A program made the position numbers and the translations under genes. Of a DNA stretch of 64,000 bases, positions 1 to 64,000 are shown piece by piece. The first letter of the stretch is position 1. Every line of letters begins with the position of its first letter. Source of the stretch: Candidatus Nitrosopelagicus sp. (lineage in GTDB: Archaea > Thermoproteota > Nitrososphaeria > Nitrososphaerales > Nitrosopumilaceae); the NCBI GenBank assembly GCA_028343435.1, contig JAOLYM010000001.1, forward strand, positions 40,525-104,524. Reading direction: 5' to 3'. A model generated the notes under the pieces. It did not search any database, was not told where the DNA came from, and saw only the letters and a list, made by a program, of their open reading frames with translations.

Positions 1-40
1 CATCATACAGCACCCCTTCAACATCAAAAATTGCTAACAA
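1..40 (-). CDS. serB: Phosphoserine phosphatase SerB-like HAD hydrolase, 5' end only (runs off window start)
   Basis: Minus strand from TTG at 40 reads MLAIFDVEGVLYD, a HAD motif I as seen in thaumarchaeal SerB; only 13 codons are visible. Confidence 0.55.
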   Translation of the reverse strand, partial: MLAIFDVEGVLYD

Positions 41-143
41 TTATTTTCTATTTTCACAAAAAAAGTTCATCATATAAAAGTTGAAATAAAACAATCCGAT
101 CTACAATAGCTAGTAATAAATCAGCCTTCATGGAAATTTGACC

Positions 144-437
144 ATGGTTGACGAATTAGAACACAAATACGAAGTAAAAGTTCAAGCAAGAGAAGGACGA
201 CAAAAACTTCCAAACGATGTAAAAGAAATTCTAAAAGAAGGCGGAATGATGGACGAGAAAGGAAAATTGAAGTTGAAAGGAGTTAGCCCAAAAATGCTGA
301 AGAAAATGAAACAAGAATTTGTTGAATGCCCAGTCTTAAAAGACGAGGTTCATTTCATTCAATGTTTTGTTTGTACAAATTTTCAAAGCAGAGTTATGGG
401 AAGCGTCTTGTGTAAAGGCGATGCACTCAAAGATTAG
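144..437 (+). CDS. Hypothetical protein with C-terminal Cys cluster
   Basis: ORF with CPV...CFVC...C pattern; ATG at 144 preferred over TTG at 138. Confidence 0.65.
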   Translation: MVDELEHKYEVKVQAREGRQKLPNDVKEILKEGGMMDEKGKLKLKGVSPKMLKKMKQEFVECPVLKDEVHFIQCFVCTNFQSRVMGSVLCKGDALKD

Positions 438-799
438 CAGTAATTCGCTTAATTTGAGAAACAATTTTCATTTTTCGTTGTATTGTTAATTCTGGCTCCA
501 TCGTAACGAAGATAGTTTTTCTTGTAGTATAGATAACAAACTGAGTGACTTTTTCACGCTCAACATGTACATATCTTACTTTCCCAAGAGGACGATCAAA
601 TTCCTTTCTCATTTTTCGTCTTAGTGATACCTGTTTACAAAAATTTTCTTCTTGTCTTTGTGTTTCAAGTGAATTTTTACCGGTTTTCATTATTCCTTCA
701 ACAATGTTACCTTTGAGATCAATTATTGATGCAAATCTCATTTGAGAATCTAAGGAAATTATTTTTTCAATTATAGCAAGAAGATCTTGTTTAGCCATA
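427..799 (-). CDS. Thaumarchaeal roadblock/DUF6659-like protein
   Basis: MRFASIIDLKG...RRKMRKEFDRPLGKVRYVHVEREKV pattern typical of this family; start at MAKQ. Confidence 0.6.
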
Positions 800-888
800 T
801 GTCTCATAACCCATGATTTTCAATATAATTCTAGGTTTCAAATGTCTAGAAACAAGACTAAATAATTACAAAATTCTTGTCTTTTCAA

Positions 889-2331
889 ATGGGAAAAGAG
901 ATTGGAGTCACTGTAAAGAAATCAGAAGATTTTAGTGAGTGGTACACACAGACGGTCATCAAATCAGAGCTTGTAGATTACGCCCCAGTGAAAGGTTTGA
1001 TTGTTCTAAGACCAGACGGGTATTCTATTTGGGAATCAATAAAAGCCTCACTCGACAAAAAATTTGTAGCGACAGGTCATAGAAATGGATTTTTACCAAC
1101 TTTAATTCCTGAATCACTATTAACAAAAGAAAAAGATCATTTTGCAGGATTTAATCCGGAAGTATTTTGGGTAACTAAATCAGGAGAAGGTGAACTTGGC
1201 GATAGATTAGCATTAAGACCAACCTCAGAAACTTTAGCTTATACATTGTTTTCAAAATGGATTAGAAGTTGGAGAGATTTACCGTTAAAAATTAATTTTT
1301 GGAATACAGCATTAAGAGCAGAGATTAAAGCGACAAAACCATTTTTGAGAACATCAGAATTTTTATGGCAAGAAGGACATACAGTCCACACAAATAGTGA
1401 TGAAGCACAAAAAGAAGTTACAGATATTTTAGAATTATATAAAAAAACAGTTGAAGAAGAATTAGCAATTCCAGTAATTACTGGAAAAAAATCTGAAAAA
1501 GAAAAATTTGTAGGAGCAGTTTATACTTTTACCATGGAGTCATTAATGCCAGATGGCAAGGCATTGCAGATGGGTACATCACATTTTCTTGGACAAAATT
1601 TCTCAAAACCATTTGAGGTAAAATTTGCAGATAAAGAGAATGTAGAGAGTTATGCATGGCAAACATCGTGGGGAGTTTCATGGAGATTAATTGGCGGAAT
1701 GATTATGGTCCATGGGGACGATAAGGGATTGGTGTTGCCTCCAAGGGTTGCGCCAATTCAGGTAGTCATAATTCCAATTTATTATTCAGATGAGGACAAA
1801 GAAAAAATTGAGAAAGTTTCAAAAGAAATTGAAGAGAAACTAAAAAATGCAGAGATTAGAGTGCAAGTTGATAATAGAGAAGAGCTTAAACCAGGTTTCA
1901 AGTTTAATGAATGGGAAATGAAAGGAATCCCATTACGAATTGAAATTGGACCAAAAGATTTAGAAAAAAATCAGGTCACATTTGCTAGAAGACATAATCG
2001 TCAAAAAGATGATCAAACAATTACAGGTCTTGTAGAAAGAGTAGTTTCAGAATTGGATAAAATTCATAATGATATGTTTTCAGATGCAAAAAAAATTCTA
2101 GAAGATAGAACCTCAGAAGTCAACACATATGATGAATTTAAAACTGAACTTGAAAAAGGGCGACTGATTAAAGCACCAATTTGTGATAATCCAAAATGTG
2201 AAGAAGAAATTAAAGAAGAAACTAGTGCCGATGTGAGAGTAATAACAAGTGATTCCGATGATAGAACTTCAAAATGTATTAAATGCTCAGATCAGAGTAC
2301 TAGTAGACCTTTATTTGCAAGAGGCTACTAG
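889..2331 (+). CDS. proS: Prolyl-tRNA synthetase (archaeal/eukaryotic type)
   Basis: DFSEWY, LRPTSET, FLRTSEFLWQEGHT, QTSWGVSWR motifs; C-terminal Zn domain and terminal ARGY. Confidence 0.97.
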   Translation: MGKEIGVTVKKSEDFSEWYTQTVIKSELVDYAPVKGLIVLRPDGYSIWESIKASLDKKFVATGHRNGFLPTLIPESLLTKEKDHFAGFNPEVFWVTKSGEGELGDRLALRPTSETLAYTLFSKWIRSWRDLPLKINFWNTALRAEIKATKPFLRTSEFLWQEGHTVHTNSDEAQKEVTDILELYKKTVEEELAIPVITGKKSEKEKFVGAVYTFTMESLMPDGKALQMGTSHFLGQNFSKPFEVKFADKENVESYAWQTSWGVSWRLIGGMIMVHGDDKGLVLPPRVAPIQVVIIPIYYSDEDKEKIEKVSKEIEEKLKNAEIRVQVDNREELKPGFKFNEWEMKGIPLRIEIGPKDLEKNQVTFARRHNRQKDDQTITGLVERVVSELDKIHNDMFSDAKKILEDRTSEVNTYDEFKTELEKGRLIKAPICDNPKCEEEIKEETSADVRVITSDSDDRTSKCIKCSDQSTSRPLFARGY

Positions 2332-2402
2332 GAATTCATTTCAACATAAATTCAATTTTCATACAGATCAGATATCTATAACTGAGAATCTACTTAAATA
2401 GA

Positions 2403-2615
2403 ATGCAAGAAAAAAAGAAAAGGGAATTACCAGTTCTTGATTCCACAGAAATGCCGGAGTCACTTGATTGTACAACGTGTTTGTTACCTATGCAATATCA
2501 AAAAAAGGAAGAAGGAAAATTTGTGTGGCAGTGTTTTAGATGTGGAAAAAAATATTTTGTGTACACAGAAGATGGAAAGACTACTATTGAAGAAACATGG
2601 GGACCACCAAGATAA
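2403..2615 (+). CDS. Small Zn-ribbon protein
   Basis: CTTC...WQCFRCG paired CxxC motifs. Confidence 0.6.
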   Translation: MQEKKKRELPVLDSTEMPESLDCTTCLLPMQYQKKEEGKFVWQCFRCGKKYFVYTEDGKTTIEETWGPPR

Positions 2616-2645
2616 CTTCATGTATAGTAAAATTAATGATAATCC

Positions 2646-3032
2646 ATGAGAGAATCAGAAACTTTTGGTTCAGAGAAGGGGTCAGGAGAAGAACTTGTAC
2701 AGTGGCTTAACGATGAGGCAATAAAACGAAAAATGAAGTTTGAAGCAAGATTATATGATTATGTGATTAAAACAGAAAATTTTGGTACGTTTGAAATGTT
2801 TTCATGGATGGGAGACGTAAAGACAGCAAGAAGTTTAATCGTTAAAGCAAGTAAAAAATTTAGAGTTAAAGTCATAGAAGGAGGATACAAGGCTAAAGAA
2901 AAAGTTTACAGTACAAAAAAAGCAGATTTTGCAATGGTTAGAAAAGGAGACAGAATTATTGGTCATTTGAAATTTACCGCACCAAGAATTGGAAAAGGTG
3001 ATTGGGAATTAGTAGAGGAAGAAAGAAGATAA
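2646..3032 (+). CDS. Hypothetical protein
   Basis: 128 aa ORF; stop overlaps the next ATG (TAATG). Confidence 0.65.
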   Translation: MRESETFGSEKGSGEELVQWLNDEAIKRKMKFEARLYDYVIKTENFGTFEMFSWMGDVKTARSLIVKASKKFRVKVIEGGYKAKEKVYSTKKADFAMVRKGDRIIGHLKFTAPRIGKGDWELVEEERR

Positions 3033-3904
3033 TGAAAATCGGCATTATTGGAACAGGAATGTTAGGTGAAGCAGTGGGATTACATTTACTTAACGTAGGG
3101 TATGAAGTAATAGTTTTTAACAGAACTAAAGAAAAAACTAAAAATCTTAAAAAAAATGGAGCGATAGTTGTTGAATCACCCAAACATGTTGCAGAGAATT
3201 CAGATTTAGTGATAACGGTAGTAAAAGATGCAGGTGCAGTGAATGATGTAATTTTTGGTAGTTCTGGGATAATTATGGGAAAACACGATGGAATGTGTAT
3301 TGCAGATATGAGTACAATTAATCCAAATTCAAGCAAAGAAATTTCAGAAAAAGTTACTACTGCAGGCATAGATTATTTAGAAATACCTGTTATGGGTGGC
3401 CCAAATGTTGCAATTGATGGGAAATTAGTACTAATGGCGTCAGGTAGAAACGATATTTTTGAAAAATTTAAAAAAGTTTTTGATGTAATAGCAGAACAAT
3501 CATTTTACTTAGGAAGTACGGGTACTGCACACTCAATTAAATTGGCAATGAATTTACAAATTTCAATGCTTGCATTATCACTTTCAGAAGGAATTACATT
3601 GACAAAAAAAGCAGGATTTGAACCAGAAATATTTTTGAAAATTTTGAATTCAACTTATTTTAAAACAGGTATGAGTGAAGACAAGGCCTACAAAATGATC
3701 AAAGGAAGTTATGAACCTACATTTACACTTGCGAATTTGAAAAAAGATCTTGATACAATTTATGATGCAGCAGATTCATGTAATGCAGAACTACCTATGG
3801 CAAAACTTGCAAGAAAAATTTATGCTGATGCAAAAGATGCAGGATTTGGGGATGTAGACTACACAGGAATCATAGCACACATTGCAAAATTATCAGAAAA
3901 ATAA
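3032..3904 (+). CDS. NAD(P)-dependent beta-hydroxyacid dehydrogenase (3-hydroxyisobutyrate/6PGD family)
   Basis: MKIGIIGTGMLG Rossmann motif, DMSTI, PVMGG, KLAMN catalytic Lys. Confidence 0.9.
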   Translation: MKIGIIGTGMLGEAVGLHLLNVGYEVIVFNRTKEKTKNLKKNGAIVVESPKHVAENSDLVITVVKDAGAVNDVIFGSSGIIMGKHDGMCIADMSTINPNSSKEISEKVTTAGIDYLEIPVMGGPNVAIDGKLVLMASGRNDIFEKFKKVFDVIAEQSFYLGSTGTAHSIKLAMNLQISMLALSLSEGITLTKKAGFEPEIFLKILNSTYFKTGMSEDKAYKMIKGSYEPTFTLANLKKDLDTIYDAADSCNAELPMAKLARKIYADAKDAGFGDVDYTGIIAHIAKLSEK

Positions 3905-6900
3905 CTATTGCTGATTTTCTAGAGAAGATAACAATCTCTTATCCTTGTATTTTACAACATGAGATACACCATGTTTTGGGAATACACCATAAATTAGACG
4001 TGCCTTTTCTACAACAGAGTCTTTAAGAGAAACCATAATGAATTGACTACCTTCAGATCTTTCTTTAATTATATTAGATAATTTTTCCGTGTTTGGTGCA
4101 TCAAGATGTGCATCAACTTCATCAAATAGATAGAATGGTGATGGGTTTAGTTTTTGAAGTGCCAATACAAAGACGGTTGCAGCAAGAGTTTTTTCACCAC
4201 CACTAATTGATGTTGATTCTCTTTTTGGTTTTCCAGGGAATTGAATTAAATAATTTAATCCGGAATTAAATATGTCATCTTCATTTTCAAGTTCTAACCA
4301 AGCACTACCGCCAGTCATTTTTGAGAATGCATCCCTTACCTGTGTATCAACGGTATCAAATGCATCGAGGAATGTCTGTCTCTTGTCTTTTTCTACAGAT
4401 TCAATAAATGCAACAATGGTATTACGTTCTTTTTCAAGCATATTCTTTTTAGAGGATGAAGATTTGTATCCATTTGAAATTTCTACATATTGTAATGGTG
4501 CACCAGCATTAAGAGAATTTTTTATACGATTTTGTTCAGACTCGAGTGATGAGATAGTAGATTCAACATCAAATACTTCAATAGTATTGTCAAATCCAAA
4601 GGTGGTAAGAAGAGAAGTTATTTTAGATTCTTTTTGACGCAGATCAGTAAGATCACGATTTAATGCATCAGTATTTCTTTCACGTGAAGTGATTTCTTTT
4701 GTTGAATCACGTTCCTTGGAGTTTAAATTTTCAAGACTATTATCAAATTCGGACATTTTTTCTACTGAAGTGCCAGAAGTTGAAATGAGTTTTTGCTCTT
4801 CATCACGTAATGTGACAAGTGCAGATTCAGCAGTTTCATTATCTTTTGTTGCACGACGTATTTCAACTTCTAAATGATATTTTTCTTGACTCATTGTTGC
4901 ACATGTATGCTGAAGATTTTTCTTTTCGGCAGTAATTTTTGTATCATGAGCCATCAATTCAGCAAGATGAGATTGTTTTTGTTTAAGTTCACTGTGTATA
5001 GGTGCTAATTTTTTATCTTGTTCAACTATTTCTTCATTAACAAGGGTAAGTTCATTTGCAATTCTATCCATTTGAGGTTCTGCATAATTATCTCTAACAA
5101 GCTTAATTTGAGATTCCAAGGATTCCAGATGAGATTTACGATTAATTAATTCTCGTGAAAATCTTTCTTGTGTTCGTTTTAATTGATTGATTCTTGAGTC
5201 AAAAGATTTTTTATTATTATATATTTGAGATATACGAATTTTTAGTTCAGAGAGGCTATTGATAGTAGTAGTCATTCCAACTTCGGATAAAGACAGTCTT
5301 TTTTCATAGTTTTTTACTAGTAAATCCAATTTTTTTGCACGATTTTTCTTTTTTGTGACTGTTTGTCTTAGTGCAGCAATCATTTGTTGAAGTCCTTCAA
5401 CTGAATCACTCATGTTAATAATTTTGGTTAATTTTGAAATTTTTGAGTTATTATCAATTGTAACCGATGTTGTTTTTGCTTCAAAATATTCACCAGATAT
5501 GGTAATTGTTTTGAATCCTGATTTTGATAATTGAATCGCAATATTTCGTGATTCAACTAATACAACATTTCCAAAAAGGAAATTTTTGAGTGCTAAAAAC
5601 TTTTTTTCACATTTAACATAATCAGATAATATGCCTAAAACACCATTTTGTTTTGGATATTCAATTTTTACTTCAGGAATTGATTCTAATGGGATAATTT
5701 TGAGTTTTGGTAATTTTTTATCTGTGACAAATTCGGCAAGAGAAATAAGAGATTCAAAATCTTTTACAACTACTGCTTTTATCCAATTAGAGCAAACTGC
5801 AAGTGATGCACGCTCATACTTTTTATCCCAAGAAAGAATTTCATAAACTAAACCTTCTATTCCAAAATCTTGTGTACTATGTTTGAGTTTTGAAATTGAA
5901 TAGTCTTCATGCATTATGCCTTTAGCAAATTTAATTTTTGTTTCATATTTGTTTGCACCTTTAGATGATGCATCTATTAATTCAGATAGCTCATGAATAT
6001 CACTTTCAGATCTTGTTTTATCATCAGTAAATTTTTTTATTCTTAAATTAATTTCAGAAATAGAAGATTTATGATTTTCAATTATACGTTCAAGTTTTAT
6101 TTTTTGTTTATCTAATGTTTCAAGACTTTGCAAAAGTGAATTAAATTTTTCCTGATTAGATGAGAGTTTTTCAGATGCATTTGTAAATCCAGATTCATAC
6201 TCACCAACTCCCAATTTTGTATTTGTTATTTTATCAGTTAAGCGTTGAATTTTTCCATCAACTTCACGTTTTTGATTTATCACTTGAGATTGTTTTCTTA
6301 ATGCTTCAGTTTTTTGAACTCGGAGAGTATTTGTTTTTTCATCAAATGATTTTTCAGTTTTACGGAGATTGTTTATTTGATTTTTAAAATATGATACTTG
6401 TGATTCAGAGAATGATTTTTGGATTTGTAAGTTATTAAGATTTATTTTATGATTTGGAAGATTGGTATCAATTTCAGTTAGACGATTGGTACTTGTTTTG
6501 ATTAAACTATCGGCTTCATCGAATTTTCGTCTTTCATAACTTAATTTTGTCTCTATTTCAGATTTTGATTTGTTATAGGCATTAACTTCATCCATGAATT
6601 TTGTTTTTTGTGCCCTAATCTCTGATGCATCTTTTCTGAGACTAGATCGTTCTTCTTCAAGATGTTTTATCTCCGAAGTTAAAGAATTCAGAGTCTTATC
6701 TTTAGATATTTTTTCAGATTGAATTGTTTTTAGATTTGTCGCTGCAGATACTGCACGATATCGATTTAATTCACGTTCAAGAAGGTCATATCGAAGTTTT
6801 TTATTTCGTTCTTCTTCTAATTCATCAATTCTTTTCTTTACTTCACCCATCTTAGCCATTGCAATTTCCAATTTATGATCTGCATCTGTCAATTGTTTTT

Positions 6901-7441
6901 CTGCTTCCTTTTTCTTTTCATCAAAAGCAGAAAGACCAATTAAATCCTCTATGACAATTCTTTTTTCTTCAGAAGTCATTTCAGAAATTCTAGTGACAGT
7001 TCCTTGTTGGACATTATTGATTTGGTTAAGACCCGCATTTGCAATTTCCATAAGATCTAAAATTTTTGAGCGTATGACCTTCTTTTTATTTAGATAGTAA
7101 ATGTTATCACCTTTTTCATTCATTTCTCTTGTGATTGTGACAATATCAGAATCAACAGGAATTTTTCTATCAAGATTATCAAAATGTACACTAGTTCTAG
7201 CCATTTTAGGCCCACGTCTTGTTGAACCTTCAACATCATGCATAAGGCCACGTAAATTTGGTGCACGCATTATTTTTGCTCTATTTTCACCAAGTGCAAA
7301 AGTAATTGCATCTAAGATATTACTTTTACCAGAGCCATTAGGTCCAGAAATTGATACCAAACCAGGTTCAAAATCTACGATCGTGTTTTTGAATCCAAAC
7401 GATTTGAAACCAAAGATCTCAACTTTTTTTACATGAACCAT
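3905..7441 (-). CDS. smc: Chromosome segregation protein SMC
   Basis: FKSF, Walker A GPNGSGKS, coiled coils, hinge, ISGGEK signature, Walker B FYLFDEVDAHLD; start at MVHVKK. Confidence 0.96.
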   Translation of the reverse strand: MVHVKKVEIFGFKSFGFKNTIVDFEPGLVSISGPNGSGKSNILDAITFALGENRAKIMRAPNLRGLMHDVEGSTRRGPKMARTSVHFDNLDRKIPVDSDIVTITREMNEKGDNIYYLNKKKVIRSKILDLMEIANAGLNQINNVQQGTVTRISEMTSEEKRIVIEDLIGLSAFDEKKKEAEKQLTDADHKLEIAMAKMGEVKKRIDELEEERNKKLRYDLLERELNRYRAVSAATNLKTIQSEKISKDKTLNSLTSEIKHLEEERSSLRKDASEIRAQKTKFMDEVNAYNKSKSEIETKLSYERRKFDEADSLIKTSTNRLTEIDTNLPNHKINLNNLQIQKSFSESQVSYFKNQINNLRKTEKSFDEKTNTLRVQKTEALRKQSQVINQKREVDGKIQRLTDKITNTKLGVGEYESGFTNASEKLSSNQEKFNSLLQSLETLDKQKIKLERIIENHKSSISEINLRIKKFTDDKTRSESDIHELSELIDASSKGANKYETKIKFAKGIMHEDYSISKLKHSTQDFGIEGLVYEILSWDKKYERASLAVCSNWIKAVVVKDFESLISLAEFVTDKKLPKLKIIPLESIPEVKIEYPKQNGVLGILSDYVKCEKKFLALKNFLFGNVVLVESRNIAIQLSKSGFKTITISGEYFEAKTTSVTIDNNSKISKLTKIINMSDSVEGLQQMIAALRQTVTKKKNRAKKLDLLVKNYEKRLSLSEVGMTTTINSLSELKIRISQIYNNKKSFDSRINQLKRTQERFSRELINRKSHLESLESQIKLVRDNYAEPQMDRIANELTLVNEEIVEQDKKLAPIHSELKQKQSHLAELMAHDTKITAEKKNLQHTCATMSQEKYHLEVEIRRATKDNETAESALVTLRDEEQKLISTSGTSVEKMSEFDNSLENLNSKERDSTKEITSRERNTDALNRDLTDLRQKESKITSLLTTFGFDNTIEVFDVESTISSLESEQNRIKNSLNAGAPLQYVEISNGYKSSSSKKNMLEKERNTIVAFIESVEKDKRQTFLDAFDTVDTQVRDAFSKMTGGSAWLELENEDDIFNSGLNYLIQFPGKPKRESTSISGGEKTLAATVFVLALQKLNPSPFYLFDEVDAHLDAPNTEKLSNIIKERSEGSQFIMVSLKDSVVEKARLIYGVFPKHGVSHVVKYKDKRLLSSLENQQ

Positions 7442-7537
7442 TAATGAACATGAAACATAGAGTTGCATAATTAACATGAACAAGTAATTTTGACTTTGGT
7501 AACAAACTTTGTAGTGTTATGAATAAGATTAGAGCGG

Positions 7538-8632
7538 TTATTCGCCTTTTACAAAATTTTCAATTTCAGTTTTTGCAATAGGATCAGTCATTTGTTGTAT
7601 TGGATGTTTCATTAGATATGCAGATGCAGGAATGATTGGACCACCCAAACCACGATCAAGAGCAATTTTTGCGAGTCTTATTGCATCAATAACTATTCCA
7701 GCAGAATTTGCCTTGTCATCTACTTCTAGTCTAACTTCCATATTATACGGAATATTTGCCCATTGTCTGCCTTCAATCCTCATAAACATGAGTTTTGTAT
7801 TTCCTAAGAAAGGAATGAAATCTGAAGGGCCCACATAGATATTATCATCATCCAATCTATCAGTAAGTTGACTTTGAACGCTCTCGGTTTTTGATATTTT
7901 TTTACTAACAAGACGTTCTTGTTCTTTCATATTCAGGAAATCTGTATTTCCACCAACGTTAATCTGATAAGTTTTCTCTATCTTTGTTCCACGTTCATCA
8001 CATAATCGTGCAAGTGTTCTATGAACAATTGTTGCTCCGACCTGACCTTTAATATCATCACCAATAATTGGAATATTTTTATCAGTGAACTTTTGAGCCC
8101 ACTCTTTATCAGATGCGATAAATGCAGGCATGCAATTTACAAATGCCGTATTTGTATCCAAACACACTTGAGCCCAAAATTGAGTTGCTTTTTCAGAGCC
8201 AACAGGCAAATATGAGACTATAATTTCTACACCCGTTTCTTTCAAAACTTTTATTATTTCTTCACGTAACTCAGATTCAGATTTTCCACTTTCAATAGGT
8301 TTTACCTTATTTTCTACCCATATTCCAACGCCATCAAGAGCAGGACTTTCATAAACATTTCCATTTGCTTTAGGCATGTCATTCTTATCAATCCAATTTA
8401 CCATATTAGGCAATTCGTAAATTGCGTCATTGATTGGTTTTCCGACCTTATTGGCACCAACATCAAATCCAGCGACAAATTCAATGTCATGAATAGTATA
8501 ATCACGTAAATTTTCATGTATTATGCCAGTAACCTTCTGAGAAGGATTTTTTGAATAATACTCAATTCCTTGGATAAGTCCAGAAAAACAGTTTCCTAAA
8601 CCAACTAATGCGACCTTAATTTTTTCGGGCAT
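7538..8632 (-). CDS. ino1: Myo-inositol-1-phosphate synthase
   Basis: GLGNC, SYLPVGS, GDDIKGQVGAT, NVGGNTDFLN, DKANSAG motifs. Confidence 0.93.
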   Translation of the reverse strand: MPEKIKVALVGLGNCFSGLIQGIEYYSKNPSQKVTGIIHENLRDYTIHDIEFVAGFDVGANKVGKPINDAIYELPNMVNWIDKNDMPKANGNVYESPALDGVGIWVENKVKPIESGKSESELREEIIKVLKETGVEIIVSYLPVGSEKATQFWAQVCLDTNTAFVNCMPAFIASDKEWAQKFTDKNIPIIGDDIKGQVGATIVHRTLARLCDERGTKIEKTYQINVGGNTDFLNMKEQERLVSKKISKTESVQSQLTDRLDDDNIYVGPSDFIPFLGNTKLMFMRIEGRQWANIPYNMEVRLEVDDKANSAGIVIDAIRLAKIALDRGLGGPIIPASAYLMKHPIQQMTDPIAKTEIENFVKGE

Positions 8633-8712
8633 TCGTCAAATTGTGAATTACTTACAGTTTAAAGTTTTCCTAGAAAGATAAATTATTTTAGATGTAGTGT
8701 ATGGAGTATAGT

Positions 8713-9423
8713 ATGACTAATGATATAGAAATCAAAGAGATCGTACCAATAAATTTGGAAGGCGGTACGCTAGTTAACGGATTCCCATCTTCTGGAATCA
8801 CAAGTGCAATAGCTACAGAATCTTTGATTAATACGTCGAATTTTGAGTTACAGGCAAATATTGATTCAGACAAATTTCCACCAATTAGTATTATAAAAAA
8901 TGGAATGCCAAATTATGCAACTAGAATATTTGTGAATAAGGATCTAAAAGTTGGAATATTTTCATCTTTTCTTACTCTTGATGTAACAATGCATAGAACT
9001 GCTGCAAGAATGATGTTAGATTGGGCTGAAGAAAAAAAATGTTCAACAATTGTTAGTAGTATCACAGTAAAAGGATCAAACGAACTAGATGTATTTGGAG
9101 TTGCATCGACAGGAAATGCAAGAGGAAAACTTGTTGAGAGTGGAATTACAATGGTAGATCATGCAACAATTCCAGGAATATCAGGAATATTATTGAATGA
9201 AGGTGCAACACGAGGATTAGATGTTATCGTATTGTTAGTAAGTTCAAATAAAGAGATCCCAGATTTCAAGGCTACGGCAAATTTATGCGAAACATTTTCC
9301 AAAGTTATTCCAGGAATATCTTGTAATTTAACAAAACTAGAAAATGAATCAAAAATTATTGAAGAGCAATTGCAACAAGCAACACAAAATACAAAAGATT
9401 TAGGCGACCATATCTATCGTTAA
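8713..9423 (+). CDS. PAC2-family proteasome assembly chaperone
   Basis: LVNGFPSSG N-terminus, SDKFPPI, GISGILL; C-terminal HbYX-like IYR. Confidence 0.8.
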   Translation: MTNDIEIKEIVPINLEGGTLVNGFPSSGITSAIATESLINTSNFELQANIDSDKFPPISIIKNGMPNYATRIFVNKDLKVGIFSSFLTLDVTMHRTAARMMLDWAEEKKCSTIVSSITVKGSNELDVFGVASTGNARGKLVESGITMVDHATIPGISGILLNEGATRGLDVIVLLVSSNKEIPDFKATANLCETFSKVIPGISCNLTKLENESKIIEEQLQQATQNTKDLGDHIYR

Positions 9424-9447
9424 TATCTAGATCAAATTCAATTCAAT

Positions 9448-10062
9448 ATGCAAGAGATATTTGGTTTTTTAGGATTAGTGATAGTAATTTCCGCATCAGG
9501 TGTAATGTCGCCAGGTCCATTATTTGCAGCAAACGTAATGTATGGATTACGTGAAGGGAAAATTTCAGGGATAAAAATGGCGGTAGGACATACCATTGTA
9601 GAATTTCCATTGATACTTTTGTTAGGAATAGGATTTTTTTCTATTGAAAGTATTCCAGAGATTAGAACTGCAATTACATTATTAGGTGCCATAGGATTAT
9701 TTGGATTTGCTATATTACAGATTAGAACAGTAACAAAACAAAAATTTAGTTTAGAAACGAAGTCCAGTCAAGGACCATTTGTAACAGGAATTCTTCTTAG
9801 CGCTTTAAATCCATTTTTCATTATATGGTGGTTAACAATCGGCTTAGTATTAATTTCAGAATCAATACAAATTTTTGGGATAGTTGGAATTGTGGTTCTA
9901 TTTTTATTTCATATCTGGATGGATTATGCATGGTTATTTACCATCGCAGCCTTTTCCTCAAGAGCAAAAAATTACCTATCAAAAAGAAATTTCAAGATCA
10001 TAATTATAGGATTAAGTATAGTTTTAATCTATTTTGGAGTAGAATTTTTATTAAAATTATAA
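9448..10062 (+). CDS. LysE-family translocator
   Basis: SPGPLF and LNPFF..WW motifs, multiple TM helices. Confidence 0.85.
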   Translation: MQEIFGFLGLVIVISASGVMSPGPLFAANVMYGLREGKISGIKMAVGHTIVEFPLILLLGIGFFSIESIPEIRTAITLLGAIGLFGFAILQIRTVTKQKFSLETKSSQGPFVTGILLSALNPFFIIWWLTIGLVLISESIQIFGIVGIVVLFLFHIWMDYAWLFTIAAFSSRAKNYLSKRNFKIIIIGLSIVLIYFGVEFLLKL

Positions 10063-10065
10063 CAG

Positions 10066-10506
10066 TTATTTTGAAATATCAATCTCAATTGTAGAAACAT
10101 TACGAGTTTTTCCATCTCTAGATTCTAATGCATCAGACGAAATTCTTACATCAGAAATACGATAGCCAATAGAGTGCATACGTTTCATAATGAATTGTGA
10201 TACATCTACAGCCTGAGTAATACGTTGACCTCTTGCCTTAATTGTTACTGTAGGTAAAGTCGATAATTGTGTTAATGTTGAATTCACATATGTAACCAAA
10301 GGTTTCACACCTACCAAAATTAATTTTCGAGTAGGTTTTTCTTCTGGACTAAATGGTTTTTTTGGCGATTTTGTTTCAGATTCTGGTGTGCTTGTAGGTT
10401 GTGGTTCTGGTGTGCTTGTAGGTTGTGGTTCTGGTGTGCTTGTAGGTTTTTTTGAATCTTCTAATATCTCATCAAGAATATCAGATGCGTCAGAATTTGA
10501 ACTCAT
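10066..10506 (-). CDS. albA: Alba-family DNA/RNA-binding protein with N-terminal acidic/Pro-rich extension
   Basis: ILVGVKPLVTYV, IKARGQRITQAVDV, RNVSTIEI Alba core. Confidence 0.88.
   Translation of the reverse strand: MSSNSDASDILDEILEDSKKPTSTPEPQPTSTPEPQPTSTPESETKSPKKPFSPEEKPTRKLILVGVKPLVTYVNSTLTQLSTLPTVTIKARGQRITQAVDVSQFIMKRMHSIGYRISDVRISSDALESRDGKTRNVSTIEIDISK
10381..10448. repeat. 24-bp in-frame tandem repeat, about 2.8 copies (encodes PTSTPEPQ in Alba)
   Basis: TTCTGGTGTGCTTGTAGGTTGTGG at 10381 and 10405, partial at 10429. Confidence 0.92.
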
Positions 10507-10524
10507 TAATACTGTAAGACAAGT

Positions 10525-10773
10525 TTATTGTTTTTTAAGCTTCTCTTTTTCAATATAAGATTCAAGTATAGAATGTACATCTTCATCTTTTGAAGATTTG
10601 ATTTTATCTACCAACTCCTTTTCTTCAATTTCAAAACAATTCAAAAATTCCTGATGATCCTTAAAGACTAGAATCACTTTATCCTTGAAAATACAATGAT
10701 AGAATTTTTCATTTTCCATGATTTCAGGATTTACCTTAACACCATCATCATTTACTTCAATTGCCGAATCCAT
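10525..10773 (-). CDS. Hypothetical protein
   Basis: 82 aa ORF with normal codon usage. Confidence 0.65.
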   Translation of the reverse strand: MDSAIEVNDDGVKVNPEIMENEKFYHCIFKDKVILVFKDHQEFLNCFEIEEKELVDKIKSSKDEDVHSILESYIEKEKLKKQ

Positions 10774-10844
10774 TAAACATACTTAGTTCAGATTCAGATA
10801 TAAAATTACGTAATTGTAATAAGAATTGAATTTTAAAACACATT

Positions 10845-11936
10845 ATGGAAAAACGGATTATATTTCATGTTGATTTTGACTATTTTTATGCACAGTGTGA
10901 AGAAATTAGAGATTCTAAAATAAAAGGAAAATGTGTTGCAGTTTGTATATTTTCAGATAGAGGAGGAGATAGCGGTGCCATAGCTACTGCAAATTACAAT
11001 GCAAGAAAGTTTGGAGTAAAATCTGGCATGCCAATCATGCTTGCAAAAAATAAATTAAAAGAAGAAGATGCAATATTTTTGCCAGCAGATTTTGATTATT
11101 ATTCTGACATGTCATCAAAGGGAATGGAAATAATTGAAAAGTATGCAGATGTGTTTGAGTATGTAGGTAGAGATGAAGCATATCTAGACGTTACAAAAAA
11201 AACTGAAATAGATTTTCATAATGCAGAACATTTAGCACAACAGTTAAAAAATGAAATAAGAAATAAGCTAAAACTCACATGTTCTGTTGGAATTACTCCA
11301 AATAAATTACTGTCAAAAATTGCTTCTGATTACAAAAAACCTGATGGATTGACAACTGTAAAACCAGAACAAGTTGATGAGTTTTTATCACCACTTAAAA
11401 TTAGAGAAATTCCAGGAATAGGTAAAAAAACAGAACAAGTCTTTACGCAAATGAATGTTCATACAATTGAAGAATTAAGAGAAATTGACATTTTTGATTT
11501 AAATAAAATTTTTGGAAGAAAAACTGGAGCATATATTTTTAATTCTGCAAAAGGCATAGATGCAGAAATAGTCAAAGAAAGACCTCCAACAATTCAGTTT
11601 AGTAAAATTGTCACTTTAAAGAAAAATTCTAAGGAACTGGAATTTCTACAAGAAAACGTAATGGAGTTATGTGTACAATTAAACAAGATAGCAATTGAGA
11701 ATAACAAAATGTACCGCTCAATTGGGATTCAATTTGTAAATGAAGATTTATCAACAAAAACTAAATCAAGAATGCTAAAAAATCCAGTAAGTAATGAAAA
11801 CGAACTGAAAAAAGTTACAATCCAATTATTAGAAGAAGCATTAGTTGAGCAAGTTATGTTAGTTAGAAGAGTTGGAGTTAGAATTTCAGAATTTTCAGAT
11901 GTTGAAGGTCAAAGTAGTATTACAAATTATTTTTAG
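10845..11936 (+). CDS. dinB: Y-family DNA polymerase IV (DinB/Dpo4)
   Basis: HVDFDYFYAQ, ANYNARKFG, RDEAYLD, KPDG; C-terminal PIP box QSSITNYF. Confidence 0.95.
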   Translation: MEKRIIFHVDFDYFYAQCEEIRDSKIKGKCVAVCIFSDRGGDSGAIATANYNARKFGVKSGMPIMLAKNKLKEEDAIFLPADFDYYSDMSSKGMEIIEKYADVFEYVGRDEAYLDVTKKTEIDFHNAEHLAQQLKNEIRNKLKLTCSVGITPNKLLSKIASDYKKPDGLTTVKPEQVDEFLSPLKIREIPGIGKKTEQVFTQMNVHTIEELREIDIFDLNKIFGRKTGAYIFNSAKGIDAEIVKERPPTIQFSKIVTLKKNSKELEFLQENVMELCVQLNKIAIENNKMYRSIGIQFVNEDLSTKTKSRMLKNPVSNENELKKVTIQLLEEALVEQVMLVRRVGVRISEFSDVEGQSSITNYF

Positions 11937-12858
11937 ACGTGTCTTTAGATTCTAATTTCTTGAGTCTTTTTGTTTCAACTGCCGTAACAACTAATAAGAA
12001 TATGAATAACCAAGGAAGGAACATAATTTCTCCAGCTACGGAATGGAATTCTTCCCAAGCTTCAGGATCAGTAGTTACTTTTAGTGCGTAAACTGATAAT
12101 GAAAATATTCGGATCATATTTACAAAAATAGTTCCAAGAATACCTAAAACAAAATAAATGATTTTACGATTCCGAGGAATTCTCATTTTTATGAGAAATG
12201 CCATCATTACTAGTGAATAGATGATTATACTATGTACTCCTGCAGATGGCCAGAAGACTTGTAATGCAAATGGACCAAAGTCACCATTAAGAAACATCAA
12301 ATTATCACGTGCAGTTGCAACACCAAGATCAAGTACAGTAATTACCCAAACGTTGGCTTGTACAAAATATGGTACAATGTATTGTAATGGTCCAAGTGTG
12401 TCATAAGGAAAGAAAGAATCTAATGCCAGAATTATTGCATTACCAGCTAAAAATATTGGGCCAGCCGGTCCTATTCTAATCCATTTTCGTCCAAATAGAA
12501 TTGCAAGAGACGCAGTCACAAAAATTGCCATTACGGTGAAGTCGAATAACCATTCCCAAGAATATTCTAAGACACCGAAAACATCAACTAAACTCATTAT
12601 GTAATCTCTAACACCGAATTGTAGAGATATGAAATATGTTATTGTAAGTGCAATTAACGGAATACAGTAAAAGAAACGCTTCCTTGGAATTACAAATTTT
12701 AATCCAATTAATTCTGCTGCAATGAATGCAGCTGCAAAAAGAAATCCACCTCGACCTTGATTCCAGCTAAGACTAAAGCTATCAGGGTATATCGCCATTG
12801 TGAATAGAATTGGAGATAAAACAAGAAGAATTGCTATAAACACACTTTTGTTTTCCAT
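11920..12858 (-). CDS. artG: Thaumarchaeosortase (archaeosortase/exosortase family)
   Basis: Multi-TM; WNQGRGG, FWPSAGVHS (Ser at the catalytic-Cys position, a feature of this subfamily), NMIRI Arg, FHS His. Confidence 0.85.
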   Translation of the reverse strand: MENKSVFIAILLVLSPILFTMAIYPDSFSLSWNQGRGGFLFAAAFIAAELIGLKFVIPRKRFFYCIPLIALTITYFISLQFGVRDYIMSLVDVFGVLEYSWEWLFDFTVMAIFVTASLAILFGRKWIRIGPAGPIFLAGNAIILALDSFFPYDTLGPLQYIVPYFVQANVWVITVLDLGVATARDNLMFLNGDFGPFALQVFWPSAGVHSIIIYSLVMMAFLIKMRIPRNRKIIYFVLGILGTIFVNMIRIFSLSVYALKVTTDPEAWEEFHSVAGEIMFLPWLFIFLLVVTAVETKRLKKLESKDTSKNNL

Positions 12859-12896
12859 TGAGTGTCGTTTGTAGTCTCTCAATAAATATGCAAATA

Positions 12897-14054
12897 TTAG
12901 AAAAAATCAGACATGTTTGTTTGAGTTACAAGTTTGAGCATATTTCCATGAGCAAGCCATTCATTTTTACTAATACTCATTCGTTTTGTTGCAAGAGTAA
13001 TTGCTTCATTTAAGGAATTTGTTTCTTGAGGAGTTTTTTTCATTGCTTCCCTTACTCCTTCACGAACCTGCCAAACACCAACAGGTACAGCATATTCAGG
13101 TTGAATTTCTCTAAATATCATAACACCTGATTGTCTTTTGATTTTTTGTAAGTATTCGGTTACTGCCAATTTACCTGCAAAATATGCACCTGCGATAGAT
13201 GGAGCATGATCAATTCCTTTTGCATTTTCATAATCATTTCCAAATCCTATAGAATTTTTGTCATGCCATGCTTCTTGCATTTCAAAAATCCATCTATGAG
13301 GAAATAATATCACCGAAAATAAATTCCCAAGATGATCAAAGCTGAATATATTATATCTGTCAATTATATCAAAATCAAGTATTTTATGCATTAAATCATC
13401 AGATATTATTTGATCTGTTGCTGTGATACTCCATTTTGTTGGAACTAATTTTCGATTTTTACCAAACATTCCAATACTGAAACATTTTTGAATTTTAGAT
13501 ATTTCAATTCCAGAATTATAAAGTTTCATCACTGCATCTTCAGATTTCAGATCAGTGTCATAGTATGCATTTTCTATTGGTTTGATAGAAGAGTTTGGCG
13601 AAAATTTTGCAGTCTTTATTTCACCGAGAGGGCCAAATGGTGCATTTTGACCATCGACAGATGGGATTAGGGAGGGTTTTTTCAGGAACTCTATTTCAGA
13701 ATCAATTGAACCTGATGACATTGCTAATTCATGAAGGCTTTCAATAAAACGGCCAGTGGTCTCTTCAATTCCTGCTTTTTGTATTCCACGCACAAGATTT
13801 AATCGATAATTGACAATTTCTTCAAGACTTTTTCCAAGCCATCTTTCAGGTGCATCTAAAAGTGTGGTATCCCCATGAACAGGAGGTAGCATAGGCCCAA
13901 TTCCTACTTTAGGATATCCATATGAGCCTACAAAAACTGATGGTGGACTAGACCCCTGTATTTCATTAGAAGAGAAAAGATTTGCATACTTTGAGAGATA
14001 TTCGTGCCAGTTTTGTTCAATGCCATTTCTAATATCAGAACTTGTTCTAGACAT
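12897..14054 (-). CDS. nreA: Nre-family DNA repair protein
   Basis: GSSPPSVFVGSYGYPKV, LVPTKWSITATD, VPVGVWQVRE; C-terminal PIP box QTNMSDFF. Confidence 0.88.
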   Translation of the reverse strand: MSRTSSDIRNGIEQNWHEYLSKYANLFSSNEIQGSSPPSVFVGSYGYPKVGIGPMLPPVHGDTTLLDAPERWLGKSLEEIVNYRLNLVRGIQKAGIEETTGRFIESLHELAMSSGSIDSEIEFLKKPSLIPSVDGQNAPFGPLGEIKTAKFSPNSSIKPIENAYYDTDLKSEDAVMKLYNSGIEISKIQKCFSIGMFGKNRKLVPTKWSITATDQIISDDLMHKILDFDIIDRYNIFSFDHLGNLFSVILFPHRWIFEMQEAWHDKNSIGFGNDYENAKGIDHAPSIAGAYFAGKLAVTEYLQKIKRQSGVMIFREIQPEYAVPVGVWQVREGVREAMKKTPQETNSLNEAITLATKRMSISKNEWLAHGNMLKLVTQTNMSDFF

Positions 14055-14144
14055 ATACTTTCAACAAGTTTATGAATAATAAATAATTCATCTAGTAAAA
14101 AATTGACATAAAGTTAAAGTGAACTAAGAATGTAATAATTTTAA

Positions 14145-15065
14145 ATGAATAGTAAAAGAATTATTTCATTTTTACCTAGTGCAACAGAGTTAATTTACGA
14201 ATTAGGAGCACAAAAAAAATTATTTGGTGTAACTCATGAGTGCAATTATCCTAAGGCGGCAACAAGTAAACCAAGAGTAATAGAAAGTGTCTTTGAACCA
14301 GAAAATATGTCAAGTCAAGAAATTGATGAGAAAATTTGTAGTCTTTTAGAGAGAGGAGAAGATATTTACAAATTAGTAGTAGAAAATGTTTCTAATGCAA
14401 AACCAGATCTAATTATTTCACAAGAAATTTGCGAGGTTTGTTCAGCATATACCAACCAAGTAAAAAATGCAATAAATATTCTTGATGAAAAACCAGAAAT
14501 TTATTCAATGAGTCCTCACGACCTACAAGGTATTTTAAAATGTGTGGAAGATATTGCGGAAAAAATTGATGAGGTTCAAAGAGGAATTGAAATTGTTAGT
14601 TCACTTAATTTACGAATAAATAAAATCAAAAATGTAGAAATTAAAAACAGACCTAGAGTCTTAGGAATAGAATGGATAAAGCCATTTTTTACATCTGGAC
14701 ACTGGGTTCCAGAAATGATTGAATTTTCAGGAGGTATTAACATGATAACAAAAACTGGAGAACATTCAAGAAAAATGGATATTGAAGAAATTGAGAATGT
14801 AGATCCAGACGTAATAATTTTGATGCCATGTGGTTTTGATGTTAAAAGAACAGTTTCAGAATATGAAAAATATCTTAAAAATGATTCAAAATGGAATCAG
14901 TTAAGTGCTGTTAAAGATAAGAAAGTTTTTGCAGTTGATGCAAATTCATTTTTTAGTAAACCAAGTATTAGAGTAGTAGGAGGTATTGAAATTTTAGCAA
15001 AAATTTTACACCCAGAAATATTCACAGATTTCGAGGTACCAAATAATTCATTTTTAAAAATATAG
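14145..15065 (+). CDS. BtuF/Fe-siderophore-type substrate-binding-fold protein, no signal peptide
   Basis: RIISFLPSATELIYELG, GVTHECNYP, KPDLI, GHWVPEMI, FSKPSIR. Confidence 0.8.
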   Translation: MNSKRIISFLPSATELIYELGAQKKLFGVTHECNYPKAATSKPRVIESVFEPENMSSQEIDEKICSLLERGEDIYKLVVENVSNAKPDLIISQEICEVCSAYTNQVKNAINILDEKPEIYSMSPHDLQGILKCVEDIAEKIDEVQRGIEIVSSLNLRINKIKNVEIKNRPRVLGIEWIKPFFTSGHWVPEMIEFSGGINMITKTGEHSRKMDIEEIENVDPDVIILMPCGFDVKRTVSEYEKYLKNDSKWNQLSAVKDKKVFAVDANSFFSKPSIRVVGGIEILAKILHPEIFTDFEVPNNSFLKI

Positions 15066-15077
15066 AAAGAATTTCTA

Positions 15078-15158
15078 TTATTGATCGTCTGTCTCATCTA
15101 ATTCATCAGCATCGTATGCTCGTTTAGATGGACGAGTTGGAACGAAGAATCGTGACAT
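15078..15158 (-). CDS. Putative 26-aa microprotein MSRFFVPTRPSKRAYDADELDETDDQ
   Basis: Hand translation: ATG at 15158 to TAA at 15078, filling a GC-richer patch of an AT-rich spacer. Confidence 0.4.
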   Translation of the reverse strand: MSRFFVPTRPSKRAYDADELDETDDQ

Positions 15159-15237
15159 AGTAATGTATTACAATTTGAAAAGTAATTTTAGTGGGTTGTA
15201 AAAAATTGTCTTTTTACATCAACAAAATTGAACTAGA

Positions 15238-15714
15238 CTAGAATTTCATTTTACACTCACGTGAAAGAGACTTTGTAGTGACAAAAATTACAATTCCAAG
15301 AATTCCAATAGATGTTAAGCGAATTGGAATTTCATAAATTGTTAGAAATGAGCTTGCTATACTTCCAGCTGTCCCAAATGTTGTAATAACTGAAAATGCG
15401 ATAGGTCCACAAGAACATGCACCTGCAGATGCCCCAATAATAGTTCCAACTATACTTGAACCTATTTTTTTAGTTTCTTTGATTAATTTAACACGGTAGA
15501 TATTCATTGATACTGCAAGAGATGAAAGAAATGATAAAAATACAATTAAAGAAAAGCTCAATGTAGTTTCAGGATACATAGAGAATACCACAAATGGTTC
15601 AAGAAATAAAAATTCTGAAATTATAATTAATGGAATAAATAGTAAGAAAAATATTCCAATTGTAATTAGAATGTAAGATGGATTTGAATAAACAAGTCCA
15701 AAAGTATTATTCAA
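15238..15714 (-). CDS. Membrane protein with GACSCGP motif
   Basis: About 4 TM helices, CxC motif; directly downstream of the DsbA-family gene. Confidence 0.7.
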   Translation of the reverse strand: MNNTFGLVYSNPSYILITIGIFFLLFIPLIIISEFLFLEPFVVFSMYPETTLSFSLIVFLSFLSSLAVSMNIYRVKLIKETKKIGSSIVGTIIGASAGACSCGPIAFSVITTFGTAGSIASSFLTIYEIPIRLTSIGILGIVIFVTTKSLSRECKMKF

Positions 15715-15715
15715 T

Positions 15716-16396
15716 TTAGATTAATGAATCAATTAGATTTTCAAATGTAGAGTATGGATGAGCACCTACAACTCTTTGTGATTCTCCAGATAATGTATTT
15801 ACAATCATGAATGTAGGAGTACTGTTTGCTCCAAATTCAGTAACAGCCACTTGTTTGTTGTAATTAACTCTAGCGTAATGATCATCAGTGGTCATACACT
15901 TGTCAAACTGTTCAATATCTAAACCTAAGTTAAATGCAAAAGCTTGTAATCGGGTAGCGCTAGCCCAACCACCATCTATTTCATCTTCTTGATATGTGAA
16001 AAGCATTGAATGATATTCCCAATATTTTCCTTGATCATCTGCACAATATGTTGCTTCAGAAGCAGGAATCGAATCACTACCTAGAAATGGCATGTCAAGA
16101 AAAACAAGATTTGCTTTTCCAGTGTTAATATAATTTTCAATAATTTGGGGTCGAGTTTCTTCAAACCAAATTTTACACATGTGGCATTGGTAATCACCAA
16201 CTTCAATAATTGTTACAGTTGCAGTTTTAGAACCTAGTACAGGTGCTTGTTTTAGTTCAAGCGTCTTAAATTCATCTTCAGTAGTGGAAGTCCGAGGAGT
16301 ATCAAAGTCAGACATGTATGATGTGGCAAACGTTACAAGTATTACAACTAACACTACAGCTGCACCAACAACTGCAATTTTCTTTGTGTCCGCCAT
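15716..16396 (-). CDS. DsbA-family thioredoxin-fold oxidoreductase, membrane-anchored
   Basis: N-terminal TM, GDYQCHMC active site, DQGKYWEYH, STPTF cis-Pro loop. Confidence 0.88.
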   Translation of the reverse strand: MADTKKIAVVGAAVVLVVILVTFATSYMSDFDTPRTSTTEDEFKTLELKQAPVLGSKTATVTIIEVGDYQCHMCKIWFEETRPQIIENYINTGKANLVFLDMPFLGSDSIPASEATYCADDQGKYWEYHSMLFTYQEDEIDGGWASATRLQAFAFNLGLDIEQFDKCMTTDDHYARVNYNKQVAVTEFGANSTPTFMIVNTLSGESQRVVGAHPYSTFENLIDSLI

Positions 16397-16450
16397 GAAT
16401 TTTAGAAGAGTAAATTAATTAAAAAACCTTGCATTGTCTCTAAGATTATA

Positions 16451-16576
16451 TTATTTACGCCTGAACAAACTCATGATTTTTTGGGCGACGGAATCAATAG
16501 GGCAAGAGCTACATGAGACTTCAGAGTTTTCAGCCTCAATTTGTTCATCCATATCATTTTGTTTTTTTTCATCCAT
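16451..16576 (-). CDS. Putative 41-aa CxxC microprotein
   Basis: Hand translation MDEKKQNDMDEQIEAENSEVSCSSCPIDSVAQKIMSLFRRK; TTTATAA box about 22 nt upstream of the ATG. Confidence 0.6.
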   Translation of the reverse strand: MDEKKQNDMDEQIEAENSEVSCSSCPIDSVAQKIMSLFRRK

Positions 16577-16752
16577 GTGCTCATAAATCAAAAATAGGTT
16601 ATAAACAATTTGACAGATTTTACAATTACACTATTCACCATAGGAATCAATTAATTCTAAGCATGGGTTTATTAGACGATCGAATCAGGATAGATTAGAA
16701 ATAATGATGGATTAGGTTCGCTTTCTCTGTCATTGCTTTAGACAGAAAAAAA

Positions 16753-18108
16753 ATGAACACATTTGATGAATTAAAAATAAATGAAGACATAATGAGATCC
16801 ATTAAGGAGCTCGGCTTTACCAAACCTTTTCCAATACAAGCACAAGCAATACCTGAACTTTTACAAGGAAATGATGTAATTGGTCAAGCACATACAGGAA
16901 CAGGAAAGACAGCCACATTTGGAATACCAATGCTACAAAACATCATTCATGGTGGAGGAATTCAAGGACTAGTCATTGCTCCAACAAGAGAATTAGCAAT
17001 GCAAATTACTGAAGAGATAAAAAAAGTTGGAAAGTATACTAAAATCAAAGTAGTAACTGTTTACGGTGGGCAAGGAATTGGAATACAATTAGATGCACTA
17101 CGTAGAAAACCAGAGATAGTAGTTGCAACACCTGGAAGATTAATTGATCATTTGGATAATGGTTCAATCAGAACTAATGATATCAAACATGTGGTATTAG
17201 ATGAAGCAGATGTAATGCTGGATATGGGATTCATAGAAGATATCGAATATGTTCTACAAAAAGTTCCAGGAAATAGAATTACATCATTATTTTCAGCAAC
17301 AATGCCACCTGAAATTCTTAGACTTGCAGACAAATATCTAAACAATCCAAAAAATATTCTAATTGATTCAGATGATTTAAGTGGAGAGGGAATTGATCAA
17401 TCATTTTTAGTAATCAAGGATAGAGAGAAGCACAAGTATCTTACAGACTTCATTAATCAAAATAGAGGACAAGTAATAGTATTTTGTTCAACAAAAATTA
17501 GAACAAGAAATGTTGCAAGAGATTTACAAAAATCCAGATACAAAGTAGTTGCAATTGAAGGTGACATGTCGCAAAATAAACGAGAATATTCAATGATGAA
17601 ATTTAGAAAAAATCAAGCAGACATATTGGTTGCAACAGATGTTGCAGCAAGAGGAATAGATGTTCCTAGAGTAGGCTTAGTAGTAAATTATGATGTTCCA
17701 AATCAAGATATGGTTTATTTCCATAGAATTGGTCGTACAGCAAGGGCAGGAGCAAAAGGAAGAGCAATTACATTAGTATCATACTCATCAATTGCCGATT
17801 GGAAATTTATTAAAAAACAAATTAAATCAGATTTAACTGATCTAAATAAAAAGATGGGAATTGAAGTTCATATTCCAGACCCATTGAAACGTGATGTTGG
17901 ACGACGTGTTGCACAACCAATGCGTTCAGGATATGGACGTAGACCAAGTTATGGTGGAAGAAGTAGACCAAGTTATGGTGGCGGTGGAAGATCAAGTTAT
18001 GGTGGCGGACGTAGTAGAGACGGACCAGCAAGAGACCAATACAAAAGAAGAAGCAGTGCACGTTCATCCTACGGAAGACAAGGTAGAGATACAAAGAAAA
18101 AGTGGTAG
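16753..18108 (+). CDS. DEAD-box RNA helicase with Arg/Gly/Ser/Tyr-rich tail
   Basis: Q motif, AHTGTGKT, PTRELA, DEAD, SAT, ARGID, HRIGRTAR; SYGG repeats. Confidence 0.95.
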   Translation: MNTFDELKINEDIMRSIKELGFTKPFPIQAQAIPELLQGNDVIGQAHTGTGKTATFGIPMLQNIIHGGGIQGLVIAPTRELAMQITEEIKKVGKYTKIKVVTVYGGQGIGIQLDALRRKPEIVVATPGRLIDHLDNGSIRTNDIKHVVLDEADVMLDMGFIEDIEYVLQKVPGNRITSLFSATMPPEILRLADKYLNNPKNILIDSDDLSGEGIDQSFLVIKDREKHKYLTDFINQNRGQVIVFCSTKIRTRNVARDLQKSRYKVVAIEGDMSQNKREYSMMKFRKNQADILVATDVAARGIDVPRVGLVVNYDVPNQDMVYFHRIGRTARAGAKGRAITLVSYSSIADWKFIKKQIKSDLTDLNKKMGIEVHIPDPLKRDVGRRVAQPMRSGYGRRPSYGGRSRPSYGGGGRSSYGGGRSRDGPARDQYKRRSSARSSYGRQGRDTKKKW

Positions 18109-18155
18109 TTTACAACACTTAAAGACAAGGATTATTTAGAAAAGTGTAAGAAAAA

Positions 18156-18392
18156 ATGCATATTGGATTTGTTTTATTGAATTGTGATTTAGGTGCTGAA
18201 GAGTATATTTTAGAAGAATTACAACAAGTAGATGAAATAAAAAATGCATATGTTACATTTGGTGCATATGACATAATAGCAGAAATTCATGCAGATACAC
18301 AGGAAGATTTTGAAAAAACAGTTTCATTGAGAATTAGACAATTATCTAGAGTGGTTAGTACAATGACACTAAATGTCATTAAAGGCGAATGA
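18156..18392 (+). CDS. Lrp/AsnC ligand-binding (RAM) domain protein
   Basis: TFGAYDIIAEI...VVSTMTL; no HTH. Confidence 0.85.
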   Translation: MHIGFVLLNCDLGAEEYILEELQQVDEIKNAYVTFGAYDIIAEIHADTQEDFEKTVSLRIRQLSRVVSTMTLNVIKGE

Positions 18393-18419
18393 CACTTATA
18401 CGAAAAAAAAAGTGAAATT

Positions 18420-18710
18420 GTGTTGCAGCAAATTGAATATTCTGGAACAGTGTGGGCACTAAGTCACAATGACCCAGAACCACTAATTGAACACAGCATA
18501 AAAAAATTACAAGATTATGGCATCAAAAAAGAAGATATCAAAATAGTTGATGCACCAGATAGTCCAGAAGTTGGGCAAGTAGTGGTAGAAATTTGGCCAC
18601 ATGAACTAGTTATTGCTAGAATTAGAACGGTCAGAGGTGAATCTTTTATCAGCGGAACAGAACTCAACATAGAATTAAAATCAGATGAAGCAGGAAATTA
18701 TATCGATTAG
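18420..18710 (+). CDS. Hypothetical protein
   Basis: 96 aa ORF in co-oriented run. Confidence 0.6.
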   Translation: MLQQIEYSGTVWALSHNDPEPLIEHSIKKLQDYGIKKEDIKIVDAPDSPEVGQVVVEIWPHELVIARIRTVRGESFISGTELNIELKSDEAGNYID

Positions 18711-18713
18711 TAA

Positions 18714-19220
18714 TTGAAAAAACGCAAGGCAAAAAAATCTAAAAGTAAATTTCCAATTATCATTATTGGTGCAGTCATAATAGGAATCATTGTTTTTTAC
18801 TTCTATTCAGCAGATCAGGCAAAAATTCGGGGGTTTGCATTTGGGAATGAGATACAAACATTACAAGAAGAAATTCAAAATGAGCAAGGACTATTCATTT
18901 CAAGCATAGCAAAATGGAATGAGAATGCAATATCTGATGCCGAAATGATTAGAATTGGAGAAAAACATATTGAAACATTCAATGAATTATTAGACAAATA
19001 CGATGAATTACAACCACCCGATGCCTTCTCAAGATCCGTAAAACTACTAAAACTATCTTTAGAGTATCAAATTGAATCACATGAACATCGTTTAGGCTGG
19101 ATTAAAAATGGAGATGAACTAGAATTAGTCAGATCTCAAGAATTAACACAATTATCATTTGAAGCAGAACAAGCAGGATTAAAATCATTTAACGATGCAA
19201 AATCAGGAATAGAACAGTAA
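18714..19220 (+). CDS. Membrane-anchored hypothetical protein
   Basis: Basic N-terminus, single TM, helical ectodomain. Confidence 0.65.
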   Translation: MKKRKAKKSKSKFPIIIIGAVIIGIIVFYFYSADQAKIRGFAFGNEIQTLQEEIQNEQGLFISSIAKWNENAISDAEMIRIGEKHIETFNELLDKYDELQPPDAFSRSVKLLKLSLEYQIESHEHRLGWIKNGDELELVRSQELTQLSFEAEQAGLKSFNDAKSGIEQ

Positions 19221-19251
19221 ATGTTTAAGCGTTTAAAATCATAGTATTTTT

Positions 19252-20016
19252 ATGAAAAAATTAGTATTTTTAATTCCATTATTATTTTTGGTACAACCTG
19301 CTTTTGGTGAGATAATAGTTGAAAATGATCAAACATACATTGGAAATGACGGTATAATGCACATTGTAGGTGAAATTAAAAATGATTCAAAGTCACCAGT
19401 GAATAAAATAAAAATTATAGCCACACTGATTGATGAAGATGGAAAAATACTAGATACGATAAATGGAAAAGTTATGTCAAATATAATAATGCCAGGAATG
19501 AAAGGTAGTTTCGATATAATTACAAATGAAAAAAAGAGTGACAGTGTTTTAGATTATGAGTTAGGATTTGAGTATAAACTTGCAGCACCAAAAAATCAAG
19601 TCATTGAAATTATTTCATCAGAAATGAAGAGAGATCAATTAAATAATTTAATAATTTCAGGAACTATTGAAAATAATGGAGAGATTACTGCCAACATGAT
19701 AAACGTCGTTGCGACGTTATATGACAGAGATGGAAAAGTGTTAACAGTTTCAAAAATTCAAACACAGCCAGATTTTTTGAGAGCTGGTGAAGAAAGTCAC
19801 TTTTTGGTTCCAATTTATGAAAAAAATCAATCAATGAATGTAGCAGATTATACGATAATTGCAGAATCAGATGAATATGCAGCAGTTCCAGAATTTCCAT
19901 TAGGTTCAGGTGCACTATTGATAATTTCAGTATCATCATATGTCATTTTTTCAAGAAACCCTGAAAGAATTACTAATGCCCTTGGTAGATGTTCAAAGAT
20001 TTTAGCTCGACAATAA
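19252..20016 (+). CDS. Exported FxLYD-domain protein with PEF-CTERM-type sorting signal
   Basis: Signal peptide; two GxIxN...ATL(Y/I)D repeats; VPEFP + TM + basic tail. Confidence 0.8.
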   Translation: MKKLVFLIPLLFLVQPAFGEIIVENDQTYIGNDGIMHIVGEIKNDSKSPVNKIKIIATLIDEDGKILDTINGKVMSNIIMPGMKGSFDIITNEKKSDSVLDYELGFEYKLAAPKNQVIEIISSEMKRDQLNNLIISGTIENNGEITANMINVVATLYDRDGKVLTVSKIQTQPDFLRAGEESHFLVPIYEKNQSMNVADYTIIAESDEYAAVPEFPLGSGALLIISVSSYVIFSRNPERITNALGRCSKILARQ

Positions 20017-20048
20017 TTCTTATACATATACACAAACAACAATGTTAA

Positions 20049-20333
20049 ATGGCAATTTCAGATGAGAATAAAAAATTTTTAGAAGGATTACTGCAATACT
20101 ATATTGAACAAGCTGATTCTTACAATCAATTTGCAAATGAATACAGTAAATTTTCCAGCTCTAAAAGAGAGATAGCGTTTGGAGTAATAGTCGGTACAGT
20201 ATATTCAGCATTTTTACAGACATATTCAAATCAACAATTGGAAGTTAGATTAGACGATATACAGGAATTTCATGAATTTATGAGAGATAATATTGAAAAA
20301 ATAACCAAGGCATTAGACCAAAAAAAACTATAG
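20049..20333 (+). CDS. Hypothetical protein
   Basis: 94 aa helical ORF. Confidence 0.65.
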   Translation: MAISDENKKFLEGLLQYYIEQADSYNQFANEYSKFSSSKREIAFGVIVGTVYSAFLQTYSNQQLEVRLDDIQEFHEFMRDNIEKITKALDQKKL

Positions 20334-20354
20334 GTAGGAATAAATCCAAACAGA

Positions 20355-20687
20355 ATGACGATGATTATGTCAGAAATAATTGGATATAAAATTCAACAAA
20401 TTGTTGATAATGGTCAAGCAATTCAAATAGCACTCGCTGAAGATGTTCAAACAGAACCAATTTCACAAAAGCAATTGATTATGGAAAATGTTTCAAAGAA
20501 ACTAGATCAAGATACAAAAGAACAAGTTATGCCATTACTTGAAGCAATGCTTCAAGCACAGCCAACTATCAAAATGAAGAGTTATGCACAAACAAATATC
20601 TCAATTACTATGCCAAAAAATAGATATGAAAAACTTGGTAGGCCACAAGTTGGACAAGTTTTAAGAATAGATATACAAAAAATTTAA
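20355..20687 (+). CDS. Hypothetical protein, possibly arcadin-1-like
   Basis: C-terminal [26 protein letters not shown] resembles the arcadin-1 family end motif (from memory). Confidence 0.5.
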
Positions 20688-22708
20688 AGATTTTCTTCTA
20701 TTTTAGATAATTCGTATAAGGGTAAAGAGCAAGTGAAGTTTTTACAAATAGTTACATTTGTTTTGTCCGAAAATTCTTTTCCTTCAAAAAATGGATATTT
20801 AGATAATAATTTTAAATTTTCTTCATCTTTAATTTCAATTATAATTCCTTCAGGTATGAATTTCTTATACAAAGAATTTACAATTTCAGAGTTTTCAGAA
20901 TTAATTATTGTAATTTCTGTGGGATGCTTAAGATATAGATTCATTACATTAAGCAGGTATCCAAACGCAAATGGATTTTCTGCAGCAGAGGTACCATTTA
21001 ATTCCAAAATTTGCTTAGATATTTTAAGAAATTTTTCATCATTTACAAGATGATGAAGTTTCAGTAATGCATTTGCAGCAACTGAATTTCCAGAGGGAAC
21101 AGATAAATCATAATAATTTTTTGGGCGAACTATCAAAGATTCATGTGTGTCAGCCGTAAAGTAAAATGTTTTTTCAGATTCATTCCAGAAATGGTCTATC
21201 ATATAATTTGCAATTTTCTGAGCCATATCAAGAAAATATGCGTCAGATGTTATCTCAAAAACATCAATAAGAGAATTTACAAGATATGCATAATCATCTA
21301 GATATCCGTTTAATTTTGGAGTATCATTTTTGAAGGTTCTATGTATGAATCCATGTTTAGAGAATTGTTCTGAAAAATATTTGGCGGCATTTGTGGCAAC
21401 ATTAAGATATTTTTCATTTCCTGAAATTCTATAACCTTTAGCGTATGCAGAAATCATCATAGAATTCCATGACGTGATAATTTTATCGTCAGTTCCAGGT
21501 TGATCTCGTTTATCTCTTACATCAAGTAGTTTTTTTGATGAACGTTTCAAAAGTTCAGTAATTTCATCTTCAGTTTTATTAAATTTGAATGAAAGAGATG
21601 AGATATTGATATTATTTGCTAGTATTGTATTTCCTTCAAAGTTTCCACCATCAGTAACATCATAATAAATACAAAATATTTCAGAATCATCGCCTAAGAT
21701 ACTTTCAATTTCACGTTTTTTCCAAACAAAAGTCTGTCCTTCTTCTCCATTGGTATCTGCATCTTGAGCAGAATAAAATAAACCTGTAGTAGATGTCATT
21801 TCACGTAGTACATAGTCAAGAGTTTTTGTGACAATACTGAGGTAAAACGGATCTTTTGTAATTTGATACGCTTCAGCATACACAGGAGGTAAAAGTGCAT
21901 TGTCATACAACATTTTTTCAAAATGAGGTACAAGCCAGCGTCCATCAGTCGAATATCTATGAAATCCACCACCAATCTGATCAAAGATACCGCCCTTAGC
22001 CATTTTCTTCAATGTCATTAATGCAAATTCTTGAAATTTTGTAATTCCCGAAAGTTTAGAATATCTAAACATGAAAGAAAGATTTGCTGCATTTGGAAAT
22101 TTTGGTGCTTGTCCAAATCCACCATAATTAGTATCTGCAACATGTAGAAGATTAACTGCAGCCTCATCCAAAATAGCGTTTTCAATTTCCCCACCATCAG
22201 AAACCCGTTCTAATTTAGTAAGATTTGACATGAATTGTTCAGCGGAAGTACCGACATCTTTTGGTTTTTCCTTCCAGGCTTGTGCCAACTGTCTACATAA
22301 ACTACCAAAGCCAGGTCTTCCATAGGAATCAAGAACTGGAAAATACGTTCCAACGTAAAATGGTTTTTGTTCAGGCGTCAAAAATACACTTAGTGGCCAT
22401 CCACCTTGACCAGTTGACATTTGACATATTTTTTGATAAATATCATCCAAGTCAGGTCGTTCTTCACGGTCAACTTTGATATTAACAAAATTTTCATTCA
22501 TAATTTTTGCCACATCATCATTTTCAAAGGATTCATGAGCCATAACATGACACCAGTGACAAGAGCTGTAACCGACAGATAGGAAAATAGGTTTATTTTC
22601 ATCTTTTGCTTTTTTTAGTGATTCATCATTCCAAGAGTACCATTCAACAGGATTATCTTTGTGTTGAAGTAAATATGGACTTGTTTCTTTAGATAGATTA
22701 TTGGGCAT
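20684..22708 (-). CDS. YyaL/SSP411-family thioredoxin-domain protein
   Basis: [34 protein letters not shown]-terminal CxxxxCSLP. Confidence 0.93.
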
Positions 22709-22744
22709 TATGATAATTCATAGTATTGATTATTTGTATGTAAT

Positions 22745-22987
22745 CTAAATTTTCCAGATTGCCGTATCATTACGTTTGTAAATTTCTATGTTAATCTGTT
22801 TTAGTAATTTTTGCTTTGATTTTTCTGCTTTTTTTTCGTTGCTGTAATCTTTCTTTTTTAACAATTTATCTAAAAGAATGAGTTGATCATCACTTAGATT
22901 TTTGAAACTTCCATTTTTAGTCACTAGATTTAAAAGTTCAACACGTCGGAAATCATCCTTTTTTAAAATTTCAGCCATACTTGTCAT
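22745..22987 (-). CDS. Hypothetical protein
   Basis: 80 aa Lys/Leu-rich ORF. Confidence 0.55.
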   Translation of the reverse strand: MTSMAEILKKDDFRRVELLNLVTKNGSFKNLSDDQLILLDKLLKKKDYSNEKKAEKSKQKLLKQINIEIYKRNDTAIWKI

Positions 22988-23033
22988 TAGAACATCCTAC
23001 TAAAAATAAATGTGTGTAAGATTAGGCTCAATT

Positions 23034-24071
23034 ATGACAAAAATGATGCGTGCAATGGTTCTTTCAGAATGTAAGAAAATCGAAGACAAACCACTAAAAT
23101 TAACAAATATTGAAAGACACACAATAGATAATCCTGACGAAGTTTTAATCAAAATTGAAGCATGTGGTGTATGCCATTCTCAATTACATGGAATAGAAGG
23201 AGATTGGCAAGAGATAGGAATTCCTCCATCATTTCCAACAGTACCAGGACATGAAGTTGTTGGAAAAATTATTGAGATTGGCGATAAAGTTACAAAATTT
23301 AGAATTGGAGATAGGGTTGGAATTACACCACTTTTGAAATCATGTATGAATTGTAGATATTGTGATGAAGGTAAGGAATACCTTTGTGAAAATAATGAAA
23401 TTACAGGTGAAACATTACGTGGCGGTTATACAGAATTTATTAATGCATCAGAAAATTTTCTGACAAAAGTTCCAGAAAGTATGTCATCAGAATATGCAGC
23501 ACCATTATTTTGTCCAGGAATAACTGCATACAAAGCAGTAAAGGCTGCTGAGCCTGAAAAAAATAAAAAAATTGCAATTTATGGAATTGGTGGAGTAGGA
23601 CATATGGCGATACAATTTGCTAAGGTAGAAGGATGTGAAGTAATAGGCATATCAAGAAAGAAAGAACACCTAACTGTTGCAGAAAATCTGGGTGCAGAAA
23701 AAACATTCCAATTTACAGAATCTCAAGATGAATTTTTGAATAAAGTTAAGAATGATTATGGATTGTTTGATGCAGCAATTGTATTTGCACCATCAGATAT
23801 TGTAACAGACACAGCCATAAAATCAGTAAAAAAAGGAGGAACTGTAATAATTGCCACGGTAGGTAAAATTCCAAATTTCTTAGCGTTTGAAGAAAAAACA
23901 GTGAGAGGGACATTAATTGGTTCTATGAAAGATATGGAAAAAGTAATTGAGATTGCACAAAAAAATAATTTCAAGGTTGTTACGGAATCATTTCCATTAG
24001 AACAGGCAAATGAAGTACTTGAGAGATTAAAAAATTCAAATATCGAAGCACGTGCAGTTCTAATTCCTTAA
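23034..24071 (+). CDS. Zn-dependent alcohol dehydrogenase (MDR family)
   Basis: CGVCHS, GHE, CMNCRYC..C structural Zn site, GIGGVG. Confidence 0.92.
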   Translation: MTKMMRAMVLSECKKIEDKPLKLTNIERHTIDNPDEVLIKIEACGVCHSQLHGIEGDWQEIGIPPSFPTVPGHEVVGKIIEIGDKVTKFRIGDRVGITPLLKSCMNCRYCDEGKEYLCENNEITGETLRGGYTEFINASENFLTKVPESMSSEYAAPLFCPGITAYKAVKAAEPEKNKKIAIYGIGGVGHMAIQFAKVEGCEVIGISRKKEHLTVAENLGAEKTFQFTESQDEFLNKVKNDYGLFDAAIVFAPSDIVTDTAIKSVKKGGTVIIATVGKIPNFLAFEEKTVRGTLIGSMKDMEKVIEIAQKNNFKVVTESFPLEQANEVLERLKNSNIEARAVLIP

Positions 24072-24095
24072 ATTACTAGGAATTTTGTTACAAAC

Positions 24096-24248
24096 ATGAT
24101 TTGTAGACGTTGTCATCATACAGATGAAATTCATAAAACTACCACATCCTCAGAGTCAATGTTAAGAAGAGGATCTTGCCAAATTCCAGATTGTACGTGC
24201 AATCAATTTTTAGATGCATTTGAAGAGATTGATGATGAACAGCTCTAA
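24096..24248 (+). CDS. 50-aa Cys/His-rich putative Zn-finger microprotein
   Basis: Hand translation MICRRCHHTDEIHKTTTSSESMLRRGSCQIPDCTCNQFLDAFEEIDDEQL. Confidence 0.7.
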   Translation: MICRRCHHTDEIHKTTTSSESMLRRGSCQIPDCTCNQFLDAFEEIDDEQL

Positions 24249-24278
24249 TCATATATAGGAAAAAAATATTTCAAAAAC

Positions 24279-24515
24279 ATGAATAAACACGCACCAAAAG
24301 AAGAAATGATTAAAGATTTAGAAAATATCTTGGCAAAAATTAATGCTTTAGAGGTCACTGCTAAAGATGAAGAAGCAAAAGCTAATGTTAAAATTTTAAG
24401 AAAACTTACAGAGGGGCAGATTCATTCAATCAATGAATTTGATCACTTGAAAAAAGCAATCGATCTTCTTACAATGCAATTATTTGAAGTTAAAGATAAA
24501 ATAAATTCAAAATAA
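24279..24515 (+). CDS. Hypothetical helical protein
   Basis: 78 aa ORF. Confidence 0.65.
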   Translation: MNKHAPKEEMIKDLENILAKINALEVTAKDEEAKANVKILRKLTEGQIHSINEFDHLKKAIDLLTMQLFEVKDKINSK

Positions 24516-24845
24516 TCATTCAGCCTGACATAGAGGACGATATTTTGATATGATTTTGTCTACAATACGTTTTCGTTCTGGCGCTTCAGATTCCCATAGA
24601 GGCAAAATTGCGAGATAAAGACTCTCTTCATTGCCAGCATGTTGGATCCAGCATTTGAAATTATCATTTTGTGTGAAAAAGTCTTTCTGATCGGTTTTGT
24701 CAGATTCACCAGCATGAAGTGGTATAAAGCCGGATTTGTTCTGGTTGAAAATTATGTAAACGACTTTATCCATAGGCGGACCCCATTCGGATAGCTTGAT
24801 AGGTCCAAGAAATTCATAATGAAGAATTTGAATTGTCACTAACAA
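24516..24845 (-). CDS. Hypothetical protein, possibly degenerate GIY-YIG-like fold
   Basis: VVYIIF...LHAGES...ISKYRPLC pattern. Confidence 0.55.
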   Translation of the reverse strand: MLVTIQILHYEFLGPIKLSEWGPPMDKVVYIIFNQNKSGFIPLHAGESDKTDQKDFFTQNDNFKCWIQHAGNEESLYLAILPLWESEAPERKRIVDKIISKYRPLCQAE

Positions 24846-24894
24846 AATTAAGAAGGCTCAAGTTTTAAATTTGCCTAATTTTGCCTCAAAGTAA

Positions 24895-25506
24895 ATGTCA
24901 GAAATGCAAGATCCACATAATTATAGAAAAGTTGGGTACTCAATGATATTAGTAGCTGCATCGCTAGCAGCGATTGGAATAGTCCAAGTTGCAATTGGAC
25001 CAGATGTTCTTTATGCAGATAGAATGCAAAGAGACAGTACAGCATTTTTTGAGATGTGTAAAGCAGGAAATTACATGCAGGAAGGATGTGAGATGTTTGA
25101 TAAACCGGGAAATACATTATATGAAATTCCTAGAATGACATTAGATGATACAGAAGAATCTGAGACTATGATTATGGAAGAACCAGTTATGGAAACACCA
25201 CAGGCATCTACAGAAATTGTTTCAATTCCTGAAGGATCAGGTGCACCGGGATGTGAAGAGACAGATGAATGTTATATTCCTGCAACATTAAACATTTCAA
25301 CCGGCACCACCGTAGTTTGGGAAAATAATGATAGCGCGGCACATCTTGCAACAAGTGGAACACCAGATGGCGGACCAGACGGAGCCTTTGATTCAGGAAT
25401 GATTATGGCTGGAGCCACATACGAGTTTGAGTTTTCAGACAAAGGTGAATTTGTATACTATTGTCTTGTTCATCCTTGGATGGTTGGAACAGTTATAGTA
25501 GAATAA
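24895..25506 (+). CDS. Membrane-anchored plastocyanin-like blue copper protein
   Basis: N-terminal TM; type-1 Cu ligands AHLATSG and YYCLVHPWM. Confidence 0.9.
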   Translation: MSEMQDPHNYRKVGYSMILVAASLAAIGIVQVAIGPDVLYADRMQRDSTAFFEMCKAGNYMQEGCEMFDKPGNTLYEIPRMTLDDTEESETMIMEEPVMETPQASTEIVSIPEGSGAPGCEETDECYIPATLNISTGTTVVWENNDSAAHLATSGTPDGGPDGAFDSGMIMAGATYEFEFSDKGEFVYYCLVHPWMVGTVIVE

Positions 25507-26262
25507 TTATTGTCCATTCATGTAATCTTCCCAAGTGTTAAGATTAGAAGTAAAACGATTCATTTGATACATTGCACCGCCAATAATTCCAGCATGATAA
25601 CAGGTGTATAGATAGATTTGAGAGTTACTAGGGTCAGTTTGTGTTAAACTCATACTAATCATTGAAAAGAAAACAAATGTTCCACCAAATGTAATTATTT
25701 TTCCAATCATTCCACCATTTAATCCAACAATTCTTCTTGTAGCGGCAGCCATAATTGTAATACTTGATACAATCAAAAATGTTGCACCGCCATTTGCAGT
25801 AATCATATCAGTAGCCCAAGGAACTACTCCATCATCAACTAAAGATGAATCAGGCATCATTGCACCGCCATGAAGTGCAAAATTTACAGAGCTAAACAAA
25901 CCACCAATTACTAAGAAGAAAAGAAATAATTTCATAATTTTTCTTTTTAACGCACTTCGAGTTTCAGAGGGTTGTAATGCTCTTTCAGAAATTTTTAGAC
26001 CATACAGAAATCCAATTCCAAATGCAGGAGCAAATAGAATATTCATGATATACGGGTGTTCAAGAAATAATTCAGCATAATAGGTATTGAGTAAAAATGC
26101 AGTCAACAGTGCAATTCCAGCAGCAGACCCAAAAACAATCAAATTTGAATATTTGAATATTTTTGGTACATTCTCATCAGAGCTATTCCAACTATACACA
26201 GAAAATTCTTTTGAAATTTGGATTAAAAAACCGAGTAAAAATTGATTTACCCAATTAATCAA
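25507..26262 (-). CDS. Multi-pass membrane protein
   Basis: About 6 hydrophobic helices; start uncertain. Confidence 0.65.
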   Translation of the reverse strand: MINWVNQFLLGFLIQISKEFSVYSWNSSDENVPKIFKYSNLIVFGSAAGIALLTAFLLNTYYAELFLEHPYIMNILFAPAFGIGFLYGLKISERALQPSETRSALKRKIMKLFLFFLVIGGLFSSVNFALHGGAMMPDSSLVDDGVVPWATDMITANGGATFLIVSSITIMAAATRRIVGLNGGMIGKIITFGGTFVFFSMISMSLTQTDPSNSQIYLYTCYHAGIIGGAMYQMNRFTSNLNTWEDYMNGQ

Positions 26263-26341
26263 TTCTTTTCAATTTGTTCCTAACTAATGATCATTTTCAA
26301 TGAACATCGCATTTTTATTTTAACTAAAAGAACTTTACAAT

Positions 26342-26548
26342 ATGAAATCATTTTCAATTGTAATTACAGGAGTAATTCTAGTAATTTTTGGAATCATATT
26401 CAGTTTTCAAGGCCAAGGAATGGTTGGACCAGAATCATCATTCATGTATGAAAGTGAAGAATGGATAGATAATGGGATAATTATCAGTATGATAGGAGTA
26501 ATTTTGATATTAATCGGGTATTTTGTAGAAAAGAAAAAATTAACTTAA
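26342..26548 (+). CDS. Small 2-TM membrane protein
   Basis: TM-QGQGMVGPESSFM-TM. Confidence 0.7.
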   Translation: MKSFSIVITGVILVIFGIIFSFQGQGMVGPESSFMYESEEWIDNGIIISMIGVILILIGYFVEKKKLT

Positions 26549-27003
26549 TAATTTTTTTCAAAATATTTTTGATGATATTCTTCAGCACGGTAGAATGTAG
26601 AAGCGGATTTTATCTCAGTAACAATATCACTTCCAAATGTTTTTTGTGCAGATGGATTTAATTTCTCTTTAACATCTTTTGCGGCTTGTTCTTGCTCAGG
26701 ATTATGACAAAATATAGCAGAGCGATATTGAATGCCAATATCAGGACCTTGTCTATTAGGAGTGGTCGGATTATGATTTTCAAAAAATACTTTTACTAAA
26801 TCAGAATATGAAATTTCTGCAGGATCAAATTCAACTTGTATAGCTTCAGCGTGACCAGTTTTATCAGTACAAACATCTTCATATGTAGGATTATCTGTAT
26901 GACCTCCGGTGTATCCTACAGCGGTAGATTTTACACCATTTGTTTTAGAAAATACTTCTTCAACGTGCCAAAAACACCCTGCAGCAAAAGTTGCTTTCTC
27001 CAT
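26545..27003 (-). CDS. msrA: Peptide methionine sulfoxide reductase A
   Basis: AAGCFW, GYTGG, QYRSAIF, AEEYHQKY; start at MEKATF. Confidence 0.95.
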   Translation of the reverse strand: MEKATFAAGCFWHVEEVFSKTNGVKSTAVGYTGGHTDNPTYEDVCTDKTGHAEAIQVEFDPAEISYSDLVKVFFENHNPTTPNRQGPDIGIQYRSAIFCHNPEQEQAAKDVKEKLNPSAQKTFGSDIVTEIKSASTFYRAEEYHQKYFEKNY

Positions 27004-27044
27004 ACATTCATTCAGGTTAAACAATAAAAAAAGCTTTCAAAATT

Positions 27045-28241
27045 TTAGAATCCAGAATCCAAAGGATTTGAAGGTTTTAGAATTTCTCTTAACAGGATTG
27101 TGGCATATGAGCCACGAGATAATTGAAATTTTATCATATTTTCATCAATCTTGAAATTCAAATAATTAATTGATGCATTACGAAATCCACCTTCAACTGA
27201 GAGTTCTTGGAAATCTTTTATGAAGAAATCTTTTGGGGTAAGCAATTCTTCATCAAGAATTTTTTTTATATAATAATCAAATCTTGATTTTTTATAATAT
27301 GAATGACCTACAAGTGGAATAGCAAGTTTTTGTTTAGGATCATTTTCAAATTTTCCCAATATAGAATTTTTATCAAAACAAACATCATCAATTGTCGGTA
27401 ATGATAATTCTTCTTCAAATTCATGTGCAAGACTCAAAGTTTTGTTGAATAGAAATGATTGATATGCTTGAATGTAAAATCTTCGTAATGCAAGTGGAAT
27501 CGAACGTATTGCATTCTTAGGATCACTGTCACTGGAAAGTTGTTTTAGTAAATTTCTTTCAATATCCATAGAAAATGGTAATAATTCAATTACTTCAGAT
27601 TCAGATTTACGTTCAGATATTAATTTCCGCATTTCATTATTTTTTTCTGAATCATATTTTGATGAAAAACTTAGTAGATACTCAAGTGCTTCTTCATAAT
27701 CACCTTTAATGATTGATTTTCCAACTAGATGCGTTATTGGTCGTTTTGAACCAAACCTTTGATATCCAAAAAAATTAAGAATATTTTCATTACCGGTAAA
27801 TGATGGCAATGATTCATTCATGTCAGATACTGTAATTTCAAAATAATTTCCTAGCATATCTTTTTTTGATATGGGTTTTTCTACAAATCCAAGTCTTTTG
27901 GCAGAATATTTTTGTCCAGTATATTCGTCTAAGGAGTTTATTTTTTTGTAGGTGTAAACGTACTGTTCTGTTTTTGCATTTGCATCTTTCAAACCAAGCG
28001 ATTTTAAGACAAGACCATAGCGTTTTTCGATATCAATTAATGCATGATTTGTATCAATTCCAGATTTTTTTAACAAGTAAACAGCATGCCCATCCAAATT
28101 ATCAAATGAGTCTATGGCTTTTTCAGATAAAACCTCTTTCACCAAAAAATCATTTTCATTTTTTTTAATTTTTCCAGAAAGAGGAGCATATTTTGTAGTA
28201 TAAACAGAGAGTCCTATCTCTTTATCAATTTGTGGAATCAC
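27045..28241 (-). CDS. truD: tRNA pseudouridine(13) synthase
   Basis: DFLVKE, GLKDANA, NFFGYQRFG, FQLSRGSYATILLRE. Confidence 0.92.
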   Translation of the reverse strand: MIPQIDKEIGLSVYTTKYAPLSGKIKKNENDFLVKEVLSEKAIDSFDNLDGHAVYLLKKSGIDTNHALIDIEKRYGLVLKSLGLKDANAKTEQYVYTYKKINSLDEYTGQKYSAKRLGFVEKPISKKDMLGNYFEITVSDMNESLPSFTGNENILNFFGYQRFGSKRPITHLVGKSIIKGDYEEALEYLLSFSSKYDSEKNNEMRKLISERKSESEVIELLPFSMDIERNLLKQLSSDSDPKNAIRSIPLALRRFYIQAYQSFLFNKTLSLAHEFEEELSLPTIDDVCFDKNSILGKFENDPKQKLAIPLVGHSYYKKSRFDYYIKKILDEELLTPKDFFIKDFQELSVEGGFRNASINYLNFKIDENMIKFQLSRGSYATILLREILKPSNPLDSGF

Positions 28242-30022
28242 GGTTCAATAATGATATCGACGTATTTTGATACGTTTACCTCAGAGTTGAAAACTCCTAA
28301 AAGTAATTTGTAATCTCCAGATAATGCAATTTGACTTGCAGTGATGGATACAATAATTTCATTAGAACTATTGAAGTCATGTGAGATTAAAAGATCAGAT
28401 GATTTTGTAGCAGTTGATGCAGTATGAGCAAAATTGAAATTGATATCCCCAATGTTTGATGATGAGGGATTTATACTCAAAGAAATTGTTTCAGTTTCAC
28501 CTTTTTTGAGGTTTATAGATTCAACATTGGTATTTACTGTGAATGGAAGAGATTTTCCAGTATCAACTACACCAATTTTATTTTCTGCCCATTCTGTAAA
28601 CCAAATTTTATCATCTATCACATCAAAACCGAAAATTTGTGCAACACCACAATTTGATTTTGATTTATCTTCACAGTCAGCCCAGTTAGGATTTTTAGAT
28701 GGTACCATGTATTCTATTAGTCGTTCATTATCAATATCAAAGACTGCAAGTTGATTGGATGTTTGTTCATTGAAAATAAGATTTCCATTCATATCAGTTT
28801 CAGTCCAATAGGGTCTAGAAATTGGTGTTTTTATTATTCCAGTTGAATTCCCATATGCAGATTTTTGAGGTGTTGAGGTAATGAATTTTGTAAATATTTC
28901 TTCATCAGGATCAAATTTGAAAAAGAAACTACTAGAAGTATCCACAATCCAAACATTATCATTTTCATCTACAGACAATCCATTTGCAGTATTGAGATCA
29001 TCTGGAAAATCATATACGTCAAAATAATTTTCGAGTGGAATGTCTATTCCTGTACTTGCCAAATAGGAATCTTGTTTGTATTTTTCAATATTGAATTTTA
29101 ATAATAATCCAGTAGTTTCTGGAACCCAATTTGTATACCATAAATTATTTTTAGAATCAACTCCAAAATCACCAGTAAATGAATTTGGAATTGGTGCCAC
29201 AATACTAGAATATGTAAGGTCATCAATATTTTGAGCTAAATCAAAGAAAGTAATTTTACTTCCAGTAAAGTCATTTACTATAATATTTGAACCGCGTATA
29301 GCAAGTTTTTGAGGTAACGAACCTTCTTCAGAAGGAGGATAGGACATTGCATCATATGTTTCACCAATTGTGTCAAAACGCCAAATAGTATCAAAACTTC
29401 CATCAGTATACCACATTGTGCCATCAGAAGAATAATCCATCCCCCATGACATAGTACGTGCACCTTCTGGCCACATATCATTTTCAAATTCAGTGAATTT
29501 TTCAGATATAGGATCAAATTTTGCAATTTGACCTACATTCGATTCAACAAACCATACATTTCCATCTGGTGCAACTTTGATTGCAAGGGGTTGTGTGCAT
29601 AATGTTGGAATTTGGTATTCCTGTACATAAGATGTGGATTTTGCATCACTGCCTCCACAAAAAGTTGCACGTTGATCATCAGGGAAATTATCCATAGGAG
29701 TTCCAGTCTTTGTTAAACTAAGTTCAGTACAATAATTATCAATTAACATCTGTTCACCAATTTTCTGTCCAACATCACAAAGTGAAGAATTACGATCTTG
29801 TGTTGCAACTTCCTGACATGCAACAAGAGCTTGTTCATTATTTTCTAAGTCAGATGTACGTTCTACACATGCATTCATCATAAAATCAAATTTATCTAAA
29901 ACTTGTTTTTCTTCCATAGTCATAGTAGCTGCTGGTGGAGCAATTGCAAATAATACAGTCGATGTTAATAAAATACCTCCCAAAAATGCGAATGCAAGAA
30001 TACCTTTTGTTTTTTGCTTCAC
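28238..30022 (-). CDS. Exported Vgb (virginiamycin B lyase)-like beta-propeller protein
   Basis: Signal peptide; repeated D..GNxWF/WY...FD..TE blades; Cys-rich N-terminal region. Confidence 0.78.
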   Translation of the reverse strand: MKQKTKGILAFAFLGGILLTSTVLFAIAPPAATMTMEEKQVLDKFDFMMNACVERTSDLENNEQALVACQEVATQDRNSSLCDVGQKIGEQMLIDNYCTELSLTKTGTPMDNFPDDQRATFCGGSDAKSTSYVQEYQIPTLCTQPLAIKVAPDGNVWFVESNVGQIAKFDPISEKFTEFENDMWPEGARTMSWGMDYSSDGTMWYTDGSFDTIWRFDTIGETYDAMSYPPSEEGSLPQKLAIRGSNIIVNDFTGSKITFFDLAQNIDDLTYSSIVAPIPNSFTGDFGVDSKNNLWYTNWVPETTGLLLKFNIEKYKQDSYLASTGIDIPLENYFDVYDFPDDLNTANGLSVDENDNVWIVDTSSSFFFKFDPDEEIFTKFITSTPQKSAYGNSTGIIKTPISRPYWTETDMNGNLIFNEQTSNQLAVFDIDNERLIEYMVPSKNPNWADCEDKSKSNCGVAQIFGFDVIDDKIWFTEWAENKIGVVDTGKSLPFTVNTNVESINLKKGETETISLSINPSSSNIGDINFNFAHTASTATKSSDLLISHDFNSSNEIIVSITASQIALSGDYKLLLGVFNSEVNVSKYVDIIIEP

Positions 30023-30057
30023 AACTTTTCAAAATCAGAGCTTGTTATATCTGATTC

Positions 30058-30411
30058 TTAAAGTAATGATAAATCTCCAGTAACTTTATCAATTAAATTT
30101 TCTGGAGCAGGTCCAACAGATATGCAAGTTGTTGTTCCGGGTGCAATTTGTGTATGACCAGCATCGGTTATTTCAGACCATGGGAGACCTAACTCAATTG
30201 CACCTCTTTTGACTTCATCTAATTCCTTTATTCCAGAAACCTTGACAACAACTTTCTCTTGTCCACCCCACCAAGTTTGAAACCATTCGGGATGTGATTT
30301 TCGAACATGTTCTGCACCCATAACACATGCATGACCAACTTGTGCTGCAATCTTACCTTTTCCCATTCCAAGATCAGTTCTAACCGCAATAACCTGTTTG
30401 ATATCAGTCAT
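30058..30411 (-). CDS. pth2: Peptidyl-tRNA hydrolase 2
   Basis: RTDLGMGKGKIAAQVGHA, DAGHTQI, GPAP. Confidence 0.95.
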   Translation of the reverse strand: MTDIKQVIAVRTDLGMGKGKIAAQVGHACVMGAEHVRKSHPEWFQTWWGGQEKVVVKVSGIKELDEVKRGAIELGLPWSEITDAGHTQIAPGTTTCISVGPAPENLIDKVTGDLSLL

Positions 30412-30479
30412 ATGAAATAATTATAGAAGTTGATGATAAACGTTACAATTCAAATACCAAATAAAGATACAAACCATAC

Positions 30480-31622
30480 ATGTATGATGCGGTAGTAGCT
30501 GGAGGAAGTATTTCTGGACTTTTAGCTGCAAGAGAAATTGCAAAAAATGGTCATTCAGTTTTAGTTTTGGAAGAAGGATTCGAAGTAGGAAGTCCAGAAC
30601 ATTGTGGCGGATTAGTTAGCGAAAATGCATTAAAAGAATTAGATATAGAACCATCACCAAAAACATTTGATAGTAAAGTAGAATGTGCAAAGATTTTTTC
30701 TCCAGAAGGAAAAGAGATTACAATTAATTCAAAAAAACAAAAAATCATAGTCATAAATAGAAGAGAGTTAGATAAACAAGCAGCAAGACAAGCAAGAGAT
30801 AATGGAGCTGAGATTTCTGTAAAGACTAGTTTTCAAGAAAAAACTGATAATGTGATAAGAACTTCAAATGGAAATATAGAATGTAAATTTTTTGTAGATT
30901 GTAGGGGAGTTTCAAGATTAGCCAATAAAGATAGAGATGGAATATTACTAACTGCACAATATGAAGTTTATGCAGACTGGATTAAAGAAGGTCAAGTAGA
31001 AGTATATTTTGATCAAGAAAAATATCCAGAATTTTTTGCATGGATAATTCCTTCAGGAAAAGGAGTAGGTAAAGTAGGAGTTTCAGGTAAAGGAATTAAC
31101 ACATTAGGACGAATGGATGAATTTCTAAAATCTAAAGGTGACTTTTCGACAATTAGAAAAATATTTGCACCAATCTGGATCAAAGGACCAATTAAGAATT
31201 TTGTGGAGGATAATACAATAATAGTTGGAGATGCTGCAGGACAAGCAAAACCTACAACTGCAGGAGGTATTTTCTCATGCGGAATGGCAGGAATTATGGC
31301 AGGTAGAGCAATTTCAAAAGCAATAGAGACAGGCGATTCTTCATCATTGATGAATTATGAAAAAGAATGGAAAGAAAAATTTGGAAAAGAGTTTGAGAAG
31401 CAAAATCTTGCTAGAAAAATACTTGCAAGATTAGATAATGGAACAGTGAATAAATTATTTAATTCCATTACACCGGAAATTGAAGAAGATATCTCAAATA
31501 AGGAAGACTTTGATTTTCATACAAGTTCAATTCTCAGATTACTGGGTATGAAAGGTTCCTTCAATACAATGCAGGCATTGATTGGAGGAGAAATCAAGAG
31601 ACTTGTTCAAAATAAAGCATAA
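30480..31622 (+). CDS. Geranylgeranyl reductase-family FAD oxidoreductase
   Basis: YDAVVAGG, CGGL, FAWIIP, VGDAAGQAKPTTAGGI. Confidence 0.87.
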   Translation: MYDAVVAGGSISGLLAAREIAKNGHSVLVLEEGFEVGSPEHCGGLVSENALKELDIEPSPKTFDSKVECAKIFSPEGKEITINSKKQKIIVINRRELDKQAARQARDNGAEISVKTSFQEKTDNVIRTSNGNIECKFFVDCRGVSRLANKDRDGILLTAQYEVYADWIKEGQVEVYFDQEKYPEFFAWIIPSGKGVGKVGVSGKGINTLGRMDEFLKSKGDFSTIRKIFAPIWIKGPIKNFVEDNTIIVGDAAGQAKPTTAGGIFSCGMAGIMAGRAISKAIETGDSSSLMNYEKEWKEKFGKEFEKQNLARKILARLDNGTVNKLFNSITPEIEEDISNKEDFDFHTSSILRLLGMKGSFNTMQALIGGEIKRLVQNKA

Positions 31623-31665
31623 AATTTCAAGGAAGGTATAAATTCCTAATAGAGCAGATTTTAGT

Positions 31666-31845
31666 ATGTCTTCAAGTATTTTACTACCGGTATGTAATGG
31701 ATGTAGTAGACATATTATGCCAGGTGACAAGAATGTTAAATTCAATTGTCCAGAGTGTAATAACGAATTAATTTGGAGATGTGGAAGTTGTAGAGAAGCC
31801 GCAGCACCATATACATGCAAATCATGCGGCTTTTCAGGACCATAG
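31666..31845 (+). CDS. Zn-ribbon protein (HVO_2753/DUF1610 type), 59 aa
   Basis: Hand translation MSSSILLPVCNGC...FNCPEC...WRCGSCR...YTCKSCGFSGP; usual position upstream of EF-1beta. Confidence 0.88.
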   Translation: MSSSILLPVCNGCSRHIMPGDKNVKFNCPECNNELIWRCGSCREAAAPYTCKSCGFSGP

Positions 31846-31848
31846 AAA

Positions 31849-32130
31849 ATGGCTCAATTACTTTTAATTGTAAAAATACTTCCTACTGGAACCGAAGTAG
31901 ATTTAGATAAATTAGTTGAAGGAATAAAATCAAATCTAAAAGATGAGATTGAATTACGAAGACACACAAAAGAGCCATTAGCTTTTGGATTAGAATTTAT
32001 CAAAGCAGAATTCACTTTAGAAGATGCTGAAGGTAAGATGGAATCATTAGAAAATTCTGTCAAATCTGTCGAAGGGGTTAGTGAGTTTGAGGTGCTGAAT
32101 ATGAGCCGCATGTCAGTTGACATGAAATAG
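31849..32130 (+). CDS. ef1b: Translation elongation factor 1-beta
   Basis: [20 protein letters not shown]. Confidence 0.9.
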
Positions 32131-32138
32131 GAGTTTAG

Positions 32139-34313
32139 TTGACTCGAAATGTCGACCCACTACAAATGAGAGTGGGAGAAGCAAAACAAAGAGATATTGG
32201 GAAAAAAAGAGCTCGAATTGGTCCCGATGCAATGGATTATCTTCAAGTAACACCAGGCGATGTAATACAAATTAACTCAAAAAAATCTACATGTGCTATA
32301 GTTTGGCCAACTGATGAAGATGAGAAATATCCAGATACAATCAGAATTGATGGTCAAACAAGAAAAAATTTAGGAGTTGCATTAAGCGATGTAGTAGAAA
32401 TTAAAAAAATAATAACAAAACCAGCAAAATCAGTTACATTAACTCCAATTACAGACCAAGTGACAGTTGACAAGGAATTTACGGATTTTGTAAAAAATAG
32501 ATTGAAAGGATTACCATTAAGTCAAAGTGATGAAATTTCAGTAATGATTCTTGGAAATGCAATGGATTTTAAAATAGAAAAAATTTCCCCTAAAGGAATA
32601 GTACGTATTGAACGAGCCACCACTCTAACAATTTTATCAGAAGCATCTGAAGATAAAAAATCTCGAATAACGTATGAAGAAGTTGGAGGGTTGCAAGAAG
32701 AAATTAAGATAATGAGAGAAATAGTAGAATTACCGTTAAGACATCCAGAGTTATTTGTAAGATTGGGAATTGAGCCACATAGCGGAGTATTATTGTATGG
32801 TCCACCAGGATGTGGTAAGACATTACTTGCAAAAGTTCTTGCAAGTGAATCAGAAGCAAGAATGTTATCAATTAACGGTCCGGAAATTATGAACAAGTAT
32901 TATGGTGAAACAGAAGCAAAATTGAGGGATATTTTCAAAGAAGCAAAAGAAAATTCTCCAAGTATAATCTTCATTGACGAGATTGATGCAATCGCACCTA
33001 AAAGAGAAGAGGCATACGGCGATGTAGAAAAAAGAGTTGTAGCCCAATTACTTGCATTAATGGATGGATTGACAGATAGAGGAAACGTGGTAGTACTTGG
33101 TGCAACAAATAGACCAGATAGTGTTGATCCTGCATTAAGAAGACCAGGAAGATTTGATAGAGAAATGGAAATTTCAGTTCCAAATGCAGATGGTAGATTA
33201 GAGGTTATGCAGATTCACACAAGAGGAATGCCTATTGCAGATGATGTTAACTTGAAAAGTCTTGCAGCAGAATTACACGGATATACAGGTGCAGATATGA
33301 AATCATTGTGCAGAGAAGCAGCAATAAGATCAATTCGAAGATATTTACCAGAAATTGATTTAGAAACAGAGAAAATTCCTGCAAAAGTTCTTCAATCAAT
33401 GGAAGTAAAAATAATCGACTTTTATGATGCCATGCATGGTATAATCCCTACAGCAATGAGAGAGTTCTATGTAGAACGTTCGAAGGTTTACTGGGAAGAT
33501 GTAGGAGGATTAGAAGAATCAAAACATGTTCTTCAAGATAACTTGATAGTTGCAATGAATGATCCTGAGAAATTTAGTAAAATGGGAATAAAACCACCTA
33601 GAGGGGCATTGTTGTATGGACCACCAGGATGTGGTAAGACAATTTTGGCCAGAGCGTTAGCTACCGAAAGTGGAGGAAACATGATTCTGGTTAGAGGACC
33701 AGAAATATTATCAAAATGGGTAGGAGAATCAGAAAAAGCAATACGTGAAATTTTCAGAAAAGCAAAGGCATCATCACCATGTGTAATAATTTTTGACGAG
33801 CTAGACTCATTGGCAAAAATGAAAAATGGAGAAGAAGGTGGAGGAATTGGAGAAAATATACTCAGTCAAATGTTGACAGAGATGGAAGAAGGAACAACAT
33901 CTAGAGTGGTAATCATAGGAATCACAAACAGACCAGATTTGATTGATAACTCTATGTTACGAACAGGTAGATTAGATTTGAACGTCTTTGTTAGTCCACC
34001 AGATGAAAAAGGTCGTTTAGAAATAATCAAAATATTAACAGATGGAATGCCGTTATCAAAAGATGTAGATTTACATGAGATTTCAGTTGCTACACAGAGT
34101 TATTCAGGTGCAGATTTGGCATCATTATGTAGAGAAGCGGCAGTTGAAGCAATGCAAAATAACTCTAAAGAGATTTCAAGTAAAGACTTTGCTGCAGGAT
34201 TGAAAAAGATCAGACCGTCAATAACAAAAGAAGTAGAATCATGGTATGAGAAGATTAAAGAAGGTGCATCAAGCATTATTCCACGAGAGGCTGACAAAAC
34301 GTTTTACGGTTAG
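32139..34313 (+). CDS. cdc48: CDC48/VCP-family AAA+ ATPase
   Basis: N-domain, two GPPGCGKT Walker A and IFIDE/IFDE Walker [10 protein letters not shown]. Confidence 0.95.
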
Positions 34314-34320
34314 ATTTGAT

Positions 34321-34611
34321 ATGGCAATTCCAATAAGAAATCACGTATTAGAAATAATTAAACAAAAAGAAAACTATACCGATAAAGAATTAGAGAAAGC
34401 ACTTACAAAAGACGGTACAGTTATCACCGAAGGTAAATTTAACAAAGTTCTACTAGATTTAGAGATAATGGGATTGATCAATGTAGCATGGGTAACAAAA
34501 GATAATAGAAGAATTCAAGCAGTTACAGAAAAAGTTGAAGAAGATGCCTACGACGAACAAATAAAAGAAACACAAGAAAAAGACTACGAAGCTAGTTTTC
34601 CCAACTCTTAA
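34321..34611 (+). CDS. Winged-helix-like hypothetical protein
   Basis: FNKVLLDLEIMGLINVAW, acidic tail; ATG at 34321. Confidence 0.65.
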   Translation: MAIPIRNHVLEIIKQKENYTDKELEKALTKDGTVITEGKFNKVLLDLEIMGLINVAWVTKDNRRIQAVTEKVEEDAYDEQIKETQEKDYEASFPNS

Positions 34612-34617
34612 AAATTA

Positions 34618-35499
34618 TTAAAATCTGAAATTAAAAGCTGCATCCAATGCAACAGCTAAGAAAATTATTGTCAAATATGGAGCAGTTACTTTGTATGCTT
34701 TCCATGCAAAGTCAGATGTTGGCTCTTTTGTTAATTTATAATGATATACAAGCATTAGACCACCAGAAGCAGCTGCAATTGCTGTGTAAACAAGACCCAT
34801 TCCAAATGCATAAAGCATTAACGAGTATGGAAGTAAAATCAATGTATTAATCAAAATATATTTTGATGTTTTTTGCATTCCAATTAGAACTGGAAGCATT
34901 GGAACTTTGGCTGCAGAATATTCATCCTTCATTTTCATTGCTAGACACCAAAAGTGAGATGGAGTCCAAACGAATACGAGAAATCCAATTAAAAATCCTA
35001 GAATATCCATAGAGCCTGTTGCTGCTGACCATCCAGCCATAGAAGCTGCACTTCCGGCAAAGCCACCAATCACAATGTTTGATGAATTTAATCTCTTTAG
35101 CCATGCTGTGTATATTATCACATAGAAAAATATTCCAAGTGCAATGAAAAATGCTGAGATGTAATTCAAAGCTAATGCACCATATACAACAGAAATCACA
35201 CTTACCGTCAAACCATAAATCAAAACAGAGTTTGGTTTTATTCTTCCAGATGGTATTGGTCTAGTACTGGTTCTTTCCATTAATGGATCAATATCACGGT
35301 CATAGTAGTGATTCAATGCGCTTGAGCCAGCTGATGCCAAACCTCCTGCAATAATGATATGAATTAATCCCCAAGTGTCCAATTCAGGTCCAATCAATTT
35401 ACTTGCTGCATACATCGATGTAACAGCTGTAATTACAAGAAGAACGACAATTCTTGGTTTTGAAATTTCAATTATTTCTTTTATTCCCAATATACTCAT
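34618..35499 (-). CDS. cyoE: Protoheme IX farnesyltransferase (heme o synthase)
   Basis: KPRI, NHYYDRDIDPLMERTSTRPIPSG, WTPSHFW. Confidence 0.93.
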   Translation of the reverse strand: MSILGIKEIIEISKPRIVVLLVITAVTSMYAASKLIGPELDTWGLIHIIIAGGLASAGSSALNHYYDRDIDPLMERTSTRPIPSGRIKPNSVLIYGLTVSVISVVYGALALNYISAFFIALGIFFYVIIYTAWLKRLNSSNIVIGGFAGSAASMAGWSAATGSMDILGFLIGFLVFVWTPSHFWCLAMKMKDEYSAAKVPMLPVLIGMQKTSKYILINTLILLPYSLMLYAFGMGLVYTAIAAASGGLMLVYHYKLTKEPTSDFAWKAYKVTAPYLTIIFLAVALDAAFNFRF

Positions 35500-35590
35500 A
35501 TTTTTGTTGTATCGAATTTATTCCCTTCTAATAGACGATCTTCTTTGTTACATAAGGATAAAATAATACTCTGAAAGCATCAAAGCAGAA

Positions 35591-36397
35591 TTGAGTAATT
35601 GGGATCTAATAATGCCAGGAGGAGGACTAACCGCAATTGGTCTTGTGGGACTTATCACATCATATTCAGGAATTGCCCACACATTCATTGATGGAATGCA
35701 TGCATTGACCGGATTACTCTTCATGTTTGGATTAATAATTTTAACAGCCGGTCTTTTGGAAGGAGGAATTTCAACATCAAATCGTACAAAAGCAACTGTA
35801 CTAGCAATTATCTCAATTTCTCTAGGATTTGGAACATTTGCAACTACAATGACAGAAAATTCAACATTGCCATTATTTGCAGGGATATTAATTATGATTG
35901 CAATTCCGGCAATTGTAATTTCATACTTTGCAATGAAAATGCCAGTTTATGCAAAACCTGTTGGAGTGATCTTTGTTTTAGCATTTGGAACAGGAATCGG
36001 ACTTTACATGGCATTTGGATTTGTAGGACCAGACCCTTACATGGTTGCATCAGACGTTTCAGAAGTAGAAGAAGCCATAGAAGAAGCAATTCCAGAAGGA
36101 CCAATATTCATAATTTCAATGTTAGCAGGATCAGATGTACAAGGTGCTCCAGACTATGAACCAGATGAAGCAGTAGTTTCACAAGGTCACATTATTGAAT
36201 GGGTAAACGATGATGCAATGTCACATACTGCTACAAGTTCAGTAGACTTTGGTGAAACATTTGATACAGGACTACTAAATGCAGGAGAAACTTACAAACT
36301 GGATACTAACAAGTTAGACCTTGGAACATACGAATACATGTGCATTGTGCACCCATGGATGGTCTCAACAATAATTATAGAAGAGTCAGTAGAATAA
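35591..36397 (+). CDS. Multi-TM protein with C-terminal cupredoxin domain
   Basis: About 5 TM helices, then SHTATS and YMCIVHPWM type-1 Cu ligands. Confidence 0.88.
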   Translation: MSNWDLIMPGGGLTAIGLVGLITSYSGIAHTFIDGMHALTGLLFMFGLIILTAGLLEGGISTSNRTKATVLAIISISLGFGTFATTMTENSTLPLFAGILIMIAIPAIVISYFAMKMPVYAKPVGVIFVLAFGTGIGLYMAFGFVGPDPYMVASDVSEVEEAIEEAIPEGPIFIISMLAGSDVQGAPDYEPDEAVVSQGHIIEWVNDDAMSHTATSSVDFGETFDTGLLNAGETYKLDTNKLDLGTYEYMCIVHPWMVSTIIIEESVE

Positions 36398-36402
36398 CAA
36401 TA

Positions 36403-36807
36403 GTGAATAAATCTATTATTTTATCAGATAAGGATAAACAAGAATTAGCAAAGTATGCAGAATCAGAAAAACCATACGAGTCTTGTGCAATTCTAGTTGG
36501 AAATGAGACTGATGAGAACTGGACTGTAAAAGAATTAGTCTTAACAGAAAATACCGCAAAGTCTGAGGTTACTTTTACAATTTCACCTGATAAAGAGTTT
36601 GAAGTAGACCAAAAAGCAAAGAAATCAAACATGGAAATAGTTTGTATTTTTCATTCACATCCAGAATCAGAAGCATATCCATCAGAGACAGACAAAAAAT
36701 TCATGAGAGTGAATCCTTTCCCATGGATAATTTATTCAGGTAAGACAAAAGAAATGAACTGCTTCATTTTAGAAGACGAGAACGTAAAACAGATTTCAAT
36801 AATATAG
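36403..36807 (+). CDS. JAMM/MPN+ metalloprotease (Mov34 family)
   Basis: PYESCAILVG, FHSHP..EAYPSETD; GTG start at 36403. Confidence 0.88.
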   Translation: MNKSIILSDKDKQELAKYAESEKPYESCAILVGNETDENWTVKELVLTENTAKSEVTFTISPDKEFEVDQKAKKSNMEIVCIFHSHPESEAYPSETDKKFMRVNPFPWIIYSGKTKEMNCFILEDENVKQISII

Positions 36808-36843
36808 TGATAAATTAAATAGAACTAATTTTGCATCAAGAAT

Positions 36844-37104
36844 ATGGCAATGGATATACACGTCTACGACACTTATGTTAAAGCCAAAGATGGTCATACA
36901 ATGCATTTCGATGTTATCACCGATAAGCAGGATCATGATCAAGCAATAAAATTTGCAAAAGAATGGCTAGCAACTGTTGGTGAAGAAGGTGCAACTGTAA
37001 CAGGAGAGGAATGTCAATTCTGTCACACACAAGGTGCCCCAGAACCAGTAGAAACTGAGATTAAAGAAAAAGGTTATTTCATCCAAAAGATGGAAGGCTG
37101 TTAA
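36844..37104 (+). CDS. DUF2024-family protein
   Basis: VYDTYV...MHFDV...ECQFCH...MEGC. Confidence 0.8.
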   Translation: MAMDIHVYDTYVKAKDGHTMHFDVITDKQDHDQAIKFAKEWLATVGEEGATVTGEECQFCHTQGAPEPVETEIKEKGYFIQKMEGC

Positions 37105-37182
37105 TTCTATAATCTTTTTTTATTTTATTTTTCTATATTTTACCTAAGTTCATCTAAAAATTTTAAAAAGAAAAGAAAGGAA

Positions 37183-37281
37183 TTATGGGATCATCATTAT
37201 GCCTATACCCACAATCAACAAAAACCCTACAAAAAGAACAGAGCGCTCTTTTTGATCTTTTAGGAGTTTTCTTTCATACAT
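37183..37281 (-). CDS. Putative 32-aa single-TM microprotein
   Basis: Hand translation MYERKLLKDQKERSVLFVGFLLIVGIGIMMIP; TTTAAAA box and GGTGA upstream, T-rich tract downstream. Confidence 0.55.
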   Translation of the reverse strand: MYERKLLKDQKERSVLFVGFLLIVGIGIMMIP

Positions 37282-37400
37282 GAGTCACCAGTTCTTTGTT
37301 TAGATTTTAAACAATGTATCGTATTTTTACAAGTTCATGATACGAATGTACTTAAAGAAAACAAGAAATCTCTATATCGCTCTACAGATTTCAAAATCAT

Positions 37401-37607
37401 GTGAACCTGGAAGATGAATTAAAAGAACACGAAGCGTACATACGTGATACAATTGAATTTTTTCAAAAAGCCAAAGAGACACTGAATATTGCTGAACCAT
37501 TCAGTAAAGATAATGATTTGATAGACAATATGCTTCATGACCTAGATCAATTACATAAACATACAGAAAAAATGCAGAAAAATATTGAAGAAACTAAGAA
37601 TTCATAA
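37401..37607 (+). CDS. Hypothetical helical-hairpin protein
   Basis: 68 aa ORF, GTG start. Confidence 0.55.
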   Translation: MNLEDELKEHEAYIRDTIEFFQKAKETLNIAEPFSKDNDLIDNMLHDLDQLHKHTEKMQKNIEETKNS

Positions 37608-37630
37608 TAGTGACTGTTTTTCTAAATTTT

Positions 37631-39691
37631 CTATAATACAATAACTGCAAAGAATACTGGAACGAATACGATTGCAATTGTGTTCAAGAGTTTGATTACT
37701 GTGTTTAGTGCAGGACCTGCTGTATCTTTGTAAGGATCACCGATGATATCACCGACTACTGCGACTTTATGTTCTTCAGTACCTTTCTCACCTCTCATTT
37801 CAATGAGTTTCTTTGCGTTATCCCATGCACCACCAGTGTTTGCTAAGTGATATGCAAGATAAATTCCAGAGACAACGGCTCCCATTAAGAGACCTGCTAC
37901 TGCAGAAGGACCTAATAATATACCGACAATGATTGGTGCTGCTACTGCAACTGATGCTGATTTCCATAGTTCTCCGATTGATGCAATTGTTGCAACGTCT
38001 ACACACTTTGCATAATCAGGTTTTGATTTACCGGTTAAAATTTCAGGATCTTCTTTGAATTGTCTTCTAACTTCATAGACCATTTTCTTTGCTGCACGTT
38101 CTACACCGCTGATTAATTGGCCTGTGATGATAAATGGAATTAATCCACCAACTAAGAGACCTACAATAACTGATGGGTTTGATAGACCATAGTCAATTAC
38201 AACGTCGCTGAAATAGTGTGATGCCTCAAATTGGAATGCTTGAATCATTGCTAATGCAGCTAGCGCTGCACTTGCAATTGCAAAGCCTTTGGTTACAGCC
38301 TTTGTCGTATTTCCGACTGCGTCAATCTCATCAGTAATTTTACGATTTTCTTCGCCCATTTCAGTCATCTCTACAATACCGCCTGCATTGTCTGCAATTG
38401 GACCGAATGCATCAATTGAGAGAACGATTCCTGCTAGACTTAGCATAGCCATTGCAGTTAGTGATGTTCCAAAGATTCCATACAATAGTGGGTCAGTACC
38501 TTCAGGTGCTGCTGCAGATGTAATTGCAAATGAAATGATAATTGCTGCAACCAGTGCAATCATGAATGGTCCAGTTGATTGTAAGCCTTTGATAATTCCC
38601 ATTAATGTTAGTGATGCATAGCCCCACTTTGCAGATTCAGAAATTTCTACAACAGGTTTTGAGTTTGCGTTTGTGTAATAGTCTGTAATTTTTTGTATAA
38701 CTGGAACCAGAATTACACCGATGACAGTTGAACCAAATAATGCATAAGCAATTGGAGTATCTCCTAAAATTATTTGAGTGAATACAAAGTTAAGTGCAAT
38801 TGCTATTGCTGCTGAAACGTAAAATGAAATGTTCAGTGGCTTCATAACATCAGTAATCTTTCTTGAGCCAATTGTTGCAGTACCAATGATTGATGCTACT
38901 AATCCAGATGCTCCAATTAAGATTGGATATGCAAAGTTTTCTGGTGAACCGATTAATGCTGCAATTAGTAATGATGCTAAAATTGTTACAATGTATGATT
39001 CGTATACGTCTGAACCCATGCCTGCTGCATCCCCTACATTATCACCCACATTATCTGCAATTGTAGCAGGGTTTCGTGGGTCATCTTCAGGAATGTTTGC
39101 TTCTACTTTTCCTACCAAGTCTGCACCCATATCTGCAGCCTTTGTGAAAATTCCACCACCAATTCTAATGAATAATGCAATTAGACTTGCACCAATTCCG
39201 ATACCTGCAATGGTGATTGGGTTTGGATAAATCATATATAAAATTGCGGTTGCAGCTAGTGCCATTGCAGGAACTGCAAGACCAACTGTTGCGCCGCCTC
39301 TAAATGTGATAGCAAAAGTTTTTCCTAAACCAGAGCCTGTTGCATGTGCTGCTCTTACTGCAGCCTTTACTGTAACTTTCAATGAGATAAATCCTGCAAC
39401 TGCAGAAAGTGTTGCACCCACTGCAAAAGCGATTCCATTTGAATCACCAATGAAAAATCCAATAATTACAGATAATCCAATTGCAATTGGAATAATAATT
39501 CTCATTTCACGTCTCAAAAATGCTGCTGCACCGATTCTTACTGCTTCAGAGATTTCCTGCATTTGTTTTGTACCAGGGTTTTGTTTGGCGACCCAGCCCG
39601 TGTATATCCCTGCAACTGCAAAGGATGCAATTGCTGCAATAATTGGAACAATTACCTCGATAGGCAAACCCAGAATAGTTTCAGTAGCCAT
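37631..39691 (-). CDS. hppA: Membrane H+-translocating pyrophosphatase, K+-independent type
   Basis: DMGADLVGKVE, DNVGDNVGD, GNTTKA (Lys marks the K+-independent class), GDPYKDTAGP. Confidence 0.95.
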   Translation of the reverse strand: MATETILGLPIEVIVPIIAAIASFAVAGIYTGWVAKQNPGTKQMQEISEAVRIGAAAFLRREMRIIIPIAIGLSVIIGFFIGDSNGIAFAVGATLSAVAGFISLKVTVKAAVRAAHATGSGLGKTFAITFRGGATVGLAVPAMALAATAILYMIYPNPITIAGIGIGASLIALFIRIGGGIFTKAADMGADLVGKVEANIPEDDPRNPATIADNVGDNVGDAAGMGSDVYESYIVTILASLLIAALIGSPENFAYPILIGASGLVASIIGTATIGSRKITDVMKPLNISFYVSAAIAIALNFVFTQIILGDTPIAYALFGSTVIGVILVPVIQKITDYYTNANSKPVVEISESAKWGYASLTLMGIIKGLQSTGPFMIALVAAIIISFAITSAAAPEGTDPLLYGIFGTSLTAMAMLSLAGIVLSIDAFGPIADNAGGIVEMTEMGEENRKITDEIDAVGNTTKAVTKGFAIASAALAALAMIQAFQFEASHYFSDVVIDYGLSNPSVIVGLLVGGLIPFIITGQLISGVERAAKKMVYEVRRQFKEDPEILTGKSKPDYAKCVDVATIASIGELWKSASVAVAAPIIVGILLGPSAVAGLLMGAVVSGIYLAYHLANTGGAWDNAKKLIEMRGEKGTEEHKVAVVGDIIGDPYKDTAGPALNTVIKLLNTIAIVFVPVFFAVIVL

Positions 39692-39727
39692 TGTATATTT
39701 GAAAAACGAATCTCTGAAGAATATAAA

Positions 39728-40108
39728 TCAACAAGAGATTTTGGGAGAATTTCTTTTCCTATATGGATCAAATGTCTTTCCACGCAACCCCTGACGGACT
39801 AATTTGTTGAATCTTTTACCATGGCTAAGATACGGAAATCTTTGATGGATCAATTCATGGACAATTGTATTTTCCAGAGTCTTTTCATCAGGGATTTTTT
39901 TGACATTGAGGAAAATTGTATTTTTTTCCATGTATGAAACACCATAATACTTGTAGGCCGTAGTTCTACAGCCTTCAGTAATTTCTTTTGGAGCGGCCAT
40001 CACTTCTTTGTTTGTAAAAAATACTTGTGGCTCAGATGTTGAGAATCGTTTTGAGTATATTCCTACTTTTTCTAGTATTACTAAACGGAGCTCATCATCT
40101 AGCTTCAT
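39728..40108 (-). CDS. SprT/M48-like zinc metallopeptidase domain protein
   Basis: HELIH (HExxH) followed by SHGKRF. Confidence 0.7.
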   Translation of the reverse strand: MKLDDELRLVILEKVGIYSKRFSTSEPQVFFTNKEVMAAPKEITEGCRTTAYKYYGVSYMEKNTIFLNVKKIPDEKTLENTIVHELIHQRFPYLSHGKRFNKLVRQGLRGKTFDPYRKRNSPKISC

Positions 40109-40173
40109 GGTTAGATTCTAAATTTTAGACTTTATTGGATGATGTCAAATGATCTTGGCTAAGTGTAAAAGAT

Positions 40174-40227
40174 GGTCAGAGTTTAGTGTTGTAATCACAA
40201 GTCATACAGCCACCGTCTCATCATCCC
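40174..40227 (-). ncRNA. Box C/D methylation-guide sRNA
   Basis: Minus strand: GGG-ATGATGA(C)-GACGGTGGCTGT-ATGA(D')-CTT-GTGATTA(C')-CAACACTAAACT-CTGA(D)-CC; both guides are 12 nt. Confidence 0.85.
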
Positions 40228-40725
40228 TTATTTCATTTGATTTACTATTTTTTGAACCTTGTCTCTCACTTCATCAGTGATTTCAGCAATTACCAACCCT
40301 TCATTGGGTTGACCATACATTACAACTGAATTTGCAGGAGCGAATAGACAAACAGGCAGTACCAGTAAATCTTCTTCACCGTCAACTAGTAATCGAATTG
40401 GAGGCTTTTGCTCAAAAATATCTTTAATGAGATTGTAACTGTCAGTGCTAATTTCGCCAGGATTATTTTTTACGGTTAATTCAGTGTTGATTGATTCAGC
40501 TAAAGGTGGAGAACGTTTCTCACGTTTTTCTTGTCCATCAATAATGTGTAATAATGGAGTTAACCCCATTCCTAAAAGTAACTCTGATGTGGCATCGCCA
40601 ACAGTAATCACAACTTTTTCAGAATAAATTTTTTGAATATAAGATTCTTTTTCAGATGAATCATTTAGAATTAATTTGCCTAAAGGAATTTTTAATTCAT
40701 CACGTAAGTTTGGGGGTAAAATCAA
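40228..40725 (-). CDS. GTP-dependent dephospho-CoA kinase (DUF359)
   Basis: LRDELKIPLG, TVGDAT, NNPGEI, DGEEDL, YGQPNEG; likely TTG start at 40725. Confidence 0.88.
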   Translation of the reverse strand: MILPPNLRDELKIPLGKLILNDSSEKESYIQKIYSEKVVITVGDATSELLLGMGLTPLLHIIDGQEKREKRSPPLAESINTELTVKNNPGEISTDSYNLIKDIFEQKPPIRLLVDGEEDLLVLPVCLFAPANSVVMYGQPNEGLVIAEITDEVRDKVQKIVNQMK

Positions 40726-40729
40726 GAGA

Positions 40730-41815
40730 TTAGTTTGTAGTAGCTTCTGCTTGCATCTCATCTTGTAATTTTGCTGCAACAATACTACATTGTGCTGCAA
40801 CATTTTTTGCTGCGATTCTGAATGCTTCTGCACTAGGTGATTCTGCATCTGTCATCATTACAGGTTTACCTAAATCAGAACCTTCCATAATTCCAGAGTT
40901 TAATGGAATTTCTCCTAAGAATGGAATTTCATGTTTTTCACTAATTTTTTTTGCTCCACCATTACCAAAGATGTAATGTTTGTTTGAACAATCAGGACAA
41001 GAGAAATAACTCATATTTTCTACAACGCCAAGTATTGGTACGTTGAGTTTATCAAACATTCCAATTGCTTTGACTGCAACATTACTTGCAACATCCTGAG
41101 GAGTTGTTACAACTAGTATGCCAGTGATAGGAATTGTTTGTGCTAATGTTAACGGGATATCACCAGTACCGGGTGGAAGATCAACTATAAGATAATCAAG
41201 ATTTGTCCAGTTTGTATCAACTAAAAACTGTTTTAAGATTCCAGAAATTATAGGTCCACGATAAATTGCTGCTTGATGTTCTTGTTCTGCAAAAAATCCA
41301 AAAGATACGACTTTAAGATCATCAAATGTTGCAGGTTGTAATTTATTATCTTCTACTTCCATTGCACCATCTTTCATTCCTAACATTAGAGGAATACTTG
41401 GTCCATAGATGTCTGCATCAAGTAAACCAACCTTTGCACCGGTTTGAGATAATGCAAGTGCAAGATTTAATGACACAGTGGATTTTCCAACACCACCTTT
41501 TCCACTAGCAACGCCGATTACATTTTTGACAGTTGCCATTGCTTCATCGGCATCAAGTGAACGACCTTCCATAACTTTTGCAGTAACTTTCAAATCAAAA
41601 TTTTCAATGCCATCAATGTCATCAATAGCTTTTCTTACATCGGCTTCAATCTCATCATTAAATGGACAAGCAGGAGTAGTTAGTTCTAAAGTGAATTTAA
41701 GATCACCCGAGTTTAATTCTAAATCCTTAATCATACCCATTGATACGATATCTTTTTTCAAATCAGGATCAACGACTGTTGCCAGTTTTTCTAATACTTG
41801 ATCTACACCAACCAT
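40730..41815 (-). CDS. mrp: Mrp/NBP35 (ApbC) Fe-S cluster carrier ATPase
   Basis: DUF59 domain (TTPACP), GKGGVGKST, DLPPGTGD, ENMS..CPDC. Confidence 0.93.
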   Translation of the reverse strand: MVGVDQVLEKLATVVDPDLKKDIVSMGMIKDLELNSGDLKFTLELTTPACPFNDEIEADVRKAIDDIDGIENFDLKVTAKVMEGRSLDADEAMATVKNVIGVASGKGGVGKSTVSLNLALALSQTGAKVGLLDADIYGPSIPLMLGMKDGAMEVEDNKLQPATFDDLKVVSFGFFAEQEHQAAIYRGPIISGILKQFLVDTNWTNLDYLIVDLPPGTGDIPLTLAQTIPITGILVVTTPQDVASNVAVKAIGMFDKLNVPILGVVENMSYFSCPDCSNKHYIFGNGGAKKISEKHEIPFLGEIPLNSGIMEGSDLGKPVMMTDAESPSAEAFRIAAKNVAAQCSIVAAKLQDEMQAEATTN

Positions 41816-41985
41816 TGTGCAGATTACTCATTCTCTTCATTTAAAATATTCTTTACTTAGTCCGAACTAATTAGAGAATTATCGTGCACTGAGGCACAGG
41901 CATACTAGAAAAATTGGAATAATTTGAATAAATCTTAGAAAATATCCAAAGGTTCATAAATAAAAATTCCATCAAAAAATTGCAA

Positions 41986-42579
41986 TTGTTTTCGGTTTCA
42001 ACTCTAGTAGATATTGTAAGAATTCCACCTAGTCTATTTGGTTCAACATTGAAGAAAGCAGCAGAGAGTATTTTAAAATCAAAATATGAAAGTATGATCA
42101 ATCAGGAATTAGGATACATCATAATGGTAATGGATGCCAAAGTGGAGCCAATGGGAAAAATGATTCCAGGTGATGGTGGTACATTCCATAGAGTAGAATT
42201 TCAAGCATTAACATTTTATCCAAAATTACAAGAAATCGTTCAAGGTGAAATTGTAGACATTACAGACTTTGGTGCATTTGTAAGAATTGGACCAACTGAT
42301 GCATTGTTACACTTGTCACAAGTAATGGATGATTATTTGAAAAGTGATGTGGCATCAGGTATGATAATTGCAAATCAAAGTGGAAGAACATTAAAAGTTG
42401 GTTCCATGTTAAGAACTAGAATTACTGCAGTATCATTAGGTAAAGCAGCTACAATGGGAAAAATTGGAATTACATGTAGACAGCCATTCCTAGGTACAGA
42501 AGAATGGATTAAAGAAGAAATTGCAAAAGCAAATGGTGAAGAAGTTGATGCAAAAGAAGTTGTTGTTGAGGAAAAATAA
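41986..42579 (+). CDS. rpo7: RNA polymerase subunit Rpo7 (E')
   Basis: VRIPP, PGDGG, S1 domain FGAFVRIGP, QPFLG; exact start uncertain. Confidence 0.93.
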   Translation: MFSVSTLVDIVRIPPSLFGSTLKKAAESILKSKYESMINQELGYIIMVMDAKVEPMGKMIPGDGGTFHRVEFQALTFYPKLQEIVQGEIVDITDFGAFVRIGPTDALLHLSQVMDDYLKSDVASGMIIANQSGRTLKVGSMLRTRITAVSLGKAATMGKIGITCRQPFLGTEEWIKEEIAKANGEEVDAKEVVVEEK

Positions 42580-42768
42580 TTGGCAAAAGAATTAGCTTGT
42601 AGAGAATGTAGATGTGTAACAGTGGCAAAAGTTTGTCCAGTATGTAAATCAACAGACCTTTCACCAGACTGGGACGGAATAGTTCTAGTTGTTAAACCAA
42701 CTAACTCAAAAATTGCCAGTACGTTAGGAATTAGTAAACCAGGCAAATATGCATTAAAGGTAACATAA
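42580..42768 (+). CDS. spt4: Transcription elongation factor Spt4 (RpoE'')
   Basis: ACREC, CPVC, PGKYALKV. Confidence 0.93.
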   Translation: MAKELACRECRCVTVAKVCPVCKSTDLSPDWDGIVLVVKPTNSKIASTLGISKPGKYALKVT

Positions 42769-42769
42769 A

Positions 42770-43597
42770 TTGACATATTCTCCAAAAAGAGAATTAAAAC
42801 GATTTTTAGATGAAGACGTTGGAAATGGCGACATTACAAGTAAATTATTGAAAAAGCAAAATATCATTGCAAGAATCATTACAAGAGAAGAAACAATTGT
42901 TGCAGGTACTAAGTATGCAAAAGAAATTTTTGCATTAAAAAAATGTAAAACTAAAATTCATAAAAAAGATGGAAAATTTGCAAGACCGAATGAGATCATT
43001 TTAGAAATAAAAGGTAACGCAGGAAATATTTTAACATGTGAAAGAACAGCGTTGAATTTACTATCGAGAATGTGTGGAATTGCAACACAGACAAACAATC
43101 TCAAAAAACAGATCAAATCAGCAGGCTCAAAATCCAAAGTTTTTGCAACACGAAAGACAGTTCCAGGTTTAAGATTTTTTGATAAAGAAGCAGTAAAAAT
43201 TGGCGGTGGAGAAAAACATAGAATGACTCTCAACGAAAGTATTATGATTAAAGATAATCACTTGGCAGTTGAGAAATCAATTGAAGATATTTTAAGAAAA
43301 GCAAAAAAAACAAGAGGTAAAATTGAGATTGAAGTTGAGACAGAAAAAGATGCAATTTTGTGTGCAAAGATGGGGGCAGACATCATAATGCTAGATAACT
43401 TCACTCCAGAAAAAATTAAGAAAACAGTAAAAAAATTAATCAAACTTGGATTAAGAAACAAGGTTGTTTTAGAGGCATCAGGAAGGATAAATTCAAAAAA
43501 TATTACAAGATATGCAAAAACAAATGTCGATATGATTTCTGTGGGAAGTATTACTAATTCAGTTAATGGTATAGATTTGAGTTTAGAAATTTCTTAA
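42770..43597 (+). CDS. nadC: Nicotinate-nucleotide diphosphorylase (carboxylating)
   Basis: ERTALN, TRKTVPG, HR, IKDNH, MLDN, EASG. Confidence 0.95.
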   Translation: MTYSPKRELKRFLDEDVGNGDITSKLLKKQNIIARIITREETIVAGTKYAKEIFALKKCKTKIHKKDGKFARPNEIILEIKGNAGNILTCERTALNLLSRMCGIATQTNNLKKQIKSAGSKSKVFATRKTVPGLRFFDKEAVKIGGGEKHRMTLNESIMIKDNHLAVEKSIEDILRKAKKTRGKIEIEVETEKDAILCAKMGADIIMLDNFTPEKIKKTVKKLIKLGLRNKVVLEASGRINSKNITRYAKTNVDMISVGSITNSVNGIDLSLEIS

Positions 43598-44529
43598 CTT
43601 ATTGCAAGCATTCTTTCAATTGCAAGTCGTGCCTTATCAGCAGTATCTTTTGGAACGGTAACTACATTTTCCTCATTTAATAAAGAATCATAGACTTTCT
43701 CTAGCGTAATCATTTTCATATATTCACATTCTGCTTTTTCTGATGCAGGAATGAATTTTTTACCAGGATTTTGTTGTTTCATTCTATATAAAATTCCAGT
43801 TTCCGTTGCAACTACAAATTCATTAGATTTTGAATTTTTCACATGATTCATCATTCCTTCAGTAGATAGAATTTGTACTTGATTCGATTTGTAGCTACCA
43901 TTTGCAACATCGTACATCATAGGAGTAGTACAGCTACATTCAGGATGAATTAGAAATTCTGCATTAGCGAGAGAGTTTAATTTTTCTTTAACATGATCAG
44001 GTGTAATGCCAGCATGTACATGACATTCTCCTGCCCAAATTAACATATTTTTTCTTCCAGTCATTTTTGCAACATAAGATCCTAAGAACATATCAGGTAA
44101 GAATAGAATTTCCTTTTCGTCAGGAATTGCTTTAACAACATTTACTGCATTTGAGGAAGTACAACAATAATCTAATTCAGATTTTATTTCAGCAGTAGTA
44201 TTGACATAACCAACTGCAATTGCATGTGGGTGTTCAGATTTCCATTTTTTTAATTGATCAATGTTTATTGAATCAGATAAAGAACAACCTGCATTGGCGT
44301 CAGGAATAAGAACTTTTTTTTCAGGACTAATTATTGCTGCAGTTTCAGCCATGAAATGTACACCACAGAATAAAATTGTTTTATGAGGGGTTTTTGCTGC
44401 TTGACGTGCAAGACCTAAAGAATCACCTACAAAATCAGCTACATCTTGAACTTCAGGAATTTGATAATTATGTGCAAGAATAACTACATCCTTTTTCTTT
44501 TTCAATTCTTCAATCTTATCTTTTAACAT
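43594..44529 (-). CDS. nadA: Quinolinate synthase A
   Basis: LAHNYQ, GDS, CGVHFMAET, CHVH, HPEC. Confidence 0.95.
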   Translation of the reverse strand: MLKDKIEELKKKKDVVILAHNYQIPEVQDVADFVGDSLGLARQAAKTPHKTILFCGVHFMAETAAIISPEKKVLIPDANAGCSLSDSINIDQLKKWKSEHPHAIAVGYVNTTAEIKSELDYCCTSSNAVNVVKAIPDEKEILFLPDMFLGSYVAKMTGRKNMLIWAGECHVHAGITPDHVKEKLNSLANAEFLIHPECSCTTPMMYDVANGSYKSNQVQILSTEGMMNHVKNSKSNEFVVATETGILYRMKQQNPGKKFIPASEKAECEYMKMITLEKVYDSLLNEENVVTVPKDTADKARLAIERMLAIS

Positions 44530-44640
44530 CCGAAATCCTCCCTCCAGTAATCATTTAAAGTATTATTATTTTACCAAAAAAATACATAGAAATTTTGTTT
44601 TGAGGTAATTCTTGCCGTCATTTATGTAGTAAATTTAAAA

Positions 44641-44715
44641 CGGGCCCAAAGGGATTCGAACCCCCGACCTATTGCTCCGCAAGCAATCGCTCTATCCATG
44701 CTGAGCTATGAACCC
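44641..44715 (-). tRNA. tRNA-Arg(GCG), no intron, CCA not encoded
   Basis: GGGTTCATAGCTCAGCATGGATAGAGCG-ATTGC-TTGCGGA-GCAAT-AGGTCGGGGGTTCGAATCCCTTTGGGCCCG folds as a cloverleaf. Confidence 0.95.
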
Positions 44716-44758
44716 ATTAATTTACTTGGAAAAATTGTTAAAAACGTTTGGAAAAAAA

Positions 44759-45472
44759 TTATGCTTCTTTTTCTGCTGGTTTAACGTACAGGTAGTTCAT
44801 TACCACACCTGCAATGATACCACCGATGATTGGACCTACCCAGTATAACCATTGAACTTCCCATAAACCAGCATCTCCAGATACTAATGTAGGTGAAAAT
44901 GATCTTGCAGGATTCATTGAAGCACCAGTTAATGGAACACCGACTAAGTGTAGTAAGAATACCATTCCGCCTATTGCACCACCGTAAATTTGCTTTGGTG
45001 CTTTTGTGTGAACTGCAGTCATGTAAATTACAACAACTAAAAAGAATGTCAAGATAATTTCAACTGCCAATCCAGATAACATACTGTTACCGATTAATTC
45101 ACTTGGACCTCCATGGGCACCCCAGAATACCTTCTTACCAATTTCTGGAAATAGTGCTTGTAAACTTAGAGTTGCTATAACTGCACCCATTATTTGAAAT
45201 AGAATATATCCGATTCCATTTTTAACATCAATCTTTTTTGTAATCATCATAGGTATTGTAACTGCTGGATTGATATGCGCACCAGAAATATGTCCAAATG
45301 CATAAACCATCAATACAATTATTCCACCGTGACCAAGTGAAATGAAAATTATTGCTTCAGTTGATAATCCATCACCATACCATGCAGCCGCTAGAATTAC
45401 AGATAGTGGTCCAAAGAATACTAGACCAAATGTTGCAATTGCTTCTGCAAGCCATGCTCTTGGATTAACCAT
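44759..45472 (-). CDS. Aquaporin (MIP family)
   Basis: SGAHINPA and GASMNPAR (two NPA motifs). Confidence 0.95.
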   Translation of the reverse strand: MVNPRAWLAEAIATFGLVFFGPLSVILAAAWYGDGLSTEAIIFISLGHGGIIVLMVYAFGHISGAHINPAVTIPMMITKKIDVKNGIGYILFQIMGAVIATLSLQALFPEIGKKVFWGAHGGPSELIGNSMLSGLAVEIILTFFLVVVIYMTAVHTKAPKQIYGGAIGGMVFLLHLVGVPLTGASMNPARSFSPTLVSGDAGLWEVQWLYWVGPIIGGIIAGVVMNYLYVKPAEKEA

Positions 45473-45550
45473 ATTCGATGTCGAATTTCATATCCATATA
45501 AAACATACTAGTCAATTTTAACTCAAAGAATATTTATCTGGAAAAATCAT

Positions 45551-46018
45551 ATGAGCATTATGATAGAAGAAGGAAAAGCAGTACCAAAATTTCAATTACA
45601 AGATGCAGATGGTAATATGATCAAATCATCTCAACTCAAAGGAAAAAAATTTGTTGTTTATTTTTATCCAAGAGATTTTACACCAGGATGCACAACCGAG
45701 GCAGATGAATTTTCTAAAGATTATAAAAAATTTCAAAAAGCCGGAATTGAAATTATTGGAATTAGTAAAGATGATGTTACATCACATAGAAAATTTTGTG
45801 ATAAAATGAACATACCTTACATTTTACTTGCAGATGTTGAGACAGAAGTTTGTAAAAAGTTTGGCGTATGGGGATTAAAAAAATTCATGGGACGAGAGTT
45901 TATGGGAATTAATCGTAGTACATTTCTAGTAAATGAAAAAGGAAAAATTTTCAAGGTTTTTCCTAAAGTAAAACCAAAGGGACATTCAAAGGAAGTCCTA
46001 GAAGCTTTTCAAAAATAA
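45551..46018 (+). CDS. bcp: Bcp/PrxQ peroxiredoxin
   Basis: YFYPRDFTPGCTTE, RSTFL. Confidence 0.92.
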   Translation: MSIMIEEGKAVPKFQLQDADGNMIKSSQLKGKKFVVYFYPRDFTPGCTTEADEFSKDYKKFQKAGIEIIGISKDDVTSHRKFCDKMNIPYILLADVETEVCKKFGVWGLKKFMGREFMGINRSTFLVNEKGKIFKVFPKVKPKGHSKEVLEAFQK

Positions 46019-46040
46019 AATAAAAGAAGAGTAAGGGCGG

Positions 46041-46931
46041 TTAATGTCCAGTGTTTGCTTTTGCACCTGCAGGTCCCCAACCTTTTGGCATTGAGCCTCG
46101 GTTAGATTGTGCGGCTGCGGTTGCTGCTGCTTCTGCGGCAGCTGCTTCTGCTGCTGCTTTTGCATCATCAACTTTTTTCTGTTCTAGACGTACCAAGTAT
46201 TCTTTCTCATAATCTTCAAGTTCTTGCTGCTTTGATTTTCCATCAGATGCACTTCCAGCACTAGCCTGAACTTCAGGTTGTGGAGGTGGTGGAGGTGGTG
46301 GAGCAGATTTTGCTTGTCCACTTGCCGGAGCATCATTTATCCAAGTACCAAATTTTTTGGCTTCTGGGTGATATGCAAGTCTTTGTCTTGTTGCAAAGTA
46401 CTTGTTTCCTGGTGCTGTGTAACCAGTGATTTTTGTTTTTTGATCATTCCAGTTGGATGGTGTAACTTCAGTTTGCGCTACAAGAGCTCTGCTACCAAAG
46501 TATCTGTTGCTCGGTGCAGTGAAACCAGTGATTGCAACTTTTTGTGTGTTCCAGTTTCCTGTTGGAATTTCACGGAATCTTTCGTGAAGTGGAACTGAAG
46601 GTGCTTTCTCTGCAGGCTTTGGTGGTGCCTTGTCTGCAGGCTTTTCATCATGTCCGTGTGGACCGCCACCGCCTTCTGGTTTTTTAACTTCTGCTGGTTT
46701 TGGTTTTGGTGCAGTTTCTGCTGGTTTTGGAGCTGGTTTTGGAGCTAGTTTTGGAGCTGGTTTTGATTCAGCACCTGCTGCAAGACCTGATAATCGCTTT
46801 TCTAATTGAGCAATCTTTGCTTCTAAATCAGCTTTTGTTGTTCTTGAAGATGTTGTTTTACGTTTTGTTGTTGTTTTACGTTTTGTTGTTGTTTTACGTT
46901 TTGTTGTTGTACGCTTTTTCGATGTCGCCAT
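46041..46931 (-). CDS. Modular low-complexity protein, AKANTGH family member A (296 aa)
   Basis: KRKTTT basic repeats, coiled coil, P/A/K/E linker, GPHGHDEKP, two NWN..K..ITG.TAP.N.YF repeats, PKGW...AKANTGH. Confidence 0.85.
   Translation of the reverse strand: MATSKKRTTTKRKTTTKRKTTTKRKTTSSRTTKADLEAKIAQLEKRLSGLAAGAESKPAPKLAPKPAPKPAETAPKPKPAEVKKPEGGGGPHGHDEKPADKAPPKPAEKAPSVPLHERFREIPTGNWNTQKVAITGFTAPSNRYFGSRALVAQTEVTPSNWNDQKTKITGYTAPGNKYFATRQRLAYHPEAKKFGTWINDAPASGQAKSAPPPPPPPQPEVQASAGSASDGKSKQQELEDYEKEYLVRLEQKKVDDAKAAAEAAAAEAAATAAAQSNRGSMPKGWGPAGAKANTGH
46338..46590. repeat. About 253-bp dispersed repeat, second copy at 48591-48843 (shared core of members A and D)
   Basis: Near-identical LHERFREIPTGNWN...KKFGTWI coding segments. 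Confidence 0.9.
46851..46910. repeat. 18-bp tandem repeat, about 3.3 copies (encodes TTTKRK)
   Basis: TGTTGTTTTACGTTTTGT repeated at 46851, 46869, 46887. Confidence 0.9.
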
Positions 46932-47053
46932 TGGTGGAATAGGGAATTAGTTGCTTATGTGCATTTTGTAACGGTATAAAATTTTTGCAAAAAAATAAAC
47001 AAAAATATGTAAAAATTTGAAAAAAGGAGTTGTAAAAAGGAGTATAGATTTTC

Positions 47054-47608
47054 TTATATTCCCATTTCAGATTTAAGCTGAGTGCACCAATTCTTTACTC
47101 GTTCGGCTGTAAGATCTCCTTCGCTGTCTTCATCAACAGGTAGTCCACAAAACTTCTCACCGTCTTCTGGTGGTGTTATTTCATTTAGATGTGGAATTAA
47201 ACATCTTGAATGAGTAAAGTTTTCGTAGCCATCTAGACTTACATATCCGACCATTTTTGCACCTGCTTTTTCGAAATATCTGTGTAGTTCTTCCATTGCA
47301 TCGACATAGTCTTCGCCGTAACCAACAGAGTCACCTAAACCAAATACTGCGACCGGCTTACCTTTGAGATCTAATTCACCTATTTTTTCTAATAGTTCAT
47401 CCCAAGCAGTTCCAGATCTTAATTCTTCGGCTCCAGTATTCCAAGTAGGAATGCCACATATGAGACCATCAAGGCCGGCAAAGTCTGCCAAATCGCCTTC
47501 GGTAACATCTTTGGCAGCTGCTACTGCATCTCCTAGTTCTTCTGTTATTATACCACAAACGGTTTCTGTTTTACCAGTTTGGGTACCAAAATATAGTCCG
47601 ATTGTCAT
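47054..47608 (-). CDS. fldA: Long-chain flavodoxin, cyanobacterial IsiB-like
   Basis: GTQTGKTE phosphate loop, GIPTWNTG, FGLGDS..Y...YVDAM, FCGLPVDED; ATG at 47608 with TTAAATA about 21 nt upstream. Confidence 0.92.
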   Translation of the reverse strand: MTIGLYFGTQTGKTETVCGIITEELGDAVAAAKDVTEGDLADFAGLDGLICGIPTWNTGAEELRSGTAWDELLEKIGELDLKGKPVAVFGLGDSVGYGEDYVDAMEELHRYFEKAGAKMVGYVSLDGYENFTHSRCLIPHLNEITPPEDGEKFCGLPVDEDSEGDLTAERVKNWCTQLKSEMGI

Positions 47609-47660
47609 TAAAAAATTTCCCACCCCATTATATTTAATTCATACTAATTTGGTAGATCAA

Positions 47661-47762
47661 AGAAAAATAAAAGAAAAAAAGAAATTTAGAATTTACACTA
47701 ATGATTAGTGTCCTGTGTTTGCTTTTGCATCTTTGATGAATCCTTTTGGTAAGGTTGCGCCT
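47661..47762. repeat. About 100-bp direct repeat, copy 1 of 3 (others about 47961-48062 and 48291-48392), covering the family 3' end and terminator
   Basis: A-rich tract + TAGAATTTACACTAATGATTAGTGTCCTGTGTTTGCTTTTGC...CCTTTTGGTAAGGTTGCGCC in all three. Confidence 0.92.
47695..47711 (-). terminator. 17-bp palindrome ACACTAATGATTAGTGT overlapping His-stop codons, followed by oligo-T; identical at 47993-48009 and 48323-48339
   Basis: Perfect 8-bp inverted arms with 1-nt centre; T-rich tract follows on the minus strand. Confidence 0.6.
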
Positions 47763-47872
47763 TTTTTCTTCATTTCTTCAGCATAATCGTCTTTAGCTGC
47801 ATCGGCTTCTGCCTTCTTTTTCTTTGCATCTTCTGCATCTGGTTTTTCATCATGTGCGTGTGGACCAGCCAT
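47705..47872 (-). CDS. AKANTGH family member B (55 aa)
   Basis: Hand translation MAGPHAHDEKPDAEDAKKKKAEADAAKDDYAEEMKKKGATLPKGFIKDAKANTGH; ATAAATA box about 24 nt upstream. Confidence 0.85.
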   Translation of the reverse strand: MAGPHAHDEKPDAEDAKKKKAEADAAKDDYAEEMKKKGATLPKGFIKDAKANTGH

Positions 47873-48002
47873 AAGATGGTCAGTGTCATGGTTGTTTATT
47901 TATGTAATGATATTGAGATTTTTTCAATAAATTAGACAGTTTTAGAAGAAAATTCAAGAAAATAGAAATAAAAAAAGAAAGTTCTAGAATTTACACTAAT
48001 GA

Positions 48003-48161
48003 TTAGTGTCCTGTGTTTGCTTTTGCGTCAGAAATGAAACCTTTTGGTAAGGTTGCGCCTTTCTTTCTCATTTTTTCAATATATTCTGCTTTAGCTTTAT
48101 CAGCAGCATCTTGTTTTTTCTTTGCTTCTTCTGCTACTGTAGCTTTTTTTGATTTTGCCAA
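48003..48161 (-). CDS. AKANTGH family member C (52 aa)
   Basis: Hand translation (TTG)AKSKKATVAEEAKKKQDAADKAKAEYIEKMRKKGATLPKGFISDAKANTGH; TTAAATA about 22 nt upstream. Confidence 0.8.
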   Translation of the reverse strand: MAKSKKATVAEEAKKKQDAADKAKAEYIEKMRKKGATLPKGFISDAKANTGH

Positions 48162-48332
48162 TTCCTTTGATCACAGATATGGATATTTAATTAACATGTT
48201 AATTTCAAAAGTTAGTTTTAGAATCTAATTACAAAATTTTAGAGTGTGATAGTATGAGAAATAGGATAAAATGTAATTAACAGTTTAAAGAAAATAAAAG
48301 AAAAAAGAATGTTCTAGAATTTACACTAATGA

Positions 48333-49127
48333 TTAGTGTCCTGTGTTTGCTTTTGCATCTTTGATGAAACCTTTTGGTAAGGTTGCGCCTTTAGCCTTCA
48401 TTTTTGCAGCATATGCATCTTGAGCTTCTTGTGATTTCCAATCTGCCCCTTTAGCATCTACCTTTTTTGGTTTAGCTTCTGCTTTTTTAGCTTCTGCTGG
48501 TTTTTCATCATGTCCATGTGGACCACCTGCTTCTGCCTTTTTGGCTTCTGCTGGTTTTGGTTTTTCTGCTTGTGGTGCAGGAGTATCTTTTATCCAAGTA
48601 CCAAACTTTTTGGCTTCTGGATGATATGCAAGTCTTTGTTTTGTTGCAAAGTACTTGTTTCCTGGTGCGGTGTACCCAGTGATTTTTGTTTTGTGATCAT
48701 TCCAGTTGGATGGTGAAACTTCAACTTGTGCTACAAGAGCTCTGCTACCAAAGTATCGGTTACCAGGTGCAGTGAAACCAGTGATTGCAACTTTTTGTGT
48801 GTTCCAGTTTCCTGTTGGAATTTCACGGAATCTTTCGTGAAGTTCGGTTGATGCTGGAGGTGCTTTCTCAGCTGGTTTTGGTGCAGTTTCTGCTGGTTTT
48901 GGTTTTGCAGTTTCTGCTGGTTTTGGTTCCGGTGCAGTTTCTGCTGGTTTTGGTTTTGCAGTTTCTGCCGGCTTTGTTTCAGCTGGTTTAGGAGCTACCT
49001 CAGCAGGTTTTGCTTCCTGTGCTGCGGCTAATTTATTTAATTTTGCTTCTAAATCAGCAATTTTGGCTTCTAGATCTTTTTTTGATGTTGTAGACTTCTT
49101 TTTTGTTGTCTTTTTTGCTGTAGCCAT
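48333..49127 (-). CDS. Modular low-complexity protein, AKANTGH family member D (264 aa)
   Basis: Basic N-terminus, DLEAKIADLEAKL coil, KPAET repeats, shared core, GPHGHDEKP, GATLPKGFIKDAKANTGH. Confidence 0.87.
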   Translation of the reverse strand: MATAKKTTKKKSTTSKKDLEAKIADLEAKLNKLAAAQEAKPAEVAPKPAETKPAETAKPKPAETAPEPKPAETAKPKPAETAPKPAEKAPPASTELHERFREIPTGNWNTQKVAITGFTAPGNRYFGSRALVAQVEVSPSNWNDHKTKITGYTAPGNKYFATKQRLAYHPEAKKFGTWIKDTPAPQAEKPKPAEAKKAEAGGPHGHDEKPAEAKKAEAKPKKVDAKGADWKSQEAQDAYAAKMKAKGATLPKGFIKDAKANTGH

Positions 49128-49132
49128 AATTT

Positions 49133-49148
49133 CACCTCATTTGAGGTG
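49133..49148. promoter_or_regulatory. Palindrome CACCTCA-TT-TGAGGTG between TATA-like box and start of member D
   Basis: Perfect 7-bp arms; one arm is the SD-like GAGGTG 5 nt before the ATG. Confidence 0.5.
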
Positions 49149-49222
49149 TTTATTTAGCTTATGATGTTTCTATGAGGATATTATTGATCTAATTTTATTA
49201 ATTATACAGATATAGGAAGTGA

Positions 49223-49600
49223 ATGGATGATTTCGAAAAAGAATATCCGGATTTTGATTGGAAGAATACTCCAGCCTATAAACACCCAGGTGGGAAAAAC
49301 TGTCCATGTCCAAAACACGAATACATTAGAGAACAGATCAACTTTGCAAAACAGGTCAACGAAGCAGGATCTGATGCTGCACGTGTGACACTCAAATTTT
49401 GTCCAGATCATTATCAAGTTTACATCAAAGAGGTCATTCCAGCAATGCCACTAAAGTATAAGATTCTCACAAAAATTGCACTGAAAATTGGTGCAATACA
49501 GATCGAGCATCTAACACACATGCAATCAGATTTGTGTTTTTACTGTAAATTTGGTTCAGGTGGACATGGAAGAAAAAGTGAACTTCCACCTATGCCTTAA
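49223..49600 (+). CDS. Cys/His-containing hypothetical protein
   Basis: CPCPKH, FCPDH, CFYC motifs. Confidence 0.65.
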   Translation: MDDFEKEYPDFDWKNTPAYKHPGGKNCPCPKHEYIREQINFAKQVNEAGSDAARVTLKFCPDHYQVYIKEVIPAMPLKYKILTKIALKIGAIQIEHLTHMQSDLCFYCKFGSGGHGRKSELPPMP

Positions 49601-49833
49601 TTTATTGGACTAATTCTAATTTTTGGTCTGTGCGGAGTATCATGATGACATTTCTCTCCGCATATTGGGCACATTTTTCTATCAAGGAATATGCATTGGC
49701 AAATGTGTGATTTCATATAACTTTCAGCAGCAGTAGAATTTTCACCAGTTCCATTACAGAAGGGACATTGAGAATCAATTAATTCAATTGTTCCAGCACC
49801 CTTGCAAACTCCACAAATGTCCGAATCAGTCAC
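49597..49833 (-). CDS. Small protein with DnaJ-type CxxCxGxG Zn finger plus second Cys/His cluster
   Basis: CGVCKGAG, CPFCNGTG, HICQC...CPIC..CHH. Confidence 0.72.
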   Translation of the reverse strand: MTDSDICGVCKGAGTIELIDSQCPFCNGTGENSTAAESYMKSHICQCIFLDRKMCPICGEKCHHDTPHRPKIRISPIN

Positions 49834-49928
49834 AAACCATATTCAAGAAAAGAGAATTAAACTCTTGCTGTGAGACTTTATTGAATATCGAGTTAGGCTT
49901 ATACCTTCTTTTTGAAAAGGTGTAGCAC

Positions 49929-51365
49929 ATGCCAATAGAAGACATTCATGAATTAATTGAGGTTTTAGAGAAAGCTGGAGAACTGAAAAGAATCTCGACT
50001 CAAGTTGATTCAGAATTAGAGTTAGCCGAAATCTTACGTCGAACAATGTATGATGAAGGACCTGCATTATTGTTTGAAAATGTCAAAGGATATGATATGT
50101 CAGTTTTGGGTAATACGTTTGGTTCAATGAAGAGATTGGAATTATCACTTGAGACAACAGACTTTACTGAAATTGGACAAAGAATTGCAGATATGTCAAA
50201 GATGGAAATTCCAAAAGGAATGTTAAATAAAATTAAAAAATTACCTGAACTTTCAAAAATGAGTGATTCATTTCCGAGTTTAGAAAAGAGTGGTCCTGTA
50301 ACTGAAGTAATAAAAGAAAATCCTACTTTTGATGACATTCCAATTCTAAAATCATTTCACAAAGATGCAGGAAGATTCATTACATTTGGTTTAACTGCAA
50401 CAAAACATCCTGAAACAGGAATTAGAAATTTGGGCGTATATAGAATTCAGATTGTGGATAGTACTCATGCATTAATGCACTGGCAAAAACACAAGAGAGG
50501 TGCAGAACATCACGATATGAGAAAATCTACCAAAACAGAAGTTGCAATTATAATTGGAGGAGAACCTGCAACCGTTTTTTCAGCAGTTGCCCCTGTTCCA
50601 GAAGGATTAGACAAGTATCTTTTTGCAGGAATTACAAGAAAAAAAGGGATCAAAATGGTAAAGTGTAAAACAATTGATGTAGAGGTTCCTGCAAATGCAG
50701 AGATTGTTTTGGAAGGTTATGTTGATTCAGCAGATATCAGAGATGAAGGACCATTTGGGGATCATACAGGATATTATACACCAAAAGAACCATTTCCAAC
50801 TTTCACATTAACTGGAATTATGCAAAGAAAAAATCCAATTTATCTAACAACAGTTGTTGGAAAACCAATTTTAGAAGATGCATACATTGGTAAAGTAATC
50901 GCAAGTTCATTTTTACCAATGATTAGAATGTTCCATCCAGAAGTTGTAGACTTTGAGATGCCGGCAGCAGGATGGTTCCAAGGATTGGCAATAATTTCTA
51001 TAAAGAAAAGATATCCAGGACAAGCAAAAAAAGTCATGATGGGATTATGGGGAATGGGACAACTAGCATTAACAAAGATGTTTGTCGTAGTAGATGAAGA
51101 TGTAAATGTTCATGACATGAATGATGTTATCTGGGCAATTACAACTAGAACAGATGCTGCAAGAGATATTACAATTATAGATAGAGCACCAACAGATACT
51201 CTAGATCCAGCATCACCATTGGTAAACCTAGGCTCAAAATTAGGAATAGATGCAACACAAAAGACAGCAGAAGAAGGATTTGAGAGAGAAATTCAAGAAA
51301 AAGTAGAAGTGGATGATGAGACTAAAAAGTTAGTGGATTCTAGATGGTCTGAATATGGAATTTAA
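49929..51365 (+). CDS. ubiD: UbiD-family decarboxylase (menaquinone/futalosine context)
   Basis: RNLGVYR, EGPFGDHTGYY, GSKLGIDAT. Confidence 0.92.
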   Translation: MPIEDIHELIEVLEKAGELKRISTQVDSELELAEILRRTMYDEGPALLFENVKGYDMSVLGNTFGSMKRLELSLETTDFTEIGQRIADMSKMEIPKGMLNKIKKLPELSKMSDSFPSLEKSGPVTEVIKENPTFDDIPILKSFHKDAGRFITFGLTATKHPETGIRNLGVYRIQIVDSTHALMHWQKHKRGAEHHDMRKSTKTEVAIIIGGEPATVFSAVAPVPEGLDKYLFAGITRKKGIKMVKCKTIDVEVPANAEIVLEGYVDSADIRDEGPFGDHTGYYTPKEPFPTFTLTGIMQRKNPIYLTTVVGKPILEDAYIGKVIASSFLPMIRMFHPEVVDFEMPAAGWFQGLAIISIKKRYPGQAKKVMMGLWGMGQLALTKMFVVVDEDVNVHDMNDVIWAITTRTDAARDITIIDRAPTDTLDPASPLVNLGSKLGIDATQKTAEEGFEREIQEKVEVDDETKKLVDSRWSEYGI

Positions 51366-52480
51366 CGCATAGATACGGTTTCATAAAAATTATCACGTTC
51401 TTCAGCAGAATAACCAATTTGCTTGATTGAATCAATGATTCGAGTGTCAGTTAATTCAGTGGAGCGAGCGCCAGTACAAGAAACAACTTCTTCACCAATC
51501 AAGGTTCCACCAAAATCATCAGAACCATATTGTAATGCTAGTTGTGCCATACCAACACCATTTGTTAACCAAGATGATTGTATGTGATCAATTAAACCGT
51601 CAAAGATTATTCTAGAGATTGCAATCATTTTTAGTAACTGTATTCCTCCAGCGCCAGTTGTAACAGTTCCCTCTTTTTGCATTAAGGTGTTATTTGGTTC
51701 AAAACTCCATGGAATAAAGGCCATAAATCCATTAAGATCTTTTTGTAGCTTGGCAACTTTATCATAATGTTCAACAATATCATTATTAGTTTCAACATGA
51801 CCATACATCATTGTTGCAGAAGCAGGTAATCCAAGTTCAAATGATTCTTTCATTATTCTAATCCAATCATCACTATCAATTTTTTTTGGACTGATAATTT
51901 CTTTAACAGAATCTGTTAAAATTTCAGCACCTGCACCAGGGACAGATTGTAATCCTGCATCTTTTAATCTCGATAAAATTTCTTTTGTTGATGATTTCTC
52001 AACGGTAGCAATCATATCAATTTCAGATGTAGATAATCCATGTACACCGACCAGTGGGAATTTTGAACGAATCATTTTAAATGAATCTTCGTAATATTCA
52101 ATTCCGAGTTTGGGGTTATGACCACCTTGAATCAAAACTTGTCTAATTTTAAACATGTCCCAACCAGTTTTTACTCTTGCCTCAATTTCATCTAAAGTTA
52201 AGGTGTATGCTTCTTCATGATTAGGAGGTCTGTAAAATGCACAGAACTTACAGTCAGTGATACAGACGTTTGTGTAATTCAAAATAATATTATTGACAAA
52301 AGATACTTTTTTACCAAATTTTTTTCGAGTTATATTTCCAGCAACGAGCCCCATCAGATACACATCGTCAGATTTGAGTAATCTTAGATAATCTTCTTTT
52401 TTTGGTCTAATACCATTAAGTGAATTTTCTAGAATATCTCCTATTTCACTAGAGTGGATTTGTTGTGTTAATTGACTCAA
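51362..52480 (-). CDS. mqnC: CofH/MqnC-family radical SAM enzyme, probably dehypoxanthine futalosine cyclase
   Basis: NYTNVCITDCKFCAF, QGG, PGAGAEIL, FIPWSF, DFGGT. Confidence 0.8.
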   Translation of the reverse strand: MSQLTQQIHSSEIGDILENSLNGIRPKKEDYLRLLKSDDVYLMGLVAGNITRKKFGKKVSFVNNIILNYTNVCITDCKFCAFYRPPNHEEAYTLTLDEIEARVKTGWDMFKIRQVLIQGGHNPKLGIEYYEDSFKMIRSKFPLVGVHGLSTSEIDMIATVEKSSTKEILSRLKDAGLQSVPGAGAEILTDSVKEIISPKKIDSDDWIRIMKESFELGLPASATMMYGHVETNNDIVEHYDKVAKLQKDLNGFMAFIPWSFEPNNTLMQKEGTVTTGAGGIQLLKMIAISRIIFDGLIDHIQSSWLTNGVGMAQLALQYGSDDFGGTLIGEEVVSCTGARSTELTDTRIIDSIKQIGYSAEERDNFYETVSMR

Positions 52481-52584
52481 TCACAATCTATCTTTTGAGA
52501 TTAATATTTAATTCTTAGATAAAAAAAGAGCCTAAAATTCCATTTTTGGCAATTTTTAAGTATGGTATGCGAAAGATATCACTA

Positions 52585-53370
52585 ATGGCAACAGGTACAG
52601 AAATCCGCTTAAGCAAAATTATGAGAAAAGGTAAGATGCTTTGTATTCCTATGGATCATGGAATTTCCAATGGACCTATCGAAGGATTAGAAAAACCACA
52701 TGATGTAATTTACAAATGTGAAAATCATGGGTTGACAAGTATCATAATTAACAAAGGAATTATCAAGACATTACCAAGACCAACAAAAGTTGGAATTTTA
52801 GCCCATTTTTCATCCAGTACTGCATTATCATTAGCTCCAAATAGAAAAATGCTAACTGGCTCTGTAAAAGAGGCAATACGATTAGGAGCAGATGGAGTTT
52901 CACTACACATCAACATTGGAGGAAAAGAAGAACCAGAAATGGTTGAACAATTAGGAAAAATTTCAGAAGAATGTCATGAATGGAATGTTCCATTACTTGC
53001 AATGATGTATCCTAGAGGAGAAAATATCAAGGACCCACATGACCCAGAAGTTGTTGCACATACTGCAAGAATTGGTGCAGAATGTGGAGCAGATATTGTT
53101 AAAACATTGTACACAGGAGATATTGATTCATTCAAAAAAGTGACAGAGAGTATACCTGTTCCAGTGGTAATTGCAGGTGGCCCAAAATCAAAAACGGATT
53201 TGGATATTTTACAGATGACAGAAGATGCAATAACCGCAGGTGCAAAAGGAGTTACTTATGGAAGAAATATCTTTGCACATAAAACACCAGATAAAATGGT
53301 AGAAGCATTAGCAGGAATAATTTTCAGAAAAGAAACTGCAAAAGAAATGGCAAAAAAAATTGGCAACTGA
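52585..53370 (+). CDS. 2-amino-3,7-dideoxy-D-threo-hept-6-ulosonate synthase (AroA', class I aldolase)
   Basis: PMDHG, MMYPRG, GADIVKT, AGGPK; adjacent to DHQ synthase II. Confidence 0.88.
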
Positions 53371-54418
53371 TAAACTTTTGATTGTCCAACCAAAAGTTGG
53401 AAAAAATCAATTAAATAAATTTATAAAAAATTTAGAAAATGAAGGTGTGAAATACATCTATGCAGATCCTAAAACCATCACAGATAAAAAAAGTAAAATG
53501 AAAACTGTATTTACAACACCAAATGCAGATTATGTTGTAATTGGAAAAGATGGAAAAAAGATAAAGGGTAAAAAAATTGGAAAACAATTCAAAATTCTAT
53601 CAAATAAGGATATCGAGGGGGTTTATGAAACTGCAAGAAAAGGTCTTGATTTTGTTATAATTGAGGTAAAAGATTGGAAAATAATTCCTCTAGAGAACAT
53701 CATAGCAAAATTACATAAAATTCATACACAGATATTCACAATAGCTAAAAATCAAAAAGAAGTTCGGAAAATGTTTTCTATTTTGGATGTTGGAGTTGAT
53801 GGAGTGATATTTCAAACAGGCTCCATAGGAGAAGTAGAAGAAACGTTGGTGAATATGGGGACAAAAAGTTTTGATTTGAAAACTGCAAAAATTACAGAAA
53901 TTCAAGAAGTAGGAGATGGTGAACGAGTTTGTGTAGATACAGCATCAATGTTACATAAAGGAGAAGGAATGTTAATTGGAAGTAGAGCCAATTTCATGTT
54001 TTTGGTTCATAATGAATCAGTGGGTTCATCATTTACATCACCAAGACCATTTAGGGTTAATGCAGGAGCAGTTCACTGTTACACATTATCACCAGATGGA
54101 AATACAAAATATCTATCAGAATTAGAGACAGGTAGTGAAGTATTGATTCTAAACTCTAAAGGAAAGGCAAGAAGAGCAGCTATTGGTCGATGTAAGATTG
54201 AAAAAAGACCTATGTTATTGATTAAAGCAAAGGTTGGAAACGAGATAGGTGGAATTATAGCACAAGATGCAGAAACCATACGATTTGTCAAGGCAAATGG
54301 ACAACTGGTATCAGTTACACATCTTAAAAAAGGAGATTCAGTTTTGGCATTTTCGAAAGAGGCAAGTGGAAGACACTTCGGAATGGAAGTAGCTGACGAG
54401 TATATTCTTGAAAAATAA
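53360..54418 (+). CDS. 3-dehydroquinate synthase II (AroB')
   Basis: DWKIIPLEN, RVCVDT, RPFRVNAGAVH, RHFGM. Confidence 0.93.
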   Translation: MATDKLLIVQPKVGKNQLNKFIKNLENEGVKYIYADPKTITDKKSKMKTVFTTPNADYVVIGKDGKKIKGKKIGKQFKILSNKDIEGVYETARKGLDFVIIEVKDWKIIPLENIIAKLHKIHTQIFTIAKNQKEVRKMFSILDVGVDGVIFQTGSIGEVEETLVNMGTKSFDLKTAKITEIQEVGDGERVCVDTASMLHKGEGMLIGSRANFMFLVHNESVGSSFTSPRPFRVNAGAVHCYTLSPDGNTKYLSELETGSEVLILNSKGKARRAAIGRCKIEKRPMLLIKAKVGNEIGGIIAQDAETIRFVKANGQLVSVTHLKKGDSVLAFSKEASGRHFGMEVADEYILEK

Positions 54419-55080
54419 TGAAGTATAACACCTGCGTATCAATTGGTGAAAAGAATCCAAAAAAACTGAAAATAATTCTACAAAAAGCACTGTCGAAGTC
54501 AGATTTTGCTGAAATACGTTTCGATTATTTGAAAAAATCAGATATACCAATTGTTTTAGAAAATTCTAAAAAAAATCTATCAAGATGTGTATGCACATTA
54601 CGTCCAAAATCAGAAGGAGGACAATTCATAGGAAAAGAAGATGAAAGAAAATCAATTTTGCGATTAATTGCCGAATATAATCCATTTTTGTTGGATGTAG
54701 AATTTAATACAATTCAAAAAGATAGAAAACTTGCATTATATCTTAAAAAATCTAAATGTAAATTATTGATTTCATGGCATGATTTTAAGAAAACACCTAA
54801 TGAATCACAATTAAAATCTAGATTCAATAAAATGAGAAAATTTTCTAATGTCGTGAAAATTGTGACTGTAGCAAAGAACGTATCTGATGCTTCAAGATTA
54901 CTATCACTTTATTCCATCAAATCAAAAAATAAAACTGTGGCATTTTGTATGGGAGATCAAGGTAAATTCTCAAGAATATTATGCCTACATCTAGGAAGTC
55001 CATTTACCTACGTATCATTAGGGAAAGCAATAGCACCAGGACAGTTTAGTGTTGATGAGATAAAGTCTTTAGAAAATTAA
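54418..55080 (+). CDS. aroD: Type I 3-dehydroquinate dehydratase
   Basis: EIRFD, TLR..SEGG, SWHDF, APGQ. Confidence 0.92.
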   Translation: MKYNTCVSIGEKNPKKLKIILQKALSKSDFAEIRFDYLKKSDIPIVLENSKKNLSRCVCTLRPKSEGGQFIGKEDERKSILRLIAEYNPFLLDVEFNTIQKDRKLALYLKKSKCKLLISWHDFKKTPNESQLKSRFNKMRKFSNVVKIVTVAKNVSDASRLLSLYSIKSKNKTVAFCMGDQGKFSRILCLHLGSPFTYVSLGKAIAPGQFSVDEIKSLEN

Positions 55081-55862
55081 CCTCGATCATAATTAGAAGT
55101 TCCATAAAATTCATGAATTTTTTCGGTGATTTGCCCATCTAATGATACAGATACATAAACAGTGTACAGATTATTTATCATCCATAAAGTACCATCTTGA
55201 TTAGTTTCACGTGCCAATATCTCATAACGTAAAAATCCATCTTTAGTTAATCCAGAAAAAGTATGAATTAATTCTTCCTCGTTGTGTAATTCAATTTCTA
55301 CATTAACACCATCAACGGTATAATCTGCACTTCTGTTAAAGTTCGGTGAAGTATTAGGATATTTATCAGCATCAAAAACTAAAATATCTAGAATGAATTT
55401 TTTCTCAGGAGTTACAGTATCATATCCTTGAAGTAACAACATTAGTGGCACTCCAGTGACAGTTGATGTTTCAGGAACTTCTTCACCAGTCTCTTCTTGA
55501 ATGATTTCAGGACTTGATGCATCAACTTCAATTATTCCAATTTCGATCAGATACTTCATCGCATTGATAAATCCAGAATCAGGTATTTGTCCTTCAGACC
55601 ACCAACCAGCAGTATTTCGGACCCAATCAGGAATAGTTTTGTCAGGTCCAGGAATACCAGGTTCTGTTGAGGGAATGTAGATTATTCCTTCATTTATTAG
55701 AAATTCCAGACCATTAGTAAATTCAGATTGAGATATTTGTCTTTCAGACCACCAAGAAGCATTATTTTTGACCCATTCAGGAATGCCTTCAGAGAATGAT
55801 AATGGAATAAGAGAAATTCCGATTAGTAAAATAATCAAAAAAGGAACTTTATGCATATCCAT
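55077..55862 (-). CDS. Exported protein with thaumarchaeal IPxWVxNxAxWW repeats
   Basis: Signal peptide; IPEWVKNNASWW and IPDWVRNTAGWW repeats. Confidence 0.8.
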   Translation of the reverse strand: MDMHKVPFLIILLIGISLIPLSFSEGIPEWVKNNASWWSERQISQSEFTNGLEFLINEGIIYIPSTEPGIPGPDKTIPDWVRNTAGWWSEGQIPDSGFINAMKYLIEIGIIEVDASSPEIIQEETGEEVPETSTVTGVPLMLLLQGYDTVTPEKKFILDILVFDADKYPNTSPNFNRSADYTVDGVNVEIELHNEEELIHTFSGLTKDGFLRYEILARETNQDGTLWMINNLYTVYVSVSLDGQITEKIHEFYGTSNYDRG

Positions 55863-55947
55863 TCTTCTATTTGGTAGAATTAATTTTTGCTATGAAAATT
55901 TTTTTTACCAATGAATAGGTTATATCAATCTAAATTGAATTGAAAAT

Positions 55948-56769
55948 ATGTTGAAGACATATGCAGTGATTGGAGACCCAATTGAGCATTCATTATCCCC
56001 GACAATTCATAACGCAGTATACAGGGAATTGCAGCTGGAATGTACATACATTGCATATAGAGTGGCTAAAGGAGAGTTGGCAACAGGTATAGAATCCTTA
56101 AAAAAAATCAAAATTTCAGGATTTAATGTAACAATACCACATAAACTCGAAATGATGAATTATTTAGATAATGTAGATGAGAATTGTAAAAAAATTGGTG
56201 CAGTTAATACAGTTCTTAATGATGATGGAATACTAAGAGGCTTTAACACAGATATGGATGGATTCCTAGAACCTATAAAAAGAAAAGAAATTAACATTAA
56301 AAATTCTAAAATTCTGTTACTTGGTGCAGGAGGAGCAGCAAGAGCAATTGTGGCAGGATTTCAAAAAGAAAATGCTAAAGATATTACAATTGTCAATAGA
56401 ACAGAAAGTAAAGGTAATGAGTTGGTAAAGTTTTCAAATGAATTAGGATTAAATGCAATATCAAAAACAATTGACGGTATGAATAAACTTGATTCAAATT
56501 TTGATTTCATAGTAAATGCATCTGCATTAGGATTAAAAAATGAAAAAAATATCATACCAGAAAAATTTTTCAATGAACATACAATAGTATATGATATAGT
56601 TTACAAGCCAGTTAAAACAGATTTAATAAATAAAGCAAAAGATAAAAATTGTAAAATTATTTTTGGGTATGAAATGCTTCTTGGACAAGCAATACGTTCA
56701 TTTGAAATTTGGTTAGATAAAAAAGCACCATATGAAATAATGAAAAGATCTATTTTGGGAGGCTTCTAA
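55948..56769 (+). CDS. aroE: Shikimate dehydrogenase
   Basis: HSLSP, NVTIPHK, GAVNT, NTD, GAGGAA. Confidence 0.95.
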   Translation: MLKTYAVIGDPIEHSLSPTIHNAVYRELQLECTYIAYRVAKGELATGIESLKKIKISGFNVTIPHKLEMMNYLDNVDENCKKIGAVNTVLNDDGILRGFNTDMDGFLEPIKRKEINIKNSKILLLGAGGAARAIVAGFQKENAKDITIVNRTESKGNELVKFSNELGLNAISKTIDGMNKLDSNFDFIVNASALGLKNEKNIIPEKFFNEHTIVYDIVYKPVKTDLINKAKDKNCKIIFGYEMLLGQAIRSFEIWLDKKAPYEIMKRSILGGF

Positions 56770-57623
56770 TGACAGAAATAGTTGCTAAGGTTTATGGTGC
56801 AGTTTCAATAGTAAATGCAATTGCCATAGGAAAAGGATCAACGTTAGGAATAGATACATTTGTAGAAACAACGTTAAAAAAAAGAGAAGGTAAAGGAATT
56901 CACATTACATCAGAAAATAAGACAATTAGTTCACGTTTGATAAATAAATTAATTGAGAATATGATTCCAAAGAAGGTTTTAGATAATACAAAATTAGAAT
57001 TAGATTTTAAATCAAATATACCAACAGGATACGGATTGAAAAGCTCCAGTGCAATTTCATCTGCAGTCATATTATCATGTGCAAAAGCCTTTGGGAAAAT
57101 CATGAGTGATGAGGAAGTTTTGAAATTAGGTGCAAAAACATCAATTCAGGCAAAAGTCAGTATAACTGGCGCCTATGATGATGCATGTGCATGTCATTTT
57201 GGAGGTTTTAATGTAACTGATAATTTGAAAATGAAATTATTACATAGAGAATTGGGTCCAAAAGATCTACAGGTAGTGATATTTTTACCAAAATCAAGAA
57301 AAAGAGGCAATTTAAGAAAATTAAAGGAGTTTAAAGATGCGTTTGAAAAATCATGGCAATTAGCAAAAAATTCAGATTATTGGAATGCAGCCATACTAAA
57401 CGGAATTGCGACGACAGCAATTCTAAATTCAGAACCAGATTTAATCATGAAATTAATAGAAAAAGGTGCACTATGTGCAACAATTTCAGGCAATGGCCCT
57501 TCAATAATGGCAATTACAGATAAAAAGAATAAATCAAGAGTTCAAAAAGAATTTTCAGGATTAGATGGAAAAGTAATGGTATCTAACATTAATAATAAAA
57601 AGGCATATGTTCATGAACTGTAA
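56769..57623 (+). CDS. aroK: Archaeal shikimate kinase (GHMP family)
   Basis: IPTGYGLKSSSA, SITGAYDD, SGNGP. Confidence 0.92.
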   Translation: MTEIVAKVYGAVSIVNAIAIGKGSTLGIDTFVETTLKKREGKGIHITSENKTISSRLINKLIENMIPKKVLDNTKLELDFKSNIPTGYGLKSSSAISSAVILSCAKAFGKIMSDEEVLKLGAKTSIQAKVSITGAYDDACACHFGGFNVTDNLKMKLLHRELGPKDLQVVIFLPKSRKRGNLRKLKEFKDAFEKSWQLAKNSDYWNAAILNGIATTAILNSEPDLIMKLIEKGALCATISGNGPSIMAITDKKNKSRVQKEFSGLDGKVMVSNINNKKAYVHEL

Positions 57624-58875
57624 AATTCAAAAATCCATATTAAATGGAAGAATAGTATGTCCATCCAACAAAAGCTATACGCATCGAGCAATATTTCTTG
57701 CGGCATTATCAGATGGAAAAAGTATTGTGAAAAAAATTTTACGTTCTAATGATACACTTGCTACAATTAGTGCATGTAGAGGATTTGGGATTGAAGTGGA
57801 CGAAGTGGACGATAAAGTTACAATTAACAATACAATAGATTCAACTGTTGAAAATTCAATTATAAATGCTGAAAATTCAGGAACAACTATCAGAATTGCA
57901 ATTGCAGTTGCTGCATTATCAGGAGGTAATACAACACTTACAGGAGATGAGAGTTTGAGGAAAAGACCGATGCAGCCAATCTTAGATTCTTTAGAAACAA
58001 TGGGTGTAAAAACTGAATCAGATGAGGGACGACCACCAATACACATCAATGGAAAAATTGAAGGTAATGAAATCAGTATAAAAGGAGAAATTTCTAGTCA
58101 ATTCATATCAGCATTAATGATAATTGCACCAAGATTACCAAGAGGGCTAACAATTAATGTTGAAGGCGAATTAGTATCAAAACCATATGTCGATTTAACA
58201 ATTGCAATTATGAAAAAATTTGGTGTAAAAGTAAACACCGAAAAAAAATATAAAAAATATCAAATTGAACATCAAATTTACAAACCAACCACATTTTCGA
58301 TTCCGTCAGACTTTTCTAATTTAGCACTATTGTTAGCAGCTAATGTATTATTAGGAGATGGTCTAACTATCGAGATAAATTTAGGAGATATGCCTCAAGG
58401 TGATGAAGCAATTGTAGATATTTTAGAAAAATTAGGAGTGAATGTCACATTAGAAGATGACATCATAACAACAAAATCTCCGATATTATTGAAAGGTGGG
58501 AAATTTGATTTGTCCAATACTCCTGATCTCTTACCTGCAATAGCAATTCTAGCATTAAAATCAGAAAAACCAATTGAATTGTTTAATGTAAAACATGCAA
58601 GATACAAAGAGACAGATAGAATAGCAATAATGTCAAGAGAATTAAAAAAAATAGGATTACACGTAGAAGAAAAAGAGGATGGAATGATCTTGAGAAAATC
58701 AGAAGAGATACATTCTTCAGAACTAAATTCAGAAAATGATCATAGGTTATTTATGGCATTTTCAATAGCAGGAATGTTCATTGGAGATTGTACAGTTTCA
58801 GATCCTGATGCAATAAAAGTTTCATATCCAGAATTTATTTCAGATATGAAAAATGTTGGTGCAAATTTTAAATAA
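57613..58875 (+). CDS. aroA: 3-phosphoshikimate 1-carboxyvinyltransferase (EPSP synthase)
   Basis: KSYTHR, NSGTT, SSQFIS, KETDR, DHR. Confidence 0.95.
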   Translation: MNCKIQKSILNGRIVCPSNKSYTHRAIFLAALSDGKSIVKKILRSNDTLATISACRGFGIEVDEVDDKVTINNTIDSTVENSIINAENSGTTIRIAIAVAALSGGNTTLTGDESLRKRPMQPILDSLETMGVKTESDEGRPPIHINGKIEGNEISIKGEISSQFISALMIIAPRLPRGLTINVEGELVSKPYVDLTIAIMKKFGVKVNTEKKYKKYQIEHQIYKPTTFSIPSDFSNLALLLAANVLLGDGLTIEINLGDMPQGDEAIVDILEKLGVNVTLEDDIITTKSPILLKGGKFDLSNTPDLLPAIAILALKSEKPIELFNVKHARYKETDRIAIMSRELKKIGLHVEEKEDGMILRKSEEIHSSELNSENDHRLFMAFSIAGMFIGDCTVSDPDAIKVSYPEFISDMKNVGANFK

Positions 58876-58877
58876 AA

Positions 58878-59696
58878 TTACGTTCCAAGTTTAATATCAC
58901 TGCTACAAATTGATTTAATTGTTTCAATTGCAGATAAAATTGCAAGTCTACTTGTACGAGGATTACTAGAATCAGGAACATTTTCAATTTTAGTGGTAAT
59001 TTGACCAAATTTTCCACGAGCTATGATCTCATGTGTGTTTTTAGTAGTATTTGGATCAGCAATGATTTTTACAATTGTTTCATGACTTCCTAATCCAGAA
59101 AGACTAAGCAAAGCAGAAACATTGATATTTTTTGGAAATAATCTTACAGCTTCACTAGCAGTACCTTCAAAAATTGTAGATATTTCTTTAATCTCATTAA
59201 GATTTATTTTAAAGTGATCAAAAAATTTTGCACCTTTTAGTGAGTTAGGATGTTTTGTAGTAGTTAAAACAACTGAATCAAGTTCACCTTTTACAGATTT
59301 TATTGCATCAATTCCAGATATTGCACCAGATGGAACATAAACTGTTTTTTTTAACTCTCTACATGCATCAGAAATTATTTCAAATACAGATTCATCTAAC
59401 AAAGCGCCACTACTCATAATTACCATATCTTTTCTATTTTGAAGTATACTTAATGCATTATCACTAACTGCATCTTGAGAAGCAGCTTCAACTATCAGAT
59501 CAACTGGATTTGAGGACAAAAGATGTACATTTTCAACAACGACAGGTTTGTTTTTTAATTTACTAACAAGAGAAGCAGATTTTTCTTTATCTTCATCAAA
59601 AATATGAGTTAATTTTGCAGGGATTATTCCGGTATCAATTGCAATTGCAATTTGTGTACCGATTGAACCACACCCAAGCAAGCCAATTCTTTTCAT
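58878..59696 (-). CDS. nadX: L-aspartate dehydrogenase
   Basis: GCGSIG, VEAAS, PSGAI, FPKNINV, NPRTS. Confidence 0.92.
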   Translation of the reverse strand: MKRIGLLGCGSIGTQIAIAIDTGIIPAKLTHIFDEDKEKSASLVSKLKNKPVVVENVHLLSSNPVDLIVEAASQDAVSDNALSILQNRKDMVIMSSGALLDESVFEIISDACRELKKTVYVPSGAISGIDAIKSVKGELDSVVLTTTKHPNSLKGAKFFDHFKINLNEIKEISTIFEGTASEAVRLFPKNINVSALLSLSGLGSHETIVKIIADPNTTKNTHEIIARGKFGQITTKIENVPDSSNPRTSRLAILSAIETIKSICSSDIKLGT

Positions 59697-59776
59697 GTAT
59701 AATTTTTAATTGAATTTTGTAAATAAACTCTAAGTTTATGCGTATAACGATTATAAGCATCATAGACGATATTTGA

Positions 59777-60874
59777 TTGTTGAACGGTAATTCAATTGGC
59801 AGAAGACTAGTTCTCACTAGTTTTGGTGAGAGTCATGGGAAATGTATTGGTTCAGTTTTAGATGGCTGCCCAGCAGGTCTGGAATTAGAAGAAAATGACA
59901 TTCAAAAAATGCTAGATTTAAGAAAGCCTGGACAATCACTTGTTTCCACACAAAGAAAAGAAGGAGATGTAGTAGAGATTCTTACAGGTACTTTCAGAGG
60001 ATACACTACAGGAGCTCCAATTACTATGATTATTTGGAATAAAGATCAAAAATCAATAGCATATGAAAAATTAAGGACTGAAATGCGTCCAGGACATTCC
60101 GATTATCCAGCATATATGAAATATAAAAAATTCAATGATCACAGAGGAGGAGGGAGATTTTCAGGAAGATTAACTGCAACACATGTTATGGGCGGGGCAA
60201 TTGCTAGAAAATTATTAAAAGATACAATTGGAGTGGAAACAAATTCTTACACATCACAGATTGGAAAAATAAAAATGAAAAAAGAAGCTACTAAAAAAGA
60301 ATTTAAATCTATTTATACAAATGATGTAAGATGTCCTGAAAAAAATACAGCACAAAAAATGAAGAGTGTTATTTTAGGTGCTAGAAAAAAAGGGGATTCA
60401 CTTGGTGGAATAATAGAATCCATAACTACTAATTTACCAGTAGGTTTAGGAGAACCAATTTTTGGTTCATTAGAGTCAGACATAAGTAAAGCAATTTTTT
60501 CAATTCCAGCAGTTAAAGGAATAGAATTTGGTTCAGGTTTTAGAGGTTCTGAGAAATTTGGTTCAGAAAATAATGATGCATATGTAATGAAGGGAGGAAA
60601 AATTTCAACGAAAACCAATAATTCAGGAGGAATTTTAGGAGGTATTTCAAATGGCATGCCAATTACACTTAGAATTGCATTCAAACCGGCATCATCAATC
60701 TCTCAAATTCAAGAGAGTGTTGACATAAGAAAGAAAAAATCAATAAAATTACAAGTAGGAGGAAGACATGATCCATGCGTAGTGCCACGTGCTCCACCAG
60801 TAGTTGATTCATTAATTGCATTAACCATAGCAGATCATGCACTACTGAGTGGTTCCATAAAACCAACATTATGA
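59777..60874 (+). CDS. aroC: Chorismate synthase
   Basis: FGESHG, RPGHSD, GGGRFSGR, GGISNG, GRHDPC. Confidence 0.96.
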   Translation: MLNGNSIGRRLVLTSFGESHGKCIGSVLDGCPAGLELEENDIQKMLDLRKPGQSLVSTQRKEGDVVEILTGTFRGYTTGAPITMIIWNKDQKSIAYEKLRTEMRPGHSDYPAYMKYKKFNDHRGGGRFSGRLTATHVMGGAIARKLLKDTIGVETNSYTSQIGKIKMKKEATKKEFKSIYTNDVRCPEKNTAQKMKSVILGARKKGDSLGGIIESITTNLPVGLGEPIFGSLESDISKAIFSIPAVKGIEFGSGFRGSEKFGSENNDAYVMKGGKISTKTNNSGGILGGISNGMPITLRIAFKPASSISQIQESVDIRKKKSIKLQVGGRHDPCVVPRAPPVVDSLIALTIADHALLSGSIKPTL

Positions 60875-62232
60875 AAATGACCGAACTAGATGAATTAAGA
60901 AAAAGAATCGAAACAATTACAATTGAAATGTTATCTCTCCTAAAAACAAGAACAGAGATTGCACAGAAAATTGGTAAAATAAAAAATCAAGAAGGAATGA
61001 GTGTATCAAACGAATCTAGAGAAGATGAACTTAGAGAATTAATAAAAAAACAATGTCAAGAGATTGATTTTGACTCAAATACAGCACTGAAATTCTTAAA
61101 TTTTTTATTAAATGAATCAGTAAAAGTCCAATCTTTAGAATCAAATACACATTTAGCAGTTTTTCTTAAAGCAAAAGAATTAGAATTACAAGGTAAAAAA
61201 ATTATTCACTTAGAAGTAGGCGAACCTGATTTTCAGCCTCCGCTAAATGTAAAAAAATCATTATCAGAAGTATATGATAAAGGATTTGGAAAATACGGTC
61301 CAGCTAAAGGTTTGCCAGAATTTAGAATAAAATTAGCAGAAATTGTAAATAATAATTTTGGTGCTAAAGTAGATTTAGAAAATATAATGGTCACACCGGG
61401 TGCTAGGTTCGGTGTTTTTCTTGCAATATCCACACTATTAGATCCAAGTGATGAAATTATAGTCATAGAACCGGCATGGCCAGCATATAGACAATGTGCA
61501 ATAAACTCAGGAATCAAAGTGAGAAGTATTAAAACAACATTAGAGAATAATTGGGAACCGGATCTTGAAGAGATTACTTCATGTATAAATGAAAATACAA
61601 AGATGATTGTACTTAATTATCCAAATAATCCTACTGGAAAAATTTTACCTAAAATATTACAAGATAAAATTGTAGAAATTGCTAAAGAAAATAATTTGTA
61701 TATTCTAAGTGATGAAATTTATAGTAATTATTCAAATGCAGAATGGAATAGTATTTTATCATATAATTATGAAAAAACAATTGTTACACAATCATTTTCA
61801 AAATCACATTCCATGACAGGTTATAGAATTGGATATTTAATTTCCAATAAAAATATAATTGAAAAATTAACAAAGTTACAAGCACTTTGTTTAACAAATG
61901 TTTCAGAACCAATTCAGTATGTAGCAATGAAATCATTGAATGATGATGTGACAGTGAATACAGAAATTATGAATTCGAGGTTAACAAAATTAGAAGAGAT
62001 ATGTAAAACTATGGAATTAGAGTTTATGAGACCTGATGGTGCAATGTATATTTTTGCACGTACAAAAAATCCAATTAATACTTCAGAATTATCAGAAGAA
62101 TTGTTAAATCATGGAGTGGCAATAGCTCCAGGAATTGGGTTTGGCGACTATAATGAATTTTTCAGAATATCTGCATGTTTAGATATAAAAACACTAATTG
62201 AAGGCATGGACATATTAAAAACTAGGTTATAG
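60871..62232 (+). CDS. Chorismate mutase (AroQ) fused to class I/II aminotransferase
   Basis: N-terminal LDELRKRI...RE; then VGEPDF, NYPNNPTG, SDEIY, SFSKSHSMTGYRIG. Confidence 0.87.
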   Translation: MKMTELDELRKRIETITIEMLSLLKTRTEIAQKIGKIKNQEGMSVSNESREDELRELIKKQCQEIDFDSNTALKFLNFLLNESVKVQSLESNTHLAVFLKAKELELQGKKIIHLEVGEPDFQPPLNVKKSLSEVYDKGFGKYGPAKGLPEFRIKLAEIVNNNFGAKVDLENIMVTPGARFGVFLAISTLLDPSDEIIVIEPAWPAYRQCAINSGIKVRSIKTTLENNWEPDLEEITSCINENTKMIVLNYPNNPTGKILPKILQDKIVEIAKENNLYILSDEIYSNYSNAEWNSILSYNYEKTIVTQSFSKSHSMTGYRIGYLISNKNIIEKLTKLQALCLTNVSEPIQYVAMKSLNDDVTVNTEIMNSRLTKLEEICKTMELEFMRPDGAMYIFARTKNPINTSELSEELLNHGVAIAPGIGFGDYNEFFRISACLDIKTLIEGMDILKTRL

Positions 62233-62239
62233 ATGTAGA

Positions 62240-63091
62240 ATGGCTAAAACAATTGCAATAATCGGGGCAGGGGGTGCTATGGGTCTATGGTTTTCAGAAT
62301 ATTTTTCAAAAAAAGGTTTTGAGGTTACAGGTTTTGACAATACAAATCCAGTCGCAAAAAATATTAAAAAAGCGGAATCATTGATTAGTGCTATTTTGAA
62401 TGTTGATTATGTTCTATTATCAACACCAACAAAGAAAACACCTGAAATTATCAGACTAATAGCAAAAGAAATGAAAAGAGAATCATTTCTAATAGATATA
62501 ACTTCACAAAAATCAAAAACAGCTGCAGCGTTAGGAAAAATTCCTGCTAAAGTTTCACCGATTTGTATGCATCCAATGTTTGGTCCAGGCGCAAAAAATC
62601 TAAAAAATCATAATATTGTTTTAATTCCAATAAAAGATGGAAAAAAAGAACTCAATATTGCAAAGAGTCTTTTCCCAGATGGCAATTTTGTAACAATTGA
62701 TTCAACAGAACATGATAAAAAAATTGCAATGATTCTTGGGTTAACCCATTTAATCAATATTGCATTTGCAAATATCTTGGCAAAAGATAGTAAAATATCA
62801 CTTACAGAAAAAATGTCAGGAACTACATTCAAAGCTCAAAAAATTCTAGCAGAGAGCATAATGACAGAATCACCAGAACTAATTGAAACTATAATATCAA
62901 ATCCAGAAATTAGGAAAGTTGCAGAAGAGTTTTGGAAAGATGTAGGAAGATTGTTAACATCGGCACAAGAAGGTAAAGGAGAGGAAATTATAGAATATAT
63001 TAAAACAAACAAAGAAAAAATTTCGCAAAATGTTGACCTAGAAAAATCCTATAAAAAACTAACAAAAATGGTCAATACCATTGATAAATAA
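62240..63091 (+). CDS. tyrA: Prephenate/arogenate dehydrogenase
   Basis: IIGAGGAMG, DITSQK, HPMFGP, EHD, GLTH. Confidence 0.9.
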   Translation: MAKTIAIIGAGGAMGLWFSEYFSKKGFEVTGFDNTNPVAKNIKKAESLISAILNVDYVLLSTPTKKTPEIIRLIAKEMKRESFLIDITSQKSKTAAALGKIPAKVSPICMHPMFGPGAKNLKNHNIVLIPIKDGKKELNIAKSLFPDGNFVTIDSTEHDKKIAMILGLTHLINIAFANILAKDSKISLTEKMSGTTFKAQKILAESIMTESPELIETIISNPEIRKVAEEFWKDVGRLLTSAQEGKGEEIIEYIKTNKEKISQNVDLEKSYKKLTKMVNTIDK

Positions 63092-63495
63092 TGCATAAGA
63101 CAAAAATTGTTACCGCATTTTTAACAAACTCAGATAAAATTTTACTCTTAAAACGAAGTCAAAAAGTAAAGAGTATGAAAAATCTATGGGCAGGAATTAG
63201 TGGCATAATAGAAGGAAATGAAAAACCAGTTAAACGTGCAAAAATCGAGGTTTATGAAGAAGTTGGAATTGATGAATCAAACATAAAATTAATTAAAGAA
63301 GGGGATGTGATTTTAATTGAATCTCCACAGTATGAAAATCATCAGTGGGAAGTTTATCCATTTTTATTTTCTTGTGATATTAGAGAGATTAAATTGAATT
63401 GGGAAAATTCAGATTCAAAATGGATTAACGTAAATGAATTAAACGATTTCACAACGGTTCCAAGTCTTGATAAAGTATTAACTAGATTGTTCTAA
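63091..63495 (+). CDS. NUDIX hydrolase
   Basis: WAGISG..E...A..EVYEEVG Nudix-like box, LNWEN. Confidence 0.82.
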   Translation: MHKTKIVTAFLTNSDKILLLKRSQKVKSMKNLWAGISGIIEGNEKPVKRAKIEVYEEVGIDESNIKLIKEGDVILIESPQYENHQWEVYPFLFSCDIREIKLNWENSDSKWINVNELNDFTTVPSLDKVLTRLF

Positions 63496-64000
63496 TTTTT
63501 CAGGATCTTTTTCATATTTTCTCTGTTGTGGCAACATGAGATACACACATGCGCCACCACACATAGTACAGGGCACATTGTTTCCAGGATGCTGACCAGT
63601 TCTTCCGTGAATTTTAGCCGCTTGTTCAGGATCAATGGATAATGCCAATTGTTTTTCCCAATCTAATGTTCTTCGGGCTTCAGTCATCTTCATGTCCCAT
63701 TTGATTGCTTTTTCTCTCAATTTTACAAGATCACCAGCGTGTGCAGCAATACGGTACGCAATCAGACCTGCTTTTACTTCCTCAGCATTAGGCAGAGCAA
63801 GATGTTCGGAAGGAGTCAGATAACACAAAAGATCAACACCTTCACTAGCAGACACTGCAGCGCCAATTGCACTTGCAATATGATCATGTCCAGATGCAAT
63901 ATCAGTCACCAAAGGTCCTAAAACATAGTAAGGAACATCACCAATGAGTGATTTTGCCAGTCTAACATTTGCAGCAACTTCATTTAATGGAACATGCCCA
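63478..64000 (-). CDS. thiC: Phosphomethylpyrimidine synthase ThiC, 3' part (runs off window end)
   Basis: GHVP...YVLGPLVTDIA, CYLTPSEHL, CTMCGGAC; frame stays open to 64000. Confidence 0.93.
   Translation of the reverse strand, partial: GHVPLNEVAANVRLAKSLIGDVPYYVLGPLVTDIASGHDHIASAIGAAVSASEGVDLLCYLTPSEHLALPNAEEVKAGLIAYRIAAHAGDLVKLREKAIKWDMKMTEARRTLDWEKQLALSIDPEQAAKIHGRTGQHPGNNVPCTMCGGACVYLMLPQQRKYEKDPEKLEQSS

Follow-up and report, generated by a model that had tools for sequence, protein, structure and literature searches.

Nitrosopumilaceae drive much of marine nitrification. Eukaryotes and CO2-fixing organelles offer familiar examples of proteins organized around a hub by a motif; in the pyrenoid, EPYC1 is the repetitive, multivalent linker. 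To our knowledge, the Rubisco-binding motif of pyrenoids is unrelated in sequence to the motif described below. Meyer et al. (2020; PMC7673724) describe for the Chlamydomonas system one short motif on unrelated proteins, including membrane-linked ones, that is proposed to target them to a single hub. The system proposed here is alike in that respect, but its host is archaeal, its motif itself sits on an enzyme subunit, AmoX, and the likeness is one of analogy.

The accessory subunits AmoX, AmoY and AmoZ of archaeal ammonia monooxygenase (AMO), described by Hodgskiss et al. (2023; PMC10030591), and AmoD to AmoH are abundant and restricted to ammonia oxidizers. The protein family described here is likewise abundant and restricted to these organisms, it shares residues 2-7 of AmoX, and its core suits the verbal description of AmoH, but its genes lie outside the amo cluster, its products are soluble, and it is limited to one taxonomic family and was not found in the soil and hot-spring species of the complexome work. 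A preprint presents AmoH of N. maritimus as an unassigned, loop-rich, cytoplasmic, propeller-shaped trimer, modelled as poly-Ala save for a few large side chains, and as a C3 density under the central lipids that contacts the C-termini of AmoC, AmoF and AmoG (PDB 9XJ2; bioRxiv 10.64898/2026.08.31.748207).

Locus organization

The window, a stretch of 64,000 nucleotides from Candidatus Nitrosopelagicus sp. (GCA_028343435.1, contig JAOLYM010000001.1, positions 40,525 to 104,524), contains four minus-strand ORFs, A to D, that end in AKANTGH-stop after TLPKGF (A-C) or SMPKGW (D), as a sequence-only reading had reported (Table 1). Its description of the two long genes also held: A and D have in common a K/R/T-rich N-terminus, a DLEAKIA-LE heptad, P/A/K/E spacers and an 84-aa core at 94% identity, and inspection of the translations found no signal peptide, transmembrane helix or hydrophobic stretch. 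The four genes are co-oriented, but the tandem array proposed in that reading is split by a flavodoxin gene between C and D, and a fifth tail-bearing gene lies on another contig (G000:C23:57984-60272), encoding 762 aa with three exact motif copies where A, B, C and D have one each. The flavodoxin scores above curated cut-offs (NF006738, 206.4 versus 172; TIGR01752, 155.8 versus 146.75) and is present in 10 of 151 genomes with the family. D is the positional orthologue of the single ancestral-type gene, with 39% identity over 312 columns to L053:1108-2100.

TATA-like boxes had been noted upstream of B, C and D; by eye they stand at -29 (B), -31 (C) and about -50 (D), but A has one too (about -29), and the signal is weak in A+T-rich DNA. 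A sigma-70 promoter scan, with a model that does not suit archaea, stayed at chance level. The 17-bp inverted repeat has three copies in the whole genome, all at this locus, and the RNA hairpin at these stop-spanning repeats was no better than in shuffles (z -0.1 to -0.6).

Table 1. Features of the locus, in window coordinates.
Feature	Coordinates	Strand	Length	Description
Gene A	48333-49127	-	264 aa	Basic N-terminus, short coiled coil, P/A/K/E spacer, core, GPHGHD, helix, TLPKGF, IKDAKANTGH extension
Gene B	48003-48161	-	52 aa	TTG start; microprotein of charged helix and tail
Gene C	47705-47872	-	55 aa	Microprotein of GPHAHD, charged helix and tail
Gene D	46041-46931	-	296 aa	Long paralogue adjoining BCP peroxiredoxin; LEDYEKEYL helix, SMPKGW and extension
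Coiled coil of A	49023-49079	-		Two predicted heptads of DLEAKIADLEAKLNKL type; conserved column block in 26 aligned orthologues; putative oligomer
Conserved core of A	48588-48842	-	85 aa	Two imperfect ~31-aa repeats rich in W/Y/F/G/P/N/T
Conserved core of D	46338-46589	-		94% identity to core of A
TLPKGF of A	48366-48383	-		Same as AmoX residues 2-7
TLPKGF of B	48036-48053	-		Motif scan
TLPKGF of C	47738-47755	-		Motif scan
SMPKGW variant in D	46077-46094	-		Sequence comparison
Long-chain flavodoxin FldA	47054-47608	-		Between C and D; outside the family; PF00258, NF006738, TIGR01752
Inverted repeat over stop codon of A	48323-48339	.	17 bp	T-rich tract after; same at B (47993-48009) and C (47695-47711)
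BCP peroxiredoxin	45551-46018	+		Conserved downstream flank of the locus
Cys/His-rich hypothetical protein	49223-49600	+	125 aa	Conserved upstream flank; no Pfam match

The tail motif and its family

In the window the motif pattern was counted three times, and 100 shuffles gave an expectation of 0.03. AKANTGH, which had been read as the invariant element, proved to be a subclade extension: of the 120 homologues that match A best, 82 end in AKANTGH, 32 in AKAAGAH and 6 otherwise, and in most family members the chain finishes with PKGF. The deep motif, (T/S)(L/M)PKG(F/W/Y), has one to six copies in each of 114 complete family proteins and ten in P0225; 102 of the 114 carry it at their end or at most three residues from it, and 102 are without an IKDAKANTGH-type extension.

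Relatives of A numbered 1319 at E <= 0.001, out of 7999 candidates scored, and there were 85 relatives of C of 30-97 aa. The family was found in 36/40 Nitrosopumilaceae (f1) genomes and 0/160 genomes of other families, and the motif followed by a stop codon in 31/40 and 0/160, respectively (reversed control, 0/40 in f1); in these tallies and those below the genomes are kin, and the counts are not independent events. A profile search of 1.84 billion representatives gave 110 matches, and the 27 inspected were family members or their fragments, P0281, and long repetitive chance matches. Viral contigs held no relative of the core, and none of their five motif-plus-stop matches ended an in-frame ORF of at least 30 aa. 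A looser pattern, tried on 15 genomes, was drowned in chance matches.

The extension and the GPHxHD element would be a subclade add-on, possibly metal-binding. The proteins might then be metal scavengers, with GPHxHD and the terminal His binding Cu, Ni or Zn, and the flavodoxin cluster an adaptation to low metal. Loci of genus g1 with flavodoxin in the array (G000, G001, G006, G010, G016, G018, G023, G189) carry the extension, those with no flavodoxin between the flanks (G002, G003, G005, G020, G021) end at the motif and lack GPHxHD. AKANTGH and AKAAGAH alike retain the terminal His. Still, most family proteins do without the extension, and its co-occurrence with flavodoxin may be one ancestral event; we consider this function improbable for the family, and it may hold for the extension alone.

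Tethering of the nucleoid had also been suggested for these proteins; the basic N-terminus would bind DNA and the tail would serve as anchor. Hc1/Hc2 and AlgP are histone-H1-like basic proteins, and A and D resemble them in their K/R/T-rich N-terminal repeats, which reach about 70 residues in L012-L014, and in PAK-type spacers. Unlike in those proteins, the basic segment is not conserved: in most orthologues outside g1 the heptad is preceded by few basic residues, no basic N-terminus is present in B, C or the C23 protein, and Pfam and NCBIfam gave no H1-like or Hc1/Hc2 family match. A long conserved basic DNA-binding repeat of the H1-like kind was thus not found, and we rate a nucleoid role as poorly supported and improbable.

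The motif on AmoX and a putative shared receptor

Among the 3838 ORFs of the genome, the pattern [TSA][LM]P[KE][GN][FWM] was found only in A-D, in the C23 member, and in the gene between amoC and amoA, whose 120-aa product, AmoX, starts MTLPKGF and is the sole carrier outside the family. By chance TLPKGF would be expected 0.011 times in 251,692 residues and 4e-5 times at positions 2-7 of any ORF, both figures computed after the match was seen. AmoX carries the motif in 43/50 loci examined, and a Gly/Ser linker that varies in length comes after it. A start codon joined to the motif was found in 40/40 f1 genomes, once each and at the start of amoX, and in 36/40 genomes of the soil family f15; it also matched in 5/100 genomes of families without amoX, with one real in-frame start, that of an aldehyde ferredoxin oxidoreductase (L342), and its reversed control matched in 3/40 f1 genomes. 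AMO catalysis can do without the motif, because AmoX lacks it in 7/7 loci examined from families f4 and f9. The genes of the tail family are unlinked to the amo cluster (contig C1 versus C2). These loci, the matches outside families with amoX and the lack of linkage count against the docking proposed below. The sequence-only reading could not see how AmoX opens. A PDB sequence search with AmoX returned nothing below E 0.6.

On balance we favor, as somewhat probable, an explanation in which the long, low-complexity proteins A and D and the microproteins B and C dock through TLPKG(F/W) on the same putative cytoplasmic receptor as AmoX, gathering with AMO at the inner membrane face. The motif would act as a short linear motif that one pocket recognizes whatever its position in the protein. 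The N-terminal heptads may oligomerize A and D, so that chains with one to six motifs would form a multivalent cross-linker, and the core could be an additional, longer module that becomes folded when bound; B and C, which have a single motif but neither core nor coiled coil, might cap or compete. The receptor may be a site on AMO itself, with trimers cross-linked in arrays, or a separate hub. The family core is an unlikely receptor, because no core was found in f15, where AmoX does bear the motif.

Selection, transcripts and abundance

The tail codons of A and of the unlinked C23 gene differ by seven synonymous and no non-synonymous changes, and tail pN/pS was 0.07 over 23 distinct tails. For B, pN/pS was 0.31 over the whole gene and 0.07 in the tail (6 orthologues), for C 0.27 and 0.00 (10 orthologues), and for both outside the tail 0.38-0.45, from pairs that are not independent. 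The sequence-only reading had proposed a selection test on B and C as a check; the four ORFs are real and under purifying selection. These values argue against B and C being neutral duplication or gene-conversion debris of the 3' end of A, as do the transcripts of C and the separate TATA-like boxes and starts of the two genes, which orthologues retain. We regard such an origin as highly improbable, even with A, B and C sharing DNA past the stop codon and with B and C patchy in distribution (G006 has neither).

RNA contigs covered A and D in 4/4 runs, C in 3/4 and B in 1/4, the low coverage of B counting against the proposed docking. A family member, P0137, is named for N. maritimus, and Nmar_0559 is likely the orthologue in that species, judging from its label and its position next to Nmar_0560, labelled BCP in a supplement of PMC12974425, rather than from sequence. 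Spectral counts of Nmar_0559 were 102-213 across 28 samples, compared with 158-236 for AmoB (PMC12974425 supplements). Among 11 hand-picked proteins, Spearman coefficients of its abundance were 0.81 with PII protein, 0.79 with ferredoxin, 0.52 with AmoB, 0.47 with AmoC and -0.11 with AmoA; co-abundance is therefore weaker with AMO than with PII or ferredoxin, which also counts against docking alongside AmoX.

The motif on unrelated proteins

In motif-hub systems one short motif recurs on several non-homologous proteins, often at a terminus, and a low-complexity chain bears several copies of it. Both were found here, the second in the family proteins described above. Terminal motifs were seen on unrelated membrane proteins (L110, L173, L220, L225), a zinc-ribbon protein (L219), charged rods (L147, L158, L372, L380), L371 and L375; Pfam gives DUF2795 alone for L375, and carriers of its type are presumably phasin-like. 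A 70-aa protein occurs in the same four families as AmoX, and it has paralogues in f15 that carry an extra N-terminal MT(L/M)PKG(F/Y). Copies of LPxG(F/W) within domains (L139, L218, L202) represent a common turn-strand element and count against docking.

Such diverse clients, from membrane proteins to rods and the zinc-ribbon protein, would also suit a general-purpose signal, such as a protease or chaperone adaptor, a prolyl-isomerase site or a short membrane-lipid anchor, with AmoX merely one client and no special tie to AMO. The unlinked genes and the weak co-abundance with AMO point the same way. However, in f1 the start-plus-motif combination stands at amoX and nowhere else, and a near-invariant T-L-P-K-G-F in multiple copies per chain is better explained by avidity towards a defined pocket than by a degron or a lipid anchor; a multi-degron substrate would also be unlikely to reach the abundance of AmoB. 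We therefore think a general-purpose signal rather unlikely. The sequence-only reading had proposed that disordered scaffolds, and microproteins consisting of little but the tail, end in a signal for docking or targeting. This idea fits selection on the tail, the transcripts of A, C and D and the reuse of the motif on unrelated proteins, but AKANTGH was the wrong part of the tail, TLPKGF being the deep motif.

If motif docking is correct, one hexapeptide could fish out the receptor and a regular expression could list its clients, and the motif common to AmoX and an abundant family would be a direct handle on the organization of archaeal AMO.

The conserved core and AmoH

A more specific explanation, compatible with docking through the motif, is that the core is AmoH. 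A coiled-coil trimer would then supply three cores that fold onto the trimeric AMO at its cytoplasmic base, with extra AmoX-type motifs shown by the flexible arms. By inspection the core is cytoplasmic; it is rich in invariant W/Y/F/G/N, a composition that suits the AmoH description, and has no confident fold alone (AF2 mean pLDDT of the A core monomer, 49.7 and 53.1, too low for these models to inform on the fold). It is confined to the family of N. maritimus, where P0137 is present and Nmar_0559 is as abundant as noted above. The K/R-h-x-x-h-E pattern of the heptad is, we assume, a trimer motif, and the unreadable side chains of AmoH could result from averaging of the two imperfect repeats at a single site. 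Against this, the match is to a verbal description, the abundance of Nmar_0559 follows that of AMO subunits modestly, the 70-aa protein and further small conserved proteins compete as candidates, and Nmar_0559 is in UniProt, so that the preprint authors could have tested it. We consider the assignment doubtful but plausible; it would give the AmoH density a named candidate.

A PDB search with the core profile gave nothing below E 0.6, and the ESM Atlas no usable match for the core or the 70-aa protein. Complex prediction with three AmoC and three cores scored 0.00 in two runs, against a mark of 0.32; with controls not folded and the partner fold uncertain, it is silent on binding.

An extended scheme, which we judge unlikely as a whole, would treat TLPKG(F/Y/W) as an address code by which AmoX and many proteins dock on one hub. 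The family would be AmoH, with its trimeric core plugging the cytoplasmic base of AMO and its disordered arms cross-linking AMO arrays; the pyrenoid-like compartment so formed would be tuned by the microproteins that carry little but the tag. The code would apply to mesophilic ammonia-oxidizing archaea and its AmoH part to marine ones.

Annotation of the family

The searches made found no description of motif-based hub organization for ammonia oxidizers, no paper joining "trans-sialidase" with "Nitrosopumilus", and no main text naming Nmar_0556-0561 or six T478_048x tags. Two supplements of PMC11153153 contain no family tags, and the preprint on N. brevis co-expression does not name family genes in its main text. 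The "sialidase" passages in PMC12448741 concern other, soil-strain genes, and occurrences of LPKGF, among the matches listed, were all coronavirus epitopes, a coincidence.

Orthologues are labelled "trans-sialidase" in databases, a label that probably stems from the P/A/K/E-rich tandem repeats, the only likeness to the Trypanosoma enzyme. Pfam and NCBIfam searches with A-D and P0137 gave no sialidase (GH33) or BNR match, and unlike trans-sialidase the family proteins lack a sialidase domain, are too short and have no export signal by inspection. These comparisons correct a label that has been propagated.

The tail motif of the array and its family

All four ORFs described in the sequence-only reading were confirmed, each ending in AKANTGH, and genes A and D share a core of 84 aa at 94% identity (see table). 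The claimed tandem array stands as a set of genes but is not uninterrupted, as a flavodoxin lies between C and D. AKANTGH as a shared tag likewise holds for A to D and is local among relatives: AKANTGH was the ending of 82 of the 120 best homologues of A and AKAAGAH that of 32, and of 114 distinct complete family proteins from fetched loci 82 ended in GTLPKGF and 12 in AKANTGH (129 ORFs carried the core, of which 15 were set aside as partial or for want of the heptad). The earlier observation was largely right, with the signal placed ten residues off. What recurs is the motif (T/S)(L/M)PKG(F/W/Y), present in 1 to 6 copies in all 114 proteins, 102 of which end at it or at most three residues past it. 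The pattern G(T/S)LPKG(F/Y)-stop was found in 31 of 40 genomes of family f1, that of the window, and in none of 160 others; a reversed-pattern control gave 0 in f1 and 2 elsewhere. In the genus of the window, the extension after the motif, a GPHxHD motif and the inserted flavodoxin co-occur in the loci read, perhaps from a single event.

Also found was an unlinked fifth gene with the same tail, on contig C23, which encodes three TLPKGF copies, two GGPHAHD repeats and extended stretches of acidic coiled-coil repeat. It is followed by a separate 103-aa gene for DUF3892 alone (G000:C23:57984-60639, L026; also L222). The tail of the fifth gene differs from that of A by 7 silent and 0 replacement changes. 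Over 23 distinct tails nearly all codon variation was silent (pN/pS 0.07, from pairs that are not independent). Selection also acts on the microproteins B and C, with pN/pS of 0.31 for B (6 orthologues; 0.45 outside the tail) and 0.27 for C (10 orthologues; 0.38 outside the tail), the compared pairs again not being independent.

Features of the window, its genome (G000) and relatives (L, fetched loci)
Feature	Location	Strand	Remarks
Gene A	window 48333-49127	-	264 aa
Gene B	window 48003-48161	-	52 aa
Gene C	window 47705-47872	-	55 aa
Gene D	window 46041-46931	-	296 aa
Long-chain flavodoxin	window 47054-47608		FldA-type; between C and D
Cys/His-rich gene	window 49223-49600	+	125 aa; highly conserved beside family in loci read
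Zinc-finger-like ORF	window 49597-49833	-	78 aa; Cys-rich; convergent to 125-aa gene
17-bp inverted repeat	window 48323-48339, 47993-48009, 47695-47711		spans stop codons of A, B, C; T-tract after
Inverted repeat	window 49133-49148		directly upstream of A; includes GAGGTG, ribosome-binding-like
Fifth family gene	G000:C23:57984-60272		762 aa; same tail; N-terminal DUF3892 domain
Membrane protein	G000:C2:2744-3106		120 aa; between amoC and amoA, the position of amoX; begins MTLPKGF, then Gly/Ser linker
70-aa protein	G000:C5:10791-11003 (L417:3792-4004)		just upstream of 100-aa ferredoxin, near complex III genes; relatives L382-L416
457-aa protein	L220:2148-3521; also L173		predicted export signal, one membrane helix; cytoplasmic tail ends just past SMPKGW

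The core profile matched 36 of 40 f1 genomes and none of 160 genomes spread over 19 further families in the order; member proteins carry the source names Nitrosopelagicus, Nitrosopumilus, Nitrosarchaeum and Nitrosotalea, from which f1 is read as Nitrosopumilaceae. Most members are annotated as trans-sialidase or hypothetical, the former wrongly, as Pfam and NCBIfam searches found no sialidase domain. Four blocks are conserved in the aligned orthologues: the core, the PKG motif, a short heptad stretch and, in the long paralogues, an acidic helix. The core is reduced to a unit of ~30 residues in L226, L227 and several representatives, and this unit also occurs in one membrane-type protein with a TLPKGF tail (P0281), which shows that both modules can move onto other proteins. 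AlphaFold2 gave no confident fold for the core (pLDDT 49.7 with 41 sequences, 53.1 with 76); such models would fit folding on binding and are no proof of it.

The motif in AmoX and other proteins

A motif scan of the 3838 ORFs of G000 returned the five family genes and one other protein, the 120-aa membrane protein at the position of amoX, which encodes an AMO subunit. The chance expectation for TLPKGF, computed after the match was known, is 0.011 anywhere and 4e-5 at residues 2-7 of any ORF. The genome encodes amoA, amoB and amoC; we take the first two to be such by sequence likeness and position, and AmoC scores weakly against models of AMO subunit C. The amoX gene was found in f1 (40/40), f15 (38/40), f4 (9/9) and f9 (10/11) and in no other family. 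Among 50 fetched loci (30 best-scoring, 20 hand-chosen) 43 carry the motif, comprising 32/32 from f1 and 11/11 from f15, and it is absent from the 7 of f4 and f9; the motif is constant and the linker behind it varies in length. Each of the 40 f1 genomes has a single start codon followed by the motif, that of amoX. Such starts were also present in 36 of the 40 f15 genomes, were absent from f4 and f9, and turned up in 5 of 100 genomes belonging to other families, where one is the genuine beginning of an aldehyde ferredoxin oxidoreductase. We take f15 as the soil family Nitrososphaeraceae from one protein named Nitrosocosmicus.

Unrelated membrane-type proteins of f1 end on or just past the motif (L110, L173, L220, L225), and others carry it internally (L187, L194). 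The 457-aa protein of L220 and L173, from a nameless cluster of 600 members, could tie a hub to the cell envelope. In f15, proteins starting with the motif include charged repeat rods (L147, L158, L372, L380), a zinc-ribbon protein (L219), L371 and L375. All but the zinc-ribbon protein continue into charged repeats and terminal amphipathic helices, presumably phasin-like, and a link to storage granules is possible. LPxG(F/W) also lies within folded domains (L139, L202, L218), which cautions against over-reading matches.

Most telling among the other bearers are tagged paralogues of a 70-aa protein without Pfam or NCBIfam family. This protein was found in the four families that have AmoX (f1 39/40, f4 9/9, f9 10/11, f15 40/40) and was absent from the 100 other genomes. 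The motif is missing from the copies read in f1 and f9 and from many of those in f15; in L382-L399, all f15, MT(L/M)PKG(F/Y) and a short linker precede the protein, which looks like a tag gained secondarily by a paralogue.

A putative docking system

The motif is conserved, under selection, repeated, terminal and common to AmoX, the family and unrelated proteins. We suggest that it would be read by a single receptor pocket, either on AMO itself or on a separate hub. The core is probably not the receptor, as f15 has the motif and no core was detected there; DUF3892 is a possible candidate. A and D would oligomerise via the heptad and display several motifs, and the tag-only B and C may cap or compete. 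A similar logic applies, by analogy only, to the Rubisco-binding motif of algal pyrenoids (PMC7673724). The literature covered, including parts of PMC10030591 and PMC13058606 and excluding subscription papers and several supplements, gave no account of the motif, the family's function or the identity of AmoH, a cytoplasmic AMO subunit; motif-based docking in archaea, here putative and with a concrete tie to AMO, would be new.

Location, composition, lineage and abundance make the core a reasonable candidate for AmoH, though we consider the identity less likely than not; "sialidase" and "PKGF" are absent from the main text of the AmoH preprint (bioRxiv 10.64898/2026.08.31.748207). The 70-aa protein is a rival candidate, or else would serve electron transfer in an accessory role. 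In UniProt, ferredoxin Nmar_1537 is followed by the entry A9A4Y0, which had 14-59 spectral counts and may, by entry order, be the N. maritimus form of the 70-aa protein. Nmar_0559, tied to gene D by its trans-sialidase label and its position next to the BCP gene Nmar_0560, had 102-213 counts across 28 N. maritimus samples, and AmoB 158-236 (PMC12974425). In these samples Nmar_0559 correlated with PII protein (0.81) and ferredoxin (0.79) better than with AmoB (0.52), AmoC (0.47) or AmoA (-0.11), and its co-abundance is thus not specific to AMO. Contigs from four marine RNA runs, each of a different study, indicate presence and not level: A, D and the flavodoxin were covered in every run, C in three and B in a single one, where DNA carry-over is possible; three intergenic bins had no contig cover in any run.

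The locus and its neighborhood

In loci read far enough, the 125-aa gene stands on one side of the family and a BCP peroxiredoxin on the other; most such loci have one or two paralogues, and G108 has four. Neither the 125-aa gene nor the convergent 78-aa ORF had a Pfam match above cut-off. The flavodoxin is carried by only 10 of 151 family genomes and is strongly represented in the four RNA runs, which suggests that it was acquired patchily, for waters poor in iron. The stop-spanning repeat was not significant as an RNA hairpin against shuffling; tails with a TAG stop (L317, L323, L340) have different short palindromes at the same place. The repeat upstream of A could mask its GAGGTG. Other microprotein types occupy the same slot in relatives (L229:4013-4243, L022:497-727, L006:2916-3113), among them a 76-aa type that ends in GNTGH and has a degenerate motif, and a 65-aa type, a variety that points to quick turnover of tail-only genes.
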